Shown: one piece after another, positions 1 through 64,000 of the stretch
Numbering within the stretch: position 1 is the stretch's first letter
How the letters are laid out: the number at the start of each line of letters is the position of its first letter
Assembly (NCBI RefSeq): GCF_003334765.1
Contig: NZ_QOWT01000001.1
Origin: Escherichia coli
GTDB lineage: Bacteria > Pseudomonadota > Gammaproteobacteria > Enterobacterales > Enterobacteriaceae
Strand: one strand, 5' to 3'
Length of the DNA: 64,000 nucleotides
Notes under the pieces: model-generated
Told to the model about the DNA's origin: nothing
The model's database searches: none
The model's input: only the letters and a program-made list of their open reading frames with translations
Made by a program: the position numbers and the translations under genes

Positions 1-972
1 ATGGAAACGAAAAAAAATAATAGCGAATACATTCCTGAGTTTGATAAATCCTTTCGCCACCCGCGCTACTGGGGAGCATGGCTGGGCGTAGCAGCGATGG
101 CGGGTATCGCTTTAACGCCGCCAAAGTTCCGTGATCCCATTCTGGCACGGCTGGGACGTTTTGCCGGACGACTGGGAAAAAGCTCACGCCGTCGTGCGTT
201 AATCAATCTGTCGCTCTGCTTTCCAGAACGTAGTGAAGCTGAACGCGAAGCGATTGTTGATGAGATGTTTGCCACCGCGCCGCAAGCGATGGCAATGATG
301 GCTGAGTTGGCAATACGCGGGCCGGAGAAAATTCAGCCGCGCGTTGACTGGCAAGGGCTGGAGATCATCGAAGAGATGCGGCGTAATAACGAGAAAGTTA
401 TCTTTCTGGTGCCGCACGGTTGGGCCGTCGATATTCCTGCCATGCTGATGGCCTCGCAAGGGCAGAAAATGGCAGCGATGTTCCATAATCAGGGCAACCC
501 GGTTTTTGATTATGTCTGGAACACGGTGCGTCGTCGCTTTGGCGGTCGTCTGCATGCGAGAAATGACGGTATTAAACCATTCATCCAGTCGGTACGTCAG
601 GGGTACTGGGGATATTATTTACCCGATCAGGATCATGGCCCAGAGCACAGCGAATTTGTGGATTTCTTTGCCACCTATAAAGCGACGTTGCCCGCGATTG
701 GTCGTTTGATGAAAGTGTGCCGTGCGCGCGTTGTACCGCTGTTTCCGATTTATGATGGCAAGACGCATCGTCTGACGATTCAGGTGCGCCCACCGATGGA
801 TGATCTGTTAGAGGCGGATGATCATACGATTGCGCGGCGGATGAATGAAGAAGTCGAGATTTTTGTTGGTCCGCGACCAGAACAATACACCTGGATACTA
901 AAATTGCTGAAAACTCGCAAACCGGGCGAAATCCAGCCGTATAAGCGCAAAGATCTTTATCCCATCAAATAA
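1..972 (+). CDS. lpxM: lipid A myristoyl acyltransferase LpxM (MsbB)
   Basis: ORF 1..972, 323 aa ([14 protein letters not shown]...), length and sequence match my recollection of LpxM. Confidence 0.93.
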
Positions 973-995
973 AAAAGCCTCTCGCGAGGAGAGGC
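971..995 (-). terminator. hairpin (cctctc/gagagg) with T-run on minus strand; likely pykA terminator overlapping lpxM stop
   Basis: GC stem 978-983/989-994 with A6 on plus strand at 971-976 (T-run for minus-strand transcript). Confidence 0.5.
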
Positions 996-1061
996 CTTCG
1001 CCTGATGATAAGTTCAAGTTTGCTTCAGAATATTCGAAATCTGTTGAACTATCATTGAACT

Positions 1062-1097
1062 GTAGGCCGGATGTGGCGTTTTCGCCGCATCCGGCAA
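1062..1097. repeat. REP (repetitive extragenic palindromic) element
   Basis: gtaggccggatg...catccggca imperfect palindrome typical of E. coli REP, between convergent lpxM and pykA. Confidence 0.7.
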
Positions 1098-1102
1098 CGT
1101 AC

Positions 1103-2545
1103 TTACTCTACCGTTAAAATACGCGTGGTATTAGTAGAACCCACGGTACTCATCACGTCGCCCTGGGTGACAATCACCAGGTCACCAGACATCAAGTAAC
1201 CTTTATCGCGCAGCAGATTAACCGCTTCGCTGGCAGCTGCTACGCCGTCATTAGCGCTATCAAAGTGCACCGGCGTAACGCCACGATAGAGAGCAGTCAG
1301 GTTCAGCGTACGTTCATGGCGCGACATGGCGAAAATTGGCAGACCAGAGCTGATACGGGAGGTCATCAGCGCGGTACGACCCGATTCGGTCATGGTGATG
1401 ATCGCCGTAACGCCTTTCAGGTGGTTAGCTGCGTACATTGCTGACATGGCAATAGCTTCTTCCACATTGTCGAACTGAACGTCCAGACGGTGTTTAGAAA
1501 CGTTGATGCTCGGGATTTTTTCCGCACCCAGGCAAACGCGCGCCATGGCTGCAACGGTTTCTGACGGATACTGCCCAGCGGCAGTTTCTGCAGACAGCAT
1601 CACAGCGTCAGTACCATCCAGAACGGCGTTTGCTACGTCCATGACTTCTGCACGCGTCGGCATCGGGTTAGTAATCATTGACTCCATCATCTGGGTCGCC
1701 GTGATTACCGCTCGGTTTAGCTGACGCGCACGACGGATCAACGCTTTCTGAATGCCGACCAGTTCCGGGTCGCCAATTTCCACACCGAGGTCGCCACGTG
1801 CAACCATTACCACGTCAGAGGCGAGGATGATGTCATCCATTGCATCCTGGCTGCAAACGGCTTCCGCACGTTCAACCTTGGCAACAATTTTCGCATCACA
1901 TCCTGCATCGCGTGCCAGGCGACGGGCATAGTTCAGATCTTCGCCACAGCGTGGGAAGGAGACAGCCAGGTAATCTACGCCAATCAACGCCGCAGTCTTA
2001 ATGTCTGCTTTGTCTTTTTCGGTCAGCGCTTCAGCCGACAAACCGCCGCCAAGTTTGTTGATACCTTTATTGTTGGAGAGGGGACCACCGACGGTGACTT
2101 CGGTGAACACTTTCATGCCCTGAACTTCCAGTACTTTTAACTGGACGCGACCATCGTCCAGCAGCAGGATGTCACCAGGCACGACGTCAGCAGGCAGGCC
2201 TTTGTAGTCGATACCGACTTTTTCTTTGTCGCCTTCACCTTTACCCAGGTTGGCGTCGAGCAGGAATTTATCCCCAATATTGAGGAAAACTTTGCCTTCT
2301 TTAAAGGTGGATACACGGATTTTGGGCCCCTGGAGGTCACCCAGAATAGCCACATGACGCCCCAGTTTTGCGGCAATCTCACGAACTTTATCCGCGCGCA
2401 TTTTGTGATCTTCAGGCGAGCCGTGAGAAAAGTTCATACGTACAACGTTGGCACCCGCCGCGATAACTTTTTCAAGATTATTATCGCGATCTGTTGCTGG
2501 GCCTAACGTGGTAACGATTTTTGTTCTGCGAAGCCTTCTGGACAT
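1103..2545 (-). CDS. pykA: pyruvate kinase II
   Basis: ORF-track frame 1103..2686; start placed at internal ATG 2543-2545 ([23 protein letters not shown]...) giving 480 aa; pyruvate kinase family sequence. Confidence 0.9.
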
Positions 2546-2672
2546 GTAATACTCCGTTGACTGAAACAACCAGGTGTTGCTTGAACATGAAATCCGAATG
2601 AAATAACGCCGCGATGGCGATAAATTAATCTCATTCGGATGTCGTATAAGATTAGGACAGTGACAGTCGTTT

Positions 2673-3542
2673 TTAGCGATCGTCACTTAAATTAAGTAAC
2701 TGCTTATCAAAACGCGATTCCTTCAGCGCTTCTTTGACCCGCTTCAAGTTATCTCTGAATTTTGCACCGCGTCGCAAAGTAAATCCTGTCGCCAGCACAT
2801 CTATCACGGTCAGCTGTGCAAGTCGAGAAACCATGGGCATATAAATGTCAGTATCTTCCGGTACGTCGAGGGTAATTGCCAGCGTTGCTTCCCGGGCGAG
2901 CGGGGTACCCGCAGAGGTGAGGGCAATCACCATGGCGTCGTTTTCGCGTGCCAGCTGCGCCAGCTCGACCAGATTTTTTGTTCTTCCAGTGTGAGAAATC
3001 AGCACCACCACGTCTCCGTCGCTACAATTCATACAACTCATGCGTTGCAGCACGATATCATCGGAGTACACCACCGGAACATTAAAACGAAAGAACTTAT
3101 TCATCGCATCGTGGGCAACGGCGGCTGAAGAGCCTAATCCGAAAAAGGCGATTTTTTTTGCCTGAGTGAGCAAGTCGACGGCGCGGTTGATGGCAGATTT
3201 ATCCAGTGAATGACGGACATGATCAAGCGTTGCCATTGCGGACTCAAATATTTTCCCTGTGTATGATTCAACGCTGTCATCTTCATTGACATTGCGATTA
3301 ACATAGGGAGTGCCATTCGCCAGACTCTGTGCCAGATGAAGTTTAAAATCAGGAAAACCGCGCGTGTCCATGCTGCGACAGAAACGATTCACCGTCGGTT
3401 CGCTAACATTGGCTTCCAGTGCCATAGCAGCAATACTCGAATGGATCGCGTTATCGGGCGAAGCCAGAATGACCTCGGCAACTTTGCGCTCTGATTTGCT
3501 CAAATGTTCCAGCTGAGACTGGATTTTTTCCAGCATATTCAT
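2673..3542 (-). CDS. hexR: RpiR-family transcriptional regulator HexR
   Basis: ORF 289 aa ([30 protein letters not shown]...), HTH plus SIS domain architecture, divergent from zwf. Confidence 0.9.
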
Positions 3543-3815
3543 GATGTAAAGAGACTCACGGGTAATGACGATTTCCGCACTGAAAGAAATCGAAATGCAG
3601 TTTTGTCAGATATTACGCCTGTGTGCCGTGTTAATGACAAAAGCAGATAAAAAAGTTGTTATTTTTTTTCATAACATGATCAGTGTCAGATTTTTACCCA
3701 ATGGAAAACGATGATTTTTTTATCAGTTTTGCCGCACTTTGCGCGCTTTTCCCGTAATCGCACGGGTGGATAAGCGTTTACAGTTTTCGCAAGCTCGTAA
3801 AAGCAGTACAGTGCA

Positions 3816-3833
3816 CCGTAAGAAAATTACAAG
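3816..3833. promoter_or_regulatory. candidate HexR operator in hexR-zwf divergent promoter region
   Basis: imperfect palindrome GTAAgaaaaTTAC about 50 nt upstream of zwf start; HexR is known to repress zwf. Confidence 0.3.
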
Positions 3834-3879
3834 TATACCCTGGCTTAAGTACCGGGTTAGTTAACTTAAGGAGAATGAC

Positions 3880-5355
3880 ATGGCGGTAACGCAAACAGCC
3901 CAGGCCTGTGACCTGGTCATTTTCGGCGCGAAAGGCGACCTTGCGCGTCGTAAATTGCTGCCTTCCCTGTATCAACTGGAAAAAGCCGGTCAGCTCAACC
4001 CGGACACCCGGATTATCGGCGTAGGGCGTGCTGACTGGGATAAAGCGGCATATACCAAAGTTGTCCGCGAGGCGCTCGAAACTTTCATGAAAGAAACCAT
4101 TGATGAAGGTTTATGGGACACCCTGAGTGCACGTCTGGATTTTTGTAATCTCGATGTCAATGACACTGCTGCATTCAGCCGTCTCGGCGCGATGCTGGAT
4201 CAAAAAAATCGTATCACCATTAACTACTTTGCCATGCCGCCCAGCACTTTTGGCGCAATTTGCAAAGGGCTTGGCGAGGCAAAACTGAATGCTAAACCGG
4301 CACGCGTAGTCATGGAGAAACCGCTGGGGACGTCGCTGGCGACCTCGCAGGAAATCAATGATCAGGTTGGCGAATACTTCGAGGAGTGCCAGGTTTACCG
4401 TATCGACCACTATCTTGGTAAAGAAACGGTGCTGAACCTGTTGGCGCTGCGTTTTGCTAACTCCCTGTTTGTGAATAACTGGGACAATCGCACCATTGAT
4501 CATGTTGAGATTACCGTGGCAGAAGAAGTGGGGATCGAAGGGCGCTGGGGCTATTTTGATAAAGCCGGTCAGATGCGCGACATGATCCAGAACCACCTGC
4601 TGCAAATTCTTTGCATGATTGCGATGTCTCCGCCGTCTGACCTGAGCGCAGACAGCATCCGCGATGAAAAAGTGAAAGTACTGAAGTCTCTGCGCCGCAT
4701 CGACCGCTCCAACGTACGCGAAAAAACCGTACGCGGGCAATATACTGCGGGCTTCGCCCAGGGCAAAAAAGTGCCGGGATATCTGGAAGAAGAGGGCGCG
4801 AACAAGAGCAGCAATACAGAAACTTTCGTGGCGATCCGCGTCGACATTGATAACTGGCGCTGGGCCGGTGTGCCATTCTACCTGCGTACTGGTAAACGTC
4901 TGCCGACCAAATGTTCTGAAGTCGTGGTCTATTTCAAAACACCTGAACTGAATCTGTTTAAAGAATCGTGGCAGGATCTGCCGCAGAATAAACTGACTAT
5001 CCGTCTGCAACCTGATGAAGGCGTGGATATCCAGGTACTGAATAAAGTTCCTGGCCTTGACCACAAACATAACCTGCAAATCACCAAGCTGGATCTGAGC
5101 TATTCAGAAACCTTTAATCAGACGCATCTGGCGGATGCCTATGAACGTTTGCTGCTGGAAACCATGCGTGGTATTCAGGCACTGTTTGTACGTCGCGACG
5201 AAGTGGAAGAAGCCTGGAAATGGGTAGACTCCATTACTGAGGCGTGGGCGATGGACAATGATGCGCCGAAACCGTATCAGGCCGGAACCTGGGGACCCGT
5301 TGCCTCGGTGGCGATGATTACCCGTGATGGTCGTTCCTGGAATGAGTTTGAGTAA
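3880..5355 (+). CDS. zwf: glucose-6-phosphate 1-dehydrogenase
   Basis: ORF 491 aa ([34 protein letters not shown]...), canonical G6PD N-terminus, RBS aaggag upstream. Confidence 0.95.
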
Positions 5356-5434
5356 TATCTGCGCTTATCCTTTATGGTTATTTTACCGGTAACATGATCT
5401 TGCGCAGATTGTAGAACAATTTTTACACTTTCAG

Positions 5435-5468
5435 GCCTCGTGCGGATTCACCCACGAGGCTTTTTTTA
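5435..5468 (+). terminator. intrinsic terminator downstream of zwf
   Basis: stem gcctcgtg/cacgaggc followed by T7. Confidence 0.75.
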
Positions 5469-5589
5469 TTACACTGACTGAAACGTTTTTGCCCTATGAG
5501 CTCCGGTTACAGGCGTTTCAGTCATAAATCCTCTGAATGAAACGCGTTGTGAATCATCCTGCTCTGACAACTCAATTTCAGGAGCCTTT

Positions 5590-7401
5590 ATGAATCCACA
5601 ATTGTTACGCGTAACAAATCGAATCATTGAACGTTCGCGCGAGACTCGCTCTGCTTATCTCGCCCGGATAGAACAAGCGAAAACTTCGACCGTTCATCGT
5701 TCGCAGTTGGCATGCGGTAACCTGGCACACGGTTTCGCTGCCTGCCAGCCAGAAGACAAAGCCTCTTTGAAAAGCATGTTGCGTAACAATATCGCCATCA
5801 TCACCTCCTATAACGACATGCTCTCCGCGCACCAGCCTTATGAACACTATCCAGAAATCATTCGTAAAGCCCTGCATGAAGCGAATGCGGTTGGTCAGGT
5901 TGCGGGCGGTGTTCCGGCGATGTGTGATGGTGTCACCCAGGGGCAGGATGGAATGGAATTGTCGCTGCTAAGCCGCGAAGTGATAGCGATGTCTGCGGCG
6001 GTGGGGCTGTCCCATAACATGTTTGATGGTGCTCTGTTCCTCGGTGTGTGCGACAAGATTGTCCCGGGTCTGACGATGGCAGCCCTGTCGTTTGGTCATT
6101 TGCCTGCGGTGTTTGTGCCGTCTGGACCGATGGCAAGCGGTTTGCCAAATAAAGAAAAAGTGCGTATTCGCCAGCTTTATGCCGAAGGTAAAGTGGACCG
6201 CATGGCCTTACTGGAGTCAGAAGCCGCGTCTTACCATGCGCCGGGAACATGTACTTTCTACGGTACTGCCAACACCAACCAGATGGTGGTGGAGTTTATG
6301 GGGATGCAGTTGCCAGGCTCTTCTTTTGTTCATCCGGATTCTCCGCTGCGCGATGCTTTGACCGCCGCAGCTGCGCGTCAGGTTACACGCATGACCGGTA
6401 ATGGTAATGAATGGATGCCGATCGGTAAGATGATCGATGAGAAAGTGGTGGTGAACGGTATCGTTGCACTGCTGGCGACCGGTGGTTCCACTAACCACAC
6501 CATGCACCTGGTGGCGATGGCGCGCGCGGCCGGTATTCAGATTAACTGGGATGACTTCTCTGACCTTTCTGATGTTGTACCGCTGATGGCACGTCTCTAC
6601 CCGAACGGTCCGGCCGATATTAACCACTTCCAGGCGGCAGGTGGCGTACCGGTTCTGGTGCGTGAACTGCTCAAAGCAGGCCTGCTGCATGAAGATGTCA
6701 ATACGGTGGCAGGTTTTGGTCTGTCTCGTTATACCCTTGAACCATGGCTGAATAATGGTGAACTGGACTGGCGGGAAGGGGCGGAAAAATCACTCGACAG
6801 CAATGTGATCGCTTCCTTCGAACAACCTTTCTCTCATCATGGTGGGACAAAAGTGTTAAGCGGTAACCTGGGCCGTGCGGTTATGAAAACCTCTGCCGTG
6901 CCGGTTGAGAACCAGGTGATTGAAGCGCCAGCGGTTGTTTTTGAAAGCCAGCATGACGTTATGCCGGCCTTTGAAGCGGGTTTGCTGGACCGCGATTGTG
7001 TCGTTGTTGTCCGTCATCAGGGGCCAAAAGCGAACGGAATGCCAGAATTACATAAACTCATGCCGCCACTTGGTGTATTATTGGACCGGTGTTTCAAAAT
7101 TGCGTTAGTTACCGATGGACGACTCTCCGGCGCTTCAGGTAAAGTGCCGTCAGCTATCCACGTAACACCAGAAGCCTACGATGGCGGGCTGCTGGCAAAA
7201 GTGCGCGACGGGGACATCATTCGTGTGAATGGACAGACAGGCGAACTGACGCTGCTGGTAGACGAAGCGGAACTGGCTGCTCGCGAACCGCACATTCCTG
7301 ACCTGAGCGCGTCACGCGTGGGAACAGGACGTGAATTATTCAGCGCCTTGCGTGAAAAACTGTCCGGTGCCGAACAGGGCGCAACCTGTATCACTTTTTA
7401 A
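5590..7401 (+). CDS. edd: phosphogluconate dehydratase (Entner-Doudoroff)
   Basis: ORF 603 aa ([31 protein letters not shown]...), IlvD/Edd family. Confidence 0.95.
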
Positions 7402-7437
7402 GACGACAAATTTGTAATCAGGCGAGAGAAAACTCTG

Positions 7438-8079
7438 ATGAAAAACTGGAAAACAAGTGCAGAATCAATCCTGACCACCGGCCCGGTTGTACCGGTTATC
7501 GTGGTAAAAAAACTGGAACACGCGGTGCCGATGGCAAAAGCGTTGGTTGCTGGTGGGGTGCGCGTTCTGGAAGTGACTCTGCGTACCGAGTGTGCAGTTG
7601 ACGCTATCCGTGCTATCGCCAAAGAAGTGCCTGAAGCGATTGTGGGTGCCGGTACGGTGCTGAATCCACAGCAGCTGGCAGAAGTCACTGAAGCGGGTGC
7701 ACAGTTCGCAATTAGCCCGGGTCTGACCGAGCCGCTGCTGAAAGCTGCTACCGAAGGGACTATTCCTCTGATTCCGGGGATCAGCACTGTTTCCGAACTG
7801 ATGCTGGGTATGGACTACGGTTTGAAAGAGTTCAAATTCTTCCCGGCTGAAGCTAACGGCGGCGTGAAAGCCCTGCAGGCGATCGCGGGTCCGTTCTCCC
7901 AGGTCCGTTTCTGCCCGACGGGTGGTATTTCTCCGGCTAACTACCGTGACTACCTGGCGCTGAAAAGCGTGCTGTGCATCGGTGGTTCCTGGCTGGTTCC
8001 GGCAGATGCGCTGGAAGCGGGCGATTACGACCGCATTACTAAGCTGGCGCGTGAAGCTGTAGAAGGCGCTAAGCTGTAA
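7438..8079 (+). CDS. eda: KDPG / KHG aldolase
   Basis: ORF 213 aa ([40 protein letters not shown]...), immediately downstream of edd. Confidence 0.95.
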
Positions 8080-8085
8080 AAGTCA

Positions 8086-8115
8086 AAATGCCCGATCGAG
8101 GATCGGGCATTTTTG
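8086..8115. terminator. bidirectional intrinsic terminator between convergent eda and purT
   Basis: stem atgcccgatc/gatcgggcat flanked by A-run upstream and T-run downstream. Confidence 0.75.
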
Positions 8116-8134
8116 TAGCGTTTTTTTGCCGGGT

Positions 8135-9313
8135 TTAACCCTGTACTTTTACCTGTCCGGCGGCGTGCTTCGCGCGTTCAATGGCGTCAACAACACTCTC
8201 TGCAGTAGCCAGTGCCACCCCCAGACGACGGCTGCCATCAATTTCCGGCTTACCAAATAAACGAATCTGCAAATCTGCGCCTACGGCATTCTGCACATTA
8301 TCAAACGTGACATTCTGACTGGTCAGTTGTGGCAGAATAACGGCAGAAGCTGCAGGACCATACTGACGGATCCCGCCAACCGGAAGTCCGAGGAAGGCAC
8401 GTACATGCAGGGCAAACTCTGAGAGATCTTGAGAAATTAACGTCACCATCCCGGTATCATGTGGACGAGGGGAGACCTCACTGAAAATCACCTCATCACC
8501 ACAGACAAATAGCTCGACACCAAACAACCCATAACCGCCCAGTGCCAGCACCACTTTACGGGCAATCTCCTGCGCACGTTCAAGGGCAAGCGGGCTCATT
8601 TGCTGTGGTTGCCAGGATTCACGGTAGTCGCCATCTTCCTGGCGATGACCTACTGGTGCACAGAAATGGACGCCATCCACCGCGCTGACGGTTAGCAGGG
8701 TAATTTCGAAGTCAAACTTAACGACGCCTTCAACAATTACGCGGCCCGCTCCGGCGCGACCGCCTTGCTGAGCGTACTTCCATGCCTGAGCAAGTTGCTC
8801 TGCAGAACGAATAAACGTCTGCCCCTTGCCGGAAGAGCTCATCACCGGTTTTACAATACAGGGATAGCCAATGTCAGCAACCGCCTCGCGGAAAAGGCTT
8901 TCGCTATCGGCAAAACGATAAGTGGAAGTGGGCAGCTGCAGCTCTTCTGCCGCCAGGCGACGGATACCCTCGCGATTCATCGTTAATTTCGTTGCGCGAG
9001 CGCAGGGGACAACATTCAGTCCTTCCTCTTCAAGTTGGATCAGCATATCGGTGGCAATAGCTTCGATCTCCGGCACGATATAATGTGGTTTTTCCAGTTC
9101 AACCACACGGCGTAATGCATCACCATCAAGCATATTAATGACATGGGAGCGATGCGCGACATGCATGGCTGGTGCGTCGGCATAGCGATCGACGGCAATC
9201 ACCTCTACGCCGAGACGCTGACACTCGATTGCCACTTCTTTACCCAGTTCACCGGAGCCTAATAACATCACGCGAGTTGCTGCCGGACGCAGCGCAGTGC
9301 CTAATAACGTCAT
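8135..9313 (-). CDS. purT: formate-dependent phosphoribosylglycinamide formyltransferase (GAR transformylase 2)
   Basis: ORF 392 aa ([30 protein letters not shown]...), ATP-grasp family. Confidence 0.95.
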
Positions 9314-9350
9314 AACGAATATCCCCTGATTAATTCCGCGCGCAGTATAA

Positions 9351-9366
9351 ACGAAAACGTTTGCGT
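9351..9366. promoter_or_regulatory. PurR operator (pur box) upstream of purT
   Basis: ACGAAAACGTTTGCGT, 15/16 match to the PurR palindrome ACGCAAACGTTTGCGT, in the purT promoter region. Confidence 0.65.
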
Positions 9367-9409
9367 GTGTCTTTATTGCTGATGTTGATTTCTCAACCGA
9401 AAAGAAATA

Positions 9410-9429
9410 TACTGTATAAAATCACAGTT
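9410..9429. promoter_or_regulatory. LexA box (SOS box) upstream of yebG
   Basis: TACTGTATAAAATCACAGTT, CTGT-N8-ACAG with consensus flanks, about 20 nt upstream of yebG start. Confidence 0.8.
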
Positions 9430-9446
9430 ATTATGAGAGGCTGCAA

Positions 9447-9737
9447 ATGGCGGTTGAAGTTAAATACGTAGTCATTCGTGAGGGCGAAGAGAAAATGTCG
9501 TTTACCAGCAAAAAGGAAGCCGATGCTTATGACAAAATGCTTGATACGGCGGATCTGCTTGACACCTGGCTGACAAATTCTCCAGTGCAAATGGAAGACG
9601 AGCAACGTGAAGCCCTTTCGCTATGGCTGGCAGAACAAAAAGATGTGCTGAGCACCATTCTGAAAACCGGCAAATTACCGTCCCCACAGGTCGTCGGTGC
9701 TGAATCCGAAGAGGAAGATGCCTCACACGCGGCCTGA
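9447..9737 (+). CDS. yebG: SOS-inducible protein YebG
   Basis: ORF 96 aa (MAVEVKYVVIREGEEKMSFTSKKEADAYDKMLD...), LexA box directly upstream. Confidence 0.9.
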   Translation: MAVEVKYVVIREGEEKMSFTSKKEADAYDKMLDTADLLDTWLTNSPVQMEDEQREALSLWLAEQKDVLSTILKTGKLPSPQVVGAESEEEDASHAA

Positions 9738-9755
9738 AGCAACTTGCGCTCCTGA

Positions 9756-10160
<405 letters not shown>

Positions 10161-10186
10161 TGGCTTCTGATAATTCGATTGACTGT

Positions 10187-10272
10187 TGGCGGATGCGGCG
10201 CGAGTGCCTTGTCCGCCCCAGAACGCACCACAATCGTAGGCCTGAGAAGACGCAACAGCGTCGCATCGGGCA
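10187..10272. repeat. BIME: two REP elements in yebF-yebE intergenic region
   Basis: ggcggatgcggcg...gtccgcc and gtaggcctgagaagacgcaacagcgtcgcatcgggc REP-type palindromes. Confidence 0.65.
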
Positions 10273-10486
10273 ATCAGCATCAAACAATGCCACTCAAAAC
10301 GACAAACTACTTTCACCTAAAATACCCTTATCACCTGATATACAGTAAATACCTTACCTGGCGCGAATTTCTTTGAATAACGGCCTACCGCCCCGCTTAT
10401 TTGCGCATCTTTTGTCTCGATATACATTTTCTGACATCCTCATCCGCTATGCTACAGGCACTAAAAATGGTTATTGAGGAGCAAAT

Positions 10487-11146
10487 ATGGCTAACTGGTT
10501 AAATCAACTGCAATCCCTGCTTGGGCAAAGCAGTTCTTCTACCTCCTCGTCTGCGGATCAGGGATTGGTCAAACTGTTAGTGCCAGGCGCATTAGGCGGA
10601 CTGGCTGGGCTGCTGGTCGCAAATAAATCAGCACGTAAACTTCTTACGAAATATGGCACCAACGCGTTACTGGTTGGCGGCGGAGCGGTAGCGGGTACGG
10701 TGCTGTGGAATAAATACAAAGATAAAATTCGCGCGGCGCATCAGGACGAACCGCAGTTTGGCGCGCAAAGTACGCCGCTGGATGAGCGTACAGCACGTTT
10801 GATCCTTGCGCTGGTCTTTGCCGCTAAAAGTGATGGTCATATTGATGCCAAAGAACGTGCGGCAATCGACCAGCAATTGCGTGGAGCCGGCGTGGAAGAG
10901 CAGGGGCGTGTACTCATTGAGCAGGCAATCGAACAACCGCTGGATCCACAACGCCTGGCTACCGGGGTCCGCAATGAAGAAGAGGCGCTGGAAATCTATT
11001 TCCTGAGTTGCGCGGCTATTGATATTGACCATTTTATGGAACGCAGTTACCTGAATGCACTGGGTGACGCGCTGAAAATCCCCCAGGATGTTCGTGACGG
11101 CATTGAACGCGATCTCGAACAGCAAAAACGCACTTTGGCGGAATAA
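10487..11146 (+). CDS. yebE: DUF533 inner-membrane protein YebE
   Basis: ORF 219 aa ([38 protein letters not shown]...). Confidence 0.9.
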
Positions 11147-11327
11147 TTCCGCTCTCTGGATAGCCTGAAGTTGACTATTTCGGGCTATCCAGAATCGCAC
11201 AGCCATTTGAACAGGCTGATTTTCTCTGTCTGCATAACATTCGATATCCGCGCCATTACCTGTCATCATCTAAGCAATGACTCCCCTGTTTCGCTTGCAT
11301 CCCCGGTGAGTTTTGCCACCCTTATAA

Positions 11328-14074
<2,747 letters not shown>

Positions 14075-14097
14075 GGCATGCTCCAGGCCGAAAAAGC

Positions 14098-14754
14098 CTA
14101 GCGTAATGGAATGATATCGCCTTGCCAACCCTGTGATGAACGCTGACCGACTAACAATAATGAACCACGATCGGCGCGAACGATGAGACGACCATATTCA
14201 TCCCATAGTGCACTGTTACCACGGGCATTTGCCATCAGCACGGCAATCGAGTACTGATGTGAAAAAAATTGTAAGCGACGGGCCGACGCCAGCAGGTCGG
14301 GTTCTCCCAGACATTGCCCTGTAGTAAACAGTGAACAGGTCGGGTCCATATCCATACCTTGCGGTTGTTCATCGACCACCGTGATGGTTCTGGAACGACG
14401 GCCCAGACATGCACCATGACTCTGATGGTAGATCCCAGGCGTTTTTCGCCACGGTGCGAACACCGCAATTCCACGAATAAAGCGATCGTTATATTCAACG
14501 GGAAGGCCGGCAATGATGGTCATTCGCCAGGTCGTTGCGGCATAACAAAGCGGGTCTAACAGTGAGAGATCGGGTGGGGCAGGAAGGGCACGTCGCGAAT
14601 AATCACACCCCAGTAAAGAAAGCGATGGAAAAACTAACAGCTGACATTGTTGCCTGGCGGCGGCCCTCACAAACTCCAGATGATGAGCTACCTGTTCGGT
14701 GAGTGAGGTTTTACGAGGCTCATATTGCGCTGCTGCAACTTTCCAGAACGACAT
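14098..14754 (-). CDS. yobB: carbon-nitrogen hydrolase (nitrilase-superfamily) protein YobB
   Basis: ORF 218 aa (MSFWKVAAAQYEPRKTSLTEQVAHHLEFVRAAARQQCQLLVFP...). Confidence 0.85.
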   Translation of the reverse strand: MSFWKVAAAQYEPRKTSLTEQVAHHLEFVRAAARQQCQLLVFPSLSLLGCDYSRRALPAPPDLSLLDPLCYAATTWRMTIIAGLPVEYNDRFIRGIAVFAPWRKTPGIYHQSHGACLGRRSRTITVVDEQPQGMDMDPTCSLFTTGQCLGEPDLLASARRLQFFSHQYSIAVLMANARGNSALWDEYGRLIVRADRGSLLLVGQRSSQGWQGDIIPLR

Positions 14755-14855
14755 AATGACTTCCTTTTCAAAATGACTGCAAATTATGAGTGCGGTTTAG
14801 AAAATACTCATAATTTAGCAGGCGTTATGTAAGAAAGTGTAACTCTGTATAAGTT

Positions 14856-15086
14856 TTATTTAAGTTTGGGCTCGTAAGGTAAACGTGACAGATTGACCGA
14901 AGCCAAACGGTGGGCAATAAGCCGCTCGCGAAACCAGCTGCGCAAATGTTCAGGCTGTTCACGTTCAACCGCTTCAGCGATCACCGGCATATTGTAGCGT
15001 TCTTTAAATGCCACCCCGGCCGCCGCCAAATCGACATTCACTTTATCCATTTCTGTTTGATCCAGTTTAGCCAGATTCTTCAGCAT
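14856..15086 (-). CDS. holE: DNA polymerase III theta subunit
   Basis: ORF-track frame 14856..15173; start placed at ATG 15084-15086 ([56 protein letters not shown]...) giving 76 aa. Confidence 0.88.
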
Positions 15087-15224
15087 TCTTAATCTCCTCA
15101 TCATTCGCGGGCAAAAGTTACTAAGAGTGAGCCAGGATGGCAAGCCGGAATTGATGATCCTCGACTCAGACATTAGACAAGGTTATGCTCTGTAAAAAAG
15201 TTATTACAAAAAGGAATAGATAAT

Positions 15225-15599
15225 ATGGCTTCAACTGCACGCTCCCTTCGCTACGCGCTGGCAATCCTGACCACTTCGTTGGTGACACCTTCCGTCTGGG
15301 CACATGCGCATTTAACGCATCAGTATCCTGCGGCAAACGCGCAAGTGACAGCTGCACCGCAGGCAATCACTTTAAACTTCTCGGAAGGTGTTGAAACAGG
15401 ATTCAGTGGTGCAAAAATCACGGGGCCAAAAAACGAAAATATTAAAACATTACCGGCGAAGCGAAATGAGCAGGACCAAAAGCAACTGATTGTTCCACTG
15501 GCCGATTCGCTGAAACCCGGAACCTACACCGTTGACTGGCATGTTGTTTCGGTGGACGGGCATAAAACGAAAGGACACTACACCTTTAGCGTGAAATAA
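15225..15599 (+). CDS. yobA: periplasmic copper-binding protein CopC-family (YobA)
   Basis: ORF 124 aa with signal peptide and HxH-containing CopC-like sequence (WAHAHLTHQYPAANAQV...). Confidence 0.88.
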   Translation: MASTARSLRYALAILTTSLVTPSVWAHAHLTHQYPAANAQVTAAPQAITLNFSEGVETGFSGAKITGPKNENIKTLPAKRNEQDQKQLIVPLADSLKPGTYTVDWHVVSVDGHKTKGHYTFSVK

Positions 15600-15602
15600 A
15601 TC

Positions 15603-16475
15603 ATGCTGGCGTTTACCTGGATCGCGCTGCGATTTATCCATTTCACCTCGCTGATGCTGGTTTTTGGCTTCGCAATGTACGGTGCCTGGCTGGCCCCCTT
15701 GACGATTCGTCGCTTGCTGGCGAAGCGTTTTCTGCGTTTACAACAGCACGCTGCCGTCTGGAGTTTGATCAGTGCCACTGCAATGCTCGCCGTTCAGGGC
15801 GGGTTGATGGGAACGGGATGGACAGATGTATTTTCGCCAAACATTTGGCAGGCTGTTTTGCAAACGCAGTTTGGTGGCATCTGGTTATGGCAAATTGTTC
15901 TCGCCCTCGTAACGTTGATCGTCGCCCTTATGCAACCGCGGAATATGCCACGTTTGCTGTTTATGCTCACTACCGCGCAATTTATTCTGCTGGCGGGAGT
16001 GGGGCATGCGACGCTGAATGAAGGGGTAACAGCGAAAATCCATCAGACTAATCACGCGATTCACCTGATTTGTGCGGCGGCGTGGTTTGGGGGATTACTG
16101 CCGGTGCTCTGGTGTATGCAACTCATCAAAGGCCGTTGGCGACACCAGGCTATTCAGGCGCTGATGCGTTTTTCCTGGTGCGGGCATTTTGCGGTGATCG
16201 GCGTACTGGCAAGCGGCGTGCTTAATGCATTGTTGATTACCGGATTTCCCCCCACGCTTACGACTTACTGGGGCCAACTCTTATTGCTCAAAGCCATCCT
16301 GGTGATGATTATGGTGGTCATTGCGCTGGCTAATCGTTATGTTCTTGTACCGCGCATGAGGCAGGATGAAGATCGTGCGGCACCCTGGTTTGTGTGGATG
16401 ACTAAACTCGAATGGGCGATAGGTGCGGTAGTGCTGGTGATCATCAGCCTGCTTGCGACTCTCGAACCTTTTTGA
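15603..16475 (+). CDS. yebZ: CopD-family inner-membrane protein (YebZ)
   Basis: ORF 290 aa, multi-pass hydrophobic, directly downstream of yobA (4-nt gap). Confidence 0.88.
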   Translation: MLAFTWIALRFIHFTSLMLVFGFAMYGAWLAPLTIRRLLAKRFLRLQQHAAVWSLISATAMLAVQGGLMGTGWTDVFSPNIWQAVLQTQFGGIWLWQIVLALVTLIVALMQPRNMPRLLFMLTTAQFILLAGVGHATLNEGVTAKIHQTNHAIHLICAAAWFGGLLPVLWCMQLIKGRWRHQAIQALMRFSWCGHFAVIGVLASGVLNALLITGFPPTLTTYWGQLLLLKAILVMIMVVIALANRYVLVPRMRQDEDRAAPWFVWMTKLEWAIGAVVLVIISLLATLEPF

Positions 16476-16487
16476 TGGATTACGAAA

Positions 16488-16829
16488 ATGATGAAAAAAA
16501 GTATTCTGGCGTTTCTGTTACTCACCAGTTCTGCAGCGGCGCTGGCTGCACCGCAGGTGATTACCGTCAGTCGTTTTGAAGTGGGTAAAGACAAATGGGC
16601 GTTTAATCGCGAAGAGGTGATGCTGACTTGCCGACCGGGTAATGCTTTGTATGTTATTAATCCGAGTACCCTCGTGCAGTATCCTTTAAACGATATCGCA
16701 CAAAAGGAAGTTGCCAGTGGGAAGACCAATGCCCAACCCATTTCGGTGATTCAGATTGATGATCCTAACAATCCCGGCGAAAAAATGAGTCTGGCACCGT
16801 TTATAGAACGAGCTGAAAAACTCTGTTAA
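16488..16829 (+). CDS. yebY: DUF2511 periplasmic protein YebY
   Basis: ORF 113 aa with signal peptide ([20 protein letters not shown]...), third gene of yobA-yebZ-yebY. Confidence 0.88.
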
Positions 16830-16868
16830 TTACCTAAAATAGCCTTTTGATTTCCAATAAAAAAACCG

Positions 16869-16910
16869 CCTCAGTTCTTTCACCAGAACGGGCGGTTTTT
16901 AACATTTCAG
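16869..16910. terminator. bidirectional intrinsic terminator (yebY 3' end / RyeA 3' end)
   Basis: stem ccgcc...ggcgg flanked by A7 upstream and T5 downstream. Confidence 0.6.
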
Positions 16911-16973
16911 CTGATGACCACCACGCTTTTTATTGACCATTTTGCACGCAAACTGGAAAACCTGGCGTCGTCA

Positions 16974-16981
16974 TCTATTCT
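16974..16981 (+). promoter_or_regulatory. sigma-S type -10 element of sdsR
   Basis: CTATTCTT resembles the sigma-S extended -10 (CTATACT), about 7 nt upstream of the inferred SdsR 5' end. Confidence 0.45.
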
Positions 16982-16987
16982 TAAAGG

Positions 16988-17090
16988 GCAAGGCAACTAA
17001 GCCTGCATTAATGCCAACTTTTAGCGCACGGCTCTCTCCCAAGAGCCATTTCCCTGGACCGAATACAGGAATCGTGTTCGGTCTCTTTTT
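16988..17090 (+). ncRNA. sdsR: small RNA SdsR (RyeB)
   Basis: GCAAGGCAACUAAGCCUGCAUUAAUGCC...ACCGAAUACAGGAAUCGUGUUCGGUCUCUUUUU matches my recollection of SdsR, ending in an intrinsic terminator. Confidence 0.8.
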
Positions 17091-17224
17091 ATCTGTTAAA
17101 AGCCAGAAGCATTTCCTTCGCTGACTTTATAGTCAACCATAACACACACTCTACTGTCTGAGTCCAGCGTTTTTTAACATTCTTGTTAAGATTATGTGAT
17201 CTTTAGCGCGGGAGGAAAATATTG

Positions 17225-17881
17225 ATGAAACAGCCTGCGCCCGTTTATCAGAGAATTGCGGGTCATCAATGGCGACATATCTGGCTTTCTGGCGATATAC
17301 ACGGTTGTCTTGAGCAGTTGCGCCGCAAATTATGGCATTGTCGTTTTGATCCGTGGCGAGATTTACTTATCTCAGTGGGAGACGTTATCGATCGTGGGCC
17401 GCAAAGTTTACGTTGTCTGCAGTTACTGGAACAACATTGGGTTTGTGCGGTAAGAGGCAATCATGAACAGATGGCGATGGATGCGCTGGCATCCCAGCAG
17501 ATGTCTTTGTGGTTGATGAATGGCGGCGACTGGTTTATTGCGCTGGCAGATAATCAACAGAAACAAGCGAAAACGGCGCTGGAAAAATGTCAGCATTTGC
17601 CCTTTATTCTTGAAGTACACAGTCGCACCGGCAAGCATGTTATTGCTCATGCCGATTATCCAGATGATGTTTATGAATGGCAAAAGGACGTTGATTTGCA
17701 TCAGGTCTTGTGGAGCCGCTCGCGATTAGGTGAACGCCAAAAAGGGCAGGGAATTACAGGTGCTGATCATTTCTGGTTTGGTCATACACCGTTGCGACAT
17801 CGCGTGGATATTGGCAACCTGCATTATATTGATACCGGTGCTGTCTTTGGGGGCGAACTGACTCTTGTGCAATTGCAATAA
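17225..17881 (+). CDS. pphA: serine/threonine protein phosphatase 1 (PrpA)
   Basis: ORF-track from TTG 17222; ATG at 17225 (MKQPAPVYQRIAGHQWRHIWLSGDIHGC...) gives 218 aa; metallophosphoesterase GDxHG and GNHE motifs. Confidence 0.9.
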   Translation: MKQPAPVYQRIAGHQWRHIWLSGDIHGCLEQLRRKLWHCRFDPWRDLLISVGDVIDRGPQSLRCLQLLEQHWVCAVRGNHEQMAMDALASQQMSLWLMNGGDWFIALADNQQKQAKTALEKCQHLPFILEVHSRTGKHVIAHADYPDDVYEWQKDVDLHQVLWSRSRLGERQKGQGITGADHFWFGHTPLRHRVDIGNLHYIDTGAVFGGELTLVQLQ

Positions 17882-18073
17882 TTAAAAATCACCGTACTCC
17901 TGTGCAGGTCGCCAGAAACCATCTATAAAATCCTCAATCGGAAAACAACCGCCCTGGCGGATCCGTTGATCGCTCATAGAATAAAGACACTGCTGTTCCG
18001 TGTTGTAGACATCCACAACAATATCTTCACAACCGCCATCCAGGTAGCAAACAAAAAGTACCAGCGCGAACAT
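17882..18073 (-). CDS. yebW: small protein YebW
   Basis: ORF-track frame 17882..18157; start placed at ATG 18071-18073 (MFALVLFVCYLDGG...) giving 63 aa; stop codon abuts pphA stop. Confidence 0.7.
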   Translation of the reverse strand: MFALVLFVCYLDGGCEDIVVDVYNTEQQCLYSMSDQRIRQGGCFPIEDFIDGFWRPAQEYGDF

Positions 18074-18177
18074 TTCATCCCCGAAGTGTGGTGCCGTACC
18101 GTTAAGTTTAGGAGAGATTTTACAACGGGGGAATAACCAGGACAAATAACCCGCCATGCCGACGGGTTCTTTTTGGA

Positions 18178-18414
18178 TCAGGCAAGACGCATAATCCAGG
18201 CATCAGATTGTTGATCGTAACGGGTACGGTAAAGGACAGAGTGTTCGCCATTTAGCAGGGCAGGGATACTGGTTTCAGCATCCCAGGCATCCAGTTGCAT
18301 ACATAAATCGGGGTCAGATTTACAAGGAATGGTTAACGTTCGATCACCTGGCGATTCACCGTGTAATTCGCCGTCGTCGATTTCAAAAGCGCCTATGCGC
18401 ACACTGGTTTTCAT
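18178..18414 (-). CDS. yebV: small protein YebV
   Basis: ORF-track frame 18178..18429; start placed at ATG 18412-18414 (MKTSVRIGAFEIDDGELHGE...) giving 78 aa. Confidence 0.8.
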   Translation of the reverse strand: MKTSVRIGAFEIDDGELHGESPGDRTLTIPCKSDPDLCMQLDAWDAETSIPALLNGEHSVLYRTRYDQQSDAWIMRLA

Positions 18415-18531
18415 CTTCGTGCTCTCCATTTAGCTGCCGATTGTGGTACGACCAGTCCGATCGCACCATTTTTCAGCCTAGTTGAGGCAGCCGAATGTGC
18501 CAGTCAAAAAGTGCGCTTTTTTTGTGCGCTG

Positions 18532-19971
18532 TCAGGCGTTACCGGTAAAAAGTTTCCCATCGCGCACCAGTTCACGCGGATAGCTGTTTTTCAATCGCGA
18601 ACCAATCCGTTTGGCTAAACCAATCGGTTGATGCTGGAAAGTAACCAATACATCATCCGCCACTGGCGCGGCTTGCGGGTAAACATCGCGCCCGCGATAC
18701 CACTCCTCCGCTTCCTGCGGTGTCAGCTCGAATGCATTCATATTATCGGGTGAGGCAAGAGCAATAACCGCTTCATGCTGCCAGCGATAACCTTTGTTGT
18801 GCGTCTCGGCAAGTTTAATCCCCAACCGAGAAAATCGGACTTTACCGATCAGGGCTTCAATGCCCACCGGGAACAACCACAGTTCTTTGTCACGCTGCCA
18901 GAGGCGCAGGTTTTCATCCCAGTTTAAGCCAACACCTGTAGCCGCCTGACGAATTTGTCCAGCTTCGCGATCTTTCACCGGGCTGAACGGAAAATTACCG
19001 ACTTTGTATTTGGGGGCGGGTAAGGCGGGAATCGCCTGAGTTTTACGCAGACGAGCAACGAAGAAGCCTTCGCAGTCGTAAATTTGTGGGAAAACATGCA
19101 AAAAGCCTTCTTCGGTCAGCGCTTTGTTTGCACCAGGGAAGAGATCGCCAAGTGGTAAAAACTCTACTGCGTCGGGGTAAGTCTCTTTCAGCCACAGGCA
19201 AACGGCTTCGTTTTCTTCCTGGTTTAAGGTACAGGTCGAGTAAACCAGCGTACCACCAGGACGTAATGCATGAAAGGCGCTGTCGATAAGCTCCCGTTGT
19301 GTAGCTGCGATTTCCTGATTGCTTTCTGGTGACCAGTTTTTTAGCGCATCGGGATCTTTACGCACCACGCCTTCGCCAGAGCAGGGAGCGTCCAGCAAAA
19401 TGGCATCGAACATTTCTGGCACTGCCGCACCAAACACGCGGCCATCAAAATGTGTGAGCGCAACATTACTGATACCACAGCGGCTGATATTGGCATGTAA
19501 CACTTTTACCCGACTGGCGGAAAACTCATTGGCAAGGATTGCCCCTTCGTTATTCATCCGCGCGGAAATTTGCGTCGTTTTGGAGCCAGGCGCGGCAGCG
19601 ACATCCATCACCCGCTGTGGTGCATTACCGTCAGCAAACAAGGCGGCAACAGGCAACATTGAACTGGCTTCCTGAATATAAAACAGGCCACTTAAATGCT
19701 CGGCGGTACTACCCAATGGCAATGCATCTTCATTGTCGCGTTCAATCCAGAAACCTTCTTCACACCACGGAATTGGCGTAAGCGTCCAGCCATAAGGAGC
19801 GGTTAATTGCAGGAAATCAGCAACGGAGATTTTCAGCGTATTAACGCGAATGCTGCGGCGCAACGGGCGCTGACAGGCGGCAAGAAAATCATCAAATGAG
19901 AGCGTCGAAGGCATCGCTTCGCGCATTTGTGTCAGAAAGGCGTCCGGGAAATAAACGGTGTGTTGGGCCAC
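18532..19971 (-). CDS. rsmF: 16S rRNA m5C1407 methyltransferase
   Basis: ORF-track 18532..19977 (481 aa); annotated-length 479 aa would start at GTG 19969-19971 ([12 protein letters not shown]...); NOL1/NOP2/Sun family. Confidence 0.88.
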
Positions 19972-20050
19972 GAGCATGTACCACTGGCAAAAAAACAGGC
20001 GCGCAGTTTAGCATAAACGCTCCGGCGCAGGCACGCCGGAGCAGTGGGCA

Positions 20051-22684
20051 TTATTTGGGAAGCGCAGTTCCCCATTCACGCCACTCTTTCGGTTCACTTT
20101 CCTGCAACAGGAAGTGTTTGCCTTCCTGGGCTTTCGGTGCCAGTGGCGTACCCGGAGGCGTGGCGAAGGCGATGCCGCCACGGATAAACTGGTTAAAGGT
20201 GCCGGTTTTCACTACGCCGCCCGTCAGACCAAAGTCCAGACTGTAACCCGATGCCAACCAGAAGACGGAATTGTTACGCACCAGGTGTTGATAGCGTTTA
20301 CTGATGCGCATCGCAATCATCACGCGATCTGACAATGTCCCCAGCGTCATTCCTGTAACCGTACCGACTTCCAGACCACGGAACAGCACAGGCGTACCGA
20401 TGCCTAACGAACCGGCTTCCGGCGCTTCAACAATAATGCTTAAGCCATCCAGGTAACGCGAATCAGTAATGGTGGCCTCTTGTAATTCAAAGTCGCGGCG
20501 AGGATTGCCCCGGCCTGGTTCGACGTTGATATACGGCTGGAGGATAGTATCAAGATGCTCAACGCCAGCTGCCGAAATTTGCGGTGTGACCACTGAGAAG
20601 CGCGTACCACCGCGAGCAAAGGTCTGGACATATTCCGGGTAAAGTACCGCCTTTGCCTGTACTTCATTGCGTGCGGTAATCAGATCCAGCGTCTGGATTT
20701 GCCCGATATCAATACCGAGATAGCGAATTGGCATCCCGACCGCCAGTTTTCCGGCATCGAAAGCGTGAAGCGTAATCTGCCCGCCAACCGCACGGGCCGC
20801 TGTTTCGGAAGCATACAGAATACGCTTATCGCCTTTACGCTGACTGGCGCTGGCACCGCTGAGGTTGTCGAAGCTAATGGCTCCCTTTAATGCTCTGGAG
20901 AGCGGGGATGCCTGTACGGTCAGACCACTACCATTCAGCTGAACTTTCGCCCCGCCTTCTGCCCAGAACACGCTATTGCTGGTCAGAAGGTTGCGATACT
21001 CCGGCTTAATATGCAGATCGATATCAAACGCGTTAGCTCGCGGACGCACGGTAATCACTTCACCAACTTCAAATTTACGGTACAGCACTACCGATCCTGC
21101 CTGCACATCCGGCAGCGTCTCTGCACTCAAACTCACGGTTGTGGTGGGTAAATCGCTAAGGCTGTTCTCCAGCGCTTTTTCCAAATTGGCATACAGTGGA
21201 TAGCTGGCTTTCATCTCACCTTTATCGCCCGGCAGAATACGTATCCCGCCATTGATCCATTCTGAGGCGCTGGCACCGAGAAACTCAACGCCATCCAGCC
21301 CCACCTTCACATCGACACGGCTGTTGACGACAAATTTGCTATCGCCTTTTACCAGTTCGCGATGCTGAGGCTCGATGGCGACGGTAAAGGTGACGCCTTT
21401 GCTGGTGAGTTTACGATCGATAACCTGGCCTACCTGCACGCCGTGAAGAATGAGCGGCTGACCCGCATCAATACCGTAACTTTCCGGCGCGGTCAGGGTC
21501 AGCGTCAGAACATCAGGTTCATGCAGCAGTGCTTTTTCGCCTGGCACAACAACGAACTCTTTGCGTGGCTCGCCATCGCCGGGCACCAGCTCGAAGGTTT
21601 TGCCGGTCAGCAGGGCGCTGAGATTAGCATCGCTAAGGGATAATTTCGGGTTGCGTAATTCGATGCGGGTATTTTCACGAAGCAGGGTAACGACGCTGGG
21701 ATCAACGGTCATTTCCCCTGTGACTTTACCACCAGGATTTAAATCCAGTTTAGTCAGCTGTCCGACTTCCAGCCCCTGATACATTAACGGCGTCGAGTCG
21801 GCGGTTAATCCGGCCCCACTCGGCAGTTCCAGTTTTATTATTACGCCACGCTGGCTGTGGGCCAGATCTTCATACAGACCAAAGGTATCTTCCGCCTCGG
21901 CAGGTTTCGACTCTTCTGGTGAATCGAAGGCAATCGCACCGTTAACCAGTGCCGCCAGGCTTTCCAGTTTCACCTTCGCGCCACTGATACTGACGTTGGC
22001 ATCAACGCCGGAAACGTTCCAGAAACGGCTACCTTTTTTCACCAGATCGGTAAAACGCCGCTCGATCAGGACATCAATCACCACGCCTTGCTTGTTGGGA
22101 TTGATGGCATAGTCGTAGACTTTTCCCACCGGGATCTTGCGGAAATAGACCAATGAACCGCTGTTCAGCGAACCGAGATCGGGGGCTTGCAGGTGGATCA
22201 TCAGATCGCCATTGTCCAGCCGATATTTCGGTTGGGTATCGAGTGCGACAAAGTGATCCTGCTCTTTACCTTTACCCGGCATCATGCCGATATAGTTCCC
22301 ACCGACGAGGGCGTCCAGCCCGGAGACACCTGCCAACGATGCTTTTGGCGTCACCAGCCAGAACTGAGTCTCTTCGCGCAGCGCATCTTTCATATCGGAC
22401 TTGATGCTGACCTTGACTTCAATCTTACGAAGATCGTCGCTGAGGCTGATATCCTGCACTGTTCCGACTTCAACGCCCTGATAACGAACAGGCGTACGGC
22501 CTGGAACAATACCATCCGCCGACATAAAGTCGATGGTGACGGTATTACCCCGGTCCTGATAACTGTCCCAAATCAGCCAACTGGCAATCATTAGCGCGAT
22601 GAACGGCAGCAGCCAGAAAGGTGAGATACGGCGTTTATTTTTAATCTGCGCTTCAGTCGTCGAAGCGGGCGTTTCCTGACTCAT
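20051..22684 (-). CDS. letB: MCE-domain lipophilic envelope-spanning tunnel protein LetB (YebT)
   Basis: ORF-track frame 20051..22726; start placed at ATG 22682-22684 ([28 protein letters not shown]...) giving 877 aa with multiple tandem MCE-like repeats. Confidence 0.9.
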
Positions 22685-23936
22685 GTGCATCCCAAAGTAA
22701 GCGGCTGTCCAGCCATTCCACAGCAAGAATAGTCAAAATTACCGCTGCGCCGAAATAAAACGCAGCCGGTCCCATAGTAAAAGCGAGGATCTGATCGCGA
22801 TTAATCAGCGACATGGTTAAAGATATGACAAACAGGTCGAGCATCGACCAGCGACCAATCCAGGTCACCATCCGCAGTAACAGAATGCGTGTGCGTAAAC
22901 CTTGCTGGCATTTAAAATGAATGCTCAACAGTAAAGTGAACATGACGATCACTTTAGTAAACGGTACCAGAATACTGGCGATAAACACGATTCCTGCAAC
23001 CGCAATGTTGCTACTTGCCAGCGACATAATTCCGGAAAGAATTGTATCTTCCTGCCGTCCTCCGTTCAGATAAATGATAGAAATAGGCAACAGGTTGGCA
23101 GGTAACAATAAAACGATTGACGCTAACAGCGCCGCCCAGCATTTTTGCAGACTATGACGGCGACGCAGGCGTAGCGGGATATGGCAACGCGGGCAGCGAC
23201 CACGCTGATCTGGATAGCCGGTAAAATGGCACCCAAGACAGACACGAAGTTTCTCGTCCCTACGCGTAGCGGGGCGCTGCGGATAAAATCGCTCCCACAG
23301 TTCTTCGACATTAAGATGTGACAACGTCACCGTCGTTAAAATCACCAACGCCACAAAAGAGAACAAGCCGACACCAGCCTGGATATGGGCATAATCCTGT
23401 ACCTTTATAGAAGCAACGCCAATGCCGACCAGGTAGATATCGAGCATTACCCACTCTTTAAGTCGCTCAAGCATCAGCAGTACCGGACGTAAATTCATTC
23501 CCAGTCGGTTACCAAACCATAAATAAGCTATGGAGGTCACCAGAATGAGCGGGGCACCAATAACGCAGAAAAAGACCATCGACCCCGTTATCGCATCGCC
23601 CTGTTTGGTCATTTGCCAGATGCCTTGCATAACGTTGGCGTCAATACGAATGCCTAACAGCCAGATATGCAACAGCGGTTCGCCCCAGGCAAACGGCATA
23701 AGCAACAGCATGGTGAAGGCCATTGCCGCCAGGCGCGTTAGCGACCAGTCGCGCCCGTCACGAATTTTTGCCTGACAGCGCGGACAATAGGCACTTTGAT
23801 GAGAATTTATCTCGGGCAGGCTAAACAGCATGTCACATTGCGGGCAACGTTGGTAATCACCACGCGGCAGTTCCTCGCCGATTGCCCTCACTGTTATCTT
23901 TTTTGTCGGCGTAATTTGTGGTGTGTTAAGAGCCAT
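22653..23936 (-). CDS. letA: PqiA-family inner-membrane protein LetA (YebS)
   Basis: ORF 427 aa with CxxC zinc-ribbon pairs and multi-pass membrane segments; overlaps letB start by 32 nt. Confidence 0.9.
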
Positions 23937-24065
23937 GACGTGCCAAATGTAATAAGAATTAACATTAATCTTAACCCATGATGGGAATGATCTTGAGCAT
24001 TAACGCATTTAATGCTTATTTTAATAGGCTGGCAGATCCAGGTAAGACAACCAAGTGATTATATA

Positions 24066-24563
24066 ATGAACAAAACAGAATTTTACGCGGATTTAAATCG
24101 CGACTTTAACGCGCTGATGGCGGGAGAAACCAGTTTTCTGGCAACGCTTGCGAACACCAGTGCGTTGTTATATGAGCGTCTCACTGACATAAACTGGGCA
24201 GGTTTTTATTTGCTTGAGGACGATACACTGGTACTCGGACCATTTCAGGGCAAAATTGCCTGTGTCCGGATACCCGTCGGGCGCGGCGTGTGCGGCACTG
24301 CGGTTGCCCGCAATCAAGTGCAGCGTATCGAGGATGTTCATGTGTTTGACGGGCATATTGCCTGTGATGCGGCGAGTAATTCTGAAATTGTTCTGCCGCT
24401 GGTGGTGAAAAATCAGATTATTGGTGTTCTCGACATCGATAGTACCGTCTTCGGTCGCTTTACAGACGAGGACGAGCAAGGCTTACGTCAGCTTGTGGCA
24501 CAGCTTGAAAAAGTGCTTGCAACGACGGATTACAAAAAATTCTTTGCGAGCGTCGCAGGATAA
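24066..24563 (+). CDS. msrC: free methionine-(R)-sulfoxide reductase (GAF domain)
   Basis: ORF-track frame from 24012; start placed at ATG 24066 (MNKTEFYADLNRDFNALMAGE...) giving 165 aa. Confidence 0.85.
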   Translation: MNKTEFYADLNRDFNALMAGETSFLATLANTSALLYERLTDINWAGFYLLEDDTLVLGPFQGKIACVRIPVGRGVCGTAVARNQVQRIEDVHVFDGHIACDAASNSEIVLPLVVKNQIIGVLDIDSTVFGRFTDEDEQGLRQLVAQLEKVLATTDYKKFFASVAG

Positions 24564-24659
24564 TCAACGGATAACGTAGCATTTACTGATAGCGTCATTA
24601 TAATGACGCCTGTTCATGCCTGCGCTTGTTGGCTACGTCCGTTGTAATCAGGAAATTTC

Positions 24660-25358
24660 ATGGAAAATCAACCTAAGTTGAATAGCAGTAAAGAAGTAAT
24701 CGCGTTTCTGGCCGAACGTTTTCCCCACTGTTTCAGTGCGGAAGGTGAAGCGCGTCCGCTGAAAATCGGTATTTTTCAGGATTTGGTCGATCGTGTTGCT
24801 GGGGAAATGAACCTGAGCAAAACGCAATTGCGATCCGCTTTACGTCTCTACACTTCGAGCTGGCGTTATCTTTACGGTGTTAAACCCGGCGCAACGCGTG
24901 TCGATCTTGACGGCAACCCATGCGGTGAGCTGGACGAGCAACATGTAGAGCATGCTCGCAAGCAGCTTGAAGAAGCGAAAGCGCGTGTTCAGGCACAGCG
25001 TGCTGAACAGCAAGCGAAAAAACGCGAAGCTGCCGCAACTGCTGGTGAGAAAGAAGACGCACCGCGCCGCGAACGCAAGCCACGTCCGACTACGCCACGC
25101 CGCAAAGAAGGCGCTGAACGTAAACCTCGTGCGCAAAAGCCGGTAGAGAAAGCGCCAAAAACAGTAAAAGCACCTCGCGAAGAACAGCACACCCCGGTTT
25201 CTGACATTTCAGCTCTGACTGTCGGACAAGCCCTGAAGGTGAAAGCGGGTCAAAACGCGATGGATGCCACCGTATTAGAAATCACCAAAGACGGCGTCCG
25301 CGTCCAGCTGAATTCGGGTATGTCTTTGATTGTGCGCGCAGAACACCTGGTGTTCTGA
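24660..25358 (+). CDS. proQ: RNA chaperone ProQ
   Basis: ORF 232 aa ([43 protein letters not shown]...), FinO-like N-domain with basic linker. Confidence 0.93.
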
Positions 25359-25377
25359 AACGGAGGCCGGGCCAGGC

Positions 25378-34934: not shown

Positions 34935-35393
34935 TTATTGAGTTGAAACGAGAAGCTTATAAATTTTTTCCAGATCGTCGATATTTCGAACGCGGATTAA
35001 CAGCCGACGCTGTTCTAATTGCATCACCAACACGCCATCTTCCGACAAGTTCATCGCTTTGATTCGGCTATATTCAATCCAGACATTGGCGAAGAAAAAA
35101 CCTTTTTGTTTAAAGATGATCTTCGGAACGCGGATCCAGAATATATAAAAACCCATCAGAGCCAGTGCGCTTAATAACCATGTCGTTATTAACGCACCAT
35201 GATTCGTGACGTTGTTATAGATAAGAATGACAATCAATCCGACGAAGATAACGCTATCGATGCGACCACGCCGGAGCAAAGGAATTGCCAGCAGGGTGGG
35301 GCCGTTACGGCGGGGCATGATGAACTGATCGTAGATCGCGAAGGCCAGGAGTGCGGCGATGAAAAGAATCAGTACCAGGTCCGTGATTGTCAT
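34935..35393 (-). CDS. yobD: DUF986 inner-membrane protein YobD
   Basis: ORF 152 aa ([31 protein letters not shown]...). Confidence 0.88.
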
Positions 35394-35447
35394 TAATCCT
35401 CCAGATAAAAAAACGGGGCCAAAAGGCCCCGGTAGTGTACAACAGTC

Positions 35448-36308
35448 TTACAGTCCCAGCAGGCCGCAAGCGTAACCAGCGATACCGATGACGAAGAAGC
35501 CAACGATGATCCACAGCGGGTTAACTTTTTTGCGCAGTAGCCACATACAAGCAAAGGTCAGCAGCAGTGGTACCAGGCCTGGCATTAACTGGTCCAGAAT
35601 AGTCTGGACAGTAGTAACGTGTTCTTTGCCCGTCTGGTCAGTAATGCGAGAGACAACCAGCGGGATGTTGACATGTGTCCACTTGTTAACCAATGCCCCC
35701 ATGACAAACAGGCCGAGGATAGACGCCCCTTCCGTCAGTTTTTGCAGGAAGCCACCACCCATATCTTTAACGATATCGATACCTTTGGAGTAACCATACG
35801 CTACGCCGTAGTAACGGGTTGCCAGACGCACCAGGTTAAACAGGATGAAGAACAGCAGCGGACCTAACAGGCTGCCGCTCATCGCGATACCGGCACCCAG
35901 TGCTGCAAATACCGGACGTACGGTTCCCCAGAAGATCGGGTCGCCTACACCAGCCAGTGGCCCCATCAAACCGACTTTGATACCGTTGATAGCACCGTCG
36001 TCGATCTCTGCGCCATTAGCACGCTGTTCTTCCAGCGCCAGGGTTACGCCGAGAATCGGCGCAGCCACGAACGGCTGGGTGTTAAAGAACTCCAGGTGAC
36101 GGCGAATAGCTTGTTTACGAGCTTCGTTGTTCTCAGGGTAGAGGCGACGAATTGCCGGTACCATAGAGAAGCAGAAACCCAGTGCCTGCATACGTTCGAA
36201 GTTCCATGAACCCTGGAAGAGGTTAGAACGCAGGAAGACGCCACGAATATCACTTTGAGTGAGTTTTTTCTCGGTGGTAGTTTGAGTTGTATCAACCATT
36301 TCGCTCAC
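35448..36308 (-). CDS. manZ: mannose PTS enzyme IID
   Basis: ORF 286 aa (MSEMVDTTQTTTEKKLTQSDIRGVFLRSNLFQGSWNFERMQALGF...). Confidence 0.93.
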   Translation of the reverse strand: MSEMVDTTQTTTEKKLTQSDIRGVFLRSNLFQGSWNFERMQALGFCFSMVPAIRRLYPENNEARKQAIRRHLEFFNTQPFVAAPILGVTLALEEQRANGAEIDDGAINGIKVGLMGPLAGVGDPIFWGTVRPVFAALGAGIAMSGSLLGPLLFFILFNLVRLATRYYGVAYGYSKGIDIVKDMGGGFLQKLTEGASILGLFVMGALVNKWTHVNIPLVVSRITDQTGKEHVTTVQTILDQLMPGLVPLLLTFACMWLLRKKVNPLWIIVGFFVIGIAGYACGLLGL

Positions 36309-36311
36309 CTG

Positions 36312-37112
36312 TTAGTCCAGTTCGTTATCGAGATCGTTGTTACCAGCTGCCTGAGCAGGCGCACCGGCTACGCGGTTGTATTTCGGGCTAAGTTGGATGT
36401 AGAGCACTGCCATAACAGTACCAATCACACCCAGAGCAACCAGGTTAAAGTTGGTGAATGCTGCGGTTACGAAGCCGAGGTAGAAGAACGGCATCAGGTA
36501 GCCAGCACGCATCATGTTGATAACCATCGCATAACCAACCACCACGATCATGCCACCGGCGATATTCAGACCATTGGTCACCACTTCCGGAATCGCATTC
36601 AGCATGTTCTGTACTTCGCTGGTACCAACAGACAGCGCAACGATGACGGCCGGAATAGCCACACGCATTGCTTGCAGGAACAGAGAAGAAACGTGGATCC
36701 AGGAAATCGCTGTCAGGTTGCCGTTATCAGCAGCCTTATCCGCAGCGTGCTGGAAAGCAACGGTAATAGTACGAACGATGATGGTCAGTACCTGGCCCGC
36801 AGCGGCCAGAGGGATTGCCAGTGCGATACCTGCACCAATGCTCTGATGACCTGCGATAACCAGAATGGTAGAAATGATAGAAGCCAGAGCGGCGTCAGGC
36901 GCAACTGCAGCACCGATGTTCATCCAGCCCAGCGCGATCATTTCCAGCGTACCACCGATAATAATACCGGTTTTCATATCCCCAAGAACGATACCCACCA
37001 GGGTACACGCGATTAGCGGACGGTGAAACTGAAATTCATCGAGGATTGATCCCATACCTGCGATACAGGCTACGATAAATACCAGCACAATTTGAAGAGT
37101 GGTAATCTCCAT
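36312..37112 (-). CDS. manY: mannose PTS enzyme IIC
   Basis: ORF 266 aa, polytopic membrane protein (MEITTLQIVLVFIVACIAGMGSILDEFQFHRPLIACT...). Confidence 0.93.
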   Translation of the reverse strand: MEITTLQIVLVFIVACIAGMGSILDEFQFHRPLIACTLVGIVLGDMKTGIIIGGTLEMIALGWMNIGAAVAPDAALASIISTILVIAGHQSIGAGIALAIPLAAAGQVLTIIVRTITVAFQHAADKAADNGNLTAISWIHVSSLFLQAMRVAIPAVIVALSVGTSEVQNMLNAIPEVVTNGLNIAGGMIVVVGYAMVINMMRAGYLMPFFYLGFVTAAFTNFNLVALGVIGTVMAVLYIQLSPKYNRVAGAPAQAAGNNDLDNELD

Positions 37113-37174
37113 TGTACTTCTCCTGTTTACGTAAGACTTAAGTGTGAAAACTGAGTGATAATCAACACAATACG

Positions 37175-38146
37175 TTACTTATCGATTTTGCTGATCAGAT
37201 CCATCATTTTCAGTTTCGGATCGGTGGAAACCTTACGGACTTCCAGCTCAATACCGCGCGCATTCAGTTTCTTGAACGCCTCGATATCTTTTTCATCAAC
37301 CGAAACCGCGTTATTCACCTGGGTTTTACCCTGACGGAATGCCATACCACCGACGTTAACAGAGGTGATTTTCACGCCGCCTTCAACGAGACGCTCTACA
37401 TCTGTTGGGTTGGTAAATAACAGCATTACGCGTTCGCCAGCATATTTCGGGTTGTTGTAGACGCGAATCATTTTGGCAACATCAACTACGTGTGCTGTTA
37501 CGCCCGGAGGTGCAACCTGGGTGAGCAGTGTCTTACGAACGGTATCCGCAGCCACTTCATCACTAACAACAATAATACGGGAGACATTGGTTTCTTTGGT
37601 CCAGCGGGTGGCGACCTGACCGTGAATCAGACGGTCGTCGATACGCGCAAGGCCAATAACCATGTAGTCGTTTGGCCCCATTGGTTTTGCCGGAGTTGGA
37701 GCCGCTTTTGGTGCTGCGGCAGCGGGTGCTGGCGCGGCTTTTTCAACCGGTTTGGCTTTCAGTGCTTTCACGCCTTCACGGCCTGTTTCTACTGCCAGTG
37801 CCACCAGTTCATCAAAGCTTGGGTCATCATCACGGGCCATTAACGTTTCCACGAGCATTGGAATGTTAACGCCTGCAATGACTTCATAATGCTCTTTGTC
37901 GACGACAATGCGGCTGGCAGCATTGAACGGGCTGCCTCCCCATGTATCAACGAGAAACAGCACGCCTTTAGTGGTGTCGAGTTTTGCCAACTGAGCGTTG
38001 TACTTTTCAATCAGCGTTTCGGCATTTTCACCTGGAACGAAATCGATCCAGCCGACGTTTTCCTGCTCGCCTAACAGCATTTCTGCCGTTTTAAGCAACT
38101 GCTCTGCAGCCCAACCATGTGTGCCTATAACAATAGCAATGGTCAC
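37175..38146 (-). CDS. manX: mannose PTS enzyme IIAB
   Basis: ORF 323 aa (MTIAIVIGTHGWAAEQLLKTAEMLLGEQENVGWIDFVPGENAE...) with Ala/Pro-rich linker. Confidence 0.95.
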   Translation of the reverse strand: MTIAIVIGTHGWAAEQLLKTAEMLLGEQENVGWIDFVPGENAETLIEKYNAQLAKLDTTKGVLFLVDTWGGSPFNAASRIVVDKEHYEVIAGVNIPMLVETLMARDDDPSFDELVALAVETGREGVKALKAKPVEKAAPAPAAAAPKAAPTPAKPMGPNDYMVIGLARIDDRLIHGQVATRWTKETNVSRIIVVSDEVAADTVRKTLLTQVAPPGVTAHVVDVAKMIRVYNNPKYAGERVMLLFTNPTDVERLVEGGVKITSVNVGGMAFRQGKTQVNNAVSVDEKDIEAFKKLNARGIELEVRKVSTDPKLKMMDLISKIDK

Positions 38147-38608
38147 TTGCTACCTCCTTTATTATCGTTAACACCTCAACGTGCCAGATGTATTTTTGAA
38201 TCGTCGTCCACAATCGAATCGATTCAGATAAGGGCTACAACCAAAAACCCCTGCGTTTCGCGATTTATTTTAGATATCGAAAAAATTATTTTATGTGATG
38301 AAGATCCGTAATTTAACTTTCGATTAGCAGAAATTTCGAAAGGTAAAATATCCTTGTTACATTCGTTTGCAAAGGAAGGTAAATCTTTGCCAAATCAGAG
38401 GCGTCTCTGATATGTTTAACTCCCGTTTAACAACCATGGAGTATAGGGCAGTAGCCCGCAGTATGGATCGTCACCGACGTCATTTCAGCATCAGGCCTTT
38501 TAACGCCCGCCTTTCTGGCACTCTATGCCGCACCTTTCGTTTGCATTTTGTCGTTACGCCTGCATTATTTCTGGCGTCGAATAGCTATTCCTTAAGCAGG
38601 AGCTTGTC

Positions 38609-40165
38609 ATGGAATTCTTAATGGACCCCTCAATTTGGGCGGGGCTACTCACGCTTGTTGTTCTCGAAATTGTGCTGGGTATCGATAACCTGGTCTTCAT
38701 CGCCATTCTTGCTGACAAACTGCCGCCAAAACAACGCGATAAAGCGCGTTTGCTGGGGTTATCACTGGCGCTGATTATGCGTCTGGGGCTGCTGTCGCTG
38801 ATTTCATGGATGGTCACGCTGACCAAACCGCTATTTACCGTCATGGATTTCTCCTTCTCCGGACGCGACCTGATTATGTTGTTCGGGGGGATATTCTTGC
38901 TGTTCAAAGCAACAACCGAACTGCATGAACGGCTGGAAAACCGCGATCATGATTCCGGCCACGGTAAAGGCTACGCCAGTTTCTGGGTGGTCGTCACACA
39001 GATTGTCATCCTTGACGCCGTCTTCTCGTTGGATGCGGTAATTACTGCAGTAGGGATGGTTAACCATCTGCCGGTGATGATGGCGGCGGTAGTGATTGCG
39101 ATGGCGGTTATGTTGCTGGCATCCAAACCGCTGACGCGATTCGTTAACCAGCACCCCACGGTGGTGGTGCTCTGTCTGAGCTTCCTGTTAATGATTGGTC
39201 TGAGTCTGGTGGCAGAAGGTTTCGGTTTCCACATTCCGAAAGGTTACCTGTATGCCGCGATTGGCTTCTCGATCATCATCGAAGTGTTTAACCAGATTGC
39301 GCGTCGCAACTTTATTCGCCACCAGTCGACTTTGCCGCTGCGAGCGCGTACTGCCGATGCCATCCTGCGTTTGATGGGCGGGAAACGTCAGGCCAATGTT
39401 CAGCACGATGCCGATAACCCGATGCCGATGCCGATCCCGGAAGGTGCATTTGCCGAAGAAGAACGTTACATGATTAACGGCGTACTGACGCTGGCGTCGC
39501 GTTCTCTGCGCGGGATCATGACGCCGCGCGGTGAAATAAGCTGGGTTGACGCTAATCTCGGGGTCGATGAAATCCGCGAGCAACTGCTCTCTTCACCGCA
39601 CAGTCTGTTCCCGGTATGTCGCGGTGAACTGGATGAAATCATCGGTATTGTACGTGCTAAAGAACTGCTGGTGGCGCTGGAAGAGGGCGTTGATGTGGCG
39701 GCGATTGCTTCGGCGTCTCCGGCGATTATCGTCCCGGAAACCCTCGATCCGATCAACCTGTTGGGCGTGCTGCGTCGTGCTCGCGGGAGCTTTGTTATCG
39801 TGACCAACGAGTTTGGTGTGGTACAAGGTCTGGTCACGCCGCTGGATGTGCTGGAAGCCATTGCGGGTGAATTCCCGGACGCTGACGAAACGCCGGAAAT
39901 CATTACTGATGGTGACGGCTGGCTGGTAAAAGGCGGTACAGATTTGCATGCCTTGCAGCAGGCGCTTGATGTTGAGCACCTTGCCGATGACGATGATATC
40001 GCGACGGTCGCGGGCCTCGTGATCTCGGCAAATGGTCACATTCCCCGTGTGGGCGATGTGATTGATGTAGGGCCACTGCATATCACCATCATTGAAGCCA
40101 ATGATTATCGTGTTGATCTGGTTCGCATTGTTAAAGAGCAACCGGCGCACGATGAAGATGAGTAA
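38609..40165 (+). CDS. yoaE: TerC-family membrane protein with CBS pair and CorC/HlyC C-domain (UPF0053) YoaE
   Basis: ORF 518 aa ([40 protein letters not shown]...). Confidence 0.9.
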
Positions 40166-40168
40166 GCG

Positions 40169-41767
40169 TTAACGTAACGGCATAATGGGCGTGATATGTC
40201 CATTATGCCGGGCGGGCGGCGGTTGGCTGCCCGCCAGCCATTTGGGAAAATCACGTAGCGGCATCGGCTGTGCGTACAAATACCCTTGCAAAATATGCAC
40301 GCCATGACGGCGCAAATACTTCGCCTGTTCTTGCGTTTCCACGCCCTCCGCCACCAGTTCAATATTCAGTCTTTGCCCCAGCGCGATGATGATATCGGTC
40401 ACCGTCGAGTTAACCGCGTCAGAACCTATAGCTGCGGTAAATGACTTATCAATTTTCAGCACGTCAGGACGTAATGTTTCAAGCCAGGAAAACGAGCTGT
40501 TGCCGGTGCCGAAGTCATCAATCGCCAGTTTGACGTTTTTACGATGCAGCTCGCGGGCAATCCGATAATCAACATCCAGTAAGGCATCGCGTTCGGTGAT
40601 TTCGAGGATCAGTTGCTGAATCGGGTGAGCGCTAAACCAGTACTGATTGAGATCTTTTATCAGCACACCACGGCGAAAATGGCTGGGTGCGACGTTAATG
40701 CCAACATGAAACTGACTACTCATCGGGAAAACATGGCGCTGACGAATGGTTTCTGCCATCACATAGCGGGTCAGTGGCACAATTAAATGATGTTCTTCCG
40801 CGATAGGAATAAACACATCCGGTGAAATCCAGCCCTGACGCGGATTGTTCCAGCGCAGCAAAATCTCTACACCAATACATTGCTGGCTGCGCGCATTAAG
40901 CAAAGGCTGACAGAACAATTCGAACTCATGTTGCGCCAGGCCCAGATTGATTTCGCGGGAAAAGCTCATTCGGTAAGCGGTCGCCAGCCAGGCGATGTAG
41001 CCCACCAGTAAACTTAGCAGCACCGCCAGCGGTAATTGTGTTGGAAGATAGTGCCATGCCAGCGCCGTAGCCCCCGGACCATTAACGTTAATGGTAAAAG
41101 GAAAGCGTTGCGAAGAAACCTGATAGTTTTCATTGTCTTCAGGTTGCGGAAGGGAATCTACCAGCCCATTACCATAGAGCAAATGCCGTTTGTCCACCGT
41201 CAGGCTGGCGCTACTGATTTGCGGCAGTTGTGGCTCAAGCAGCATTGCCGTCAGTAAGTCGATGTTAATCATCTCCATGACCCCAGCATTGCTACTGCCC
41301 GCTGCAGGCGTCCATTGAATCAAAACCGGACTGCCTTTAATCAGGGCACGGTCGATCGTCAGGCGTAAAAGTGGTTGCGGTGCAGGAAGTTCAGCCAGAA
41401 TGTCCACGACGGGCACATTGCGATAACCAAAAATGCTGGAGCAATAAAGTGTGCCGTCTTGCACCAGGCCAATGGATCGCACAGTTTGGAGTTTTGCCGC
41501 CTGTTTACGTAATGGCAAATGGGCGACAGAGCAGGGCAGACCAATCAGCGGAAGCAAGACTTCGCTACCTGCCTGTAGGGGAAGCAGTACTTTATCTAAT
41601 TCCTCTACAGCGTGATTGGCGAATTGTACTACCCGTTGTTGATTTAAGTTACGCTGTGAAATAAATCGCACGCTCAGGGTCGAAGCGAGCGTAACGAGTG
41701 CGCAAATCGTACAAACAATCATTCGATTACGACGATAGGTTTTAATGATCCGTTGTGCTTTTTGCAT
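40169..41767 (-). CDS. pdeD: c-di-GMP phosphodiesterase PdeD (YoaD), CSS-motif sensor plus EAL domain
   Basis: ORF-track frame 40169..41797; start placed at ATG 41765-41767 (MQKAQRIIKTYRRNRMIVCTICAL...) giving 532 aa; EAL signature (EITERDAL). Confidence 0.85.
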   Translation of the reverse strand: MQKAQRIIKTYRRNRMIVCTICALVTLASTLSVRFISQRNLNQQRVVQFANHAVEELDKVLLPLQAGSEVLLPLIGLPCSVAHLPLRKQAAKLQTVRSIGLVQDGTLYCSSIFGYRNVPVVDILAELPAPQPLLRLTIDRALIKGSPVLIQWTPAAGSSNAGVMEMINIDLLTAMLLEPQLPQISSASLTVDKRHLLYGNGLVDSLPQPEDNENYQVSSQRFPFTINVNGPGATALAWHYLPTQLPLAVLLSLLVGYIAWLATAYRMSFSREINLGLAQHEFELFCQPLLNARSQQCIGVEILLRWNNPRQGWISPDVFIPIAEEHHLIVPLTRYVMAETIRQRHVFPMSSQFHVGINVAPSHFRRGVLIKDLNQYWFSAHPIQQLILEITERDALLDVDYRIARELHRKNVKLAIDDFGTGNSSFSWLETLRPDVLKIDKSFTAAIGSDAVNSTVTDIIIALGQRLNIELVAEGVETQEQAKYLRRHGVHILQGYLYAQPMPLRDFPKWLAGSQPPPARHNGHITPIMPLR

Positions 41768-41897
41768 GCGGGCCACCCTGTAAGCGTATGGCGACAAACG
41801 CCTGACGCAACAGTGGAAGTGTAGTGGGGAATATTACAGCAGACGAGAAAGCGGGTATAAATTCGCCCATCCGTTGCAGATGGGCGAGTAAGAAGTA

Positions 41898-43262
41898 TTA
41901 GTCACACTGGACTTTGATTGCCAGACCACCGCGTGAGGTTTCGCGGTATTTGGCGTTCATGTCCTTACCGGTTTCGTACATCGTTTCGATGACCTTATCC
42001 AGCGAGACGCGCGGTGCACTGGTGCGGCGCAGAGCCATCCGCGCGGCGTTAATCGCCTTCACAGAGGCAATGGCATTACGCTCAATGCACGGCACCTGAA
42101 CCTGCCCTGCAACCGGGTCGCAGGTTAAACCAAGGTTGTGTTCCATGCCAATTTCCGCCGCCACGCAAACCTGTTCCGGGCTACCGCCCAGCAGTTCTGC
42201 AAGACCCGCAGCAGCCATTGAACAGGCAACACCCACTTCGCCCTGGCAACCAACTTCCGCACCGGAAATAGAGGCGTTCATTTTATACAATGCACCAATC
42301 GCGCCCGCTGCCATAAAGTAACGGGTATAGATGTCCGGGCTGACCGATTCAATAAAGTGGTCATAGTAAGCCAGCACTGCCGGAACGATACCGCAGGCAC
42401 CGTTGGTTGGCGCAGTTACCACACGACCACCGGCGGCGTTTTCTTCGTTAACTGCCAGCGCAAACATGTTTACCCAGTCAATGACATTCATCGGATCGTT
42501 AGACAGTTTATCGCTGGAAACCAGCATCCGGCGCAGGGCAGACGCACGACGTGGCACGCGCAGCGGGCCTGGCAGTACACCTTCGGTGTTCATCCCGCGA
42601 TCGATACATGCCTGCATGGTTTGCCAGACATGCGCGAAATACTCGTCGATCTCTTTCTTGCTGTGCAGCGCCAGTTCGTTCTGCATAGCGAGACCAGACA
42701 GCGAATAGCCGGTTTCATTACAGTACGCGAGCAGTTCGGTGGCAGATTTGAACGGATACGGCACGCTTACTTCGTTGGCAGCATCCTGACCAAAGTGTTC
42801 TTCATCGACGATAAAACCGCCGCCGATGGAATAATAAGTTTTGCTGTAGACGACTTCATCGCCGTTATAGGCGTGGATTTGCATACCGTTTTCATGCAGC
42901 GGCAGGTTGCCGTTATGAAAACGCATCCCGTTGTCGCGCGGGAAATCCACTTCATGCCGTCCCTGTGCCAGCAGCAGACGTTCGCGCTCTTCTACGTCGC
43001 GAATAAAACCGGGAATACTGTCGATATCCACGGTGGCAGGTTCGTTACCTGCAAGACCCATAATAATGGCGATATCGGTGTGGTGGCCTTTACCCGTCAG
43101 CGACAGTGAACCATAAACGTCCACGGCAACGCGAGTAACGCTATCCAGTAAGCCTTTTTCGACCAGATCATCGACGAACTGTTTACCTGCCTTCATAGGC
43201 CCTACGGTATGGGAAGATGAGGGACCAATCCCCACCTTAAACATGTCGAATAGACTAATCAC
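41898..43262 (-). CDS. sdaA: L-serine dehydratase 1
   Basis: ORF 454 aa ([37 protein letters not shown]...). Confidence 0.95.
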
Positions 43263-43445
43263 GATAATACTCCTGACAAGGTGACTGGACTTCCAGTAAC
43301 GAACTAATAACAGCGCATAGTGTAAGAGGGAACGCGGCGACTGGCTTAACTATTCACATGAATTAAACTAATCAAAAACCGCGATTTAACTAATATTGCG
43401 ATGATTGTCTCAAGTAGTGTTTTGTAGATGTAAAGATAAGTATAG

Positions 43446-44024
43446 TCAGGGTTTCACACCAATTTGCAGCGCCAGCTCACGAATTATGCCTGCGGTCATT
43501 CCCCATACAAAATACTGTTCGTACCAGGACAGCCATACCCGATGTGAATCACCACGGCGGTAGATATCTAAAGGGTGATAACGACCCAGATGTAATGCCT
43601 GGGCGAGCGGCATTTCAAACACCGCCGAGACTTCATCTTCACTGGCGCGATACGGCAGATCGGGCGGGATAATGCCGACCACTGGGGTTACCTGGTAGCC
43701 AGTGACGCTATCGACGGGCGGCAGCACGCCGATAACTTCAACGGCGGAAGGCGGTATAGCGACCTCTTCTTCAGCTTCGCGCAGCGCGGCGGCGATAGCT
43801 GATGCGTCCGTGTCATCGACTGCACCTCCAGGGAATGCCACTTGTCCAGCGTGTTTACGCAGATGAATCGAACGCTGAGTCAGCAACAACCCCGGTTGCG
43901 GTCGACGGACGATGGGGATTAACACAGCAGCCTGACGATGATTTAGGGTTTCCCGGTTAATTTGCGGGCGCAAAAGTTGAAAGCGCGATAAAAAATCATC
44001 AAGCGTCAGGCTACGGTATTCCAC
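43446..44024 (-). CDS. nudL: Nudix hydrolase NudL (CoA pyrophosphatase-like)
   Basis: ORF 192 aa with Nudix box ([22 protein letters not shown]). Confidence 0.9.
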
Positions 44025-44027
44025 GTC

Positions 44028-45389
44028 TTACTTCTCCAGTTGCTTCAGGATACGATTAACTTTATCAAAAGTTTCCTGATATTCCGCTTCTTCCTGGCTA
44101 TCGGCGACAATTCCACCGCCCGCAGAGCAGAAAATTTGTCCGTTAATGGCAGTCAGCGTGCGGATAGTAATACTGGTATCCATGTTGCCGCAAAAGCTCA
44201 AATAGCCAATGCTGCCGCACCAGGCATTGCGTCGCTGCGGTTCCAGTTCGTCGATAATTTCCATAGCCCGTACTTTCGGAGCCCCGGTTATTGAGCCACC
44301 AGGAAAAGCTGCGCGCAGCAGATCGCTGGCGTGTAACTGTTCTGGTAGTTGCGCCGTTATGGTGCTGACCAGATGATGCACGGCAGGGAAGGGTTCCACC
44401 ACGAACAGCTCTGGTACTTTTACCGAACCTGCTACGGCAACACGACCGATATCATTACGCATTAAATCGACAATCATCAGATTTTCGGCACGATCTTTCG
44501 CTGAGTTCGCCAGTTTTACTGCTTGTTTGCTATCTTCCTGAGGATCGGGCAGGCGTGGTAGCGTGCCTTTAATCGGGCGGGTCTGGATTTCACTATTATC
44601 ACAAAGAATAAACCGCTCTGGCGAAAGGCTTAAAATTGCACCCTGTTCAAGACGTAAAAAAGCGCTAAATGGCGCGCGGTTGGCCTGATTAAGCTGAAGG
44701 AATGCCTGCCATTCATCGCCAGAATAGGTCGCATGAAAACGTTGGGCGAGATTCACCTGATAGCAATCACCGCTGTGCAGATATTCCTGTACCTGGCGAA
44801 ATTTTTCGCCGTACTGCTCGCGGGTCATATTGGATTGCCAGTCGGAAGTGAGCGTGAAATCTTCCTGCGGCGAGAATTGCTGGCTTTCCAGCCAGGCCCG
44901 ACGGGCATTGACATCATTATGACTCAGCAAAGAAACTGTATGACGCTGGTGGTCGACAATGAGCGCCCAATCGTAGATACCCACTGCCATATCCGGCAGA
45001 ACGATATCTTGTTCCGCAATTTCTGGCAGTGACTCAAAACGGCGGCCCAGATCGTAGCCAAACAACCCCAGTGCGCCGCCCTGAAATGGCAAATCTTCGT
45101 TATGCGTTGGGCGAATGTCTGCGCGATCCAGCACCTGCTGGAGCACCTGTAGCGGGTCATCAGTGGTCGTTGTGCGTTTTTCGCTTTCACTAACAACGGT
45201 TTCTTTACCGAAAGTGGTTAAAGTGCAAATCGGCTCGGCGACCACAATATCAAAGCGGCTATACGGATGATCGGCATAGCCGGAGTGTAAAAGCATCGCC
45301 CACGGCAGGTGGCTTAAGCGGGAGAAATAAAATTCAGCGGCGTCCTGACGCCAGGGTAAAGTAATCACAGCGGGAGATAACGTCTTCAT
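44028..45389 (-). CDS. pabB: aminodeoxychorismate synthase component I
   Basis: ORF 453 aa, chorismate-binding enzyme family (MKTLSPAVITLPWRQDAAEFYFSRLSHLPWAMLLHSG...). Confidence 0.93.
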   Translation of the reverse strand: MKTLSPAVITLPWRQDAAEFYFSRLSHLPWAMLLHSGYADHPYSRFDIVVAEPICTLTTFGKETVVSESEKRTTTTDDPLQVLQQVLDRADIRPTHNEDLPFQGGALGLFGYDLGRRFESLPEIAEQDIVLPDMAVGIYDWALIVDHQRHTVSLLSHNDVNARRAWLESQQFSPQEDFTLTSDWQSNMTREQYGEKFRQVQEYLHSGDCYQVNLAQRFHATYSGDEWQAFLQLNQANRAPFSAFLRLEQGAILSLSPERFILCDNSEIQTRPIKGTLPRLPDPQEDSKQAVKLANSAKDRAENLMIVDLMRNDIGRVAVAGSVKVPELFVVEPFPAVHHLVSTITAQLPEQLHASDLLRAAFPGGSITGAPKVRAMEIIDELEPQRRNAWCGSIGYLSFCGNMDTSITIRTLTAINGQIFCSAGGGIVADSQEEAEYQETFDKVNRILKQLEK

Positions 45390-45462
45390 CAGTCCTGACT
45401 CTACTGGCTATGTGCCGGGTAGCATGAAATAATTAGCGCCAACAATTTAGCAGGAGTTAACA

Positions 45463-45642
45463 ATGTTTGCAGGTTTACCTTCACTCACCCATGAACAGCA
45501 GCAAAAAGCTGTCGAGCGGATCCAGGAACTGATGGCACAAGGGATGAGCAGCGGCCAGGCAATCGCGCTGGTGGCAGAAGAGCTGCGTGCCAACCACTCC
45601 GGCGAGCGAATCGTGGCGCGTTTTGAGGATGAAGACGAGTAA
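45463..45642 (+). CDS. yoaH: UPF0181 small protein YoaH
   Basis: 59-aa ORF ([59 protein letters not shown]) with RBS AGGAG; not in ORF track (<60 aa). Confidence 0.85.
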
Positions 45643-45696
45643 CACACTAATCCGTATCGATTTCGTTATAGAAGCCGATGATCATTTGATTGTGAG

Positions 45697-45735
45697 AAAA
45701 AGGACGCTTTTTATATGTGATTAAAAGCGTCCTGA
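45697..45735. terminator. bidirectional hairpin between convergent yoaH and yoaC
   Basis: stem aaggacgctttt/aaaagcgtcct around an 11-nt loop, with flanking A/T runs. Confidence 0.55.
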
Positions 45736-45761
45736 CCCATTTATGCTGATATAAATTTAAC

Positions 45762-46061
45762 TCAGACCAGTGCTTTTAGTTCTTCCTGCATATATGTTGA
45801 AAAGTATTCAGGATTTTTAATCACAGAACGTTCACCTGTCTCCATTTTTTTTGCCCATCCAACCATTTTTTCCGTGAACCCAGGGTTCCAGCCTTCCTGG
45901 TCAGCTCGCGCCGTAATATCAGCGGCACTCGCGGGTACTCCCAGTTCTTTTAAATATTTAAAGATTCCCTTCGCCGTGCTTTCATTCATCGAACTTGGTG
46001 TTGGCGCTGATACATCCATGGCACCAATGAAATCCAGGGCTTTATCTATTACAGCAGGCAT
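45762..46061 (-). CDS. yoaC: DUF1889 protein YoaC
   Basis: ORF-track frame 45762..46121; start placed at ATG 46059-46061 (MPAVIDKALDFIGAMDVSAP...), which has an AAGGAT RBS 7 nt upstream; 99 aa. Confidence 0.75.
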   Translation of the reverse strand: MPAVIDKALDFIGAMDVSAPTPSSMNESTAKGIFKYLKELGVPASAADITARADQEGWNPGFTEKMVGWAKKMETGERSVIKNPEYFSTYMQEELKALV

Positions 46062-46482
46062 ATTCTTATCCTTAAAATTAACCATGTTATCGATAAGGCT
46101 ATATATGACCTTAATTTGCATCTAATATCAAAGGGATTATAACGATATGGCACGAGTTAACCTGTTGACATTCAGGTGTTTTAAAGGTAGCAGCTCATGG
46201 TGTGTTATCCAGTAAGATGGAGAAATTTAACGGTCAGTCCGCACGCTATAACCAGATTGTTCAGCTAAGAAAGAAAACCAGAGTTGCTAATCAAAGGGCG
46301 AACACAACGGCATGTTTATGTTTATTTATATAGTTAGTTTTATAGATAAAATTGAAATTATAAATATAAATAATGAATTAGCAGAAGCATCAACAGTAAT
46401 ATCTTATTCTCTGGTCGATTTATGTAAAACCGACCAGTATTATCGATAAATTATCGTCTGACTTATTTTGCTTCGATAAAGC

Positions 46483-46827
46483 TTACACCGCAGCCACAAT
46501 CTTAATTTCAACTTTATACTTCGGGTTCATCAAACCCGCTTGTACCGTGCAGCGCACCGGCGCATGACCCGCGACAACCCAGGCATCCCACGCTTTATTC
46601 ATCGCCGCGAAGTCGTTTTTATCGGCCAGGAAAATGGTGGCATCCAGAATGCTCGATTTATTGCTGCCCTGTTTTTCCAGCACGGCGTCAATCTGTGCCA
46701 GCGTGTTGGCGGTTTGCTCAAAGGCATCGGCGTCGAGGTTTTCCGGTACACCAGTGTAGTAGAGCGTGTTGTTGTGGATTACTACATCAGACCAGCGGGC
46801 TTCAGCATCGATACGAACGATAGTCAT
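46483..46827 (-). CDS. yoaB: RidA/YjgF-family protein YoaB
   Basis: ORF-track frame 46483..46875; start placed at ATG 46825-46827 (MTIVRIDAEARWSDVVIHNNTLYYTGVPEN...) giving 114 aa. Confidence 0.85.
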   Translation of the reverse strand: MTIVRIDAEARWSDVVIHNNTLYYTGVPENLDADAFEQTANTLAQIDAVLEKQGSNKSSILDATIFLADKNDFAAMNKAWDAWVVAGHAPVRCTVQAGLMNPKYKVEIKIVAAV

Positions 46828-46932
46828 CATTTTGTCCTCATTATACTTCCATTTTCGTGCTGCAAAGACTGCCACAATGTGAGGTCGCCGTCACCACTTC
46901 AACTGGCGAAAGCGCCCTCATCCTGACATAAT

Positions 46933-46952
46933 CCCTGTTCAAATCAACAGGG
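46933..46952. promoter_or_regulatory. candidate LexA box overlapping yoaA RBS
   Basis: ccCTGTtcaaatcaACAGgg, CTGT-N8-ACAG core ending 9 nt before the yoaA GTG start. Confidence 0.5.
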
Positions 46953-46958
46953 GGTAGT

Positions 46959-48869
46959 GTGACGGACGATTTTGCACCAGACGGTCAGCTGGCGAAAGCG
47001 ATACCAGGCTTTAAGCCGCGAGAACCACAGCGACAGATGGCGGTAGCCGTCACCCAGGCGATAGAAAAAGGCCAGCCGCTGGTGGTGGAAGCAGGAACCG
47101 GTACGGGCAAAACCTACGCTTACCTGGCTCCTGCGCTGCGGGCGAAAAAGAAAGTCATTATCTCGACCGGCTCAAAAGCGTTGCAGGATCAGCTCTACAG
47201 CCGCGATTTGCCAACAGTCTCAAAGGCATTGAAATATACGGGCAACGTGGCGCTGCTGAAAGGGCGCTCAAACTACCTCTGCCTCGAACGTCTCGAACAG
47301 CAGGCGCTGGCGGGGGGCGATCTGCCGGTACAAATCTTAAGCGATGTGATCCTGCTGCGCTCCTGGTCTAATCAAACAGTCGATGGTGATATCAGCACCT
47401 GCGTCAGCGTGGCGGAAGATTCACAGGCGTGGCCGCTGGTCACCAGCACCAACGACAACTGTCTTGGCAGCGACTGCCCGATGTATAAAGATTGCTTTGT
47501 GGTCAAAGCACGTAAAAAAGCGATGGACGCCGATGTGGTGGTGGTAAACCATCATCTCTTTCTGGCGGATATGGTGGTTAAAGAGAGTGGATTTGGCGAA
47601 CTGATCCCGGAAGCGGACGTCATGATCTTCGACGAAGCCCACCAGCTACCGGACATTGCCAGCCAGTATTTTGGTCAGTCACTCTCCAGTCGACAACTGC
47701 TCGACCTGGCAAAAGACATCACCATCGCCTACCGCACCGAATTAAAAGACACCCAGCAGTTACAAAAGTGCGCTGATCGTCTTGCCCAGAGTGCGCAGGA
47801 TTTTCGTCTGCAACTCGGTGAGCCAGGTTATCGCGGTAACCTGCGTGAGCTGTTAGCTAATCCGCAAATTCAGCGGGCATTTTTACTGCTCGATGACACC
47901 CTGGAACTTTGTTATGACGTGGCGAAACTGTCACTGGGGCGTTCCGCCTTGCTGGATGCGGCATTTGAGCGCGCCACGTTGTATCGCACACGGCTGAAGC
48001 GGCTAAAAGAGATCAATCAGCCGGGCTACAGCTACTGGTACGAATGCACTTCGCGCCATTTTACTCTGGCTCTCACGCCGCTCAGCGTGGCGGATAAATT
48101 CAAAGAGTTAATGGCGCAAAAACCCGGTAGCTGGATCTTCACCTCAGCAACGCTGTCGGTGAACGACGATCTGCATCATTTCACCTCGCGGCTTGGCATC
48201 GAACAGGCCGAGTCGTTGCTGTTGCCCAGCCCATTTGATTACAGCCGCCAGGCGTTACTCTGTGTGCCGCGCAATCTGCCGCAAACCAACCAGCCAGGTT
48301 CTGCTCGCCAGTTAGCGGCAATGCTGCGACCGATCATCGAAGCTAACAACGGTCGTTGTTTTATGCTTTGTACCTCGCACGCCATGATGCGCGATCTGGC
48401 CGAGCAGTTCCGCGCTACCATGACGCTTCCTGTATTGTTGCAGGGGGAAACCAGCAAAGGGCAACTGTTGCAGCAATTTGTCAGCGCCGGTAATGCGCTT
48501 CTTGTGGCAACCAGCAGTTTCTGGGAAGGGGTGGACGTGCGTGGCGATACATTGTCATTGGTAATTATCGACAAATTGCCGTTTACCTCGCCGGATGATC
48601 CACTGTTAAAAGCGCGCATGGAAGATTGTCGTTTGCGCGGTGGCGACCCGTTCGATGAAGTGCAACTACCAGATGCCGTCATTACTCTCAAACAGGGGGT
48701 AGGGCGACTGATTCGCGACGCCGACGATCGTGGCGTGCTGGTGATTTGTGACAATCGGCTGGTGATGCGTCCTTACGGCGCGACGTTTCTCGCCAGTCTG
48801 CCGCCCGCGCCACGCACCCGTGACATTGCCCGTGCGGTTCGTTTCCTTGCGATACCATCCTCCAGGTAA
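46959..48869 (+). CDS. yoaA: DinG-family ATP-dependent DNA helicase YoaA
   Basis: GTG-initiated ORF 636 aa (MTDDFAPDGQLAKAIPGFKPREPQRQMAVAV...), Walker A AGTGTGKT, Fe-S Cys cluster, DEAH box. Confidence 0.92.
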   Translation: MTDDFAPDGQLAKAIPGFKPREPQRQMAVAVTQAIEKGQPLVVEAGTGTGKTYAYLAPALRAKKKVIISTGSKALQDQLYSRDLPTVSKALKYTGNVALLKGRSNYLCLERLEQQALAGGDLPVQILSDVILLRSWSNQTVDGDISTCVSVAEDSQAWPLVTSTNDNCLGSDCPMYKDCFVVKARKKAMDADVVVVNHHLFLADMVVKESGFGELIPEADVMIFDEAHQLPDIASQYFGQSLSSRQLLDLAKDITIAYRTELKDTQQLQKCADRLAQSAQDFRLQLGEPGYRGNLRELLANPQIQRAFLLLDDTLELCYDVAKLSLGRSALLDAAFERATLYRTRLKRLKEINQPGYSYWYECTSRHFTLALTPLSVADKFKELMAQKPGSWIFTSATLSVNDDLHHFTSRLGIEQAESLLLPSPFDYSRQALLCVPRNLPQTNQPGSARQLAAMLRPIIEANNGRCFMLCTSHAMMRDLAEQFRATMTLPVLLQGETSKGQLLQQFVSAGNALLVATSSFWEGVDVRGDTLSLVIIDKLPFTSPDDPLLKARMEDCRLRGGDPFDEVQLPDAVITLKQGVGRLIRDADDRGVLVICDNRLVMRPYGATFLASLPPAPRTRDIARAVRFLAIPSSR

Positions 48870-48926
48870 TTTGTTACGGAGTATGGTATGATGCGCGCCT
48901 TTTTATTGATCTAAGCACGAAGACCC

Positions 48927-49622
48927 ATGCGAATTCTGGCTATCGATACCGCGACAGAGGCCTGCTCTGTCGCCCTGTGGAACGACGGTACTGTCAACGC
49001 TCATTTTGAGCTTTGCCCTCGTGAACATACTCAACGAATCTTACCGATGGTGCAGGATATCCTGACCACCAGCGGAACTTCCCTGACTGATATTAACGCT
49101 CTGGCTTACGGGCGCGGCCCCGGTAGCTTTACTGGCGTGCGCATTGGTATTGGCATCGCGCAAGGGCTGGCGCTTGGCGCGGAATTACCGATGATTGGCG
49201 TCTCCACGCTAATGACGATGGCGCAAGGGGCGTGGCGCAAAAACGGCGCAACCCGCGTGCTGGCAGCCATTGACGCGCGAATGGGCGAAGTTTACTGGGC
49301 CGAATATCAGCGTGATGAAAACGGTATCTGGCACGGTGAAGAAACCGAAGCCGTACTCAAACCCGAAATCGTCCATGAACGAATGCAACAGCTTTCCGGC
49401 GAATGGGTGACGGTAGGGACGGGCTGGCAAGCTTGGCCGGATCTCGGTAAAGAGAGCGGGCTGATTTTGCGCGATGGCGAAGTGTTACTGCCTGCTGCTG
49501 AAGATATGCTGCCGATTGCGTGTCAGATGTTTGCTGAGGGTAAAACGGTGGCGGTGGAACATGCCGAACCGGTTTATTTACGTAACAACGTCGCATGGAA
49601 GAAACTTCCGGGCAAAGAATGA
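48927..49622 (+). CDS. tsaB: tRNA t6A37 threonylcarbamoyltransferase subunit TsaB (YeaZ)
   Basis: ORF 231 aa ([21 protein letters not shown]...). Confidence 0.93.
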
Positions 49623-49661
49623 ATCTTAAGAGTATGCCCTGAGAAAAAAAGGAGTCGCACC

Positions 49662-50243
49662 ATGGCGGTTCAAAAGAATGTTATCAAAGGCATACTGGCA
49701 GGTACGTTTGCGCTAATGCTGAGCGGTTGTGTCACTGTGCCGGACGCCATTAAAGGCAGCAGTCCCACGCCGCAACAAGATTTAGTTCGGGTGATGAGTG
49801 CGCCGCAGCTGTACGTTGGTCAGGAGGCACGCTTTGGTGGCAAAGTGGTTGCGGTACAAAACCAGCAAGGGAAAACTCGCCTGGAAATTGCTACCGTACC
49901 GCTGGACAGCGGAGCCAGACCGACGCTGGGAGAACTTTCTCGCGGTCGCATTTATGCCGATGTGAACGGTTTTCTGGACCCGGTGGATTTCCGTGGACAA
50001 CTGGTTACGGTAGTCGGGCCAATCACTGGTGCGGTTGACGGCAAAATCGGCAATACGCCCTATAAATTTATGGTGATGCAAGTAACGGGTTACAAACGTT
50101 GGCATTTAACCCAGCAGGTGATTATGCCGCCTCAGCCGATTGATCCATGGTTTTATGGCGGTCGTGGCTGGCCCTATGGCTACGGCGGATGGGGCTGGTA
50201 TAATCCCGGCCCCGCGAGAGTACAAACAGTTGTAACTGAATAA
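49662..50243 (+). CDS. yeaY: Slp-family outer-membrane lipoprotein YeaY
   Basis: ORF 193 aa with lipoprotein signal peptide (LSGC lipobox). Confidence 0.88.
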
Positions 50244-50272
50244 TTGCTTGTTTTTAAAGAAAAAGAAACAGC

Positions 50273-50289
50273 GGCTGGTCCGCTGTTTC
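50273..50289. promoter_or_regulatory. FadR operator (distal site) upstream of fadD
   Basis: GGCTGGTCCGCTGTTTC matches the FadR motif CTGGTC-N-G..TGTT; overlaps a hairpin downstream of yeaY. Confidence 0.5.
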
Positions 50290-50358
50290 TGCATTCTTAC
50301 GGTAAAGATAAAAATAAATAGTGACGCGCTTCGCAACCTTTTCGTTGGGTAATTATCA

Positions 50359-50375
50359 AGCTGGTATGATGAGTT
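50359..50375. promoter_or_regulatory. FadR operator (proximal site) upstream of fadD
   Basis: AGCTGGTATGATGAGTT, FadR-like CTGGT...TGAGTT, about 70 nt upstream of fadD start. Confidence 0.5.
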
Positions 50376-50447
50376 AATATTATGTTAACGGCATGTGTAT
50401 CATTTGGGGTTGCGATGACGACGAACACGCATTTTAGAGGTGAAGAA

Positions 50448-52133
50448 TTGAAGAAGGTTTGGCTTAACCGTTATCCCGCGGACGTTCCGACGGAGATCAA
50501 CCCTGACCGTTATCAATCTCTGGTAGATATGTTTGAGCAGTCGGTCGCGCGCTACGCCGATCAACCTGCGTTTGTGAATATGGGGGAGGTAATGACCTTC
50601 CGCAAGCTGGAAGAACGCAGTCGCGCGTTTGCCGCTTATTTGCAACAAGGGTTGGGGCTGAAGAAAGGCGATCGCGTTGCGTTGATGATGCCTAATTTAT
50701 TGCAATATCCGGTGGCGCTGTTTGGCATTTTGCGTGCCGGGATGATCGTCGTAAACGTTAACCCGTTGTATACCCCGCGTGAGCTTGAGCATCAGCTTAA
50801 CGATAGCGGCGCATCGGCGATTGTTATCGTGTCTAACTTTGCTCACACACTGGAAAAAGTGGTTGATAAAACCGCCGTTCAGCACGTAATTCTGACCCGT
50901 ATGGGCGATCAGCTATCTACGGCAAAAGGCACGGTAGTCAATTTCGTTGTTAAATACATCAAGCGTTTGGTGCCGAAATACCATCTGCCAGATGCCATTT
51001 CATTTCGTAGCGCACTGCATAACGGCTACCGGATGCAGTACGTCAAACCCGAACTGGTGCCGGAAGATTTAGCTTTTCTGCAATACACCGGCGGCACCAC
51101 TGGTGTGGCGAAAGGCGCGATGCTGACTCACCGCAATATGCTGGCGAACCTGGAACAGGTTAACGCGACCTATGGTCCGCTGTTGCATCCGGGCAAAGAG
51201 CTGGTGGTGACGGCGCTGCCGCTGTATCACATTTTTGCCCTGACCATTAACTGCCTGCTGTTTATCGAACTGGGTGGGCAGAACCTGCTTATCACTAACC
51301 CGCGCGATATTCCAGGGTTGGTAAAAGAGTTAGCGAAATATCCGTTTACCGCTATCACGGGCGTTAACACCTTGTTCAATGCGTTGCTGAACAATAAAGA
51401 GTTCCAGCAGCTGGATTTCTCCAGTCTGCATCTTTCCGCAGGCGGTGGGATGCCAGTGCAGCAAGTGGTGGCAGAGCGTTGGGTGAAACTGACCGGACAG
51501 TATCTGCTGGAAGGCTATGGCCTTACCGAGTGTGCGCCGCTGGTCAGCGTTAACCCATATGATATTGATTATCATAGTGGTAGCATCGGTTTGCCGGTGC
51601 CGTCGACGGAAGCCAAACTGGTGGATGATGATGATAATGAAGTACCACCAGGTCAACCGGGTGAGCTTTGTGTCAAAGGACCGCAGGTGATGCTGGGTTA
51701 CTGGCAGCGTCCCGATGCTACCGATGAAATCATCAAAAATGGCTGGTTACACACCGGCGACATCGCGGTAATGGATGAAGAAGGATTCCTGCGCATTGTC
51801 GATCGTAAAAAAGACATGATTCTGGTTTCCGGTTTTAACGTCTATCCCAACGAGATTGAAGATGTCGTCATGCAGCATCCTGGCGTACAGGAAGTCGCGG
51901 CTGTTGGCGTACCTTCCGGCTCCAGTGGTGAAGCGGTGAAAATCTTCGTAGTGAAAAAAGATCCATCGCTTACCGAAGAGTCACTGGTGACTTTTTGCCG
52001 CCGTCAGCTCACGGGATACAAAGTACCGAAGCTGGTGGAGTTTCGTGATGAGTTACCGAAATCTAACGTCGGAAAAATTTTGCGACGAGAATTACGTGAC
52101 GAAGCGCGCGGCAAAGTGGACAATAAAGCCTGA
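50448..52133 (+). CDS. fadD: long-chain fatty-acid-CoA ligase
   Basis: ORF-track frame from 50382; annotated-length 561 aa starts at TTG 50448 ([22 protein letters not shown]...); AMP-binding signature [12 protein letters not shown]. Confidence 0.88.
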
Positions 52134-52153
52134 GCGTTAAGTCAGTCGTCAGA

Positions 52154-52178
52154 CGCCGGTTAATCCGGCGTTTTTTTT
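52154..52178 (+). terminator. intrinsic terminator downstream of fadD
   Basis: stem cgccgg/ccggcg followed by T8. Confidence 0.85.
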
Positions 52179-52202
52179 GACGCCCACTAAAGAGAAAACA
52201 AT

Positions 52203-53330
52203 TTGAATTACCAAATGATTACCACGGACGATGCGCTGGCTTCTTTGTGTGAAGCCGTCCGTGCCTTTCCGGCGATAGCCCTGGATACTGAATTTGTTCG
52301 TACGCGCACTTATTACCCGCAGCTGGGGTTGATTCAACTTTTCGATGGCGAGCATCTGGCGCTAATCGATCCACTCGGGATCACCGACTGGTCACCGCTG
52401 AAAGCGATCCTGCGCGATCCGTCCATCACAAAATTTCTCCATGCAGGCAGTGAAGATCTGGAAGTGTTCCTCAATGTCTTTGGCGAATTACCACAACCCT
52501 TGATTGACACGCAAATCCTTGCTGCCTTCTGCGGACGCCCGATGTCATGGGGTTTCGCTTCCATGGTGGAAGAGTATTCCGGCGTTACGCTGGACAAGAG
52601 TGAATCGCGCACCGACTGGCTGGCCAGACCGCTGACCGAACGTCAGTGTGAATACGCAGCGGCGGATGTCTGGTATCTGTTACCGATCACCGCCAAGCTT
52701 ATGGTAGAAACGGAGGCCTCCGGCTGGCTACCTGCGGCGCTGGATGAATGCCGCCTGATGCAAATGCGTCGTCAGGAAGTCGTTGCGCCGGAAGATGCCT
52801 GGCGTGATATCACCAATGCCTGGCAATTACGCACACGCCAACTGGCCTGTCTGCAACTGTTAGCCGACTGGCGACTGCGCAAGGCGCGAGAGCGCGATCT
52901 GGCGGTGAACTTTGTCGTGCGTGAAGAGCATTTGTGGTCGGTAGCGCGTTATATGCCGGGAAGTTTAGGCGAACTGGACAGCCTGGGTTTATCCGGTAGC
53001 GAAATCCGCTTTCACGGTAAAACGCTGCTAGCGCTGGTGGAAAAAGCGCAGACATTGCCGGAAGATGCCTTACCGCAGCCGATGCTTAACCTGATGGACA
53101 TGCCGGGTTATCGTAAAGCGTTTAAAGCGATTAAGTCGCTGATTACTGACGTGAGCGAAACGCATAAGATCAGCGCCGAATTGCTGGCATCGCGTCGGCA
53201 AATCAACCAACTGCTGAACTGGCACTGGAAACTGAAACCGCAGAACAATTTGCCGGAGCTGATTTCCGGCTGGCGTGGTGAGCTGATGGCGGAAGCATTA
53301 CACAATTTATTGCAGGAATATCCGCAGTAA
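52203..53330 (+). CDS. rnd: ribonuclease D
   Basis: ORF 375 aa beginning at TTG (MNYQMITTDDALASLCEAVRAFPAIALDTEFVR...), DEDDy exonuclease plus HRDC. Confidence 0.9.
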   Translation: MNYQMITTDDALASLCEAVRAFPAIALDTEFVRTRTYYPQLGLIQLFDGEHLALIDPLGITDWSPLKAILRDPSITKFLHAGSEDLEVFLNVFGELPQPLIDTQILAAFCGRPMSWGFASMVEEYSGVTLDKSESRTDWLARPLTERQCEYAAADVWYLLPITAKLMVETEASGWLPAALDECRLMQMRRQEVVAPEDAWRDITNAWQLRTRQLACLQLLADWRLRKARERDLAVNFVVREEHLWSVARYMPGSLGELDSLGLSGSEIRFHGKTLLALVEKAQTLPEDALPQPMLNLMDMPGYRKAFKAIKSLITDVSETHKISAELLASRRQINQLLNWHWKLKPQNNLPELISGWRGELMAEALHNLLQEYPQ

Positions 53331-53336
53331 AATCTT

Positions 53337-53381
53337 CCGAAGCCGGACTGGGCGCGCTCAGCGCCACATCCGGCTTCGGCA
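53337..53381. repeat. REP-like palindrome between convergent rnd and cntB
   Basis: ccgaagccggac...gtccggcttcgg long inverted repeat. Confidence 0.55.
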
Positions 53382-53383
53382 AA

Positions 53384-54349
53384 CTACAAATCCAACACCA
53401 GGCGTTTACCCTTCGCACGCGAACAACAGATCAACATACTTTGCTGGCTGGCACGCTCTTCATCGCTAAAATATTGATCCCGATGGTCAGCTTCACCTTC
53501 CAGTATTGCTGTTTCGCAGGTTCCGCATACCCCTTCACGACATAAACATTCCACTTTCGCGGCTTTATTATTTTCAATAACCTGCAAAATAGTCATCTCT
53601 TCCGGCACCACAAACTCTTTTCCGGAACGGGCAAGCACCAGGGTAAATGCATCGCCGGTTTTGTCTTCGATAGCAAATTGCTCAAAGTGCAGCGTATCGG
53701 CGGCGATGTCCAGACGCGCAGCTTCACTTCTTACCGCTTCAATTAGCGCCTCGGGGCCACAGGTATAAACGTGTGTGCCAGGTTCGATATCCGCCAATAA
53801 TCGCGCTAATTCCAGTCGTGTTCCGGTTGATGAATGATGCAAATGGACTTTCTCAGCCTGCGGATGCTGGACTAGCTCATCACGAAATGCGCAACTTTCT
53901 GGATTTCGCGAGCAGTAATGTAGCTGCCAGTCGACGTCGCTGTGTTGCAGCTCTGCCATGTGCGACAGGAAAGGGGTGATACCAATACCGCCCGCGATAA
54001 ACAGATGCTTTCTGGCTGAGGGAATTAGCGCAAACAGGTTATTAGGCGTTGAAATCGTTAACCGATCGCCCACTTTTACCTGCTGATGCAAAAAGCGGGA
54101 ACCGCCGCGCGAGTTTTCCTCCAGCCGAACGGCAATCTGATAACAAGAGGTGTCATGCGGCGAACTCAGTAGTGAATACGCATTGCTGTACTGGTTATCA
54201 CCATCGCTCATCTGCACAATGACGTGACTTCCTCCGGTAAACGCAGGTAATGGTTTGCCATCGGTTGCCACCAGCGTGAAGCGTTTCACCTGTTCGGTAA
54301 GGGGTTCAACCTGGCTCACCTGTACTTCAAACATTTGATAGTCTGACAT
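53384..54349 (-). CDS. cntB: carnitine monooxygenase reductase subunit (ferredoxin-NAD reductase, FNR-like plus 2Fe-2S)
   Basis: ORF 321 aa (MSDYQMFEVQVSQVEPLTEQVKRFTLVATDG...), C-terminal CxxxxCxxC...C ferredoxin motif; K-12 name yeaX. Confidence 0.88.
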   Translation of the reverse strand: MSDYQMFEVQVSQVEPLTEQVKRFTLVATDGKPLPAFTGGSHVIVQMSDGDNQYSNAYSLLSSPHDTSCYQIAVRLEENSRGGSRFLHQQVKVGDRLTISTPNNLFALIPSARKHLFIAGGIGITPFLSHMAELQHSDVDWQLHYCSRNPESCAFRDELVQHPQAEKVHLHHSSTGTRLELARLLADIEPGTHVYTCGPEALIEAVRSEAARLDIAADTLHFEQFAIEDKTGDAFTLVLARSGKEFVVPEEMTILQVIENNKAAKVECLCREGVCGTCETAILEGEADHRDQYFSDEERASQQSMLICCSRAKGKRLVLDL

Positions 54350-54404
54350 TGCTGTACTCCATCAAAAATCAGCCCAGCGGCGGAAAATACCGCCGCCGAT
54401 GTCA

Positions 54405-55529
54405 TTAGTCCTTAAACACCTGCGCCAGCAGATTATGGAAATGGGCGATACCATGTTCGGAAATGCCACTACCGCTACTGTCGGCCATGATGCGCCCCTG
54501 ACCACGATAGCCACGCGATTTCAGCCCTTTCTGTACGCTTTCAACCAGACGTAAATCTTCCGGACGGAACACATCGCGATACCACTCAATCAGCGATTTT
54601 TGCTCGTCGGTTAACTCTTCATTGGTGAAGTAAATATCGTAGTTTTGCAGGGTAGTTTCAGAATCCACCGGGAATTCATAAATGACCGTCATCATCCCTT
54701 TGATCGGGGTGACGTTCAGCATCGTGCACGGCCACAGCCAGAAACCGTGGAATGCCGCATCCGTACCCTCTTCAAATTTAAACGACTGTTCGGACGGTTT
54801 GGCGAAACCGTATTGCAGCGTCCAGTTACCGTGCATGGTGTGCCAGTAACGATCAACCTGTACGGAGTCGGAGAAACCTGGATGCGCCGGACCACAGTGA
54901 TAGCACTCGAGATAGTTATCGACAATGTTCTTCCAGTTGGCAGGCGTGCGGGTGGTAAAGCGGGCCGCCAGTTTCAGATCGTGGACTTCCGGGCAGGCTT
55001 CCAGCACTTTCGCGCCCAGGCCGGGTAATTGATCTTCTACGCTGGTGGCGTTGGGGTCCATGTTGATGAAGACGAATCCGGCATATTCTTCCAGACGCAC
55101 CGGAACCAGTTGCGCTTTGTCGCTATCGAAATTGGCGACGTTTTCGCAGTTACGTGCATGGGCCAGGTTGCCATCGAGTTTGAATGCCCATGCGTGATAC
55201 GGGCAGGTAATCACATTTTTTGCTTTTCCTTCACCGCTCAACAACTGATGACCACGGTGCGGACACACGTTATAGAACGCGCGCAAAACCTTATCACGAC
55301 CGCGTACCAGCACGATGCTTTCGCCAATGATCTCACGCGTCACATAATCATTGGCATTCGCCAGTTCGCTGCTGTGAGCGACGCAAATCCAGCTTTTGGC
55401 GAAGACGTTCTCTTTTTCGTGTTCAAACGCGTTCTGATCGGTATAAAAACGGGCAGGAATGGTCCACGCCTCTTGCGGGTTAGCGCAAAAATTTTCGGGT
55501 AGTACAAAGTCAGGGCTCAGATTGCTCAT
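54405..55529 (-). CDS. cntA: carnitine monooxygenase oxygenase subunit (Rieske 2Fe-2S)
   Basis: ORF-track frame 54405..55649; start placed at ATG 55527-55529 (MSNLSPDFVLPENF...) giving 374 aa; Rieske CPHRG...CPYHAW motif; K-12 name yeaW. Confidence 0.88.
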   Translation of the reverse strand: MSNLSPDFVLPENFCANPQEAWTIPARFYTDQNAFEHEKENVFAKSWICVAHSSELANANDYVTREIIGESIVLVRGRDKVLRAFYNVCPHRGHQLLSGEGKAKNVITCPYHAWAFKLDGNLAHARNCENVANFDSDKAQLVPVRLEEYAGFVFINMDPNATSVEDQLPGLGAKVLEACPEVHDLKLAARFTTRTPANWKNIVDNYLECYHCGPAHPGFSDSVQVDRYWHTMHGNWTLQYGFAKPSEQSFKFEEGTDAAFHGFWLWPCTMLNVTPIKGMMTVIYEFPVDSETTLQNYDIYFTNEELTDEQKSLIEWYRDVFRPEDLRLVESVQKGLKSRGYRGQGRIMADSSGSGISEHGIAHFHNLLAQVFKD

Positions 55530-55560
55530 AGGGATACCTTTATCGTTAGGATGATGGCGC

Positions 55561-57006
55561 TCAGTTGTCGCCTTTGAATACGGTTCCCGCAGGGAGCACT
55601 GGCGTTTTTTCCAGGGCTTCAACCGGTGTCTGCGGGAGATAATGTTCAACTTGATGAGCCGGAATGTCGGCGTAATCCTGTTTCAGCCAGCGAATAAACC
55701 CGCCGACTTTCACCAGTAAAATGACGAGGAAGGGAAGGGCTGTGAGCACGACGGTGGTTTTCATCGTTTCCAGCGAAGCACCGGTAAACAAGATGGAAAG
55801 CGGGATCAGAGTGATCACCACGCACCAGAAAAGACGCAGCCCACGGTCAGGATCGTCACCTTCCTGGAGATTACGCGTACTGGTCGCCGCCATGGTGTAG
55901 GCCACTGCATCCATATGCGAGGCAAGGAAAATAATCATCACGCCCAGGTATGCGGCGAGGAACAATTTACCGGCTGGCAACGACATCAGAACTTGCTGTA
56001 CAGCTGTTTCGCCGCCCAGTGTTTCCAGCACCTGTGGGACGTTGATTACGCCATTGATAAACTGATGAATGGCATAGCTTTCCATTACGCCAAAGAAGAA
56101 CCAGCAACCGACGGTGCTGCCGAGGATCAGTCCCCAGATAACTTCTTTAATCTTACGACCGCGGGAAACGCGGGTGACAAACATTGCTACGCCAGGGGTG
56201 TATGAGATCCACCACAGCCAGTAGAAAACGGTCCAGTTGCGGGTAAATGAACCATCGCCAAGCGGATCGGTGAATAAGCTCATTTGCAGGAAGTTTTGCG
56301 TGGTCAGGCCGATGGCATTGATGATGCTGTTGGTAATAAATTCGGTTGGGCCGACAATCAGCACCAGTAATGGCAGCAGGAACGCGCCCCAGCCAACCAT
56401 TTTGCTCAGACGTTGCAAACCGTTGTTGATACCAATCCACGAGCTTAGGCAAAAAATGCCGCCGGAAAGCAGGATCACAAATGCCTGCACGGTGAAGTTA
56501 TCGGGTAAACCGGTCAGCGCGGAAAGCCCACGGGTAAAGGTTGCTGCGGTAACAACAAGGGAAATGGTCAGTGCGCCGACAGTGGCGATCAGGAACATCA
56601 AATCGACCAGTTTTCCCCATGGGCCTTGCGGGCGAACGCCGGTAATAGCAGCAATAATGCCGGAAAGGCTCAGACCTTTGTTTTTCCGCACATGAAAGTG
56701 ATAAGCCATGATTAATGAGGCCAGCGTATAAGTTGCCCAGGCGCTGATGCCCCAGTGGAAGAAAGAGTAGGGAACGCTAAATTCGAGTGCCTGTTGTGAA
56801 CGCGGTGCGATATTTAATCCAGGTGTTTGATAATAATAGGCCCATTCAGCAACCCCCCAATAAAGCGTAGAAGAACCTAAACCGGCACAAATAAACATAA
56901 ACAGCCAGGAGAGCGTGCTGTATTCCGGTTTTCCTTCGCCAAGACGAATATTGCCGTATTTACTGGTGGCTAAATAAATCACCAGTCCCATTGCCAGCAA
57001 AACCAA
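55561..57006 (-). CDS. yeaV: BCCT-family transporter YeaV
   Basis: ORF 481 aa beginning at TTG 57004-57006; an in-frame ATG 5 codons downstream is an alternative start. Confidence 0.8.

Positions 57007-64000: not shown

Follow-up and report, generated by a model that had tools for sequence, protein, structure and literature searches.

Where does the regulator HexR act in the gap between the divergent genes hexR and zwf of Escherichia coli, and how is that site placed with respect to the zwf promoter and to the oxidative-stress activators that reach it? The question was addressed in a window of 64,000 nt (the whole stretch of DNA that was analyzed, in whose coordinates all positions are given). 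The window is E. coli chromosome, and hexR and zwf are the features annotated in RefSeq on identical E. coli DNA. They stand in the gene neighborhood mepM, lpxM, pyk (pykA), hexR, zwf, edd, eda, and the gap is delimited as follows.

2673..3542, minus strand: hexR (yebK) coding sequence, RpiR-family HTH and SIS-domain regulator (ORF list, RefSeq)
3543..3879, unstranded: hexR-zwf divergent intergenic control region (337 bp, 39.5% GC)
3880..5355, plus strand: zwf, glucose-6-phosphate dehydrogenase (ORF list, RefSeq)

An earlier note on this DNA, made from the letters alone, had described the interval as a 337-bp, AT-rich divergent control region with a GTAA-N5-TTAC palindrome near zwf. The length was exact by the ORF list and by RefSeq annotation, the gene annotation agreed with the divergent arrangement, and the base composition was as claimed (39.5% GC in the spacer, compared with 50.2% in the window and 49–52% in the hexR and zwf genes). 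The region itself is already known and has been described previously. The product of hexR was identified as ‘transcriptional regulator HexR’ by NCBIfam NF008451 (565.6 bits against a cut-off of 296, residues 1–283), and the nearest solved structures were those of full-length RpiR-family proteins (8k3b and 8ju9; E about 1e-66). A 537-bp query across the spacer matched 5,426 of 5,426 complete E. coli genomes, with ≥99% identity in 5,410. For comparison among species, hexR loci were fetched from 80 Enterobacterales species, and 78 spacers were analyzed and aligned with MAFFT. The divergent hexR-zwf order was kept in 78/78 loci, with spacer lengths of 330–534 bp. Two Escherichia spacers, from E. 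coli SCPM-O-B-8794 (L003) and E. albertii (L002), measured 346–348 bp and not 337 bp.

The palindrome near zwf was located at 3818–3830 (GTAAGAAAATTAC, GTAA-N5-TTAC), with its end 49 nt before the zwf ATG. Extended to 17 bp, it takes the enterobacterial form of the HexR operator.

3816..3832, unstranded: predicted HexR operator CCGTAAGAAAATTACAA, core GTAA-N5-TTAC at 3818–3830 (conservation, PWM, half-sites)

The HexR consensus is said to be tTGTAATwwwATTACAa, as reportedly given by Leyn and colleagues in 2011. The E. coli site (CGTAAGAAAATTACA) matched the HexR consensus at 13/15 positions and the core at 8/8. Its left half-site is degenerate (CGTAAG, with C at position 2 and G at position 7); the right half, ATTACAA, is nearly invariant among orthologous sites. 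Pattern scans were not counted as evidence, since counts in the window were near chance and the bare pattern is weak evidence alone: the eight-base form GTAA-N5-TTAC gave 4 matches in 64 kb against 0.72 expected (1 of 100 shuffles reached 4), and the HexR consensus 15-mer TGTAATWWWATTACA with ≤3 mismatches gave 4 against 4.4 expected, which is chance level. A PWM was built from the orthologous sites, a scan of the kind that the earlier note had proposed as a check, and its best match in the 64-kb window was 3816–3832. The score of 20.97 bits (shuffle maximum 10.7 ± 2.4; reached in 0/100 shuffles) is partly circular, because the matrix was made from homologous sites. The other matches to GTAA-N5-TTAC (10345, 10635 and 19497) and the next PWM matches (62927 and 59410) were taken as chance, having a low score or lying between convergent genes.

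The palindrome is held to be real because it is conserved in position across species, and not because of scan counts. Its exact core was present in 73/78 Enterobacterales spacers and was matched with ≤1 mismatch in 78/78, the five non-exact cores each differing by a single base (GAAA for GTAA). Most species carry the perfect palindrome TGTAATAAAATTACA, from which E. coli differs at 2/15 positions; the CGTAAG left half was found in E. coli, Kluyvera, Pluralibacter and some others. The distance from the core to the zwf ATG is usually about 60 nt, and about 38 nt in Serratia and Pectobacterium. In the spacer alignment, mean column conservation was 0.92 for the operator versus 0.66 for the whole spacer; the operator was one of the two best-conserved 17-nt windows of the spacer and the best-conserved element near zwf. 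Among complete E. coli genomes, positions 3780–3879 were ≥99% identical in 5,419 of 5,426. The hexR gene and the palindromic site co-occurred in all 78 loci. Changes in the left half (T to G at position 7, T to C at position 2) were never compensated in the right half, which argues for recognition by a protein over an RNA stem.

The position of the palindrome was then read against the zwf promoter and ribosome-binding elements.

3784..3789, plus strand: zwf -35 region TTTTCG (GGTTTC/GTTTAC in relatives), 17-bp spacer to the -10
3807..3812, plus strand: zwf -10 hexamer TACAGT (TACAGT or TACATT in 76/79 sequences)
3868..3873, plus strand: zwf Shine-Dalgarno AAGGAG (sequence; GAGGAG/AAGGAG invariant in the alignment)

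The alignment gave GGTTT(C/AC)..N..CGTAAAAGCAGTACAGTG-CAnTGTAATAAAATTACAA as the core of the zwf promoter, with the TACATT form of the -10 in more distant species, and the -10 column was promoter-like in 24 species. The distance from the -10 to the palindrome core was 5 nt in 50 species and 6 nt in 11, that is, 5–6 nt in 61 of the 62 scored. The 5' end of zwf was reportedly mapped by Rowley and Wolf in 1991 at -62, i.e., 62 nt before the ATG; from this and the hexamer geometry, we infer a transcription start at about 3818/3819. Relative to that putative start, the predicted operator spans about -2 to +15. Because the core begins 5–6 nt past the -10, it covers the putative start and thus holds the standard position for steric repression.

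We consider it likely that the spacer is a control region shared by hexR and zwf and that 3816–3832 is a HexR operator lying on the zwf start, from which HexR is released by KDPG. We infer that HexR binds this site in E. coli and acts there as a repressor. In the proposed mechanism, a HexR (YebK) dimer on 3816–3832 would occupy about -2 to +15 and keep RNA polymerase from binding the zwf promoter or from forming an open complex there. Release of HexR by KDPG, an intermediate of the Entner-Doudoroff pathway, would lift the repression of zwf. Independently, SoxS/MarA/Rob bind 3757–3776 and activate the zwf promoter under oxidative or drug stress.

The site of the latter activators was assigned from its position.

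3757..3776, plus strand: mar/sox/rob box ATCGCACGGGTGGATAAGCG, SoxS/MarA/Rob activator site (position matches the published description)

The sequence ATCGCACGGGTGGATAAGC(G) at 3757–3776 on the zwf strand was the sole mar/sox consensus match in the spacer. Against AYnGCACnnWnnRYYAAAYn, 3757–3775 has 3 mismatches; such matches numbered 136 in the window against 143 expected, so a consensus match means nothing alone. Between the last base of the box (3776) and the first of the -35 (3784) there is a gap of 7 bp, and GCAC lies on the upstream side, in forward orientation. In the literature, the zwf soxbox is forward-oriented and unusually near the -35, 7 bp upstream of it (PMC9638938, PMC6900184), and is a forward, class I* box close to the -35 in Martin et al. 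(1999), as far as that study is cited in PMC6900184. SoxS binding and activation have been reported from SoxS-RNAP cryo-EM and transcription assays on the zwf promoter (PMC9638938). The earlier note had expected SoxS/MarA/Rob input and had given no location for it; comparison with the mapped zwf promoter elements placed the box at 3757–3776, in the position and orientation published for it. The box lies ~40 bp upstream of the operator and was poorly conserved in comparison with it (column conservation 0.51; GCAC in 38/79 orthologous spacers).

Published evidence on HexR itself is of two kinds. In regulon reconstructions, the core of the HexR regulon consists of zwf, listed for 72 genomes, and hexR, listed for 74; the effector is KDPG, and HexR is described as a local regulator of zwf in Enterobacteriales. 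The palindrome, as a predicted and deeply conserved HexR operator on the zwf start, falls within what is already known, zwf and hexR having been published as HexR targets. The HexR input to zwf named in the earlier note stands as a prediction of comparative genomics for Enterobacteria, and not as a demonstrated E. coli interaction. The conserved zwf site of Shewanella (TGTTGTTATATTACAACA) and the gel-shift-confirmed zwf site of P. aeruginosa (TGTTGTttaattACtACA) are quoted in PMC2911847; the half-site ATTACA is common to both and to the E. coli operator.

The second kind is direct binding by the E. coli protein. Parisutham and Lee reported a gel shift of ‘the yebK promoter’ by 6His-YebK, which was undone by 3 mM KDPG (PMC4488073); up to 1 µM protein was used, and no control DNA was described. 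The primers of that study were mapped to the window.

3574..3699, unstranded: 6His-YebK gel-shift fragment, bound and KDPG-released (PMC4488073 primers)

The fragment excludes the palindrome at 3816–3832. That it was nevertheless bound shows that HexR has, at least in vitro, another binding determinant in a different part of the spacer. The earlier note had named a HexR footprint elsewhere in the interval as the result that would count against its reading. The KDPG-reversible binding of 3574–3699 goes half way towards such a result, but does not refute binding at 3816–3832, because the palindrome was absent from the fragment. In glucose M9, YebK ChIP-exo by Gao et al. gave 16 weak peaks, none of them at zwf or hexR (PMC8464067); this null may be uninformative, because most of the peaks fall at sites (uxaB, uxaC, rplC, ygjD) that recur for other tagged factors. 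Among the published reports consulted, the YebK gel shift and ChIP-exo were found, and direct HexR binding at 3816–3832 in E. coli was not.

The bound fragment contains the other strongly conserved part of the spacer.

3655..3690, unstranded: most conserved spacer block GTTGTTATTTTTTTTCATAACATGATCAGTGTCAGATTTTTAC (best 17-nt windows of the spacer alignment)

The block falls inside 3574–3699 and holds a T8 run, an inverted repeat TGTTAT-N8-ATAACA (3657–3676), TGATCAGTGTCA, and a TGA-N6-TCA core at 3677–3688. Most relatives carry TGTTGT-N8-ATTACA there. In the two Escherichia loci with longer spacers (L003 and L002), TGTCAT...ATTACA or ATTACA replaces the K-12-type TGTTAT...ATAACA. The half-sites of the block are HexR-like, but they are separated by 8 bp and not by 3 bp. 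The PWM score at 3656–3672 (8.4 bits) was the best in the gel-shift fragment and the fourth in the window, and was not significant alone. The TGTTA...TAACA of the block was rejected as a GntR site, its spacing being 10 nt and not 4 and the half-sites of relatives being different.

Signals of other regulators have been reported around the locus. An FNR ChIP-chip peak labeled zwf/yebK (Grainger et al., 2007) maps to about 3634, near the block, when calibrated on the pykA motif at 2729–2752. The latter, given as an FNR motif of pykA by Grainger et al. (2007), reads ATAACTTGAAGCGGGTCAAAGAAG and is situated within hexR, at its 3' end. A YciT ChIP-exo peak was reported at U00096.2 1934276–1934306, with a signal/noise of 8.35, RNAP-bound and with zwf as the nearest gene (Gao et al., 2021). 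In the spacer, no FNR site (TTGAT-N4-ATCAA, ≤2 mismatches) was present, and the matches to the CRP pattern TGTGA-N6-TCACA (3675–3690 with 3 mismatches, 3545–3560 with 2 mismatches) were at or below chance. The published coordinate of the pykA FNR motif is 100 bp off the expected U00096.2 position.

In the alignment of 78 spacers, block-operator distances in Enterobacteriaceae fell into classes about 10.4 bp apart (147, 155–159, 166–170 and 177–179 bp), with none between; the 182–184 bp of the Serratia/Rahnella group does not fit these classes. The classes could reflect helical phasing, which is offered as an idea and not as a finding, and one that draws on perhaps 3–4 independent indels. A reading in which E. 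coli HexR controls the spacer through two elements, the zwf-start operator and the block about 150 bp upstream, is put forward only tentatively and is rather improbable. If it were true, a HexR-mediated loop with helix-face phasing would link the autoregulation of hexR with the repression of zwf. The block 3655–3690 may instead be the site of another conserved regulator.

In distant genera (Rahnella, Serratia, Cedecea and Buttiauxella), a second canonical-looking HexR site was seen in the middle of the spacer, e.g., TGTCATAAAATTACA at -232 from the zwf ATG; the loci concerned included L077, L078 and L080 (Rahnella), L068–L071 (Serratia) and L062–L065 (Cedecea). The E. coli sequence at 3711–3728 (CGATGATTTTTTTATCAG) aligns with this mid-spacer site and is decayed there.

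Two candidate promoters for hexR were predicted in its half of the spacer.

3610..3640, minus strand: candidate hexR promoter, -35 TTGTCA at 3640–3635, -10 TAATAT at 3615–3610, 19-bp spacer
3689–3661, minus strand: alternative candidate hexR promoter CTGACA-17-AAAAAT, predicted start at about 3654 (sequence prediction)

The -10 of the first candidate (TATATT) was predicted at the same column in 24 species and was conserved in the alignment; its -35 (TTGTCA) was not conserved, its 19-bp spacer is long, and its predicted start is at about 3603. A conserved CTCAT motif (3555–3559; CTCAC in E. coli, ATGAG/GTGAG on the hexR strand) lies about 15 nt upstream of the hexR ATG. It was rejected as an upstream in-frame start of hexR or as a small uORF, its frame relative to the ATG being variable. 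No obvious Shine-Dalgarno sequence was seen close to hexR.

Both leaders contain a hairpin that was recognized by covariation.

3569..3592, minus strand: hexR 5' leader hairpin CGAUUUC...GAAAUCG (3569–3575 / 3586–3592) (covariation)
3839..3856, plus strand: zwf 5' UTR hairpin CCUGG...CCGGG (3839–3843 / 3852–3856) (covariation)

For the hexR hairpin (alignment A1), 91.9% of cells were paired, compared with 29–55% when the arms were slid; 7/7 pairs had changed on both sides (e.g., GCGAAGACAC/GUGUUUUCGC in the Enterobacter pulveris locus L057), and 0/500 shuffles reached the observed values. G-U cells numbered 26 on the hexR-sense strand, as against 6 for pairing on the other strand. The support for the zwf hairpin (alignment A2) was similar but weaker: 83% of cells were paired versus 24–56% when slid, and 5/6 pairs had changed on both sides, the arms in relatives being CCTGG/CCAGG, GTGTCTGG/CCAGACAC and GGCCGG/CCGGCC. 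The zwf hairpin sits between the operator and the Shine-Dalgarno sequence. Single-sequence folds of the two E. coli leaders were not better than shuffles (z = +0.7 for the zwf hairpin), and the minimum-energy fold of E. coli does not use the hexR leader hairpin. Rfam 15 gave no family match; a spurious miRNA hit (E = 0.38) was far below the gathering score. An E. coli repeat, CTTAAGT/ACTTAAG (3844–3850 / 3864–3870), abuts the zwf Shine-Dalgarno sequence.

Four other accounts of the palindrome were weighed against its role as the HexR operator of zwf. HexR might act mainly or only through the hexR-proximal block 3655–3690, autoregulating hexR, with the zwf palindrome a decaying or weak relic. 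The sole binding experiment fits this account: it used 3574–3699 and was positive and KDPG-reversible, and in that fragment lie half-sites that resemble those of HexR but are not canonically spaced (TGTTGT is the half-site of Shewanella), together with its best PWM match, at 3656–3672. The two left-half mismatches of the E. coli operator would also be explained. However, strong conservation of the palindrome within and between species is not expected of a relic, and the CGTAAG left-half variant is also found in several other genera. The gel shift, moreover, was made at up to 1 µM protein with no control DNA reported, and the 8-bp spacer of the block would place its half-sites on opposite faces of the helix. 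We regard this account as unlikely. Another regulator might bind the palindrome, or the sequence might simply be core promoter and initially transcribed sequence with an incidental match to HexR. Overlap with the start site could explain part of the conservation through promoter function, and FNR ChIP-chip and YciT ChIP-exo peaks have been published around the locus. The conservation is dyad-symmetric, however, and reaches +15, beyond promoter function. The YciT peak, on conversion of its coordinates, presumably corresponds to ~3912–3942 of the window, just inside the zwf ORF, and the FNR peak lies near 3634, so that neither falls on the palindrome; the spacer lacks an FNR site at ≤2 mismatches, and hexR and the site go together in 78 loci. 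This account is very unlikely.

The palindrome might instead be conserved as RNA, forming at the 5' end of the zwf mRNA a small hairpin with an effect on stability or translation. The first 13 nt of the putative transcript contain it and allow a 4-bp stem, and a second hairpin in the same leader, nearby, does covary. At -1.4 kcal/mol, however, the stem would be very weak, and the sequence is invariant and not covarying. At position 7, substitutions disrupt the extended pairing and none is compensated; the sequence is, moreover, the motif of the regulator that the neighboring gene encodes, and no Rfam family matches. The RNA account was rejected on the weak stem and the uncompensated left-half variants, and we give it scarcely any probability. 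Chance, finally, would suit the near-chance frequency in the window of the bare pattern and of the mismatched consensus, but a position conserved across 78 species at a fixed distance from the -10 refutes it, and we regard this account as almost certainly wrong.

With 3816–3832 read as the HexR operator, the locus acquires practical coordinates. Glucose-6-phosphate dehydrogenase sets entry to the oxidative pentose-phosphate and Entner-Doudoroff pathways and hence the supply of NADPH, and the zwf promoter is both a textbook SoxS/MarA/Rob target and a common handle in metabolic engineering. With a predicted operator that overlies the start site and follows the sox box by 40 bp, either input can be edited at exact coordinates. 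Neither direct proof of HexR binding here nor a function for the block would alter the field's view of the system.

Several known systems can be set beside this arrangement. The mar/sox/rob box at 3757–3776 is identical with the published class I* box of zwf, with no differences. The lac operator O1, centered at +11, is a similar dyad operator just downstream of a -10 and acts by steric block; protein family and effector differ, and the analogy is one of mechanism only. HexR of Pseudomonas putida and P. aeruginosa (targets zwf, edd and gap-1) belongs to the same family, has the same effector and represses zwf together with Entner-Doudoroff genes. Its operator type, TTGT-N7/8-ACAA, had no match in 3543–3879, with 4 matches elsewhere in the window against 2.95 expected. 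In E. coli, unlike Pseudomonas, other regulators appear to be in charge of edd-eda. The GntR operator consensus has the form TGTTA-N4-TAACA, and a perfect 16-bp palindrome of this type (TTGTTACGCGTAACAA) was noted at 5602–5617, within the edd ORF and 13 nt from its start; the Pseudomonas HexR pattern TTGT-N8-ACAA matches it as well. A further comparison is with the gammaproteobacterial HexR operators of RegPrecise, which share with the E. coli site a 15–17 bp A/T-rich palindrome, TGTAAT/ATTACA half-sites and a location in the zwf-hexR spacer, and likewise have their cognate RpiR/SIS regulator adjacent and KDPG as effector. The predicted E. coli site differs from them in its degenerate left half (CGTAAG), and the HexR regulon, which comprises many operons in Shewanella and Vibrio, is reduced in Enterobacteria to zwf (and hexR).

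Follow-up and report, generated by a model that had tools for sequence, protein, structure and literature searches.

A repeated motif upstream of Escherichia coli edd is probably the left half-site of a Cra (FruR) operator

The window, a stretch of E. coli DNA 64,000 nucleotides long (64 kb), is identical to E. coli K-12 MG1655 across the 5 kb compared, and an MG1655 position equals 1,940,194 minus the window position. The motif described here lies in the zwf-edd intergenic region, in which zwf ends at 5355 and the edd ATG stands at 5590. A hairpin with its T-run follows zwf, confirming the setting between the zwf terminator and the edd start that a first-pass annotation of the sequence had given. 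The same annotation had described three copies of an 11-nt motif. Copy 1 and its exact reverse complement, copy 2, are found precisely where they had been placed, with their arms separated by 28 nt; the third copy exists as well, although it lies three nucleotides upstream of the 5537-5547 assigned to it (Table 1). Copies 2 and 3 form a second inverted repeat (12 nt, 92%).

Table 1. Features of the zwf-edd intergenic region and the start of edd, in window coordinates.
Feature	Position	Strand	Sequence	Description
GntR-type operator O1	5379-5396		TATTTTACCGGTAACATG	Upstream of the terminator; 16.5 bits; 0.99 conserved in Enterobacteriaceae
zwf intrinsic terminator	5435-5467	+		GC-rich hairpin (5435-5460) followed by T7
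Putative edd P1	5447-5475	+		-35 TTCACC (5447-5452), 17-bp spacer, -10 TACACT (5470-5475)
Motif copy 1	5475-5485	+	TGACTGAAACG	Supplies the left half of Cra box 1 through its core, TGAAACG
Cra/FruR box 1	5477-5492		ACTGAAACGTTTTTGC	Complete 16-bp imperfect palindrome including copy 1; main candidate operator
Cra box 2	5509-5524	-	ACTGAAACGCCTGTAA	Left half-site intact, right half decayed in E. coli
Motif copy 2	5514-5524		Exact reverse complement of TGACTGAAACG	Inside Cra box 2
Motif copy 3	5534-5544	+	TGAATGAAACG	Orphan Cra-type left half-site
GntR-type operator O2	5601-5618		ATTGTTACGCGTAACAAA	Inside edd codons 4-10; 16.5 bits

The clustering of these copies is not random. The degenerate 11-mer TGAMTGAAACG occurs three times in the 64-kb window compared to 0.11 expected, a count reached by none of 100 shuffles, and three TGAAACG cores inside 70 bp were seen in 1 of 1000 shuffles. 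Window-wide, the 7-mer core shows no enrichment (11 observed versus 12.95 expected). The shorter hexamer TGAAWC/GWTTCA is present six times within 150 bp (5445-5596, with starts at 5445, 5479, 5515, 5538, 5550 and 5591); this is the sole such cluster in the 64-kb window and was matched by 0 of 300 shuffles. Two of the six hexamers fall on the -35 element and on the edd start codon region.

Several origins of the repeat were considered and rejected. A recent local duplication does not fit, because the likeness between copies ends at 12 nt, and neither does a mobile or repetitive element, because 5,426 E. coli genomes carry the region as a single copy. A 14-codon open reading frame from an ATG at 5496 to a TGA at 5540 was rejected as a leader peptide, since no Shine-Dalgarno sequence precedes it and conservation of its ATG does not extend outside Escherichia.

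Cra/FruR is a LacI-family regulator that senses carbon flux. The motif core, TGAAACG, makes up the left half-site in its operator consensus, gcTGAAtCGaTTCAgc (PMC5888115). We calibrated the match on the MG1655 upstream regions of fruB, pykF, ppsA, aceB, icd, pck, pfkA and fbp, all Cra targets named in the literature, from which nine sites (two at fruB) were chosen by best match to the consensus; the PWM rests on these nine sites. The calibrating sites carry 11-14 consensus matches out of 16, have in common a G[C/G]TGAA[T/A]CG left half with a looser right half, and score 6.8-20.5 bits when left out of the matrix one at a time. We found one comparable site only in the edd region, box 1, whose 11 of 16 consensus matches lie inside the calibrating range. 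Its PWM score of 8.8/10.3 bits ranks 13-28 among 127,970 window positions and is attained by 3.8% of shuffled intergenic regions. We regard it as a moderate match, and 11/16 matches turn up about 30 times in the window.

In its makeup, box 1 resembles the operators of fruB (O1 and O2), pykF, pfkA, ppsA, aceB, icd, pck and fbp, with which it shares the left half G/A-C-TGAA-W-CG, and as in known Cra operators its right half is weaker, its 16-bp palindrome is imperfect and its match count is in range. It differs in standing at the weak end of their range, with A at position 1 and a TTTTTG right half. Box 1 may be the same edd operator that Ramseier et al. 1995 reportedly list; a search of the literature for the site sequence as text returned nothing relevant.

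Copy 1 alone among the three extends to a full site. As 16-mers, copy 2 (ACTGAAACGCCTGTAA) scores about 0 bits and copy 3 (AATGAAACGCGTTGTG) about -2 bits, indicating that only the left half-site is present at each, and copy 3 stays below 3 bits in E. coli and its nearest relatives. LacI-family dimers normally require both half-sites. Box 2 follows box 1 at a spacing of 32 bp, or about three helical turns, and in the O157 variant of copy 2 box position 2 is G, as it is at ppsA, pck and fbp.

The regulator that this match points to is one already tied to the gene. Cra represses edd in vivo (PMC8085971, PMC4393010, PMC4050194), and the Entner-Doudoroff genes have been assigned to the FruR regulon of Escherichia and Salmonella (PMC4052901). 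Box 1 is very probably a functional Cra operator, and we consider it likely that the repeated element as a whole is the left half-site, CTGAAACG, of the Cra/FruR operator, acting by the mechanism proposed below.

For the comparison with other species we obtained 80 edd loci, Salmonella not among them, and aligned the window with the zwf-edd spacers of 55 Enterobacteriaceae (56 sequences). Conservation in other enterics was a check that the first-pass annotation had itself suggested. Box 1 reaches 8 bits or more in 31 of the 56, always at the same distance from the ATG (-112/-113). Copy 3 is restricted to Escherichia and some Citrobacter. The box 1 orthologues read mainly GCTGAAGCGATTTTGC or CTGAAACGATTTTG. 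For box 2, 12 of the 56 reach that threshold, at -82/-83, a pattern of site turnover between genera, and the box is strong in Trabulsiella (GCTGAAACGCTTGAAT, 16.1 bits) and C. werkmanii (GCTGAATCGCTTGTTT, 13.7 bits), with good versions also in Leclercia, Lelliottia and Silvania. The E. cloacae complex, in which box 1 is degenerate, retains the left half of copy 2 (1.5-6.5 bits), and the copy 2 core is also kept in many genera without box 1. Copy 3 forms no clearly good box in any species, the nearest being one off-register match of 9.1 bits. Averaged over the 56 sequences, identity to the E. coli base is 0.73 for box 1, 0.56 for box 2 and 0.35 for copy 3, compared to 0.29-0.43 for the spacers.

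Good edd-upstream Cra boxes were seen in Citrobacter, Trabulsiella, Kosakonia, Cedecea, Atlantibacter, Mangrovibacter, Shimwellia, Silvania and others. Box 1 is degenerate in Klebsiella, Raoultella, Kluyvera and the E. cloacae complex, which appear to have lost the Cra box. The candidate edd Cra box is thus spread more widely than the "Escherichia and Salmonella" of the published regulon (PMC4052901), which is a mildly new point. The segment TTTTGCCC (5487-5494) keeps a conservation of 0.8-0.99 also in genera that lack the left half of box 1 (Klebsiella and the E. cloacae complex), so that part of the conservation of box 1 has a cause other than Cra.

Within Escherichia, copy 1 is invariant among the sampled alleles bar one base in an IS200-disrupted strain, and the copy 2 core, CGTTTCA, is retained in every sampled E. 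coli allele. The genus mostly preserves the 7-nt core in copies 2 and 3, while the 5' bases of the 11-mer drift, with G at 5521 replaced by A, C or T in copy 2 and TGAA becoming TGTA; the stretch 5525-5533 is the most variable of all. This drift around preserved cores indicates that the constrained unit is the Cra half-site and not the 11-mer. Citrobacter carries GAAACG at copy 1 and GAATCG on the opposite strand at copy 2, a difference within the A/T (W) position of Cra.

These patterns also bear on whether another DNA-binding protein, for example KdgR, might recognise the 11-mer. In favour of such a protein, all copies carry on the 5' side of the Cra core an extra TGA for which the Cra consensus has no need. 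However, it is this extension that drifts within Escherichia while the Cra core stays, and the variation between genera tracks the tolerances of Cra. A KdgR-type palindrome, TGAAAYNNNRTTTCA, of the TGAAA(Y)-N3-(R)TTTCA type, found no match here at up to two mismatches, a weak test with a consensus not validated on a known KdgR site. Taken together, we regard binding of the 11-mer by another protein as very unlikely.

We then considered how box 1 is placed relative to transcription of edd. On rescoring, the top sigma-70 candidate of the spacer is TTCACC-17-TACACT, with 8 of 12 matches; a promoter and terminator scan at 9/12 matches and a loop of at most 8 nt returned nothing in the region, its thresholds being too strict. 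The -35 and -10 hexamers are 0.96 and 0.99 conserved, respectively, across 56 species. This promoter, edd P1, has a predicted transcription start site (TSS) at about 5482. The TSS table of Kim 2012 holds weak starts inside zwf only, and the 3'-end tables of Adams 2021 do not mention edd or zwf. Box 1 lies directly 3' of the candidate -10, at about -5 to +11 relative to the predicted TSS, and would therefore cover the start site; the centre of box 2 falls at about +34.5 and that of the copy-3 box at about +60 to +61.5. In genes repressed by Cra, the Cra site overlaps or follows the RNA polymerase site (reviewed in PMC4393010). Relative to the promoter and TSS predicted here, box 1 would be promoter-proximal and would overlap or lie downstream of the polymerase site.

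We propose that Cra would occupy box 1 when fructose-1-phosphate and fructose-1,6-bisphosphate are low, blocking initiation or promoter escape at edd P1, and that glycolytic flux would release it. This control would run parallel to, and independently of, that exerted by gluconate-responsive GntR at O1 and O2. Both the Cra occupancy and the TSS at edd P1 are inferred.

The terminator upstream is well supported by comparison, as its stem covaries with compensatory changes at 7 of 10 pairs, its loop GGATTCACC and T-run are 0.97 conserved, and the TTTTTTTATTACACT that follows is about 97% invariant. The T-run together with ATTACACT is about 97% invariant although the stem covaries. The putative -35 of edd P1 sits in the terminator loop, with the -10 directly after the T-run, and we infer that the zwf terminator and edd P1 overlap. 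A palindrome, TGTAGAA-N4-TTTTACA, was also observed at 5410-5427, between O1 and the terminator, in Escherichia and Citrobacter only; as a guess, it might be bound by a regulator of the YebK/HexR type.

The first-pass annotation had proposed that the copies form a looped or multi-site arrangement for GntR. The idea of a multi-site operator stands, whereas GntR as its ligand does not. GntR, through which edd P1 is known to respond to gluconate, is a member of the LacI family, with half-sites sharing a general TGxxxC shape; the GntR boxes of gntT and gntK share protein family and overall operator geometry with the Cra sites of the motif. The bases that determine half-site specificity differ, reading TGTTAC, compared to TGAAAC in the edd copies. 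On a GntR PWM built from the gntT and gntK boxes (TGTTACCCGTAACA type), the motif copies score -1.1 bits or lower, the matches sitting instead at O1 and O2, and the copies are 0.35-0.68 conserved compared to 0.99 for the GntR operators. These scores exclude GntR as a match to the motif, and we regard a GntR operator made up of the copies as extremely improbable.

The two GntR-type operators are themselves under strong constraint. About 60 species share the O2 core, TGTTACG(C/G)GTAACA, unchanged even at its synonymous positions; the codons TTA, GTA and ACA within it are fixed while adjacent codons vary. O1 and O2 lie 222 bp apart, at about -94.5 and about +127.5, enclosing P1 and all three copies, an arrangement that suggests GntR looping between O1 and O2 around the promoter. 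With strong GntR sites at O1 and O2 and none on the copies, control by GntR is explained without the motif.

An RNA hairpin was the other possibility raised in the first-pass annotation. Here the inverted repeats would act in the edd leader, or in transcripts reading through from zwf, as a hairpin of copies 1 and 2 or as alternative 1:2 and 2:3 pairings, in the manner of an attenuator or a translational switch. Copy 2 is indeed able to pair with either copy 1 or copy 3, and the predicted K-12 fold of 5470-5592 is dominated by the 1:2 stem (z = -2.2, equalled by 3 of 200 shuffles). However, this z depends on copy 1 being included, and the predicted TSS at about 5482 leaves most of copy 1 untranscribed; the leader fold then has z = -0.70, about that of shuffles. 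Across 56 species, copies 1 and 2 are 57% paired and copies 2 and 3 54% paired, compared to about 95-100% for the core pairs of the terminator. RNAalifold on 24 genera gave a consensus of 0 pairs, no covariation was found, and all Rfam matches had E of at least 0.5, none of them significant. Within Escherichia, position 5521 shows three different substitutions, each disrupting the stem with no compensating change, and the Citrobacter GAAACG/GAATCG pair would make an A-A mismatch in RNA while being fine at the W position of Cra. A conserved RNA structure is excluded by these comparisons, and we consider an RNA role for the repeats very improbable.

Copy 2 is the E. coli remnant of another Cra box, still strong in other genera, and copy 3 is an orphan half-site specific to Escherichia and Citrobacter. 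E. coli FruR is described as a tetramer able to bridge or bind tandem sites (PMC7897506), so that half-sites beside box 1 could raise local occupancy. That copies 2 and 3 add low-affinity cooperative Cra binding in this way is a tentative suggestion that we hold with some doubt; otherwise they would be decaying or neutral relics.

The competing account agrees on the identity of the motif and differs only on the function of copies 2 and 3. It holds that box 1 alone matters, copy 2 being an ancestral operator that has decayed and copy 3 a half-site that is neutral or arose by chance, and that the perfect 11-bp inverted repeat is an accident of the K-12 allele. We give this account close to an even chance. 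It fits the near-zero or negative 16-mer scores of copies 2 and 3, the presence of any of the four bases at 5521 in copy 2 and the drift of the 5' TGA of copy 3 within Escherichia, and a conservation of copy 3 (0.35) no better than that of the spacers. It also fits the other Cra promoters examined, which show no half-site clusters comparable to the two extra exact left half-sites that accompany box 1 within 70 bp. Against it stand the highly non-random clustering of the exact 7-mer and of TGAAWC, and the persistence of the copy 2 core in every sampled E. coli allele and in many genera that have no box 1.

Several sites for one regulator around a promoter are familiar from multi-operator LacI/GalR systems, among them lac with O1, O2 and O3, E. 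coli fruB with two FruR operators and V. cholerae fruB with three. The edd region resembles these in having more than one site around a promoter, but in E. coli its extra sites are half-sites rather than full operators. To our knowledge, a half-site-assisted operator architecture has not been described for Cra. A broader proposal takes in box 1 at the TSS, the two orphan left half-sites, the six TGAAWC hexamers in 150 bp and the -35 in the terminator loop: edd P1 would be a Cra half-site array on which tetramers bind cooperatively, combining an initiation block with a roadblock, inside the loop between GntR O1 and O2. We think this proposal unlikely to be correct in full.

The edd motif belongs to a familiar class of element, at a target already established. 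Repression of edd-eda by Cra is a textbook case of carbon-flux regulation; the half-site cluster is a mildly new point. The outcome is that the motif is assigned to Cra instead of to GntR or an RNA, that two invariant operators, one lying within the edd coding sequence, account for GntR control, and that the half-site cluster yields a testable idea of auxiliary low-affinity sites for a LacI-family tetramer. Beyond correct annotation the importance is small, and both the type and the location of the main site are as expected.

Some strain-specific differences were observed in the same region. At window position 5404, between O1 and the terminator, K-12 has G (TTGCGCAGAT), compared to A in all seven other alignable Escherichia sequences sampled, a minor difference. 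E. coli ETEC6334 carries an IS200C-family element at the equivalent of about 5461-5466, directly upstream of the -10, which parts the terminator hairpin, the putative -35 and O1 from the promoter; copy 1 reads TGCCTGAAACG in this strain, and regulation of edd is probably altered.

Elsewhere in the window, the Cra PWM matched GGTGAATCGTTTCTGT (3378-3393, minus strand, 18.8 bits) inside yebK, at MG1655 1,936,801-1,936,816 and about 490 bp upstream of the zwf ATG. As zwf is reportedly repressed by Cra, this site may be a zwf operator. Two further matches lie inside yeaX (GGTGAAACGCTTCACG, 54275-54290, 20.1 bits) and yoaF (GGTGAAACGATTGATG, 62857-62872, 14.6 bits).

Follow-up and report, generated by a model that had tools for sequence, protein, structure and literature searches.

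Adjacent PurR and LexA operators in the divergent purT-yebG intergenic region of Escherichia coli

The stretch of DNA analysed here (64,000 nucleotides, hereafter the window, whose coordinates are used throughout) carries purT and yebG in divergent orientation on either side of a 133-bp spacer (9314–9446). The DNA around the two genes is that of Escherichia coli K-12. In a sequence comparison bases 9000–9800 were 100% identical to MG1655, and the same segment was matched in 5426 of 5426 complete E. coli genomes. The identities of purT and yebG, both 100% identical to MG1655, agree with the RefSeq annotation of the identical stretch, in which yebG is followed by yebF, yebE and ptrB. The genes, operators and predicted promoter elements of the locus are as follows:

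8135–9313, minus strand: purT coding sequence, formate-dependent GAR transformylase, 392 aa (open reading frame; RefSeq annotation of MG1655)
9344–9349, minus strand: predicted purT -10 hexamer TATACT (promoter scan; genomic SELEX hexamers; conservation)
9351–9366, no strand assigned: PurR operator (PUR box) ACGAAAACGTTTGCGT (match to palindrome; matrix; ChIP-chip listing; conservation)
9368–9373, minus strand: predicted purT -35 hexamer AAGACA (promoter scan; genomic SELEX; partial conservation)
9385–9390, plus strand: predicted yebG -35 hexamer TTGATT (promoter scan; genomic SELEX; TTG conserved at ∼1.0–1.3 bits)
9408–9413, plus strand: predicted yebG -10 hexamer TATACT (promoter scan; genomic SELEX; conservation)
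9410–9429, no strand assigned: LexA operator (SOS box) TACTGTATAAAATCACAGTT (core pattern; matrix; published listing; conservation)
9435–9440, plus strand: yebG Shine-Dalgarno sequence GAGAGG (read from the sequence; conserved in the enterobacterial alignment)
9447–9737, plus strand: yebG coding sequence, 96 aa, Pfam PF07130 YebG (open reading frame; annotation; Pfam)
9804–10160, plus strand: yebF (annotation; co-induction with yebG and full LexA control per Thomassen 2010)

A preliminary description of this DNA had reported a PurR box and a LexA box within about 80 bp, and both were located at the positions it gave, measuring 79 bp end to end. The PurR box, ACGAAAACGTTTGCGT, is a 16-bp imperfect palindrome with a central CG. 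It departs from the perfect palindrome ACGCAAACGTTTGCGT at a single position, in keeping with the 15/16 match originally claimed. When the window was scanned for ACGCAAACGTTTGCGT with up to 3 mismatches this box was the sole match, and no match with 1 mismatch or fewer turned up in any of 100 shuffles; the box also agrees with the ChIP-derived motif ACGNAAACGTTTGCNT wherever that motif specifies a base. Using a matrix built from 27 published sites (Table 1 of Cho 2011) with the purT target left out, the box scored about 23.5–23.6 bits, the top match in the 64 kb and ∼10 bits above the runner-up (13.4 bits), and was the best of the 28 published PurR sites in a leave-one-out ranking. From the exact score distribution, its probability was 1.6e-9 per position, corresponding to an expectation by chance of 1e-4 matches of this quality in 64 kb and 2e-7 in the 133-bp spacer. 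The identical 16-mer was reported under a PurR ChIP-chip peak at purT by Cho et al. 2011 (PMC3159470), with log2 enrichments of 2.00 with adenine and 1.02 without; the same study listed purT among the directly repressed genes and located PurR motifs at the -10/-35 regions of the regulon promoters. By Sort-Seq, a repressor site between the purT -35 and -10 elements appeared with adenine and vanished in a purR deletion, and PurR was pulled down in the presence of hypoxanthine (Belliveau 2018, PMC6003448).

The LexA box had been described as being of consensus quality, which held in part. The CTG-N10-CAG core is intact, the left half TACTGTAT is perfect and the pattern TACTGTAT-N6-ACAGT is matched perfectly, but only 15 of the 20 positions of the box agree with the idealised palindrome TACTG(TA)5CAGTA, and it ranks 9th of 18 published E. 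coli LexA boxes in a leave-one-out comparison. It is a good operator of middling strength. A scan for the idealised palindrome at up to 3 mismatches returned no match in the window, missing the yebG box because of its 5 mismatches, and was replaced by the core pattern together with a matrix from 17 published LexA sites (Table 4 of Thomassen 2010, yebG target left out). With this matrix the box scored 20.4 bits, ∼8 bits above the runner-up (12.5 bits), at P = 9.5e-8 per position (exact score distribution); matches of this quality are expected by chance 6e-3 times in 64 kb and 1e-5 times in the 133-bp spacer. Matrix scoring, proposed in the preliminary description as a check, thus placed both boxes first in the window. 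The core pattern occurred 28 times in the window, compared with 12.4 occurrences expected from shuffles; nearly all of these lie in coding DNA, only that at yebG scores as a LexA box, and the excess is probably a codon-usage effect. The ruvAB LexA box, expected as a positive control within the window, was absent from the window's list of CTG-N10-CAG occurrences. A CRP-like site over the LexA box (TGTAT-4-TCACA), picked out by eye, was dropped for its wrong spacing.

A yebG box of the same sequence was listed by Thomassen 2010, who found a UV-induced, LexA-dependent yebG-yebF transcript (tiling array, RT-qPCR) and placed yebF under full LexA control, with lexA mutants examined for yebF and yebE. 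Given this co-induction and full LexA control, yebF probably belongs to the yebG transcription unit. The LexA and RNA polymerase (RNAP) sites of yebG were confirmed, together with induction by mitomycin C, by Belliveau 2018 (PMC6003448), and Salmonella yebG has been reported to show 41-fold SOS induction with a box 17 bp from the ATG.

A consensus scan of 9200–9560 found two sigma-70-like promoters only, compared with 0.5 expected: AAGACA-18-TATACT on the minus strand for purT and TTGATT-17-TATACT on the plus strand for yebG. Genomic SELEX with RpoD holoenzyme gave the same hexamers for the spacer. The two -35 hexamers stand back to back, 11 bp apart, in agreement with the very tight divergent arrangement noted earlier. 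Taking the hexamers as a guide, transcription would start near 9337 for purT and near 9420 for yebG. The hexamer positions imply that the PurR box fills the purT promoter spacer, occupying 16 of its 18 bp and spanning about -29 to -14 of the predicted start. The LexA box covers about -10 to +10 of the predicted yebG start and ends 17 bp before the yebG ATG; its first four bases are the last four of the predicted -10 hexamer TATACT, so that it overlaps this hexamer as well as the start.

A second possible yebG -10 element, TAAAAT, lies at 9417–9422, inside the LexA box and 9 bp downstream of TATACT. The TA at 9408–9409, outside the 20-bp LexA box, is nearly invariant in the enterobacterial alignment and as conserved as the CTG; the same position is not conserved among the other published LexA sites (Thomassen 2010 sites), which supports TATACT as the yebG -10. 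Sequences that have the TTG all keep the 17-bp spacing, as the alignment is free of gaps from there to TATACT, and a hypothetical -35 element nine bases downstream (9394–9399) showed no conservation in the same alignment. In the passage of Belliveau 2018 (PMC6003448) concerned with this promoter, the yebG RNAP site is placed 9 bp downstream of an older (1997) computational annotation. Since TTGATT/TATACT lies both 9 bp downstream of TTGCTG at 9376 and 9 bp upstream of TAAAAT at 9417, that wording fits either set of hexamers. The LexA box overlaps the -10 element whichever of TATACT and TAAAAT is used, and conservation favors TTGATT-17-TATACT as the predicted yebG promoter.

Conservation was assessed using a YebG alignment scan limited to one genome per species, which yielded 80 loci, nearly all from named Enterobacteriaceae genera. 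At every one of these loci (80/80) purT lies divergently upstream of yebG, with a spacer of 127–144 bp in 79 and 261 bp in one. An alignment of the 79 distinct intergenic sequences from the 80 loci, MG1655 copy included, gave the following average information:

purT -10 hexamer: 1.87 bits/column
PurR box: 1.92 bits/column
purT -35 hexamer: 1.17 bits/column
between the two -35 hexamers: 0.39 bits/column
yebG -35 hexamer: 0.77 bits/column, carried by the TTG
yebG promoter spacer: 0.33 bits/column
yebG -10 hexamer: 1.80 bits/column
LexA box: 1.56 bits/column

Both boxes and both -10 hexamers are therefore conserved across the 80 enterobacterial species, and the DNA in between is not. The PurR box is identical in 61 of the 80 species and differs at 1–2 positions in the remainder. 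The CTG-N10-CAG core is kept in 80 of 80, at 12–19 bp from the ATG; the right arm of the LexA box reads TCACAG in E. coli as opposed to ATACAG in most relatives.

The gap between the boxes is 41–44 bp in most species, 51–55 bp in six and 170 bp in one, and this variability indicates that their spacing is not under tight constraint. Insertions of 8–12 bp between the -35 regions were seen in Escherichia sp. E1V33, Escherichia whittamii, an Enterobacteriaceae MAG (UBA5654), two Superficieibacter and K. pneumoniae (loci L005, L006, L030–L032 and L072). The 170-bp gap belongs to Klebsiella spallanzanii, where a palindromic element of ∼127 bp sits exactly between the two -35 hexamers (L075:2240-2500) without disrupting either promoter or either operator; with this element included, the 170 nt separating the boxes fold to -57 kcal/mol. 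This element resembles, we presume, an ERIC/IRU repeat.

Beyond these species, yebG homologues at 51–60% identity keep a strong LexA box (TATACTGTA...CAGTA) fused to TATACT, scoring 22.6–25.9 bits and lying 13–28 bp from the ATG, with no purT neighbor and no PurR-like site. Still more distant homologues had neither the LexA box nor purT with its PurR site. As the LexA box is kept without purT in distant homologues, the LexA-yebG unit is older and more widespread than its juxtaposition to purT. This, together with the unconstrained spacing, favors independent modules, and the comparative data suggest that evolution has treated the two modules as separable units. In one further case (L086:1490-2434 and L087:832-1776), a YebG homologue of 37% identity lies directly downstream of a Peptidase_S24 (LexA/UmuD-type) gene and a 36-aa ORF on the same strand; no E. 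coli-type LexA box was present in the 250 bp upstream.

We consider it very likely that the spacer holds two independent sigma-70 promoters placed back to back, each under simple repression by its own repressor. The purT promoter, AAGACA-18-TATACT, would fire leftward, and when purines are plentiful a PurR dimer carrying hypoxanthine or guanine would bind the 16-bp palindrome filling the -35/-10 spacer and block RNA polymerase. The promoter of yebG (with yebF), TTGATT-17-TATACT, would fire rightward; here a LexA dimer on the 20-bp SOS box would cover the end of the -10 element and the start site until DNA damage, through RecA-stimulated LexA self-cleavage, freed the promoter. Steric occlusion of polymerase is the presumed mode of action of both repressors. 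Site quality, position relative to the promoter hexamers and conservation were established by the present analysis; PurR occupancy, the purR- and adenine-dependent repression of purT and the damage- and LexA-dependent induction of yebG come from the experiments of others. For the link of purT to PurR and the purine regulon, made in the preliminary description, promoter geometry, the 80-species footprint, ChIP-chip and Sort-Seq agree, as do geometry, footprint, UV and LexA dependence and the Salmonella induction for the link of yebG to LexA and the SOS regulon. The reporter comparison in purR and lexA backgrounds that it proposed has in substance already been done in published work.

Three other readings were weighed against this one. 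That the two motifs are chance occurrences without function would find a place only for the runner-up matches, whose scores (13.4 and 12.5 bits) are comparable to the best that shuffled sequence gave; the boxes themselves have the low chance expectations per 64 kb given above, are conserved in 80 of 80 species amid DNA that has otherwise diverged, and have published binding and expression data behind them. Conservation and published experiments refute this reading, to which we give practically no credence. Both boxes do lie inside the same short spacer, as would be required if one operator served both genes in the manner of uvrA-ssb, with LexA repressing purT or PurR repressing yebG. The LexA box, however, is centered ∼82 bp upstream of the predicted purT start, beyond the purT -35, and 18 bp lie between the PurR box and the yebG -35 downstream of it. 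Neither box overlaps the core of the other promoter, so occlusion of the partner is not possible; no operator at purT-yebG overlaps the cores of both divergent promoters, and neither of the published regulon studies includes the other gene of the pair. A shared operator is accordingly highly improbable.

The third reading, that the back-to-back arrangement couples purine status and the SOS response, was hinted at in the preliminary description as cross-talk, and nothing was found in support of the hint. Here yebG would respond to PurR bound ∼61 bp upstream of its start or to the polymerase at purT; conversely, SOS-induced transcription of yebG would alter purT. The geometry lends this some plausibility. 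With the -35 hexamers only 11 bp apart, the polymerase footprints would overlap by ∼28 bp upstream, and the two promoters may not be strictly independent. The PurR box is centered near -61.5 of the predicted yebG start, and, given overlapping upstream polymerase contacts, PurR at this position could tune basal or induced yebG-yebF expression. In the converse direction an SOS burst of yebG transcription could transiently change purT, via competition between the promoters for upstream DNA or via local, transcription-driven supercoiling. Where the distance between the boxes has changed in nature (+8 to +12 and +127 bp), the change always comes to within about a quarter turn of a whole number of helical turns, a weak pattern that comprises about four independent events and would arise by chance roughly 6% of the time; it was set aside as a sign of coupling because the independent events are too few. 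Against coupling, the spacing of the boxes is not fixed (41–55 bp, and 170 bp in one species), the 11 bp between the -35 hexamers and the yebG promoter spacer are the least conserved parts of the region (0.3–0.4 bits), and the LexA-yebG module is present without purT in more distant bacteria. In Sort-Seq across the spacer, regulation was reported for each promoter solely within its own 60 bp, and the title of the corresponding figure describes the regulatory features as "directional" (Belliveau 2018, PMC6003448, whose Fig. 5E gives an overview of the entire spacer). The UV tiling-array paper makes no mention of purT, nor does the PurR regulon paper mention yebG. On balance, coupling of the two promoters seems unlikely, though less remote than a shared operator.

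The purT promoter resembles the PurR simple-repression promoters of cvpA-purF, purHD and purL in having a 16-bp palindrome with a central CG within the core promoter, and differs from other pur regulon promoters in that its box scores highest and lies wholly inside the -35/-10 spacer. Like the gammaproteobacterial LexA promoters of sulA, umuDC and recA, yebG is a damage-inducible gene with a CTG-N10-CAG site over the -10 element and start; compared with these, it has a single box of middling score. At uvrA-ssb a single LexA box lies between two divergent genes. The likeness to purT-yebG is that of divergent genes sharing a short spacer with an SOS box; in contrast, the purT-yebG SOS box does not reach into the promoter of purT, which is governed by an unrelated repressor of its own.

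Nothing differs between the region described here and the published K-12 purT-yebG region, which is the same locus with the same PurR 16-mer, LexA box and promoter hexamers (Cho et al. 2011, PMC3159470; Belliveau et al. 2018, PMC6003448, Fig. 5E; see also Lomba et al. 1997, as cited there). The operators and promoters are already published, and there is nothing new at this locus; the only additions made here are the 80-species footprint and the finding that the spacing of the boxes is unconstrained. The significance beyond correct annotation is small. The region is a textbook case of two unrelated regulons meeting in one short spacer, and could be used as a positive control for motif scanners.

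Some further observations concern the spacer and its surroundings. Genomic SELEX flags H-NS at the yebG/purT spacer (9314–9446), and factors other than PurR and LexA may act there; older work reportedly described effects of H-NS and cAMP on yebG. The sequence GCTGCAA at 9440–9446, between the yebG Shine-Dalgarno sequence and the ATG, shows conservation about equal to that of the operators, with ∼1.8–2 bits/column for GCTGCA among the 79 distinct enterobacterial spacer sequences. The fold of the yebG leader is unremarkable (z = -1.2), and an Rfam search for an RNA element gave no match in the purT-yebG spacer or the yebG leader. Elsewhere in the window, matches at the Rfam gathering level all corresponded to known E. 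coli features:

16950–17094: SraC/RyeA (minus strand) overlapping SdsR/RyeB (plus strand)
32583–33043: cspA-type thermoregulator leader
52092–52177: sroD

Follow-up and report, generated by a model that had tools for sequence, protein, structure and literature searches.

The AZY locus and its three genes

The window, that is, the whole 64,000 nucleotide stretch of Escherichia coli DNA that was analysed, carries three consecutive genes on one strand, yobA, yebZ and yebY (Table 1). The earlier note had described them as tightly packed, with gaps of 4 nt and 12 nt. Three close genes of the same orientation were indeed found, and yebZ and yebY are separated by 12 nt (TGGATTACGAAA), but the ORF coordinates leave only 3 nt (ATC) between yobA and yebZ. 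A 2151 bp segment matched E. coli K-12 MG1655 at 100% identity and was found in every one of the 5426 complete E. coli genomes. In the RefSeq annotation of the identical MG1655 record the genes are named yobA, copD and yebY, with ptrB, exoX, yobB and holE upstream and pphA, yebW, yebV and rsmF downstream. The locus is thus the known chromosomal yobA–yebZ–yebY (AZY) operon of E. coli K-12. Hadley et al. (2021/22; PMC8689200) have already described this operon, as have Palmer et al. (2025; PMC11923076), and a crystal structure of YebY is available. The operon of those reports is the same locus without any difference, and all residues named there are present here.

The dN/dS ratio was at most 0.16 for yobA, yebZ and yebY, indicating purifying selection on all three; because dS was saturated in comparisons with Citrobacter, only dN and the comparisons within Escherichia are informative. 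An ORF antisense to the genes (16337-16741, − strand) and the other overlapping ORFs were rejected as chance ORFs within real genes.

Table 1. Genes, RNAs and regulatory features of the AZY region (positions in the window).
Feature	Position	Strand	Description and basis
holE-yobA divergent intergenic region	15087-15224	+	138 bp; yobA promoter and 5' leader, Shine-Dalgarno AAGGAA; MG1655 annotation and sequence
Predicted FnrS pairing site	15185-15227		spans yobA ribosome-binding site and start codon; duplex computation
yobA	15225-15599	+	124 aa; ORF listing and translation
yebZ	15603-16475	+	290 aa; ORF listing and translation
yebY	16488-16829	+	113 aa; ORF listing and translation
G+C-rich palindromic hairpin	16861-16900	both	A-run and T-run on flanks; RNA folds
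RyeA/SraC	16950-17094	−	antisense to SdsR; Rfam RF00101 core, 175.1 bits (gathering 37), E 2.7e-41
SdsR/RyeB	16991-17090	+	sigma-S-dependent sRNA; Rfam RF00111, 114.4 bits (gathering 38), E 1.7e-22

YobA is a CopC-type and YebZ a CopD-type protein

The earlier note had assigned the first two genes to the CopC and CopD families and linked them to copper, and profile matches confirmed this. YobA matched Pfam CopC (PF04234; residues 27-123, E 1.5e-27) and scored above the cut-offs of the NCBIfam equivalogs for YobA (264.6 bits, cut-off 129) and CopC (141 bits, cut-off 95). Its relatives in the PDB are CopC, PcoC and the CopC domain of YcnJ (E 5e-18 to 2e-10). The sequence reads PSVWA|HAH at the predicted signal peptide junction, and cleavage after VWA would place His27 at the amino terminus; mature YobA of ∼11 kDa has been purified from the periplasm (PMC8689200). 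His27, Asp111 and His113 are present and, among 60 homologous loci, were invariant in 59-60. The sole Met in YobA is the initiator, so that the Met-rich Cu(I) site is absent, and 49 of the 60 homologues have no Met in the mature part. Because there is no Met beyond the initiator, YobA is, as judged from its sequence, a member of the Cu2+-only (C0-2) class of CopC. In isothermal titration calorimetry, YobA bound Cu2+ with a Kd of ∼3 nM and did not bind Cu+ (PMC8689200).

YebZ matched the NCBIfam CopD equivalog NF033808 over residues 4-290 (298 bits, cut-off 195) and Pfam CopD (PF05425; E 1.5e-26), and its predicted character is that of a CopD-type polytopic inner-membrane protein. A Kyte–Doolittle scan at a threshold of 1.5 gave twelve overlapping peaks, which correspond to six or seven hydrophobic segments once merged. 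These hydropathy-derived segments are compatible with the eight transmembrane helices stated for YebZ (PMC11923076). A further weak hydrophobic segment near residues 52-70 was read by eye. His135 and His154, the two histidines that face the periplasm in CopD proteins, are both present; 61-62 of 63 loci conserve them, and the remaining cases lie outside the aligned segment. A sequence search of solved structures found no relative of YebZ.

YebY is a periplasmic DUF2511 protein of known structure

YebY matched Pfam DUF2511 (PF10709; E 2.4e-45), and its residues 21-113 are identical to the PDB entry 7N0J, ‘YebY’ (E 3.9e-59), a crystal structure at 1.8 Å (PMC8689200). The sequence begins with a hydrophobic signal peptide of ∼20 aa, and the protein is periplasmic with a Cys48–Cys113 disulfide (PMC8689200). 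Trp37, Cys48 and Cys113 were invariant in 64 of 64 loci. Copper binding by YebY is weak; Cu+ and Cu2+ were bound only by the reduced protein, with a Kd for Cu+ of 50-100 μM (PMC8689200). The view of the earlier note that yebY has no assigned role is out of date, given its published structure, periplasmic location, contribution to NDH-2 activity and damping of copper accumulation through YebZ. A pull-down or co-purification of YebY with YobA or YebZ was found in neither PMC8689200 nor PMC11923076.

Control of expression at the two ends of the operon

The operon is repressed by the small RNA FnrS under anaerobiosis (PMC8689200). The FnrS sequence was confirmed in E. coli genomes and with Rfam RF01796 (134.8 bits). 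Its single-stranded part gave a computed duplex of −23.6 kcal/mol with the predicted pairing site; this energy was reached by 0 of 200 shuffles and was equalled by 2.7% of 60-nt windows across the 64 kb. Two copper-box-like sites have been described upstream of the operon, at −34 and −22 (PMC8689200). A scan for consensus sigma-70 promoters upstream of yobA found none.

Downstream of yebY, the palindromic hairpin folds on both strands, with −19.8 kcal/mol and a z of −4.65 for the + strand and −22.7 kcal/mol and a z of −3.09 for the − strand; it was missed by a simple terminator scan and was seen by folding. It is probably a bidirectional intrinsic terminator, serving yobA–yebZ–yebY on the + strand and RyeA on the − strand. 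The earlier note had placed the SdsR/RyeA pair immediately downstream, and Rfam located both there, overlapping on opposite strands. SdsR begins 162 nt past the yebY stop codon and has its own terminator at 17056-17084 (terminator scan). It lies beside the operon without belonging to it. RyeA is ∼270 nt long with a Rho-independent 3' end (PMC6610125), and the ryeA +10 primer of that report maps to 17120-17139. From this length and this position, taken with the hairpin fold, the 3' end of RyeA would lie near 16860, and full-length RyeA would probably extend from about 17129 down to that point.

Conservation of the operon in Enterobacterales

The comparative set comprised ∼60 Enterobacterales loci (65 in the blastn check for sdsR), retrieved with patterns derived from YebY. 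Full-length matches to YobA, YebZ, YebY and HolE were obtained in 50 loci, and in 49 of these the genes are collinear in the order yobA–yebZ–yebY, so that AZY-like order is kept across Enterobacterales, well beyond E. coli. yobA and yebZ adjoin in nearly all of the loci. In 40 of the 49 collinear loci yebZ and yebY are 15-23 nt apart; for the other nine the distance is 45-166 nt, the longest (about 100-166 nt) being found in Yersinia and Photorhabdus. A fixed order has also been reported more broadly, with ∼52% of DUF2511 genes in AZY-like contexts (PMC8689200). By blastn, sdsR adjoined yebY in 63 of 65 loci, and Rfam recovered it in one of the two misses (L068); SdsR and RyeA were both found by Rfam beside yebY in Dickeya, Yersinia and Proteus. 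A previous study likewise reported sdsR downstream of yebY in all cases (PMC3333887).

Of the three proteins, YebY showed the highest conservation. Its median identity to the K-12 protein was 79%, against 58% and 53% for its partners, and it exceeded YobA and YebZ in 50 of 50 loci; dN was ∼0.09 for yebY and ∼0.22 for the partner genes. Part of this apparent conservation reflects ascertainment, since the loci were retrieved with YebY-derived patterns, and HolE, which was not used in the retrieval, was even more conserved (87%).

yebY was also found apart from its partners. It was kept beside sdsR in one locus in which yobA–yebZ is displaced (L052), in another in which yobA–yebZ was not found within 5 kb (L058), in two from which yobA is missing (L053 and L054) and in three in which yebZ looks frameshifted (L022, L047 and L061). 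In Dickeya it persists without adjacent yobA–yebZ, and in Dickeya oryzae no such pair was found within 5 kb of it. Outside cellular loci, YebY matched the PHROG family phrog_2950 (E 1.1e-29). Paralogues of ∼112 aa with 31-34% identity to YebY occur in PSP3-like Peduoviridae phages; they carry a signal peptide and the conserved Trp37, Cys48, YPLN motif and C-terminal Cys. In these phages, and in a matching prophage, the gene lies in the lysogeny operon between cI and int. The phage gene (PSP3 gp28/phrog_2950) differs from yebY in this position between repressor and integrase and in having no CopC or CopD gene nearby. A profile of YebY and its phage homologues matched the DUF2511 protein MlbQ (2MVO) weakly, as the second-best PDB match (E 0.039). 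Taken together, the stronger conservation of YebY, its persistence without yobA–yebZ and its occurrence in phage lysogeny operons suggest that it has a YebZ-independent role.

Published phenotypes of AZY mutants

Copper assays like those that the earlier note proposed are already in the literature. Single and triple deletions had no copper-tolerance phenotype between 0 and 2 mM; AZY deletions had no oxidant phenotype either, and overexpression of AZY did not rescue a copA-deficient strain (PMC8689200). In the uptake assay, by contrast, a copA-lux reporter indicated 3-4 fold lower copper entry in the triple deletion, single deletions being unaffected (PMC11923076). The operon therefore does have a copper-related phenotype, in uptake.

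Overexpression of YebZ raised cellular copper; the effect was specific to copper and was seen only with glucose. The H135A substitution lowered this uptake and H154A abolished it, and co-expression with YebZ of YobA raised uptake, while that of YebY lowered it (PMC11923076). Activation of mar was down by 80-90% in the triple deletion, and the operon is needed for the copper-dependent activation of mar (PMC11923076). The triple deletion was also more sensitive to norfloxacin, ciprofloxacin and ampicillin, an effect that the chelator TETA mimicked in the wild type only (PMC11923076).

A further phenotype concerns respiration. NDH-2 activity was reduced in the yobA, yebY and triple deletions and unchanged in the yebZ deletion; membranes of the three affected strains oxidized less NADH despite normal amounts of NDH-2 protein, and a plasmid restored the activity (PMC8689200). 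This positive contribution of yebY to NDH-2 activity is inconsistent with YebY being a pure inhibitor.

A probable role in copper acquisition

We consider it likely that AZY is a system for copper acquisition, not resistance, in which YobA feeds the importer YebZ and YebY attenuates the import. YobA would be exported to the periplasm, where removal of its signal peptide would expose His27. The mature protein would hold one Cu2+ at nanomolar affinity through its amino terminus, the His27 imidazole, Asp111 and His113. YobA may then dock on the periplasmic face of YebZ and hand its copper to His135 and His154, and YebZ would carry it to the cytoplasm in an energy-dependent step. Copper arriving there would reach CueR and oxidize MarR, which would relieve repression of the mar multidrug-resistance regulon. 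YobA and, to a lesser degree, YebY would also support NDH-2, a membrane enzyme that depends on copper. YebY is envisaged as a safety valve that attenuates import through YebZ, the most plausible mechanism being competition with YobA for YebZ.

The gaps of 3 and 12 nt may allow translational coupling of the three genes, and FnrS, by pairing with the ribosome-binding site and start codon of yobA, would switch the operon off anaerobically. Transcription would stop at the bidirectional hairpin shared with the convergent RyeA.

A parallel to such an importer is Bacillus subtilis YcnJ, in which, as in AZY, a CopC domain and a CopD membrane domain serve copper acquisition, a parallel drawn in PMC11923076. 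The CopC domain of YcnJ (9C14) matched YobA with an E-value of 2.4e-10. Unlike YobA and YebZ, YcnJ is one fused polypeptide in a Gram-positive host; its accessory protein is YcnI (DUF1775) instead of a DUF2511 protein, and its regulators are YcnK and CsoR instead of FnrS.

Alternative roles of the operon and of YebY

Several observations weigh against the importer model. The evidence for uptake comes largely from overexpression and reporter assays, the deletion of yebZ leaves NDH-2 activity unchanged (PMC8689200), and the comparative data suggest that YebY has a role not dependent on YebZ. The 2021 paper proposed another role, in which the AZY products act as metallochaperones that deliver copper in the periplasm to membrane cuproproteins such as NDH-2, and not as a cytoplasmic importer, with YobA and YebY doing the work and YebZ as an accessory (PMC8689200). 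In favour of this, NDH-2 activity falls without either of the two periplasmic proteins but not without YebZ, and YobA is a high-affinity, Cu2+-specific binder (PMC8689200). However, the glucose-dependent and copper-specific accumulation obtained with YebZ, lost in H154A, and the reduced sensing of copper in the cytoplasm of the triple deletion (PMC11923076) are at odds with a system confined to the periplasm, and we regard this as the operon's main role only as a minority possibility. The two roles are compatible, and the 2025 model includes both (PMC11923076). A copper-resistance determinant of the kind found in plasmid Pco or in Pseudomonas CopABCD, which sequesters copper or shuttles it for oxidation and export, is in turn very improbable, and was in effect already refuted by the published tolerance assays. 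AZY resembles PcoC/PcoD and Pseudomonas syringae CopC/CopD in having adjacent genes of the same two families, CopC then CopD, and YobA matched PcoC (1LYQ/1IX2; E 1.5e-14) and P. syringae-type CopC (1M42; E 2.3e-11); the copper-box-like sequences upstream (PMC8689200) would also suit such a function. AZY differs from these systems in its extra DUF2511 gene. No copA/pcoA multicopper oxidase, copB/pcoB or two-component regulator is present among the annotated neighbours, the Met-rich site is absent from YobA, and the deletions tolerate copper like the wild type, with no rescue of the copA-deficient strain by AZY (PMC8689200). YebY is, moreover, absent from genuine plasmids. It matched 11 of 72,556 plasmid records, of which nine exceed 400 kb and six exceed 1 Mb, and most are probably chromosomal sequence; with so few matches, most of them in very large records, there is no link to pco/cop plasmids.

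A separate question is whether copper handling is the primary job of YebY at all, its effect on YebZ being secondary or an artefact of overexpression. We judge this unlikely, although several observations point towards it. YebY shares its fold, its Pfam family and the position of its disulfide with MlbQ, a protein of self-resistance to the lantibiotic NAI-107 in Microbispora (PMC8689200), even if the profile match is weak. Its affinity for copper is only micromolar and requires that a structural disulfide be broken (PMC8689200). It has the lowest dN of the three proteins, it is kept by sdsR where its partners are displaced, not found nearby, missing or frameshifted-looking, and its paralogues lie in a cI–DUF2511–int lysogeny operon. 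Against this, about half of DUF2511 genes occur in the fixed-order AZY-like contexts and deletion of yebY lowers NDH-2 activity (PMC8689200), co-expression of YebY specifically lowers copper uptake by YebZ (PMC11923076), and the conservation of YebY partly reflects how the loci were retrieved, with HolE scoring higher still. MlbQ itself is an actinomycete lipoprotein with a long unstructured linker, unlike YebY, and is encoded with lantibiotic-immunity ABC transporters, with no link to copper or CopCD. In its most general form, the idea would make YebY/DUF2511 an autonomous periplasmic module with a main function independent of YobA and YebZ, which became attached to enterobacterial CopCD and was captured separately by PSP3-like phages; we put this forward as a speculative suggestion. 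By analogy with MlbQ, YebY could bind or block a target in the envelope or inner membrane, and the phage DUF2511 gene between cI and int would, if DUF2511 is such a module, be a lysogenic-conversion gene.

Implications

Copper acquisition through YobA and YebZ, with attenuation by YebY, remains the role that we favour for AZY. The operon matters as the first specific importer of copper into the E. coli cytoplasm to be described, one that ties copper entry to mar-dependent multidrug resistance (PMC11923076). Our analysis adds nothing for the operon as a whole; its additions are small comparative observations, mainly on YebY. The constraint on YebY, its retention without its partners and its phage paralogues could guide work on its molecular action. 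If DUF2511 proteins are autonomous modules, the ‘safety valve’ on copper import would be a single instance of some broader activity, and the copy carried by phages could change the physiology of copper, mar or the envelope in the host, or keep something out of the periplasm.

Organization of the AZY operon

The three plus-strand genes yobA, yebZ and yebY (the AZY operon) were found by the six-frame ORF list and direct translation exactly where an earlier note, made from sequence, had placed them. The yebZ–yebY gap is 12 nt (TGGATTACGAAA), as that note had it; the yobA–yebZ gap is 3 nt (ATC), so that the 4 nt given for it was off by one. RefSeq names the trio yobA, copD and yebY, with holE divergent upstream and pphA downstream. 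By megablast, the segment 15100–17250 matches E. coli K-12 MG1655 at 100% identity, and all 5426 complete E. coli genomes carry it. The antisense sRNA pair SdsR/RyeA, described as lying immediately downstream, was recovered there by Rfam, SdsR starting 162 nt past the yebY stop codon. The arrangement is thus confirmed, and the operon is already known. At two neighbouring genes the longest ORF differed from the annotation: pphA (17222–17881) can be read from a TTG at 17222 versus the annotated ATG at 17225, and holE (14856–15173) from 15173, giving 105 aa, versus the annotated 76 aa from 15086.

Features of the AZY locus in the window, and DUF2511 paralogues on phage and prophage contigs (L-numbers, comparative loci)
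Feature	Position	Strand	Basis or remark
yobA	15225-15599	+	124 aa; six-frame ORF list and direct translation
yebZ	15603-16475	+	290 aa; six-frame ORF list and direct translation
yebY	16488-16829	+	113 aa; six-frame ORF list and direct translation
G+C-rich palindromic hairpin	16861-16900	both	fold; A-run on one side, T-run on the other
SdsR/RyeB	16991-17090	+	Rfam, far over gathering score
SraC/RyeA	17094-16950	-	Rfam, far over gathering score
DUF2511 paralogue (PSP3 gp28)	L002:3405-3743
DUF2511 paralogue	L003:2908-3246
DUF2511 paralogue	L004:2908-3246
DUF2511 paralogue	L070:5001-5336

Matches to Pfam and NCBIfam families bore out the CopC-like and CopD-like assignments of the first two products. 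YobA matched Pfam CopC and the NCBIfam YobA and CopC equivalogs, and its solved relatives are CopC, PcoC and the CopC domain of YcnJ. On inspection, its signal peptide ends in VWA and is followed by His27; the protein carries Asp111 and His113, and its sole methionine is the initiator. As judged from sequence, this pattern is the signature of the Cu2+-only class of CopC proteins. YebZ scored 298 bits against the NCBIfam CopD equivalog (cut-off 195) and also matched Pfam CopD; its sequence shows six or seven strongly hydrophobic stretches, and possibly one further weak one, and it has His135 and His154. A sequence search found no solved structure for it. YebY matched Pfam DUF2511, and its residues 21–113 are identical to PDB 7N0J, deposited as YebY. 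The named ligand residues of the three proteins are invariant across the comparative loci.

Conservation of gene order and of the SdsR neighbourhood

Contigs were scanned with an alignment that combined YebY with three phage homologues, which gave 65 loci across the Enterobacterales. Of the 50 loci in which YobA, YebZ, YebY and HolE were all matched over their full length, yobA-yebZ-yebY was collinear in 49. The yebZ–yebY spacing was 15–23 nt in 40 of the 49 and 45–166 nt in the other nine, the widest (about 100–166 nt) being in Yersinia and Photorhabdus (L056–L067), where there is room enough for a separate yebY promoter. SdsR adjoined yebY in 63 of the 65 loci by blastn, and in one of the two misses (L068) it was found by Rfam, in agreement with Fröhlich et al. 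(PMC3333887), who place sdsR downstream of yebY in every case.

In Dickeya undicola (L052) yobA-yebZ is inverted and lies 3 kb downstream, and in Dickeya oryzae (L058) no yobA-yebZ was detected within 5 kb of yebY; in both, yebY is still directly upstream of SdsR/RyeA by Rfam (around 5001–5600). The yebY–sdsR adjacency therefore outlasts the yebZ–yebY adjacency in this sample. No YobA match was obtained in L053, where holE and yebZ are separated by about 310 nt, or in Pantoea sp. A4 (L054), where the separation is only about 180 nt. The YebZ match was split into pieces in Leclercia sp. 29361, Kluyvera genomosp. 3 and Photorhabdus sp. CRCIA-P01 (L022, L047 and L061), which suggests a frameshift, pseudogene or assembly error. 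All five loci keep yebY beside SdsR/RyeA. Separately, a segment of ~250 bp holding SdsR/RyeA is inverted relative to yebY between Yersinia pekkanenii (L056:5441–5687) and Y. thracica (L057:2828–3074), with Rfam strands swapped and 84% blastn identity in reverse orientation; in Y. pekkanenii SdsR points towards yebY.

YebY conservation and phage paralogues

Median identity to K-12 was 79% for YebY, 58% for YobA and 53% for YebZ, and YebY exceeded the other two in 50 of 50 loci, a conservation that retrieval by a YebY pattern may inflate somewhat. The neighbour HolE is conserved more than YebY (median 87%). Against Citrobacter, yebY had a dN of about 0.09 and yobA and yebZ one of about 0.22, with dN/dS ≤ 0.16 for all three.

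YebY also matched phrog_2950, and DUF2511 paralogues were found in PSP3-like Peduoviridae phages, in the lysogeny operon between the cI repressor and the integrase. They are 31–34% identical to YebY and keep the signal peptide, Trp37, Cys48, YPLN and the C-terminal Cys. An Enterobacter sp. MGH 24 prophage carries one on the same contig as the strain's AZY-type yebY (L013). Their position is typical of a lysogenic-conversion gene, a putative role. Hadley et al. (PMC8689200) noted in passing that some YebY genes have a 'XerD / CI repressor' context. YebY was essentially absent from genuine plasmids in a plasmid search, which indicates that it is not part of the mobile pco/cop clusters.

Function of the operon

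The earlier note held that yebY has no assigned role, which is outdated, and proposed copper assays that are already in print. YobA binds one Cu2+ (Kd about 3 nM) and no Cu+; YebY is a periplasmic monomer with a Cys48–Cys113 disulfide, which when reduced binds Cu+ weakly (50–100 uM); and AZY-like contexts hold about 52% of DUF2511 genes (PMC8689200). Copper-induced copA-lux was 3–4 fold lower in the triple deletion, single deletions being without effect (Palmer et al., PMC11923076). Overexpression of YebZ raised cellular copper, specifically and only with glucose; H135A cut and H154A abolished uptake, and co-expressed YobA increased it while YebY decreased it. Activation of mar, and resistance to norfloxacin, ciprofloxacin and ampicillin, depended on the operon and copper (PMC11923076).

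We consider the published model the best supported one and probably correct. Periplasmic Cu2+ would be captured by YobA and handed to YebZ, imported via His135 and His154, with import attenuated by YebY (the 'safety valve' of PMC11923076); FnrS would shut off the operon anaerobically, and the imported copper would reach CueR and MarR. The interpretation in the note is partly supported and superseded by the literature. The weaknesses of the model are that its support rests on overexpression and reporter assays, that no single deletion shows an effect in the reporter, and that the YebY effect on NDH-2 is opposite in sign. NDH-2 activity is down in the yobA, yebY and triple deletions, and not in the yebZ deletion (PMC8689200).

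Delivery of periplasmic copper to membrane cuproproteins, which is compatible with import, is a tentative alternative. A copper-independent primary role for YebY seems rather unlikely. Neither PMC8689200 nor PMC11923076 reports physical interaction of YebY with YobA or YebZ. YebY conservation, yebY retention and the phage paralogues speak for a YebZ-independent role of DUF2511 but fall short of establishing it. Conservation, retention near SdsR and the phage paralogues take the matter slightly beyond the two papers. Copper resistance of the Pco/Cop type is highly improbable, being contradicted by the genes neighbouring the operon in RefSeq, by the absence of a Cu(I) site from YobA and by normal copper tolerance in single and triple deletions, whose peroxide and paraquat sensitivity is also normal (PMC8689200).

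Predicted pairing with FnrS and a probable shared terminator

The mar regulon raises AcrAB-TolC efflux. A well-known SdsR target is tolC, activated by an sdsR promoter mutation (PMC6610125); that SdsR adjoins the mar-activating AZY operon is a thematic coincidence and speculation only, and nothing was found that ties SdsR–tolC functionally to AZY–mar.

The FnrS sRNA represses the operon (PMC8689200). Its sequence was verified by matching it to E. coli genomes and to Rfam RF01796. The computed duplex of its central region with 15185–15227, which spans the yobA Shine-Dalgarno sequence and start codon, is −23.6 kcal/mol, a value reached by none of 200 shuffles and equalled by only 2.7% of windows across the 64 kb; computed pairing was far poorer at the yebZ and yebY start regions.

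The hairpin downstream of yebY begins 32 nt past its stop codon. RyeA is about 270 nt long with a Rho-independent end, and the published ryeA +10 primer (PMC6610125) maps to 17120–17139. Given these data and the fold on both strands, the hairpin is probably a bidirectional terminator common to the AZY transcript and the convergent RyeA. If so, the 3' ends of the two RNAs would be complementary over about 40 nt.

Follow-up and report, generated by a model that had tools for sequence, protein, structure and literature searches.

The interval between yebY and pphA in the window, by which we mean the whole 64,000-nucleotide stretch of Escherichia coli DNA that was analysed, is almost certainly (at a probability of about 0.97) the sdsR/ryeA locus of E. 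coli K-12, where two small RNAs (sRNAs) are produced from opposite strands. The SdsR/RyeA pair is already known: its RNA ends, promoters, regulation and targets have been published, and both genes are annotated in the reference genome. The original prediction, which had presented the locus as a known one rather than a new one, is therefore correct in the light of the K-12 annotation and the literature. Biologically, the locus stands out in three respects: it is the type example of RNA-RNA toxin-antitoxin pairs, it encodes a regulator under sigma-S control that acts on mismatch repair, efflux and envelope genes, and mobile DNA uses it as an integration site. It also has value for calibration, because a reading made without any tools hit the mapped start nucleotide of SdsR and inferred the terminator of RyeA correctly.

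Identity and conservation of the locus

A 4001-nt stretch of the MG1655 genome (NC_000913.3, 1921500-1925500) agrees, when reverse-complemented, with the window from position 14694 without a single difference, and a position k in the MG1655 genome is converted into a window position w by w = 1940194 - k. The identity of the locus, its coordinates, the sequence features of its promoters and terminators, and its exact agreement with K-12 are direct observations of the present study. The 481 nt around the locus were found at an identity of at least 95% in 5426 of the 5426 complete E. coli genomes. The location between yebY and pphA, which had been predicted, also holds, since both the open reading frames and the annotation of NC_000913.3 place yebY at 16488-16829 and pphA at 17225-17881, both on the plus strand, on the two sides of the sRNA genes. 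The latter gene encodes phosphoprotein phosphatase 1 and has a GGAGG ribosome-binding site upstream, at 17211-17215.

When the whole window was scanned with Rfam at gathering thresholds, four matches were obtained, two of which lie within the interval and belong to the SdsR and SraC/RyeA families. Both families were matched over the full length of their models with scores far above the gathering scores, and these matches, together with the genes that RefSeq annotates in the identical sequence of K-12, bear out the naming of the two RNAs as SdsR (RyeB) and RyeA (SraC).

The treatment of the two genes differs among sequence records. NC_000913.3 annotates both sdsR and ryeA, but a PGAP-annotated MG1655 record lists neither, and the records listed from our two genome searches show only yebY and pphA under the match or, with an 88-nt query, "none". 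Most automatic annotations thus appear to lack SdsR and RyeA, even though both give strong Rfam matches.

SdsR and its promoter

SdsR (RyeB) lies on the plus strand at 16988-17090 as an sRNA of approximately 100-104 nt, a placement based on Rfam, RefSeq, RACE and primer extension. The Rfam model SdsR_RyeB (RF00111) matches 16991-17090 (plus strand) from position 1 to position 100 of its 100 positions, with 114.4 bits (gathering score 38; E 1.8e-21) and with zero non-canonical pairs flagged. The annotated gene sdsR (b4433; NC_000913.3 1923104-1923207, minus strand) maps exactly onto 16987-17090 of the window (plus strand, 104 nt). Primer extension, RACE and in vitro transcription have shown that the RNA starts 1 nt downstream of the formerly annotated 5' end, which corresponds to 16988 (Choi 2019, PMC6610125), and the plus-strand interval that had been predicted for SdsR, 16988-17090, begins at exactly this nucleotide. 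As for the 3' end, the published RACE ends at +100 to +102 correspond to 17087-17089 (PMC6610125), and the RefSeq gene ends at 17090. The whole RNA folds with a z score of -4.05 into three hairpins that agree with the Rfam consensus structure. The synteny rule for SdsR, namely its position downstream of yebY (PMC3333887), applies here as well, with yebY at 16488-16829 followed on the same plus strand by SdsR.

The intrinsic terminator that had been proposed for the 3' end of SdsR was found both by a terminator scan and by folding. This Rho-independent terminator occupies 17056-17090 on the plus strand and consists of an 11-bp stem (17056-17084) with a 7-nt loop, followed by CTTTTT. It has been reported to be leaky, with read-through reaching pphA (PMC6610125). 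The K-12 stem has a G at 17076 that forms a G.U pair, whereas the copy in strain 6883 and the Rfam consensus have an A that forms a Watson-Crick pair, and the weaker K-12 stem might contribute to the reported leakiness. Compared with the SdsR/RyeB family (RF00111, b4433), the RNA encoded in the window has the same sequence as the K-12 gene, a full-length model match and the same three-hairpin structure, and it likewise lies downstream of yebY on the same strand, with a sigma-S type promoter carrying C at -13 and an intrinsic terminator. There is no substantive difference, and only the RefSeq start of 16987 against the mapped start of 16988 and the G.U pair can be mentioned.

The promoter of sdsR carries a sigma-S type extended -10 element, TCTATTCT, at 16974-16981 (plus strand), with T at -14, C at -13 and TATTCT at -12 to -7. 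A sigma-S-like -10 element just upstream of SdsR had been anticipated as CTATTCTT (16975-16982), in which the C is -13 and TATTCT is -12 to -7 relative to 16988; it proved to be the box mutated in the published promoter mutant, in which exactly the -10 box TCTATTCT is swapped out (primer PM_SdsRR; PMC6610125). An A/T-rich discriminator beginning with TAA directly follows the -10 element, and the candidate -35 element, TGGAAA at 16954-16959 (-34 to -29), is separated from it by a 16-bp spacer. Fröhlich et al. gave C at -13, T or G at -14, C at -8, an A/T-rich discriminator and a 16-bp spacer as the criteria for the sigma-S selectivity of sdsR promoters, C at -13 being the hallmark (PMC3333887), and at the sequence level all five, including the C at -8, are present in the sdsR promoter of the window. 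RNA polymerase holoenzyme with sigma-S alone transcribes only sdsR in vitro (PMC6610125), and SdsR has been shown to depend on RpoS (PMC3333887).

The -10 motif is not distinctive by itself, because a search of the 64-kb window for TCTATTCTTAA with at most one mismatch returned 1 match against 0.66 expected by chance, and the motif therefore gains its weight only through its position and the published promoter mutants. A scan for the sigma-70 consensus flagged neither the sdsR nor the ryeA promoter, and its sole match lies at 16813-16840 (plus strand), at the end of yebY. This outcome is expected, since the sdsR promoter is of the sigma-S type and ryeA, with its extended -10 promoter, has a weak -35 element.

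It is barely conceivable that the interval encodes a small protein, instead of or besides the non-coding RNAs. Two plus-strand reading frames exist in a mechanical sense, one of 63 amino acids starting with TTG (16933-17124) and one of 28 amino acids starting with ATG (16914-17000), but neither is annotated in NC_000913.3 or in the PGAP-annotated MG1655 record, and neither start is preceded by a Shine-Dalgarno-like sequence. The longer frame, moreover, starts upstream of the mapped SdsR start and crosses a structured RNA with strong covariance-model matches on the two strands. The shorter frame, MTTTLFIDHFARKLENLASSSILKGQGN, is located between the SdsR start site and the terminator hairpin described below; no ribosome-binding site is obvious for it, it is unannotated in K-12, and it is probably spurious. 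The reading of the interval as a pair of non-coding RNAs is therefore kept in what follows.

RyeA and the hairpin at its 3' end

RyeA (SraC), the antisense RNA, extends from 17128 to 16857 on the minus strand (272 nt), as determined by exact mapping of ryeA (b4432; NC_000913.3 1923066-1923337, plus strand). It holds the full complement of SdsR (17090-16987) in addition to a 38-nt 5' leader and a 3' tail of approximately 130 nt. The Rfam model SraC_RyeA (RF00101) matches 17094-16950 on the minus strand at positions 1-145 of 145, with 175.1 bits (gathering score 37; E 2.9e-40). Compared with the SraC/RyeA family (RF00101, b4432), the RNA encoded in the window thus has the same sequence as the K-12 gene and a full-length model match, and it is likewise wholly antisense to SdsR, its promoter being of the sigma-70 extended -10 type and its terminator intrinsic. 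The point of difference lies in the model, which represents just 145 nt (17094-16950) of the 272-nt transcript and leaves out both the 5' leader (17128-17095) and the terminator-bearing 3' tail (16949-16857).

RyeA has its own promoter and its own terminator, and its ends are consistent with published RACE and in vitro transcription. The extended -10 element of its sigma-70 promoter, TGTTATGGT, is situated at 17144-17136 on the minus strand, with TG at 17144-17143 and the hexamer TATGGT at 17141-17136. In the published ryeA promoter mutant (primers PM_RyeAF/R) the TGTTATGGT box is swapped out, and RNA polymerase holoenzyme with sigma-70 alone produces almost only RyeA in vitro (PMC6610125). 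Three adjacent start sites were reported at approximately 17130-17128, the most downstream of which, AAAGTCAGC at 17128, is the 5' end in vivo (PMC6610125). Minor internal 5' ends found by RACE at +33 and +36 correspond to 17096 and 17093 (PMC6610125), and the 5' edge of the Rfam model, at 17094, coincides with these ends at the border of the SdsR duplex.

At the other end of RyeA, a two-way hairpin occupies 16859-16900 and can be read on both strands, with a CCGCC...GGCGG stem, an inner GTTCT/AGAAC pairing, seven A on its left and five T on its right. Its core stem is 16866-16895, and the minus strand reads CCGCCCGTTCTGGTGAAAGAACTGAGGCGG followed by seven T at 16865-16859. The minus strand folds at -20.6 kcal/mol (z = -4.2), with 0 of 200 shuffled sequences folding as well, and the plus strand at -19.8 kcal/mol (z = -5.3). 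Because it folds on both strands, begins 30 nt past the stop codon of yebY (16827-16829) and is flanked by A7 and T5, the hairpin has the form of a bidirectional terminator for RyeA and yebY. That it terminates RyeA is established in the literature, given the 3' ends in the U-tract and Rho-independent termination in vitro; its action on yebY is putative, the hairpin being placed to terminate that gene as well. In 3' RACE of RyeA, 20 of 20 clones ended at +261 to +270, where +261, +263, +269 and +270 correspond to 16868, 16866, 16860 and 16859, and in vitro transcription yielded a product of approximately 270 nt whose termination was attributed to a Rho-independent mechanism (PMC6610125).

These data allow two earlier proposals to be refined. 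A minus-strand terminator for RyeA had been put at 16869-16910, and the hairpin is indeed real, with RACE ends at its base and in its U-tract, but its core is 16866-16895. The interval proposed for the sRNA pair as a whole, 16868-17160, includes the 5' end of RyeA at 17128, but the 3' end of RyeA (16857 in RefSeq, 16868-16859 by RACE) lies at 16857-16859, or at 16866-16868 when trimmed, and so up to 11 nt to the left of 16868. A simple terminator scan did not report the hairpin, which most likely reflects a limit of the scan rule, as the stem has one bulge, and is not evidence against a terminator.

The hairpin might alternatively serve yebY only, and the real RyeA might be an RNA of approximately 145 nt that ends near 16950, where the Rfam model stops; the distance of 30 nt from the yebY stop codon and the good fold of the plus strand would agree with such an arrangement. 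This is highly improbable, however, in view of the RACE clones, all of which ended at 16868-16859, and of the RyeA of approximately 270 nt made in vitro (PMC6610125). The RefSeq RyeA of 272 nt, which ends at 16857, and the seven U that follow the minus-strand hairpin also argue against it, and an SraC species of approximately 150 nt has been explained as an RNase III-dependent processing product (PMC3333887). The hairpin is accordingly regarded as the terminator of a RyeA of full length.

Regulation and mechanism

What is said here about the targets, the RNA ends and the dependence on sigma factors, and about mutual degradation and transcriptional interference, comes from the literature. SdsR is an Hfq-associated trans-acting sRNA (PMC3333887); in E. 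coli it pairs with the mRNAs of tolC, mutS and yhcB, and in Salmonella with that of ompD (literature including PMC3333887 and PMC6610125). SdsR and RyeA degrade each other (PMC6610125), and RNase III has been implicated in this process (PMC6610125, PMC3333887). Transcription of ryeA interferes with the sdsR promoter, and the expression of pphA, which is co-transcribed, comes mainly from transcripts that begin at the sdsR promoter and read past the leaky SdsR terminator (PMC6610125).

Combined with the layout of the locus, these points give the following mechanism. SdsR is transcribed from its sigma-S-selective promoter on entry into stationary phase or under stress, up to the leaky intrinsic terminator at its end. 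RyeA, of approximately 270 nt, is transcribed with sigma-70 from the extended -10 promoter 38 nt beyond the 3' end of SdsR, and crosses the entire sdsR gene and its promoter in the antisense direction before stopping at the hairpin whose position would also allow it to terminate yebY. Its restraint on SdsR takes two forms. One is the formation of a perfect duplex of approximately 100 bp, upon which both RNAs are degraded, with RNase III implicated; the other is interference of the convergent ryeA transcription with the firing of the sdsR promoter, which also lessens read-through into pphA. SdsR in excess is toxic through repression of yhcB, and RyeA counteracts this effect.

On account of this toxicity and of its neutralisation by RyeA, the pair has been called an RNA-RNA toxin-antitoxin system. 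The toxicity of SdsR was seen under overexpression, through yhcB repression, with RyeA acting as the antitoxin (PMC6610125). Among RNA-RNA toxin-antitoxin pairs, SdsR as toxin and RyeA as antitoxin are the founding example itself (PMC6610125), and both names occur in toxin-antitoxin reviews and in TADB 3.0. Unlike the toxins of type I systems, SdsR is a trans-acting sRNA and not a peptide-coding mRNA. The same architecture, in which an antisense RNA antagonises a trans-acting sRNA that it overlaps, with processing by RNase III, is the topic of an eLife 2021 paper (PMC8687705), which mentions SdsR and RyeA too. The sequence concerned is unrelated and the likeness is one of analogy only.

The functional importance of RyeA has been debated, and sraC is poorly conserved outside its overlap with sdsR (PMC3333887). 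RyeA could be functionless as an RNA, so that only convergent transcription matters or the transcript is a largely dispensable by-product, SdsR being the sole product under selection. In line with such a view, only about half of the enterobacteria studied were found to carry sraC, its promoter varies in position (in Salmonella and Shigella it is shifted upstream by approximately 35 bp), and deletion of the promoter raises SdsR only approximately 1.5-fold (PMC3333887); moreover, pphA is lowered by the transcription of ryeA and not by the RyeA RNA itself (PMC6610125). RyeA-mediated degradation of SdsR, however, delays the appearance of SdsR, and RyeA has antitoxin activity (PMC6610125). In addition, the ryeA promoter and leader (17092-17135), as part of a query covering 17048-17135, were found at an identity of at least 95% in 5424 of the 5426 complete E. 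coli genomes. On balance a functionless RyeA seems unlikely, and we continue to regard RyeA as an RNA that acts on SdsR.

Interrupted copies of the locus

Of the 5426 complete E. coli genomes, 237 (approximately 4%) have a split locus, in the sense that no single match spans 80% of the 481-nt query, and 239 extra match places were found with this query. The 88-nt query over the SdsR terminator (17048-17135) gave a near-complete single copy in 5424 genomes and 236 extra places, which means that the SdsR-terminator segment occurs twice in most of the split genomes. Such a duplication is as expected for site-specific integration. Four split genomes, two with a prophage and two with an insertion sequence (IS), were inspected individually, and in these cases the prophage or IS, inserted at or near the SdsR terminator, parts the RyeA promoter and leader from the remaining locus.

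In the prophage cases (locus segments L003 6250-6345 and L006 2955-3081), the two kinds of junction come from different strains. In strain 6883 a lambdoid prophage lies directly to the right of an intact sdsR, with its integrase and excisionase genes first and nleC further in; at this left junction identity with K-12 ends at 17091, and the 3' arm of the terminator has two substitutions. In strain Z1323CEC0009 the right junction consists of the tail-fibre/pin end of a prophage and a partial copy of the locus from approximately 17060, after which come the RyeA promoter and pphA. The shared core is thus about 17060-17091, a range that is approximate because the attR junction was taken from a strain other than the one that provided attL. 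When attR was sought in the 50 kb to the right of attL in strain 6883, the prophage was found to run into ydfJ/ydfI and not into pphA, which suggests a rearrangement between prophages. A search of a phage collection with the SdsR terminator region returned two short and weak matches, one of 37 nt at 89% identity in Salmonella phage ZC-S1_prp and one of 32 nt at 91% in an Actinobacillus phage, which are too little to name the integrating phage.

The two IS cases (loci L004 and L007) differ in position. In strain 17MR471, ISApl1 is inserted at approximately 17095, which puts it between the terminator of SdsR and the promoter of ryeA. In FDAARGOS_944 an IS1A transposase gene (IS1) is found immediately to the left of approximately 16997, within the first 10 nt or so of sdsR.

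The prophage cases of E. coli resemble the insertion hot spot at ryeB in Salmonella, where, according to a summary in PMC7380047 of Balbontin 2008, the attachment site of phage PhiW104 is the last 23 bp of ryeB. Insertions could reset the SdsR/RyeA/pphA circuit in the split strains, as described for PhiW104 in Salmonella. It seems quite unlikely that the parts of RyeA outside the SdsR overlap, namely the 3' tail (16857-16986) or the 5' leader (17091-17128), themselves act in trans or as a sponge and that strain-specific insertions reset the circuit; according to PMC6610125, no trans function of RyeA has yet been reported.

Other RNA families in the window

The SdsR/RyeA pair had been considered the only trans-acting RNA that could be supported in the window, a view that overlooked a full-length match to sroD, a second known sRNA family. 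This Rfam match lies at 52092-52177 on the plus strand (115.2 bits, E 1.4e-22) and corresponds to K-12 1888017-1888102, a segment that takes in the 3' end of fadD together with the intergenic region between fadD and rnd, for which NC_000913.3 has no annotated RNA feature.

A further Rfam match, to the "cspA thermoregulator" (135.5 bits), is located at 32583-33043 on the plus strand, or K-12 1907151-1907611. Its assignment to cspA was rejected, as the position is that of the yobF-cspC transcription unit, covering the cspC coding sequence and the region upstream of it. The match is to a paralogue and is driven mainly by the part that encodes the cold-shock protein.

Follow-up and report, generated by a model that had tools for sequence, protein, structure and literature searches.

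Positions 20051-23936 of the window (the whole 64-kb stretch of Escherichia coli DNA analysed here) carry two overlapping genes that are best explained, with very little room for doubt, as the chromosomal letAB (yebS-yebT) operon. The system itself is already known, its structure, 1:6 stoichiometry, zinc ribbons and 32-bp gene overlap having all been published (PMC13017536), and because the biology and structure of LetAB have been described in such detail the window adds nothing there. One detail alone is new: within letA the RNA around the letB start codon is strongly conserved, and the 54 nt of letA that precede the letB ATG look like an embedded initiation region for letB.

The coordinates are bounded exactly by the letB stop codon and the letA start codon, with both genes on the minus strand:

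22653..23936, minus strand: letA (yebS) coding sequence, 427 aa, inner-membrane LetA with two ZnR+TMD modules (open reading frame, RefSeq)
20051..22684, minus strand: letB (yebT) coding sequence, 877 aa, MCE tunnel protein (open reading frame, RefSeq)

The DNA of this segment is 100% identical to that of E. coli K-12 MG1655, for which RefSeq annotates yebS (letA) and yebT (letB) at agreeing coordinates; there is thus no difference from MG1655 in the two genes, and the 64 kb around them shows 13 transitions relative to one MG1655 record, which points to a very close relative as the source and not necessarily to K-12 itself. A match to the segment is present in 5,425 of 5,426 complete E. coli genomes, and letB is the longest open reading frame of the window. 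The features of letAB at this locus are beyond chance, and no evidence runs contrary to its identity. The initial annotation, which had named the pair letA-letB (yebS-yebT) and called it a known system rather than a novel one, is borne out on both points, by the identity to MG1655, the RefSeq annotation and matches to PDB chains, and by the published LetAB structure (Nature 2026, PMC13017536). Plasmid-borne copies of letAB were considered and rejected: the eight "plasmid" records concerned are non-mobilizable, measure 0.26-5.4 Mb, and resemble chromosomes, or pieces of them, that were wrongly labelled.

The operon is flanked by the following features:

23937..24065, no strand assigned: divergent intergenic region between letA and msrC, 129 nt, presumed promoter region (sequence, annotation)
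20018..20043, minus strand: terminator-like GC-rich hairpin, 8 nt past the letB stop codon (consensus scan, pattern match only)

The hairpin has 11 pairs, eight of them G-C, followed by TTTATGC, and it is likely, judging from this pattern, to mark the end of the operon; the gap between letB and rsmF is 79 nt and contains no open reading frame. A sigma-70 consensus scan of 23937..24065 gave no match, and the Shine-Dalgarno sequence of letA is almost absent, with a duplex of only -1.5 kcal/mol.

LetA is 100% identical to residues 19-445 of PDB 9n8w chain A, scores 704.9 bits against TIGR00155 (cut-off 260.35), and contains two PqiA (Pfam PF04403) domains at residues 66-217 and 263-418, the two halves of the protein aligning to each other with 29% identity (E = 4e-16). 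Its features are:

23775..23846, minus strand: N-terminal zinc ribbon, C31/C34/C51/C54, CxxC-X16-CxxC (sequence motif)
23286..23741, minus strand: PqiA/LetA transmembrane module 1, residues 66-217 (PF04403, E = 1.3e-38)
23184..23240, minus strand: C-terminal zinc ribbon, C233/C236/C248/C251, CxxC-X11-CxxC (sequence motif)
22683..23150, minus strand: PqiA/LetA transmembrane module 2, residues 263-418 (PF04403, E = 8.4e-43)
22830-22856, minus strand: GRWSMLDLF motif, residues 361-369, within module 2 (position as published, PMC13017536)

Zinc ribbons have been defined as CXXC-Xn-CXXC units with n = 11-18 that precede each transmembrane module, and about two zinc atoms are bound by the ribbons of each LetA (PMC13017536); the tetracysteine units found here, with n = 16 and n = 11, fit this definition. 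The GRWSM-psi-D-psi-F motif of the LetA/PqiA family is found in the C-terminal module, with a weaker counterpart, WVMLDIY, at residues 162-168 of the N-terminal module, and K178, D181 and D367 occupy their published positions. The earlier description of LetA as a PqiA-like protein with CxxC zinc-ribbon pairs thus agrees with two PF04403 modules and two CxxC-Xn-CxxC units. That the protein is LetA rather than PqiA is indicated by its position adjoining and upstream of a seven-MCE letB, and by its score of 212 bits against the NCBIfam PqiA equivalog NF011683, below the cut-off of 562.

LetB matches PDB 9n8w_B from end to end (residues 1-877 to 1-877, 1955.7 bits), and its residues 46-877 match PDB 6v0c_A. 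The same annotation had credited the 877-aa product with many tandem MCE domains, and a domain search counted seven MCE/MlaD (Pfam PF02470) matches, whose independent E-values lie between 4.7e-19 and 1.5e-4:

22562..22630, minus strand: single N-terminal membrane-anchor helix, residues ~19-41 (hydropathy scan)
22274..22552, minus strand: MCE domain 1, residues 45-137, includes R63 (PF02470, E = 4.7e-19)
22025..22198, minus strand: MCE domain 2, residues 163-220 (PF02470, E = 6.9e-8)
21626..21847, minus strand: MCE domain 3, residues 280-353 (PF02470, E = 9.2e-10)
21320..21505, minus strand: MCE domain 4, residues 394-455 (PF02470, E = 4.8e-7)
20918..21145, minus strand: MCE domain 5, residues 514-589 (PF02470, E = 1.5e-4)
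20513..20779, minus strand: MCE domain 6, residues 636-724 (PF02470, E = 2.3e-12)
20261..20446, minus strand: MCE domain 7, residues 747-808 (PF02470, E = 9.7e-11)

Residues 19-41 are the only hydrophobic segment in the hydropathy scan, and the published structure contains six such anchor helices per complex (PMC13017536). R63, which faces the LetA pocket, and F468, W476, Y814 and F833, the tunnel residues used for the published cross-linking, are all present at their published positions. LetB-type proteins have been distinguished by 6-8 tandem MCE domains in one chain, as against three in PqiB (Santarossa et al., PMC13017536), and with seven MCE domains, a single N-terminal helix and matches to the solved chains the protein is of the LetB type. 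LetAB of K-12 (PDB 9n8w/9n8x; LetB 6v0c-6v0j) has the same number of domains, the same motifs and residue numbering, and the same 32-bp overlap.

The transport function of the complex is known from published work. LetB, held in the inner membrane by its one N-terminal helix, forms a hexamer with seven rings around a hydrophobic tunnel ~225 Å long that crosses the periplasm, the seven MCE domains stacking into seven rings because the protein assembles as a hexamer. In LetA two modules, each made of a zinc ribbon and four helices, form a pseudo-dimer whose fold is tetraspanin-like. Cryo-EM gives a stoichiometry of one LetA to six LetB, the single LetA lying under ring 1 and holding that ring open (PMC13017536). 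Entry of phospholipid into the tunnel needs LetA; phospholipids have been cross-linked inside the LetB tunnel in vivo in a LetA-dependent manner, and phosphatidylethanolamine is enriched in the purified LetAB complex (PMC13017536). Phospholipid is accepted as the cargo of LetAB, so that the earlier remark of a substrate "still debated" no longer applies to the cargo itself, in view of the cross-linking and the phosphatidylethanolamine enrichment, and stands for specificity, direction and energy coupling. In the published model, phospholipid from the cytoplasmic leaflet would enter the central cleft of LetA, travel along an amphipathic groove to the periplasmic pocket of LetA, where its head group would meet R63 of LetB, and be handed from this pocket into the LetB tunnel and on toward the outer membrane.

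LetAB could instead be a retrograde importer or a regulated conduit, with LetA gating LetB allosterically and lipid flowing from the outer to the inner membrane, an arrangement that we consider unlikely, if worth keeping in mind. Mla, a related system, is commonly held to be retrograde. Gating or retrograde flow is named by the authors of the LetAB study as an alternative reading of the LetA-dependent cross-linking, and they describe direction and energy coupling as unsettled (PMC13017536); against it, the route outlined by simulations and mutational scanning starts at the cytoplasmic leaflet and leads via LetA to the tunnel mouth (PMC13017536), and yebST single mutants showed no asymmetry defect.

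Among related systems, the comparison with pqiAB reveals a paralogous pair that is distinct in MCE count, third gene and spacing. LetA and PqiA are 29% identical over 397 residues (E = 2e-46) and have in common two ZnR+TMD modules and a GRWSM-type motif; LetB and PqiB are 33% identical over the membrane helix and MCE1-2, and gene order is A then B in both pairs. The phenotypes of LetAB are mild and largely redundant with those of pqiAB, and loss of both systems heightens sensitivity to cholate and lauryl sulfobetaine, which implies that the functions of LetAB and PqiABC overlap (PMC13017536). PqiB, however, has three MCE domains and a C-terminal helical region, whereas LetB has seven and no such tail; the pqi operon has a third gene, for the lipoprotein PqiC (DUF330), whereas no open reading frame follows letB; and pqiA and pqiB lie 4 nt apart, whereas letA and letB overlap. 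LetB scores 475 against the NCBIfam PqiB equivalog NF008070, below its cut-off of 525, and neither a three-MCE PqiB with a helical needle nor a downstream PqiC is found here.

MlaFEDB resembles LetAB in its MCE (MlaD) fold (PF02470), its hexameric phospholipid-binding rings, and an arginine that contacts the lipid head group as R63 of LetB does, but it has one MCE ring, the power of the ABC transporter MlaFE, and a soluble shuttle, MlaC, whereas LetAB has a continuous seven-ring tunnel, no ATPase, and a non-ABC, tetraspanin-like partner in LetA; the MlaD equivalog model scores 74, below the cut-off of 135. The mycobacterial Mce1-Mce4 systems are likewise MCE hexamers that form an envelope conduit for hydrophobic cargo, but these are hetero-hexamers of six single-MCE proteins that work with YrbE permeases and the MceG ATPase and import host lipids, whereas the LetB hexamer consists of six identical seven-MCE chains and works with LetA; TIGR00996 scores 84.8, below the cut-off of 140.5.

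At their junction the two genes overlap:

22653..22684, minus strand: end of letA overlapping the start of letB by 32 nt in another frame (sequence and translations)

The length previously given for this overlap is confirmed by the sequence, in which letA ends with TGA at 22655-22653, and the same figure (32 bp) appears in the LetAB structure paper (PMC13017536). An overlap is present in 80 of 80 Enterobacteriaceae loci (32 nt in 76, 44 nt in four) and in five of six distant relatives (37-50% identical), the sixth having a 25-nt gap; the distant relatives were taken from a search of 50%-cluster representatives, the list of homologues having given only relatives of at least 77% identity. All overlaps keep the same relative frame, 2 mod 3. 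The letB start codon lies two codons past the last conserved LetA motif, LDSRLLWD, and the position of the ATG relative to the corresponding D-S/T-R-x-x-W motif is identical in four distant relatives.

A stop codon near or overlapping the downstream start is characteristic of coupled pairs, and with their 32-nt overlap letA and letB have this arrangement. The initial annotation took the overlap to imply translational coupling; the overlap is real and conserved, while coupling is what would be inferred from it; the 1:6 ratio speaks against simple 1:1 re-initiation, and a refactored plasmid is functional. Under strict coupling, ribosomes ending letA would slide back 32 nt and re-initiate, tying LetB output one-to-one to that of LetA. 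The retention of the overlap in all close and most distant relatives, the constancy of its frame, and the weakness of the Shine-Dalgarno-like duplex of letB (-4.0 kcal/mol) are in keeping with such a scheme, but the complex needs six LetB per LetA, a ratio that strict termination and re-initiation cannot supply. A plasmid in which the letA and letB reading frames were refactored so as not to overlap was, moreover, the functional wild type in published complementation and mutational scanning (PMC13017536), and in one relative the overlap is replaced by a gap. In addition, 95% of synonymous recodings fold more strongly than the native letB start region, a low-structure signal that is marginal (5% and 13% tails); a start less structured than most of its recodings is unlike one that needs to be unmasked by an upstream ribosome. 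We therefore regard strict coupling as improbable.

The new detail concerns letA immediately upstream of the letB ATG:

22686..22739, minus strand: letA codons 400-417, synonymous-site constraint, proposed embedded letB translation-initiation region (codon entropy)
22690-22693, minus strand: GGGA Shine-Dalgarno-like element, in the Trp415-Asp416 codons of letA (sequence)

With codons threaded onto protein alignments from 75 Enterobacteriaceae, the codon entropy of codons 400-417 is 5.47 bits against 20.92 expected, so that synonymous variation is 26% of expectation, and none of 100,000 resamples is as low. Elsewhere in letA and letB no 16-codon window falls below 0.70 of expectation, and the 54 nt of low synonymous variation are unique within both genes. 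In the Trp415-Asp416 codons a change from TGG-GAT to TGG-GAC occurs naturally. We tentatively propose, as a possibility that falls somewhat short of an even chance, that codons 400-417 are a dedicated expression-control element, either an open initiation region or a regulator-binding site, which would set the 6:1 ratio of LetB to LetA independently of classical coupling. In this scheme the letB initiation region would be embedded in letA and kept comparatively unstructured, the Trp-Asp codons of the LDSRLLWD motif would supply the weak GGGA element to letB, and ribosomes would load letB independently, helped by those finishing letA, to yield about six LetB per LetA. The conserved overlap, the fixed place of the ATG after the D-S/T-R-x-x-W motif, the synonymous constraint and the weak native fold speak for it; the weakness of the GGGA duplex, the marginal low-structure signal, the unremarkable fold z-scores, the 25-nt gap in one relative and the working non-overlapping plasmid speak against it. 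No description of an embedded initiation or control element for letB was found in the literature searched.

Other sources of the synonymous freeze would be conserved RNA structure or some hidden coding feature, namely a sequestering helix, an N-terminal extension of LetB, or an internal promoter, any of which we judge very improbable. The minimum-energy fold does pair -54..-47 with +4..+11 around the AUG, but this long-range helix was rejected because common variants (T-to-A at -53 in 46 of 75 species, G-to-A at -50 in six of 75) break its pairs uncompensated and the fold z-scores of the junction are unremarkable (-1.2 and +1.3); nor did an Rfam search of the junction and leader match any known RNA family, even at E <= 1. 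Upstream of the ATG no stop codon interrupts the letB frame as far as a TTG at 22726 (position -42), a start that would give 891 aa in place of the 877 aa from the conserved and annotated ATG at 22684. This longer LetB was rejected in turn: variation at -38, -35, -23 and -5 is synonymous for LetA but alters amino acids in the letB frame, and this frame is closed by a stop 3-21 nt ahead of the ATG in distant relatives. Such closure also counts against a start at ATG 22690 (879 aa), which is moreover ACG in 15 of 75 species. As to an internal sigma-70 promoter, a TTGACT hexamer is present at -52..-47, but no -10 element stands at a workable spacing and a scan of the region found no promoter.

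Within the same stretch, a five-pair hairpin at -31..-18 (UGGCU-GGAC-AGCCG) fits all of the Enterobacteriaceae variants, and its sequence is lost in the relatives of 37-44% identity.

LetAB is among the few envelope-spanning phospholipid conduits of Gram-negative bacteria, and LetA is the founding example of a new transporter fold. If the embedded initiation region is real, it would provide a route from two overlapping genes to a 1:6 subunit ratio. There is also a practical caution, in that altering the 3' end of letA, by recoding or by deletion, touches a junction constrained at the nucleotide level.

The letA-letB operon (yebS-yebT) occupies 20051-23936, with the letB stop and the letA start as its exact ends, and yebT and yebS are annotated at matching positions in the MG1655 RefSeq record. 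Its principal features are:

22653-23936, minus strand: letA ORF, 427 aa, ATG start
20051-22684, minus strand: letB ORF, 877 aa from the conserved and annotated ATG at 22684
LetB residues 45-137, 163-220, 280-353, 394-455, 514-589, 636-724 and 747-808 (gene on minus strand): MCE domains, PF02470
22686-22739, minus strand: synonymous-constraint stretch, 54 nt, letA codons 400-417, from 75 Enterobacteriaceae

The initial annotation described this as a known system, and LetAB has indeed been characterised down to atomic structure, its 32-bp gene overlap included (PMC13017536). Over all 3,886 bases the identity to K-12 and other strains is 100%. Among 5,426 complete E. coli genomes, 5,425 have a match to the segment, which covers at least 80% of it in 5,424; one genome is without any letAB match. 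Matches were also found to eight records of a plasmid collection (H11-H18), all non-mobilizable and 0.26-5.4 Mb in size, which appear to be chromosomes, whole or in part, under a wrong plasmid label. Between lpxM and nimT the window is collinear with MG1655, and letB is its longest ORF, consistent with the claim that this is the largest envelope system there. The neighbours are kept even in distant relatives: among loci whose LetA is 37-50% identical, proQ-prc lies divergently upstream in three (L085, L087, L090), and rsmF lies directly downstream in L088 and L090 and one gene further in L091. A consensus scan of the 129-nt letA-msrC divergent spacer (23937-24065) gave no sigma-70 match; the minus strand has a perfect TATAAT at about 24058-24063, adjoining the msrC start codon. 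The letA start (23936, minus) is essentially without a Shine-Dalgarno sequence (best duplex -1.5 kcal/mol).

Compared with the MG1655 record NZ_CP032667.1, the window carries 13 substitutions, all transitions, with no indels and none in letAB (8858, 9913, 13475, 38358, 38508, 45355, 46582, 48268, 49464, 49936, 50397, 58728 and 63892). Positions 38000-62000 are 100.0% identical to natural isolates, for example strain H3, and the window therefore comes from a very close K-12 relative, not from NZ_CP032667.1. Elsewhere in the window, Rfam searches matched an antisense sRNA pair between yebY and pphA at 16950-17094 (SraC/RyeA, minus, 175 bits; SdsR/RyeB, plus, 114 bits), a full-length cspA thermoregulator at 32583-33043 (plus, 135 bits) in the region of yobF and a cold-shock-protein gene (cspE per PGAP in the MG1655 record), and the sroD sRNA at 52092-52177 (plus, 115 bits), which overlaps the 3' end of fadD (50448-52133) and extends into the fadD-rnd spacer. 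The BCCT transporter gene yeaV (55561-57042, minus) is flagged as a pseudogene ("missing N-terminus") in the RefSeq record of MG1655 that matches the window.

Both proteins are as first described. LetA, identical at every residue to PDB 9n8w chain A, consists of two PqiA modules (PF04403, E = 8e-43 and 1e-38) that are 29% identical to one another, and scores 704.9 bits against NCBIfam TIGR00155, "PqiA/YebS family transporter subunit" (cut-off 260). Its CxxC pairs are found as C31/C34-X16-C51/C54 and C233/C236-X11-C248/C251; judged by spacing, both units fit the published zinc-ribbon definition, CXXC-Xn-CXXC with n = 11-18 (PMC13017536). GRWSMLDLF (361-369), K178, D181 and D367 likewise occupy their published positions. 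The many tandem MCE domains attributed to the 877-aa LetB were recovered by domain search as seven separate Pfam MlaD/MCE matches, together with a single hydrophobic helix (residues 19-41); LetB aligns along its entire length with 9n8w_B and from residue 46 to residue 877 with 6v0c_A, with R63, F468, W476, Y814 and F833 at published positions.

The published complex comprises six LetB and one LetA, is about 290 A long, and encloses within seven MCE rings a hydrophobic tunnel of about 225 A, the first ring being held open by LetA beneath it (PMC13017536). LetA has tetraspanin-like membrane domains without kinship to known transporter folds, and each molecule binds roughly two zinc atoms; its metal-binding cysteines are essential for stability, the zinc ribbons being otherwise tolerant of change (PMC13017536). 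In the proposed cycle, a phospholipid would leave the cytoplasmic leaflet via the LetA cleft, pass along an amphipathic groove to a periplasmic pocket, and enter the tunnel once its head group had touched LetB R63 (PMC13017536). Phospholipid cross-linking within the tunnel in living cells is LetA-dependent, the purified complex is enriched in phosphatidylethanolamine and depleted of cardiolipin (PMC13017536), and the mutant phenotypes are mild and partly redundant with pqiAB. To call the substrate still debated is thus fair for specificity and direction, but overstated for the class of cargo, given the cross-linking inside the tunnel.

Comparison with pqiABC of NC_000913.3 showed a paralogous yet distinct locus. 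LetA and PqiA share their module layout (29% identity over 397 residues), and LetB and PqiB are 33% identical over the anchor helix and first two MCE domains; however, PqiB has three MCE domains followed by a C-terminal helical region, against seven in LetB. No third gene follows letB, from which rsmF is separated by 79 nt with a terminator-like hairpin (consensus scan), whereas pqiC comes next in pqi; and the A-B junction is a 4-nt gap in pqi rather than an overlap. Given these differences, and since neither LetA nor LetB reaches the NCBIfam equivalog cut-off for its counterpart, PqiA or PqiB, the locus is let and not pqi.

The initial annotation is accurate in its observation and sound in its interpretation; what had not been reported in the literature searched is confined to the letA-letB junction, namely a freeze of synonymous sites and the anchoring of the letB start codon. 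The minus strand there reads ...TGG GAT GCA CATG AGT CAG GAA ACG CCC GCT TCG ACG ACTGA, so that the letB ATG lies 32 nt upstream of the end of the letA TGA, in a different frame. In 80 loci drawn from various species of Enterobacteriaceae, with LetA 76-97% identical, the overlap is 32 nt in 76 (75 by the automated count, plus L061, scored at 31 nt because of a one-base shift in register although its junction sequence is the same) and 44 nt in four, owing to a displaced letA stop codon. In six distant relatives (37-50% identity, from a cluster-representative search) there are overlaps of 56, 38, 8, 11 and 38 nt and one gap of 25 nt; all overlaps equal 2 modulo 3. The letB ATG stands two codons past the conserved LetA motif D-(S/T)-R-x-x-W in E. 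coli and four of these six, and overlap length varies only because the unconserved LetA tail beyond the ATG varies in length. PqiA retains this protein motif (as FDPRLSWD) though pqiB starts elsewhere, so the motif belongs to the protein and the letB start was built onto it. The ATG of the 877-aa LetB is invariant among 75 species, while 15 of them carry ACG in place of the in-frame ATG that lies two codons further upstream.

Synonymous codon entropy, from codons threaded onto protein alignments of the 75 species, averages 1.2 bits per codon in letA and letB alike, and drops to 0.38 in letA codons 400-412 and 0.09 in codons 413-425. Corrected for amino-acid composition, codons 400-417 hold 5.47 bits against 20.92 expected (about 26%), with none of 100,000 resamples equally low; all 16-codon windows elsewhere in letA and letB reach at least 0.70 of expectation, making this the only such dip. 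These codons lie entirely upstream of the overlap, and dual coding therefore does not explain the freeze. Within them, Trp415-Asp416 (TGG-GAT) gives GGGA, a weak Shine-Dalgarno match (-4.0 kcal/mol) five bases before the letB ATG.

Other readings of the stretch fare poorly. The letB frame is open back to a TTG at 22726 (891 aa by ORF call), but the substitution pattern and closed frames in distant relatives argue against an N-terminal LetB extension. A helix enclosing the letB AUG, predicted by a fold program, is contradicted by frequent uncompensated variants. Neither a promoter (consensus scan) nor a known RNA family (Rfam) was found at the junction. Folding of the native 130-nt context yields -41.3 kcal/mol, whereas recoding codons 400-417 synonymously 1,000 times gives -47.1 +/- 3.6, and only 5% of the recodings fold as weakly. 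The SD/AUG segment is slightly more accessible, being unpaired with a probability of 0.50 compared with 0.40, and 13% of recodings are at least as open; the 81-nt core is no more stably folded than its shuffled versions (z = +1.3). Such predicted folding is suggestive of, although not strong evidence for, an open initiation region.

The overlap was taken to imply translational coupling. It is conserved, but the six LetB needed per LetA (PMC13017536) are a ratio that terminate-and-reinitiate coupling cannot supply, and a refactored plasmid in which the genes do not overlap serves as wild-type reference in functional assays (PMC13017536), so that the overlap is dispensable for function under plasmid expression. 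Because of this ratio and the suggestive openness, we favour a letB initiation region embedded in letA codons 400-417 over terminate-and-reinitiate coupling: a comparatively open region of this kind would recruit ribosomes by itself, and those arriving from upstream would at most help. The junction freeze and start-codon anchoring are a minor point on how the subunit stoichiometry of this complex may be set.

Follow-up and report, generated by a model that had tools for sequence, protein, structure and literature searches.

The region upstream of yoaE (mgpA) in Escherichia coli: a probable promoter and the known translated leader ORF yoaL

The region between manX and yoaE in Escherichia coli is very probably the promoter and translated leader of a yoaL-yoaE (mgpA) transcription unit; the probability of this reading is put at roughly 0.85. 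The feature is already known: yoaL is an annotated and published leader ORF, which was rediscovered here. All coordinates refer to a 64,000-nucleotide stretch of E. coli DNA (the window; RefSeq contig NZ_QOWT01000001.1). manX (37175-38146, - strand) and yoaE (38609-40165, + strand) are divergent. A sequence-only reading of the window had pointed to a long intergenic leader region upstream of yoaE, and such a region is present: 462 bp separate the end of manX at 38146 from the start of yoaE at 38609.

yoaE encodes a cation transport protein with TerC, CBS-pair and CorC_HlyC domains. In Salmonella, YoaE was renamed MgpA; it protects against excess Mg2+ and is needed for survival in egg white and for virulence (PMC12421838). 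A 601-base query across the manX/yoaE intergenic region has a match in 5,424 of 5,426 complete E. coli genomes, and the RefSeq genes under that match are manX, yoaE and the small gene yoaL; yoaL is annotated in essentially all of the 5,424 genomes and is b4751 in K-12. Over positions 38330-38640 the window differs from K-12 at two of 311 bases (38358 and 38508). The second is the only difference inside yoaL; codon 16 is CGC instead of TGC (arginine for cysteine). This single nucleotide polymorphism alters residue 16 of YoaL and weakens a hairpin, H-A, that is described below.

yoaL (38463-38621, + strand; RefSeq, K-12 b4751, Pfam PF22867) consists of 52 codons and a stop codon. Its product matches PF22867 over its entire length (residues 1-52 of 52; E 9.6e-39, 131.7 bits). 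The gene lies just upstream of yoaE on the same strand and overlaps the yoaE start, as it does in K-12. It is like b4751 in locus, frame, start, stop and sequence, with no substantive difference besides the effects of the polymorphism at 38508. The leader had been described from the sequence alone as untranslated, and an 84-aa ORF within it (38367-38621) had been set aside as implausible. The ORF does exist, and both of these judgements have to be reversed: its last 52 codons, in the same frame, are yoaL, which is annotated by RefSeq as in K-12, belongs to a Pfam family and has a conserved open frame.

Evidence that yoaL is translated comes from ribosome profiling (Weaver et al., bioRxiv 10.1101/511675). 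In the same study, changing the yoaL start codon to a stop codon strongly lowered expression of a yoaE-lacZ fusion (Weaver et al. 2019, bioRxiv 10.1101/511675). yoaL is an experimentally validated, translated small ORF. The region upstream of yoaE does have a function in cis, as the sequence-only reading had considered, and this function runs through the ORF that had been set aside. The fusion carried the whole 5' UTR, and its output cannot separate transcription from translation (bioRxiv 10.1101/511675). Weaver et al. place the yoaL start "13 codons" downstream of the original annotation, which agrees with neither of the distances of the upstream ATGs, 9 and 17 codons.

Conservation of the yoaL ORF extends far beyond chance. 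A YoaE query retrieved 80 loci, 79 of them with enough upstream DNA to examine; all are from Enterobacteriaceae with YoaE identity of at least 85%, so that the sample has limited phylogenetic depth and leaves out about 315 more distant YoaE loci. An ORF starting ATGGAYCGTCAYCGACGY is found in 79/79 orthologues; its first residues are MDRHRR, with MDPHRR as the form of the Raoultella group. Its length varies between 40 and 55 codons. In 77 of the 79 orthologues it stops at +10 of the yoaE AUG, with TAATG or TGATG over yoaE codon 5. Nine ATG-to-ATG distances occur, ranging from 110 to 155 nt, and every one of them equals 2 modulo 3. No stop interrupts the yoaL frame in 77/79 orthologues, whereas the remaining two frames are open in 15 and in 0. 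A protein search with YoaL gave clusters from E. coli and E. albertii only, none outside Escherichia; the wider distribution of yoaL rests on the 80 genomic loci and not on the protein search.

Selection acts on the yoaL frame and on the RNA, and not on the amino-acid sequence of the interior. Codons 9-39 have a dN/dS of about 0.97, while yoaE, measured over the same pairs of genomes, gives 0.023, and the interior is unalignable between genera. At the same time, dS in the middle of yoaL (0.19) is lower than in yoaE (0.61), which indicates constraint at the RNA level. It is the combination of a conserved frame, neutral dN/dS and low dS that identifies frame and RNA, but not the interior peptide, as selected.

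These data bear directly on whether YoaL might itself be functional as a small protein working in trans (on the YoaE transporter, for instance), with the overlap being no more than compact packing of two genes. YoaL has a Pfam family, its tagged form is detectable according to cited literature, and its first six residues are invariant. Residues 9-39, however, evolve at a dN/dS of about 1, and the protein varies from 40 to 55 aa, with an interior that resists alignment between genera; the overlapping yoaE Shine-Dalgarno sequence and start codon account for the conserved C-terminus, and the published effect of the yoaL mutation is in cis on a fusion. A function in trans is very improbable.

yybP-ykoY riboswitches (RF00080), which respond to Mn2+, control alx and mntP. 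The yoaE leader resembles these loci in being a long 5' leader before a gene with a TerC domain, and one such riboswitch, that of mntP, is found 4 kb away in the window. A riboswitch of this class, or a degenerate copy of it, could be imagined to control yoaE in the same way. The sequence-only reading had taken TerC membership as a hint in this direction and had seen a loose resemblance to GGGGAGUAG in the leader, while recognising no proper yybP-ykoY signature. The absence of a signature is confirmed: Rfam, including RF00080, gives no match over 38050-38750, either at gathering thresholds or at E<=10, and ten orthologous loci, each of a different genus, have none at E<=1. The mntP riboswitch served as a positive control and was found with the same library at 34637-34733 (- strand; 41.6 bits, E 3.3e-9); it was missed by the default Rfam scan since its score falls just under the RF00080 gathering threshold of 45 bits.

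The TerC hint is weakened by subfamily scores. YoaE scores 75.2 bits against TIGR03716 (cut-off 138.5) and 72.3 bits against TIGR03717 (cut-off 134.8), so that its TerC domain falls short of the thresholds for YkoY and YjbE, the subfamilies linked to riboswitches. As for the resemblance, the string GGAGTATAGGGCAGTAGCC is present at 38438-38456, but the similarity seen in it (GGAGUAUAGGGCAGUAGCC) is not that of a degenerate aptamer; it consists of the yoaL Shine-Dalgarno sequence GGAG and a hairpin, HP1. In contrast to RF00080 leaders, the yoaE leader matches no model, has no four-way junction and is translated, with 146 of its approximately 186 nt coding for yoaL. Its predicted fold as a whole has no excess stability either (minimum free energy -54.3, compared with -55.7±4.8 for shuffles; z +0.28). 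Control of yoaE by a yybP-ykoY element has a probability close to nil. As far as the tools used can tell, the leader belongs to no described riboswitch family.

Transcription of the unit is predicted to start from a sigma-70 promoter at 38387-38416 (+ strand). A consensus scan gives a -35 element TTGCCA (38387-38392), an 18-nt spacer and an extended -10 element TGaTATGTT (38408-38416); near yoaE, the scan shows no sigma-70-like promoter on the + strand other than TTGCCA-18-TATGTT. Both the TTGCC block and the TGnTATGTT block are preserved from genus to genus. Transcription would start at about 38423, giving a predicted leader of about 186 nt. A promoter had been expected some 250 nt upstream of yoaE; a candidate was found, and the predicted leader is somewhat shorter than that estimate.

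Two regulator sites are associated with this promoter. Firstly, a CpxR box of the form GCAAA-N5-GTAAA lies directly upstream of the -35 element (38369-38383, + strand), as the direct repeat GCAAA-GGAAG-GTAAA. The box is kept in 78 orthologues as TTGCAAA..GGTAAATCTTTGCC. In Salmonella, CpxR-P activates yoaE and has a footprint, GCAAAGAGATGT, at about -235 to -262 of the gene (PMC6952189); the CpxR box of the window corresponds to this footprint. Expression of yoaE falls in ΔcpxR.

Secondly, a PhoP box (TGTTTAactccCGTTTA; 38413-38429, + strand) was found by pattern matching at a place that overlaps the -10 element and the predicted transcription start. The box predicted for yoaE of Shigella has the identical sequence, and both half-sites are conserved across genera. 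In Shigella, a yoaE promoter fragment is shifted by PhoP-P, which also protects 25 nt whose sequence is reported to fit the predicted box aTGTTTAactccCGTTTAa (PMC5775216). yoaE is up 7.1-fold by array and 3.2-fold by qRT-PCR in a Shigella ΔphoPQ strain (PMC5775216); this rise means that PhoP represses yoaE. The position of the box over the -10/+1 region fits the published repression. An alternative, PhoP-activated promoter, with the PhoP box at the -35 position and TATAGG as the -10 element, was considered and rejected because the published regulation is repression and because a conserved Shine-Dalgarno sequence would then fall outside the mRNA.

In Salmonella, 10 mM Mg2+ induces a translational mgpA'-'lacZ fusion at both neutral and alkaline pH (PMC12421838). 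The authors of that study consider the mechanism of mgpA regulation to be unclear and YoaL to be perhaps involved (PMC12421838). Derepression from PhoP at high Mg2+ together with activation by Cpx at alkaline pH may plausibly explain the published pattern. This link of PhoP and CpxR to the Mg2+ and pH response is absent from the 2025 MgpA paper (PMC12421838).

The translation start of yoaL has an unusual layout. Its Shine-Dalgarno sequence, GGAG (38438-38441, + strand; AGGAG in most genera), lies 21 nt upstream of the AUG. The GGAG block is invariant in 71 distinct sequences, at a distance of 20-21 nt from the AUG, and the sequence holds no purine-rich element nearer to the yoaL AUG. Hairpin HP1, GGGC-AGUA-GCCC (38446-38457, + strand), is located between the two. 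All 71 distinct sequences keep the HP1 stem fully (100%) paired, with U·G seen four times, G·U once and a compensatory change to U-A once, while the loop differs between them in both sequence and length (3-4 nt). The spacing Shine-Dalgarno/4 nt/HP1/5 nt/AUG is found in 73 of 74 sequences, with a mean pair probability of 0.92 for HP1.

In phage T4 genes 38 and 25, "split" ribosome-binding sites are known in which a hairpin joins the Shine-Dalgarno sequence and the AUG. yoaL likewise has a distance of 20-21 nt, a small stable hairpin in between and fixed flanks of 4 nt and 5 nt; it differs from the T4 genes in being a chromosomal enterobacterial leader ORF, and the role of its hairpin is proposed from conservation. 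Given the distance of 20-21 nt and the lack of any purine-rich stretch closer to the AUG, HP1 probably forms a split ribosome-binding site that shortens the effective distance to about 9 nt. This model depends on the predicted transcription start lying upstream of 38441.

The beginning of the yoaL ORF is also constrained. The codons for MDRHRR are invariant, the rare CGA codon included. A possible weak hairpin, HP2 (CGUC-ACC-GACG; 38469-38479, + strand), lies inside the invariant codons 3-6, which encode R-H-R-R and contain the CGA. Its stem positions are invariant, and synonymous changes in codons 2-6 occur solely at third positions outside the stem; its predicted energy is just -1.6 kcal/mol, and it is broken in three distinct Raoultella-type sequences. 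Pairing of the invariant 5' block of yoaL with the rest of the leader over a long range was considered and rejected, as the block is less complementary to it than shuffles are (mean z +0.92).

Further downstream, three small hairpins are predicted inside yoaL. H-A (38492-38509, + strand) has a CAGGC...GCCUG stem in K-12; in the window, the C at 38508 results in an A·C mismatch. In a sliding profile over all orthologues the z-score minimum, with a mean of -1.85, is found here, at yoaL +18 to +53. H-B (38517-38529, + strand) is GGCA-CUCUA-UGCC, and it is closed by GC in 27 sequences, by AU in 21, by UA in three and by CG in two; shorter Klebsiella-type leaders are without H-B. The stem sequences of H-A and H-B differ between genera at fixed positions. 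H3 (38551-38580, + strand), with the core ACGCC/GGCGU, lies 30-58 nt upstream of the yoaE AUG. Per-sequence folds put a hairpin at this one place with differing stems, and the mean z is -1.54, compared with about 0 in the flanks; in a sequence-only alignment the core positions pair at 85-90% and show exchanges of CG for UA.

Covariation supports H-A and H-B, while H3 is supported mainly by folding z-scores; overall, this evidence is supportive rather than decisive. In a sequence-only alignment, 74% of the alignment cells of H-A and H-B are paired, compared with at most 45% in slid controls, and 72 cells are double-changed, compared with 29±7 in shuffles (0 of 500 shuffles reach 72); these tests were made on related sequences, in alignments judged by eye. 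A comparative alignment of the leader across the family had been proposed in the sequence-only reading. It gave the H-A and H-B covariation counts, but when the middle and the 3' segments were aligned with MAFFT, RNAalifold predicted no consensus pairs in them; support for the hairpins came from counting the structures of per-sequence folds, with controls. An alternative "2:3" pairing, of the 5' arm of H-B with the segment just 3' of H-A, is paired at 67%, compared with at most 42% in slid controls; many of its pairs are G·U, and it is missing in some clades.

At the 3' end of yoaL, the two genes are interlocked. The yoaE Shine-Dalgarno sequence AGGAG (38598-38602, + strand) lies 6 nt before the AUG and within yoaL codons. 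The yoaL stop forms a UAAUG overlap with the second in-frame AUG of yoaE, at Met5 (38619-38623, + strand); an overlap at this place is found in 77/79 orthologues. Translational coupling of an upstream ORF through overlapping stop and start codons is known from uof-fur and from trpB-trpA (UGAUG). yoaL is like these in being short, in overlapping the main start, in having a stop/start overlap (UAAUG) and in that its translation is needed. It is unlike them in that the annotated yoaE AUG lies 10 nt upstream of the yoaL stop, and the overlapping AUG is the second one.

A further difference is that classical couplings mask the downstream initiation region by structure, whereas that of yoaE is not detectably structured. 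In the orthologues, 30-nt windows from -34 to +31 of the yoaE AUG have no excess structure (mean z 0.0 to +0.85), and the window from -33 to +17 has a mean z of -0.02. An AUUCC-GGAAU pairing that would mask the region is seen in some per-sequence folds; it was rejected, as the z-scores across orthologues are at or above zero. With an unsequestered initiation region and a strong Shine-Dalgarno sequence of its own, yoaE does not support a classical "unmasking" coupling.

These features are best explained by the following sequence of events. The sigma-70 promoter at 38387-38416 would start the transcript, with the CpxR box mediating activation and the PhoP box mediating repression at low Mg2+. 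The 5' UTR of about 40 nt would supply a Shine-Dalgarno sequence 21 nt from the yoaL AUG, and HP1 probably brings the two together. Ribosomes would then cross yoaL with its three small conserved hairpins, followed by the yoaE Shine-Dalgarno sequence and AUG, and stop at the UAAUG over yoaE codon 5. On this reading it is the act of translating yoaL, and not the peptide, that yoaE expression needs. The most likely route would be termination-reinitiation at the overlapping start, keeping Rho off a leader that is C-rich and in part unstructured, or both.

The second of these routes could be the main one. yoaL translation would then serve mainly against polarity: without ribosomes, Rho would load on the leader and terminate transcription before or early in yoaE. 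The interior of yoaL has more C than G in 79/79 orthologues (median C/G 1.56; 62% pyrimidine), although this C excess is modest, and the evidence is compositional. Between -88 and -41 relative to the yoaE AUG, the RNA has less structure than shuffled sequences (a mean dG of about -0.9 kcal/mol, with z-scores of +0.3 to +0.4). As the yoaE initiation region is open, initiation at yoaE ought to be possible even when yoaL is not translated, and the yoaE-lacZ fusion of Weaver et al. does not tell transcriptional from translational effects. On the other side, the available part of the supplements of an E. coli 3'-end mapping study does not mention yoaE or yoaL, and an anti-Rho role has no need of the strictly conserved stop/start overlap (77/79). 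As the principal mechanism this is possible, but on the doubtful side. A leader of this kind would, by an equally tentative analogy, resemble those of mgtL-mgtA, corL-corA or tnaC, with ON as its default state.

The Mg2+ transporter genes mgtA and corA are reportedly controlled by translated leader ORFs (mgtL and corL), alternative RNA structures and Rho. yoaL shares with them a translated leader ORF ahead of a transporter gene for Mg2+ homeostasis, and its leader shares conserved hairpins, a C-rich stretch and involvement of the PhoP/PhoQ regulon. There are several differences. mgtL has 17 codons and ends well upstream of mgtA, while yoaL extends into yoaE across the start of that gene. PhoP activates mgtA, which is ON when Mg2+ is low, and represses yoaE, which is ON when Mg2+ is high. 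yoaL also has no Pro-rich or acidic sensing motif.

Simple coupling leaves the invariance of MDRHRR and of its CGA codon unexplained; neither reinitiation nor Rho accounts for it, which leaves room for a sensing role. The leader might be a new ribosome-dependent cation sensor, in which cytoplasmic Mg2+ or a different cation acts on yoaL translation, either at initiation by way of the HP1-dependent Shine-Dalgarno sequence or during elongation by way of MDRHRR with its CGA codon and the hairpins. A sensor of this type, which we regard as rather unlikely, would set yoaE output in addition to control at the promoter. The invariant codons, the rare CGA among them, would fit it, as would the strictly conserved spacing of Shine-Dalgarno sequence, hairpin and AUG and the presence of conserved hairpins within a neutrally evolving ORF. 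In addition, high Mg2+ induces mgpA-lacZ, and the Salmonella authors propose a role for YoaL (PMC12421838). However, a PhoP box over the -10/+1 region and derepression in ΔphoPQ already explain the Mg2+ induction simply, and HP1 is a plain 4-bp GC hairpin without an evident ion-binding feature. It is a speculative and somewhat improbable proposal that yoaL translation is sensitive to cytoplasmic Mg2+ or to the state of the ribosome and passes this on to yoaE via reinitiation or Rho. If it were true, the yoaL leader would be the high-Mg2+-ON counterpart of the mgtL-mgtA leader.

As yoaL is already annotated and published, the remaining interest of the region is the mechanism of yoaL-yoaE coupling or of sensing. 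The conserved elements provide testable handles on the regulation of MgpA, which its authors call unclear (PMC12421838): the PhoP box, the CpxR box, the putative hairpin-split ribosome-binding site, the MDRHRR start, the hairpins inside yoaL and the fixed UAAUG overlap.

A strain difference in the yoaL leader affects both the peptide and a predicted RNA structure. Base 38508 is C in the window and T in K-12; this substitution lies in yoaL (38463-38621, +), the 52-codon leader ORF of yoaE, and replaces Cys with Arg at YoaL residue 16. The same change converts an A-U pair of the K-12 form of H-A, a hairpin within yoaL (38492-38509), to an A·C mismatch in the window strain. Base 38358 is a second position at which the window and K-12 differ.

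The start of yoaL differs in one clade. In the Raoultella group (loci L052, L054, L056, L069 and L072), yoaL begins MDPHRR rather than MDRHRR due to a change of codon 3 from CGT to CCT, and the adjoining His codon is CAT. The codon 3 change is the sole non-synonymous change seen in codons 1-6, and it disrupts the stem of HP2, a putative weak hairpin over codons 3-6 (38469-38479).

The known yybP-ykoY Mn2+ riboswitch of mntP (34637-34733, -) was recovered solely with a permissive Rfam scan of the window (41.6 bits, E 3.3e-9). Its absence from the default whole-window scan is explained by a score slightly under the 45-bit Rfam gathering threshold for yybP-ykoY. Upstream of it is a palindromic stretch of about 80 nt (34858-34939), each strand of which is matched, far under threshold, by one miRNA-hairpin model in the permissive scan. 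A pattern match within this stretch, with one mismatch, is the PhoP-box-like repeat TGTTTAGTGTATTTTTA (34896-34912, -); the stretch may be an mntP operator region.

Rfam gathering matches elsewhere in the window include the SraC/RyeA and SdsR/RyeB antisense pair (16950-17094), sroD (52092-52177) and a cspA-thermoregulator-type match (32583-33043), which is probably the cspC leader.

At its 3' end, yoaE (+) converges with pdeD (-), with ORF ends three bases apart (40165-40169); the pdeD-yoaE pair is one of the RNA-seq-predicted excludons of E. coli (PMC12288877). In one strain, E. coli GZ04-0086 (NZ_CP042336.1), IS1A is inserted within the manX-yoaE query stretch (matching window 38100-38700). 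This insertion could separate yoaL-yoaE or manX from a common regulatory region.

Follow-up and report, generated by a model that had tools for sequence, protein, structure and literature searches.

Does a reading frame of 59 codons, too short for the usual list of open reading frames (ORFs), represent a genuine gene, and what might its product do? The question is raised by positions 45463-45642 (plus strand) of a stretch of Escherichia coli DNA of 64,000 nucleotides, here called the window. The frame starts with ATG and comprises 59 codons and a stop; by direct reading and by the ORF list, its translation is identical to the 59 residues quoted in the preliminary description of this DNA. The default threshold for listing ORFs is 60 amino acids. 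The frame is one codon short of it and, for this reason, is absent from the first-stage ORF track.

The first half of the question is easily answered. The ORF is an already known, annotated gene, yoaH, of the YoaH/UPF0181 family, which we take to be b1811 in E. coli K-12. As the result of a genome scan it matters little, since almost all E. coli genomes have it annotated and its family is catalogued. It shows, though, how a cut-off of 60 amino acids hides genuine conserved genes. The second half is more demanding. In E. coli K-12, YoaH is still uncharacterised. As a small target it is tractable from three leads: its kinship with VxrE of Vibrio, the marked, uncomplemented fitness defect of Salmonella deletions, and an unusually conserved putative promoter and initiation region. 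The features to be discussed are the following.

45425-45433, plus strand: putative extended -10 element of yoaH, TG-a-AATAAT, invariant or nearly so in 16 Enterobacterales genera
45452-45456, plus strand: Shine-Dalgarno sequence AGGAG, six nucleotides 5' of the yoaH ATG
45463-45642, plus strand: yoaH coding sequence, 59 amino acids and stop, backed by annotation, NF003476, PF03701 and purifying selection
45466-45477, plus strand: codons 2-5 of yoaH, TTT GCA GGT TTA, with near-absent synonymous variation
45701-45711/45723-45733, both strands: hairpin with an 11-bp stem and an 11-nt loop, about -14 kcal/mol on either strand, resembling an intrinsic terminator for yoaC

Identity and annotation of yoaH

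A sequence search recovered a 501-base stretch around yoaH from 5425 of 5426 complete E. coli genomes. On an identical E. coli stretch the RefSeq labels are pabB, yoaH ("YoaH family protein") and yoaC, with pabB divergent from and yoaC convergent with yoaH, and many E. coli genomes have an annotated YoaH of exactly this protein sequence. The NCBIfam equivalog profile NF003476, whose curated cut-off is 72 bits, scores 114.2 bits (E 1.5e-33), residues 1-59 being aligned to profile positions 1-60 of 60. Pfam PF03701 (UPF0181) covers residues 1-49 with model positions 1-49 of 50 (E 3.2e-29). The preliminary description had proposed a protein homology search, with a lack of homologues as the outcome that would speak against the gene; instead, a word-indexed search found 640 homologues in many enterobacterial genera, named YoaH family or UPF0181, and scanning all 1.84 billion cluster representatives yielded 94 clusters at 50% identity, many of which are fragments or frameshifted calls. 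What had been read from the letters alone, i.e., the name yoaH, the family UPF0181, the neighbours and the uncharacterised function, agrees with the annotation and the HMM searches; the AGGAG ribosome-binding site, the divergence from pabB and the convergence with yoaC are likewise present as described.

A mobile or defence-related origin was considered and rejected. A PADLOC scan at yoaH gave zero matches to defence systems, the only PHROG match and the only "phage" record both look like chromosomal DNA, and the "plasmid" matches are chromosomes or chromids. The record in question, OR851204.1 (2464 bp; "Salmonella phage S.Kent 1-2-1"), contains yoaH at 769-945, 90% identical to that of E. coli. 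It looks like a fragment of a bacterial chromosome and may explain the PHROG family phrog_29644. An Rfam scan of 44900-46700, with E values up to 1, returned zero RNA families.

Coding status and conservation

A search for loci, seeded with an alignment of nine YoaH sequences, left 80 loci, all from Enterobacterales and all from different species. Each of the 80 carries an intact, ATG-started yoaH ORF of 59-103 amino acids, the length differing because the acidic tail varies. Between the gene of the window and that of E. albertii there are 20 differences, and all 20 are at third codon positions. The median dN/dS of 59 Enterobacterales comparisons, each against E. albertii, is 0.07, and the nucleotide diversity at codon positions 1, 2 and 3 amounts to 0.20, 0.12 and 0.52, respectively. 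By these patterns of substitution yoaH is clearly protein-coding and under strong purifying selection. The ORF is far above chance expectation, since the HMM scores exceed their threshold, the frame is intact in all loci and the substitutions are nearly all synonymous.

Residue conservation was judged on an alignment of 31 diverse family members. A33, I34 and R42 are invariant therein; Q13, A16, E18, I20, G27, V37 and A38 are conserved in at least 90%. YoaH carries the core of the family, L-T/S-H-x-x-Q-Q-x-A-V-E-x-I-x-x-L-M-x-x-G-M-S-S-G-x-A-I-x-x-V-A-x-x-x-R, a criterion that applies to proteins of about 50-100 amino acids.

Putative promoter and initiation region

The start codons of pabB (ORF 44028-45389, minus strand) and yoaH are separated by 73 bp. 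In an alignment of 16 genera this spacer is poorly conserved except for two blocks, TGaAATAAT (45425-45433) and CAGGAGT (45451-45457). The former is also visible in an ungapped consensus of 79 loci; the latter is invariant in the 16 genera and at least 90% conserved in the 79 loci. From this conservation we infer that TGaAATAAT is an extended -10 promoter of yoaH, with a predicted transcription start at about 45440 and a leader of about 22 nt. The element came out of the multi-genus alignment only: a generic promoter scan, for which a -35 match is obligatory, detected zero -35/-10 pairs at yoaH. A conserved promoter element for pabB was not visible in the same 16-genus alignment of the spacer. 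With its putative promoter and a strong ribosome-binding site, yoaH is probably a stand-alone transcription unit.

The constraint extends into the coding sequence. Across about 79 species, codon 2 is TTT in 65 of 65 cases, codon 3 GCA in 54 of 54, codon 4 GGT or GGA in 74 of 78 and codon 5 TTA in 63 of 68; from codon 6 on, synonymous codons vary freely. Codons 2-5 are thus probably subject to a constraint at the nucleotide level that concerns the translation-initiation region, and the pattern suggests either a constraint on the RNA or the site of a regulator.

Two details of this region may be added. The GCAGGAG that contains the Shine-Dalgarno sequence is followed by a second GCAGG within yoaH. 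Directly 5' of the ATG, positions 45460-45462 read ACA, the triplet cleaved by MazF. In a study on MazF, yoaH is listed among the transcripts cut near the start codon, with a value of 3 that may give the distance to this codon (PMC5001579).

The hairpin 3' of yoaH and the probable insertion of yoaC

The preliminary description had also placed a strong bidirectional hairpin at 45697-45735. The hairpin proved to be real, with its stem and loop at 45701-45733; its bidirectional character is not borne out by the sequence. A bidirectional terminator should have a stable, G+C-containing hairpin, which is there, and, immediately after the stem, a U-tract on each strand, which is found on one strand only. 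On the minus strand the stem is followed by the T-run TTTTTCTC, 28 nt past the yoaC stop. On the plus strand, 58 nt past the yoaH stop, the tail is GACCCATTTATG and lacks a U-tract. Since the T-run is confined to the minus strand, the structure reads as a standard intrinsic terminator of yoaC, its sequence lending no support to a bidirectional function, and its effect on yoaH transcripts is uncertain. The terminator scan did not call this hairpin because its loop exceeds 8 nt.

The yoaC ORF (45762-46121, minus strand) is 119 amino acids long if read mechanically. The RefSeq gene has 300 nt and 99 amino acids, its annotated start therefore being an internal ATG. Among the 80 Enterobacterales loci, yoaC is present only in those of Escherichia; in 74 others, yoaH is directly convergent with yoaB and the 3' ends of the two genes are a few bases apart. 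The region of yoaC and its flanks (45650-46500) has a GC content of 33-43%, compared with 50-56% around it. Because of its restricted occurrence and this low-GC patch, yoaC seems to have been inserted in Escherichia specifically, together with a terminator of its own.

Gene neighbourhoods across orders

Gene order is uniform across the 80 Enterobacterales loci: sdaA-nudL-pabB, then yoaH on the opposite strand, followed by the convergent yoaB and yoaA. In loci of the Vibrionaceae type, the UPF0181 gene is the fifth after genes for a DUF3404 histidine kinase, an OmpR-type regulator, a DUF2861 protein and a TraF_2 (or NnrS) protein. Other loci have it with TraF_2 alone, in one case with truC and a cold-shock gene, and in another with fabV-yciH and lolCDE. 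The context is not conserved between orders, and guilt by association is, therefore, a weak argument here. Gene order offers one operonic clue, envelope stress in Vibrio, and nothing general.

Some of these loci deserve mention in their own right. In L093 (1942-3404) and L094 (1343-2805), the gene of a TraF_2 outer-membrane barrel (VxrD-like) is followed by the UPF0181 gene, with no vxrA, vxrB or vxrC upstream. VxrD and VxrE may thus form the more persistent unit. In L002 (1012-2118) and L003 (3054-4151), single ORFs combine a signal-peptide-bearing DUF2861 (VxrC-like) part with UPF0181, and the TraF_2 gene is missing. At first sight such an ORF is a Rosetta-stone fusion that would place YoaH in the periplasm. 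We dropped this argument: the inner YoaH ATG is kept in both products (P0166, P0187) and is preceded by AGGAG in L002, so that the ORFs may be two coupled genes rather than true fusions.

Kinship with VxrE of Vibrio

Judged by family profiles, YoaH is a member of the same family as VxrE (VCA0569), the product of the fifth gene of the envelope-stress operon vxrABCDE (WigKR). A V. cholerae protein (P0218) that is labelled "YoaH family protein" and matches PF03701 is encoded after pntAB, a DUF3404 kinase, an OmpR-type regulator, a DUF2861 protein and a TraF_2 barrel. In the RefSeq annotation of Vibrio sp. HDW18, the first two genes of the corresponding series are called vxrA and vxrB and the fifth again "YoaH family protein". 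The link is a small connecting observation and not a discovery, as it is visible in RefSeq product names.

The two proteins share more than the Pfam and NCBIfam family. They are of similar size (VxrE has 53 amino acids), VxrE contains the core LTHxEQQxAVEKIQxLMAEGxS...AI..VA..IR, and identity with E. coli YoaH is about 50% over 48 residues. They also differ. The tail of VxrE is rich in Lys and Gln, whereas that of YoaH is acidic. The gene vxrE shares its transcript with those of a two-component system, of a periplasmic DUF2861 protein and of a TraF_2 outer-membrane barrel; E. coli yoaH, in contrast, stands alone next to pabB with its putative own promoter. None of vxrA-D was found beside yoaH in the E. 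coli window or in the 80 Enterobacterales loci, where yoaH is flanked by the divergent pabB and by a convergent gene, yoaC or yoaB.

Co-transcription of vxrABCDE (VCA0565-0569) has been reported (PMC4441509). Known functions in this operon belong to VxrA and VxrB, VxrC is a periplasmic inhibitor, and the roles of VxrD and VxrE are described as minor and undefined (PMC4441509, PMC7695739, PMC10237652, bioRxiv 10.1101/2022.11.18.517169). Deletion of vxrE in V. cholerae causes a minor colonisation defect with a CI of 0.70, and the authors state that no member of the operon resembles a characterised protein (PMC4441509). The vxrCDE genes are dispensable for the VxrAB-dependent activation of vadR in V. 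cholerae (PMC7695739).

In the V. cholerae locus L087, the Shine-Dalgarno sequence of vxrE (AGGAG) forms the 3' arm of a hairpin with 7 bp, GGCTCCT-TTA-AGGAGCC (7978-7994). The vxrE ATG follows at 8001, just past this hairpin, and a canonical terminator is found 3' of the gene. The arrangement could serve translational control of vxrE.

Predicted structure

An AlphaFold2 model of YoaH, built with the 31-sequence alignment, has a helix at 10-25, a tight turn at G27-M-S-S, a second helix at 30-51 and a disordered acidic end. The mean pLDDT is 78.6, and values exceed 90 in the core. The fold would thus be a two-helix hairpin, after which come the conserved short segment "IVARF" and the acidic tail, predicted to be disordered. 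The sequence counts 11 Asp/Glu and 5 Lys/Arg; throughout the Enterobacterales loci the tail is acidic, and in some genera it is about 45 residues long. Read by eye, the N-terminus lacks the hydrophobic core of a signal peptide, and for this reason YoaH is presumably cytoplasmic. The conserved T9 and S30 lie at the predicted helix starts and may be N-caps, i.e., of structural rather than functional significance. H10, Q13, Q14, E18 and R42 may occupy surface positions.

Comparison of folds and of solved structures gave zero informative matches. In sequence searches of the PDB, with the single sequence as well as with a profile, nothing significant emerged, the best entries being designed proteins and a MerR-type domain (E 0.044). 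An AroQ chorismate mutase, considered owing to the neighbour pabB, was discarded, as there was no match in fold or sequence, catalytic residues included.

Phenotypes and expression

YdgH has a role related to the cell envelope. In an E. coli ydgH mutant, yoaH is among the ten most up-regulated genes (PMC12356324). The gene was also recovered in an overexpression screen for resistance to oxidants (PMC8228696). What the papers found on yoaH offer is evidence of the genetic kind or at the level of transcripts.

A strong phenotype comes from Salmonella Typhimurium 14028. Deletions of its yoaH (STM14_2205), made with the cassette in two orientations, had CIs of 0.16 and 0.15 on muskmelon and of 0.08 and 0.05 in LB, compared with about 1 in PBS; the mutants were outcompeted as severely as those in holC or holD (PMC12767474, Table 4). 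The phenotype was neither complemented nor discussed by the authors (PMC12767474). A cis effect of the deletions on the pabB promoter is possible because the spacer is so short.

Possible modes of action

What, then, does the protein do? An acidic hairpin of this size is too small to house a catalytic site, and its charge is wrong for binding DNA, which leaves protein binding as the most likely activity. Given also the conserved surface and the acidic tail, we consider it rather probable that YoaH acts in this manner. Its role would be that of a small adaptor or modulator of a partner protein, possibly in the envelope or the general stress response. A small protein-binding modulator is also our best guess for its function as a whole, and one of low confidence. 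To name the partner is more hazardous still: the more specific idea, in which YoaH modulates a signalling protein (for instance a histidine kinase) of an envelope or stress response, has only a small chance of being correct.

The same idea can be widened. YoaH and VxrE would then be a widespread gammaproteobacterial type of small cytoplasmic modulator that acts on a conserved signalling or growth-related protein; the target could be a histidine-kinase or response-regulator domain involved in envelope-stress sensing, and the defect of the Salmonella mutants in LB would reflect loss of the protein, not a side effect on pabB. Taken together, these propositions are speculative and rather unlikely to hold in full. 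If they did, a first function would be assigned to a "y-gene" shared by the 80 Enterobacterales loci and by almost all of the E. coli genomes searched, and the last gene of the vxr operon of Vibrio would be accounted for.

A more specific version invokes analogy. Sda of Bacillus subtilis is a helical hairpin that binds the dimerisation domain of a kinase. YoaH and VxrE might be cytoplasmic anti-kinases or connectors of this kind, VxrE tuning VxrA/VxrB and YoaH another two-component system of enterobacteria. Inhibitors of the Sda type indeed resemble YoaH in size and in the two-helix hairpin, which for YoaH is a predicted one, and in Vibrio the family gene adjoins that of a histidine kinase. 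Its place after vxrA-vxrB is conserved in several loci of the Vibrionaceae type, the five genes are co-transcribed (PMC4441509), and the response of yoaH in the ydgH mutant (PMC12356324) fits. Yet, in the assay of vadR activation, the output of VxrAB does not depend on vxrCDE (PMC7695739), and the phenotype of vxrE is minor (PMC4441509). The UPF0181 gene, moreover, also occurs with TraF_2 alone, without a kinase, and by itself in Enterobacterales, and there is zero sequence similarity or significant fold similarity of YoaH to Sda or known connectors. On balance, this analogy is doubtful, albeit the best of the alternatives.

Could the region matter mainly as DNA or RNA, because it holds promoter or leader elements of pabB, so that the deletion phenotype is just mis-expression of pabB? 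The 73 bp between the start codons, the lack of a visible conserved pabB promoter therein, the near-invariance of codons 2-5 and the uncomplemented Salmonella phenotype (PMC12767474) would all be in line with this. Past codon 6, however, the constraint is on amino acids, as seen from the dN/dS of 0.07 and the diversity of 0.52 at third as opposed to 0.12 at second positions, and this level of constraint contradicts a mainly cis-acting role. The family also persists away from pabB in other orders, and both orientations of the cassette caused the same phenotype (PMC12767474). We regard a mainly cis-acting role as very improbable.

Just as improbable is that YoaH is a miniature helix-turn-helix (HTH) protein that binds DNA and regulates the divergent pabB/yoaH promoter region. 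The divergence from pabB, kept in 80 of 80 Enterobacterales loci, invites the idea, and there are weak, non-significant matches: the Pfam families RsmI_C HTH (E 0.053) and HTH_63 (E 0.063) and, from the PDB profile search, the MerR-type DNA-binding domain of CarA (2jml, E 0.044) and the HTH of Mu transposase (2ezk, E 0.95). But not a single significant match to a DNA-binding HTH domain, be it in sequence or in fold, was obtained. The model has two helices and neither a third helix nor a wing, and a protein with 11 acidic versus 5 basic residues and an invariably acidic tail is ill-suited to the task. Also, the spacer contains no conserved operator-like element beyond the -10 and Shine-Dalgarno sequences of yoaH itself, and in Vibrio and other lineages the UPF0181 gene is not beside pabB.

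Least credible of all is that YoaH represents one unit of the CpxP/Spy/ZraP kind, i.e., a chaperone-like or metal-binding stress protein built as a helical hairpin with the LTXXQ motif: its first helix opens with LTHEQQQ, a whole-library search matched it to the secreted repeat proteins P0139 and P0206 with their "LTPEQRQQV...GKTPxEI" hairpins (hhalign against P0206: 60% probability, E 9e-5), and P0206 has a faint Pfam match to Metal_resist (ZraP-like; E 0.012), but hhalign, run with the YoaH alignment against Spy of E. coli, gave a probability of 1% over 14 columns, on which ground the kinship was rejected, the Pfam scan of YoaH found neither LTXXQ nor Metal_resist, T9 and S30 at the predicted helix starts may be mere N-caps, and YoaH lacks the signal peptide that would be expected by analogy to the periplasmic Spy, CpxP and ZraP. 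What YoaH has in common with these proteins is the LT-x-E-Q helix start, the helical-hairpin build and a loose tie to envelope-stress loci; homology is not detectable, and YoaH is a third of their size.

The repeat proteins themselves are of some interest. P0139 (347 amino acids) and P0206 (227 amino acids; L096, 5001-5684) carry three to six YoaH-like hairpins of the pattern LTPEQRQQV..KELREQGKTPxEIRAAIAEMLKGWG, and the N-terminus of P0206 resembles a signal peptide.

Follow-up and report, generated by a model that had tools for sequence, protein, structure and literature searches.

A probable weak LexA operator at the predicted yoaA promoter of Escherichia coli, with a layout conserved across Enterobacteriaceae

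The stretch of Escherichia coli DNA analysed here (the window, 64 kb in full) carries the divergent genes yoaB and yoaA, with the yoaB frame ending at 46827 and leaving an intergenic region of 131 bp. The surrounding interval, 46400-47400, matches 5425 of 5426 complete E. coli genomes, in which the annotation likewise consists of divergent yoaB and yoaA. Direct reading of the window gives ccCTGTtcaaatcaACAGgg immediately in front of yoaA (Table 1), and a pattern scan of all 64 kb returns its CTGT-N8-ACAG core; the palindrome that an earlier note on this DNA had described as resembling a LexA box is thus present, with arms of 7 bp (CCCTGTT/AACAGGG) around a 6-nt centre, longer than that note stated. 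Its spacing of 9 nt to the GTG start codon is correct when counted from the last G of ACAG, the full 20-mer leaving 6 nt in between, and its description of yoaA as a gene for a DinG-like Fe-S helicase agrees with the open reading frame and the RefSeq product name. AGGGGG is the only Shine-Dalgarno-like sequence in front of the gene and is overlapped by the 3' arm (CAGGG) of the palindrome.

Table 1. Observed and predicted features in front of yoaA, in window coordinates
Feature	Coordinates	Strand	Basis
Probable 20-bp LexA operator (SOS box) of yoaA, CC CTGT TCAAATCA ACAG GG	46933..46952	.	Sequence, heterology index, published mutation, conservation
Core CTGT-N8-ACAG, bases required by LexA	46935..46950	.	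One of two exact matches in the window, the other being the yebG box
Inferred extended -10 of yoaA, TGaCATAAT	46924..46932	+	Sequence inference; invariant in 79/79 Enterobacteriaceae loci, with alignment footprint
Candidate weak -35, TGGCGA, 17 bp upstream of CATAAT	46904..46909	+	Inference; TGG invariant, hexamer mean conservation 0.83
Predicted transcription start, 7-10 nt past the -10, within the operator	46939..46942	+	Inferred from standard -10/+1 spacing
Shine-Dalgarno-like AGGGGG, overlapping the operator 3' arm	46949..46954	+	Sequence
yoaA coding sequence, 636 aa, GTG start, DinG/XPD-family Fe-S helicase	46959..48869	+	Open reading frame; RefSeq 'DNA repair helicase YoaA'

Control of yoaA by LexA has a published history. 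A box was predicted by Courcelle 2001 and is given a heterology index (HI) of 13, as cited in PMC11228462, where yoaA is placed among the classical SOS genes and RNA-seq yielded a 4.0-fold induction by AZT and a lexA dependence of 1.6-fold. Sutera et al. 2021 (J Bacteriol 203:e00228-21; PMC8378479) fused the 132-bp intergenic region to luxCDABE and observed induction by AZT, most of which, the early phase above all, was removed by lexA3; replacement of the CTG(N)10CAG motif (N10 = TTCAAATCAA) resulted in constitutive high expression of yoaA::lux. The box of both studies is the same in sequence and place as the one described here, 24 nt upstream of yoaA's open reading frame, with no difference: the primer of Sutera 2021 agrees with the window at every base not changed by design, its position -24 corresponds to 46959 minus 46935, and the mutation covers 46933-46937 and 46948-46952 in window coordinates. 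LexA-dependent induction, which the earlier note had put forward as a check, has consequently been published for exactly this sequence, and the identification of the yoaA box as a LexA operator is correct but already known, having been predicted in 2001 and mutation-tested in 2021. Induction in a ciprofloxacin time course was rapid and small, and LexA regulation of yoaA is repeated in a 2025 review. The text of Sutera 2021 (PMC8378479) contains no EMSA, footprint or ChIP terms, and the literature search returned neither evidence of these kinds nor a mapped yoaA transcription start. Control of the yoaA leader by RyhB was set aside, the paper surfaced by the transcription-start search not being about that leader.

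A measure of similarity to known operators was obtained with an HI matrix built from 29 published E. coli LexA sites, among which the recA box alone was confirmed in print; the matrix was validated by the yebG site, found exactly in the window, and by its rank agreement with published indices (Spearman 0.94). The matrix assigns the yoaA box an HI of 12.33 on the + strand and 14.33 in reverse, worse than every training site even when each is left out in turn (maximum 12.2), the penalty being divided between flanks (6.26) and spacer (6.07), with zero contribution from core positions 3-6 and 15-18. By the rule quoted in PMC11002266, where LexA-binding sites have an HI <15, the box passes marginally by the value obtained here and by the published 13 alike; the index is not above the functional range, and together with the published induction this supports the LexA-box reading, neither of the two results that would have counted against it having occurred. 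Ten places in the 64 kb reach an HI equal to or better than that of the yoaA box, mostly within genes, and sites of HI 12 are expected at about 0.02 per 131-bp intergenic region, or approximately one over all intergenic DNA of the window. Exact CTGT-N8-ACAG matches number two against 0.70 expected, with two or more in 14 of 100 shuffles. An HI near 12 is therefore non-diagnostic and the sequence by itself is weak evidence for a yoaA operator; the case that the box is real is carried by its position, its conservation across species and the published experiments, rather than by the score alone.

Several other window sites illustrate the behaviour of the index. Dinucleotide shuffles lead one to expect 12.4 copies of the looser motif CTG-N10-CAG; the window has 28, a count reached by no shuffle, and this excess probably reflects abundant CTG and CAG codons rather than LexA sites. 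LexA-like 20-mers that outscore the yoaA box (HI 10.3-11.7) lie at 10493-10512, 10776-10795 (yebE), 21731-21750 (yebT), 33744-33763 (rlmA), 12523-12542 (ptrB) and 19217-19236 (rsmF); all are intragenic and are probably chance matches, showing the low specificity of the index at this level. Upstream of yoaC, the AT-rich 20-mers at 46195-46214 and 46316-46335 score about 12.2 in the absence of CTG..CAG (having CTG..CAT and ATG..TAG), and are likely artefacts of composition. The LexA box reported in front of yebG is confirmed as TACTGTATAAAATCACAGTT at 9410-9429, and yebG, exoX and holE are all present in the window as claimed; the accompanying remark that the window is rich in DNA-damage genes holds for gene content but is merely descriptive, a credible LexA box being found only at yebG and yoaA, whereas for exoX and holE none was found in the window, the nearby CTG-N10-CAG matches falling within coding sequence.

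Conservation was assessed by a scan of species-representative genomes, from which the closest 80 of 557 relatives were taken (more than 20 genera, all Enterobacteriaceae), 79 of those 80 yoaA loci having enough upstream DNA for comparison of the box. Among these closest relatives, an invariant TGACATAAT is followed by CTG-N10-CAG in 79 of 79 loci, with an offset of 2 nt in 77 and 3 nt in the other 2, the box itself starting 1 nt past TGACATAAT in 77 of the 79. The same 79 loci hold 23 distinct boxes, in which CTG and CAG never vary and the spacer is free: positions 7, 8, 10, 13 and 14 each accept three or four bases, while position 6 is restricted to T or G and position 15 to A or C, the same alternatives as in bona fide LexA boxes. 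C1, A9 and G20 are also invariant, the bases at positions 1 and 20 not being those that LexA prefers, and across the set the lowest HI is 7.3 (Enterobacter soli) and the highest 14.5 (Salmonella arizonae). In the alignments, CTGACATAATC together with CTG and CAG is the best-conserved stretch, against an intergenic mean column conservation of about 0.6; within E. coli, 5000 of the 5424 matching genomes carry the 60-nt module of promoter and operator without a difference. Fixed half-sites at a fixed spacing around a free middle are the pattern expected of a protein operator.

Conservation on the coding side of the box is looser. CAGGGGG is retained in most genera, Enterobacter having CAGTGAGAGAG, and the start codon follows the box at 8 nt in the majority of genera, at 12-13 nt in the Enterobacter group and, in a single genus, at 47 nt, although several of the longer distances vanish if translation really begins at an upstream in-frame GTG. 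The earlier description of the palindrome as overlapping the ribosome-binding site thus stands for E. coli, where the 3' arm lies on AGGGGG, but not as the main anchor of the box, given the varying distance to the aligned start codon; the overlap is secondary rather than absent, because so much of that variation depends on which GTG is used. On the pattern of sequence conservation, the box is anchored less to the ribosome-binding site than to the putative -10 and the predicted transcription start. In-frame inserts of 24-30 nt between the box-proximal GTG and the aligned start were observed in Atlantibacter and relatives (loci L073, L074, L076 and L079) and in loci L022, L025 and L026, at about 1430-1510 in each locus, the Atlantibacter insert repeating GTGACGGAC; YoaA of these loci may have a short N-terminal extension, or the start may be duplicated. 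No box of the set scores worse than that of Salmonella enterica subsp. arizonae (locus L013), CCCTGTGCAAATTAACAGGG (HI 14.5), Enterobacter boxes scoring 7.3-10, and the published inventory of 48 Salmonella SOS loci does not include yoaA (PMC8072944); Salmonella may have weakened or lost LexA control of this gene.

The element adjoining the box upstream, TGaCATAAT, resembles an extended -10, and the candidate -35, TGGCGA, matches TTGACA at 3 of 6 positions. Consensus sigma-70 and terminator scans of 46700-47100 found nothing, the sigma-70 scan requiring a good -35, so the promoter call rests on the conserved extended -10. With the box beginning 1 nt after this element, the predicted start would fall within the box, and the leader would be 17-20 nt long. 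It is very probable that 46933-46952 serves the yoaA promoter as its LexA operator and that the repression model proposed here is, as a whole, correct. In this model, a LexA dimer would bind the CTGT-N8-ACAG core and, in doing so, cover the -10-proximal and predicted +1 region, blocking binding or initiation by RNA polymerase. Occlusion of this region by LexA is a feature of many SOS promoters. Upon DNA damage, RecA filaments would stimulate LexA self-cleavage, the operator would be vacated, and yoaA would be transcribed.

The operator is a weak one (HI of approximately 12-13), since a perfect core is set within poor flanks (CC/GG) and a poor spacer, and this weakness fits the modest induction reported. 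Its cause is likely to be the double service of C1, G19 and G20, which also form part of the promoter edge and of the ribosome-binding G-run. A caveat attaches to the published box mutation, which also changes bases beside the -10 and near +1; a promoter effect could therefore account for some of the mutant's high expression. Further counterpoints to the LexA operator are the lexA dependence of only 1.6-fold in RNA-seq, the persistence of some AZT induction in lexA3, the omission of yoaA from the Salmonella SOS list and the low specificity of an HI at this level.

Placed among known LexA operators, the yoaA box has close counterparts. The paralogous helicase gene dinG is, like yoaA, repressed by LexA via a single operator near the start codon. 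A TTGG half-site makes the dinG box asymmetric (TATTGGCTGTTTATACAGTA), and this operator is reportedly the subject of a study by Lewis and Mount in 1992. The yoaA box differs in being symmetric in its core, and dinG has the better score (8.6; PMC11228462). Another likeness is the polB (dinA) operator, GACTGTATAAAACCACAGCC, which shares with yoaA a perfect CTGT/ACAG core, G/C-rich flanks and a poor spacer; both have a published HI of 13, with similarly modest inductions of 4.7-fold for polB and 4.0-fold for yoaA (PMC11228462), although the yoaA spacer is further from the TA-rich consensus (T7, C8, C13) and its lexA dependence is 1.6-fold against 3.1-fold for polB. The yebG operator has in common with that of yoaA an exact CTGT-N8-ACAG and a location about 20-25 nt before the start codon, but is near consensus (HI 4.0 here, 6.3 published), with a lexA dependence of 9.7-fold (PMC11228462).

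Three other explanations of the palindrome were weighed against the LexA operator. That it is a chance occurrence with no regulatory function can practically be dismissed: the abundance in the window of sites scoring 12.3 (ten), of CTG-N10-CAG (28) and of shuffles with at least two exact matches (14 of 100) would permit such a reading, but the position and the CTG/CAG half-sites are invariant in 79 genomes of the closest 80 of 557 relatives while the spacer diverges, and the published box mutation derepresses while lexA3 blocks early induction (PMC8378479); conservation and the Sutera 2021 results together led to its rejection. Hardly more credible is a hairpin in the yoaA leader that would hide the ribosome-binding site, acting in translational control or mRNA stabilisation instead of, or besides, LexA. 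In isolation, the 20-mer can form a stem of 7 bp capped by a loop of 6 nt (-8.6 kcal/mol, z = -3.7), the 3' arm of which overlaps the AGGGGG Shine-Dalgarno sequence, but the fold is ordinary in a 48-nt context (z = -0.56), and with the predicted start lying within the 5' arm the transcript would lack that arm, RNA from 46939 being unstructured (-4.1 kcal/mol, z = +1.9). Outside CTG and CAG, moreover, pairing between the arms is not preserved, most genera having symmetry at only 4-5 of 8 outer positions and T6 opposite C15 being common, and the published derepressed mutant GTCCCTTCAAATCAAGGGAC retains a 7-bp stem of -8.9 kcal/mol, which indicates that structure alone does not repress. Rfam gave no family within 46700-47100 at E <= 1. 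Sequestration by a leader hairpin was accordingly rejected on the unconserved outer stem, the equal stability of the derepressed mutant and the unstructured predicted transcript.

More room exists for a second, LexA-independent regulator or mechanism at or near the operator that would drive a late, growth-phase-dependent induction persisting in lexA3, an explanation that is nonetheless improbable. Induction of yoaA is biphasic, and at 180 min expression in lexA3 is 6-fold induced and stands at about 30% of the wild-type level, for which the authors suggest that LexA repression is lifted in some unknown manner (PMC8378479); in the ciprofloxacin study, yoaA expression falls after 50 min, unlike most SOS genes, from which its authors infer extra regulation; and C1, A9 and G20 are invariant although the bases at positions 1 and 20 are not those that LexA prefers. 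Such a mechanism has some room in view of these invariant non-consensus flanks and of a late induction seen in lexA3 but missing from the box mutant, and there is a slim chance that a competing factor, or displacement of intact LexA, relieves repression at the yoaA operator as cells near starvation. The adjoining -10 and the ribosome-binding G-run, however, offer a simpler account of C1 and G19-G20, no motif of a second regulator was recognised at the operator, sspA dependence of yoaA is only 1.2-fold (PMC11228462), and a weak operator may just respond to a falling LexA3 concentration in late growth.

YoaA, with the clamp-loader subunit chi (HolC), clears blocked 3' ends at replication gaps, and its excess is toxic, for which reason control of yoaA matters for the balance between repair and replication. 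Within this setting, the yoaA box appears as an ordinary weak member of the LexA-operator family, and its recovery serves mainly as a positive control for the sequence scan, membership of yoaA in the SOS response via this box already being in the literature. The additions made here are modest, comprising cross-genus conservation, promoter context and an argument against a hairpin; the useful ones are that the promoter-operator module is fixed across Enterobacteriaceae and that bases held in common with the -10 edge and the ribosome-binding site can account for the weakness of the box.

The region between yoaB and yoaA also holds a second block of strong conservation, made up of 46863-46879 (CAAAGACTGCCACAATG) and 46889-46894 (CGTCAC), with AAGACTGCCA nearly invariant across genera. 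This block may be the yoaB promoter, its minus strand reading GTGACG-17 nt-TGgCAGTCT, or a second yoaA promoter, with TGcCACAAT on the plus strand; it may also be the site of an upstream factor. A sigma-54 promoter was considered and rejected, the GG-to-GC spacing being two bases short by eye. In Kluyvera, an insertion of about 75 nt separates the second block from yoaB, and the yoaA -10 still lies about 45 nt away from the block. In one E. coli O2:H16 genome (NZ_CP176406.1), an IS1A insertion splits yoaB, beside the yoaA promoter region.
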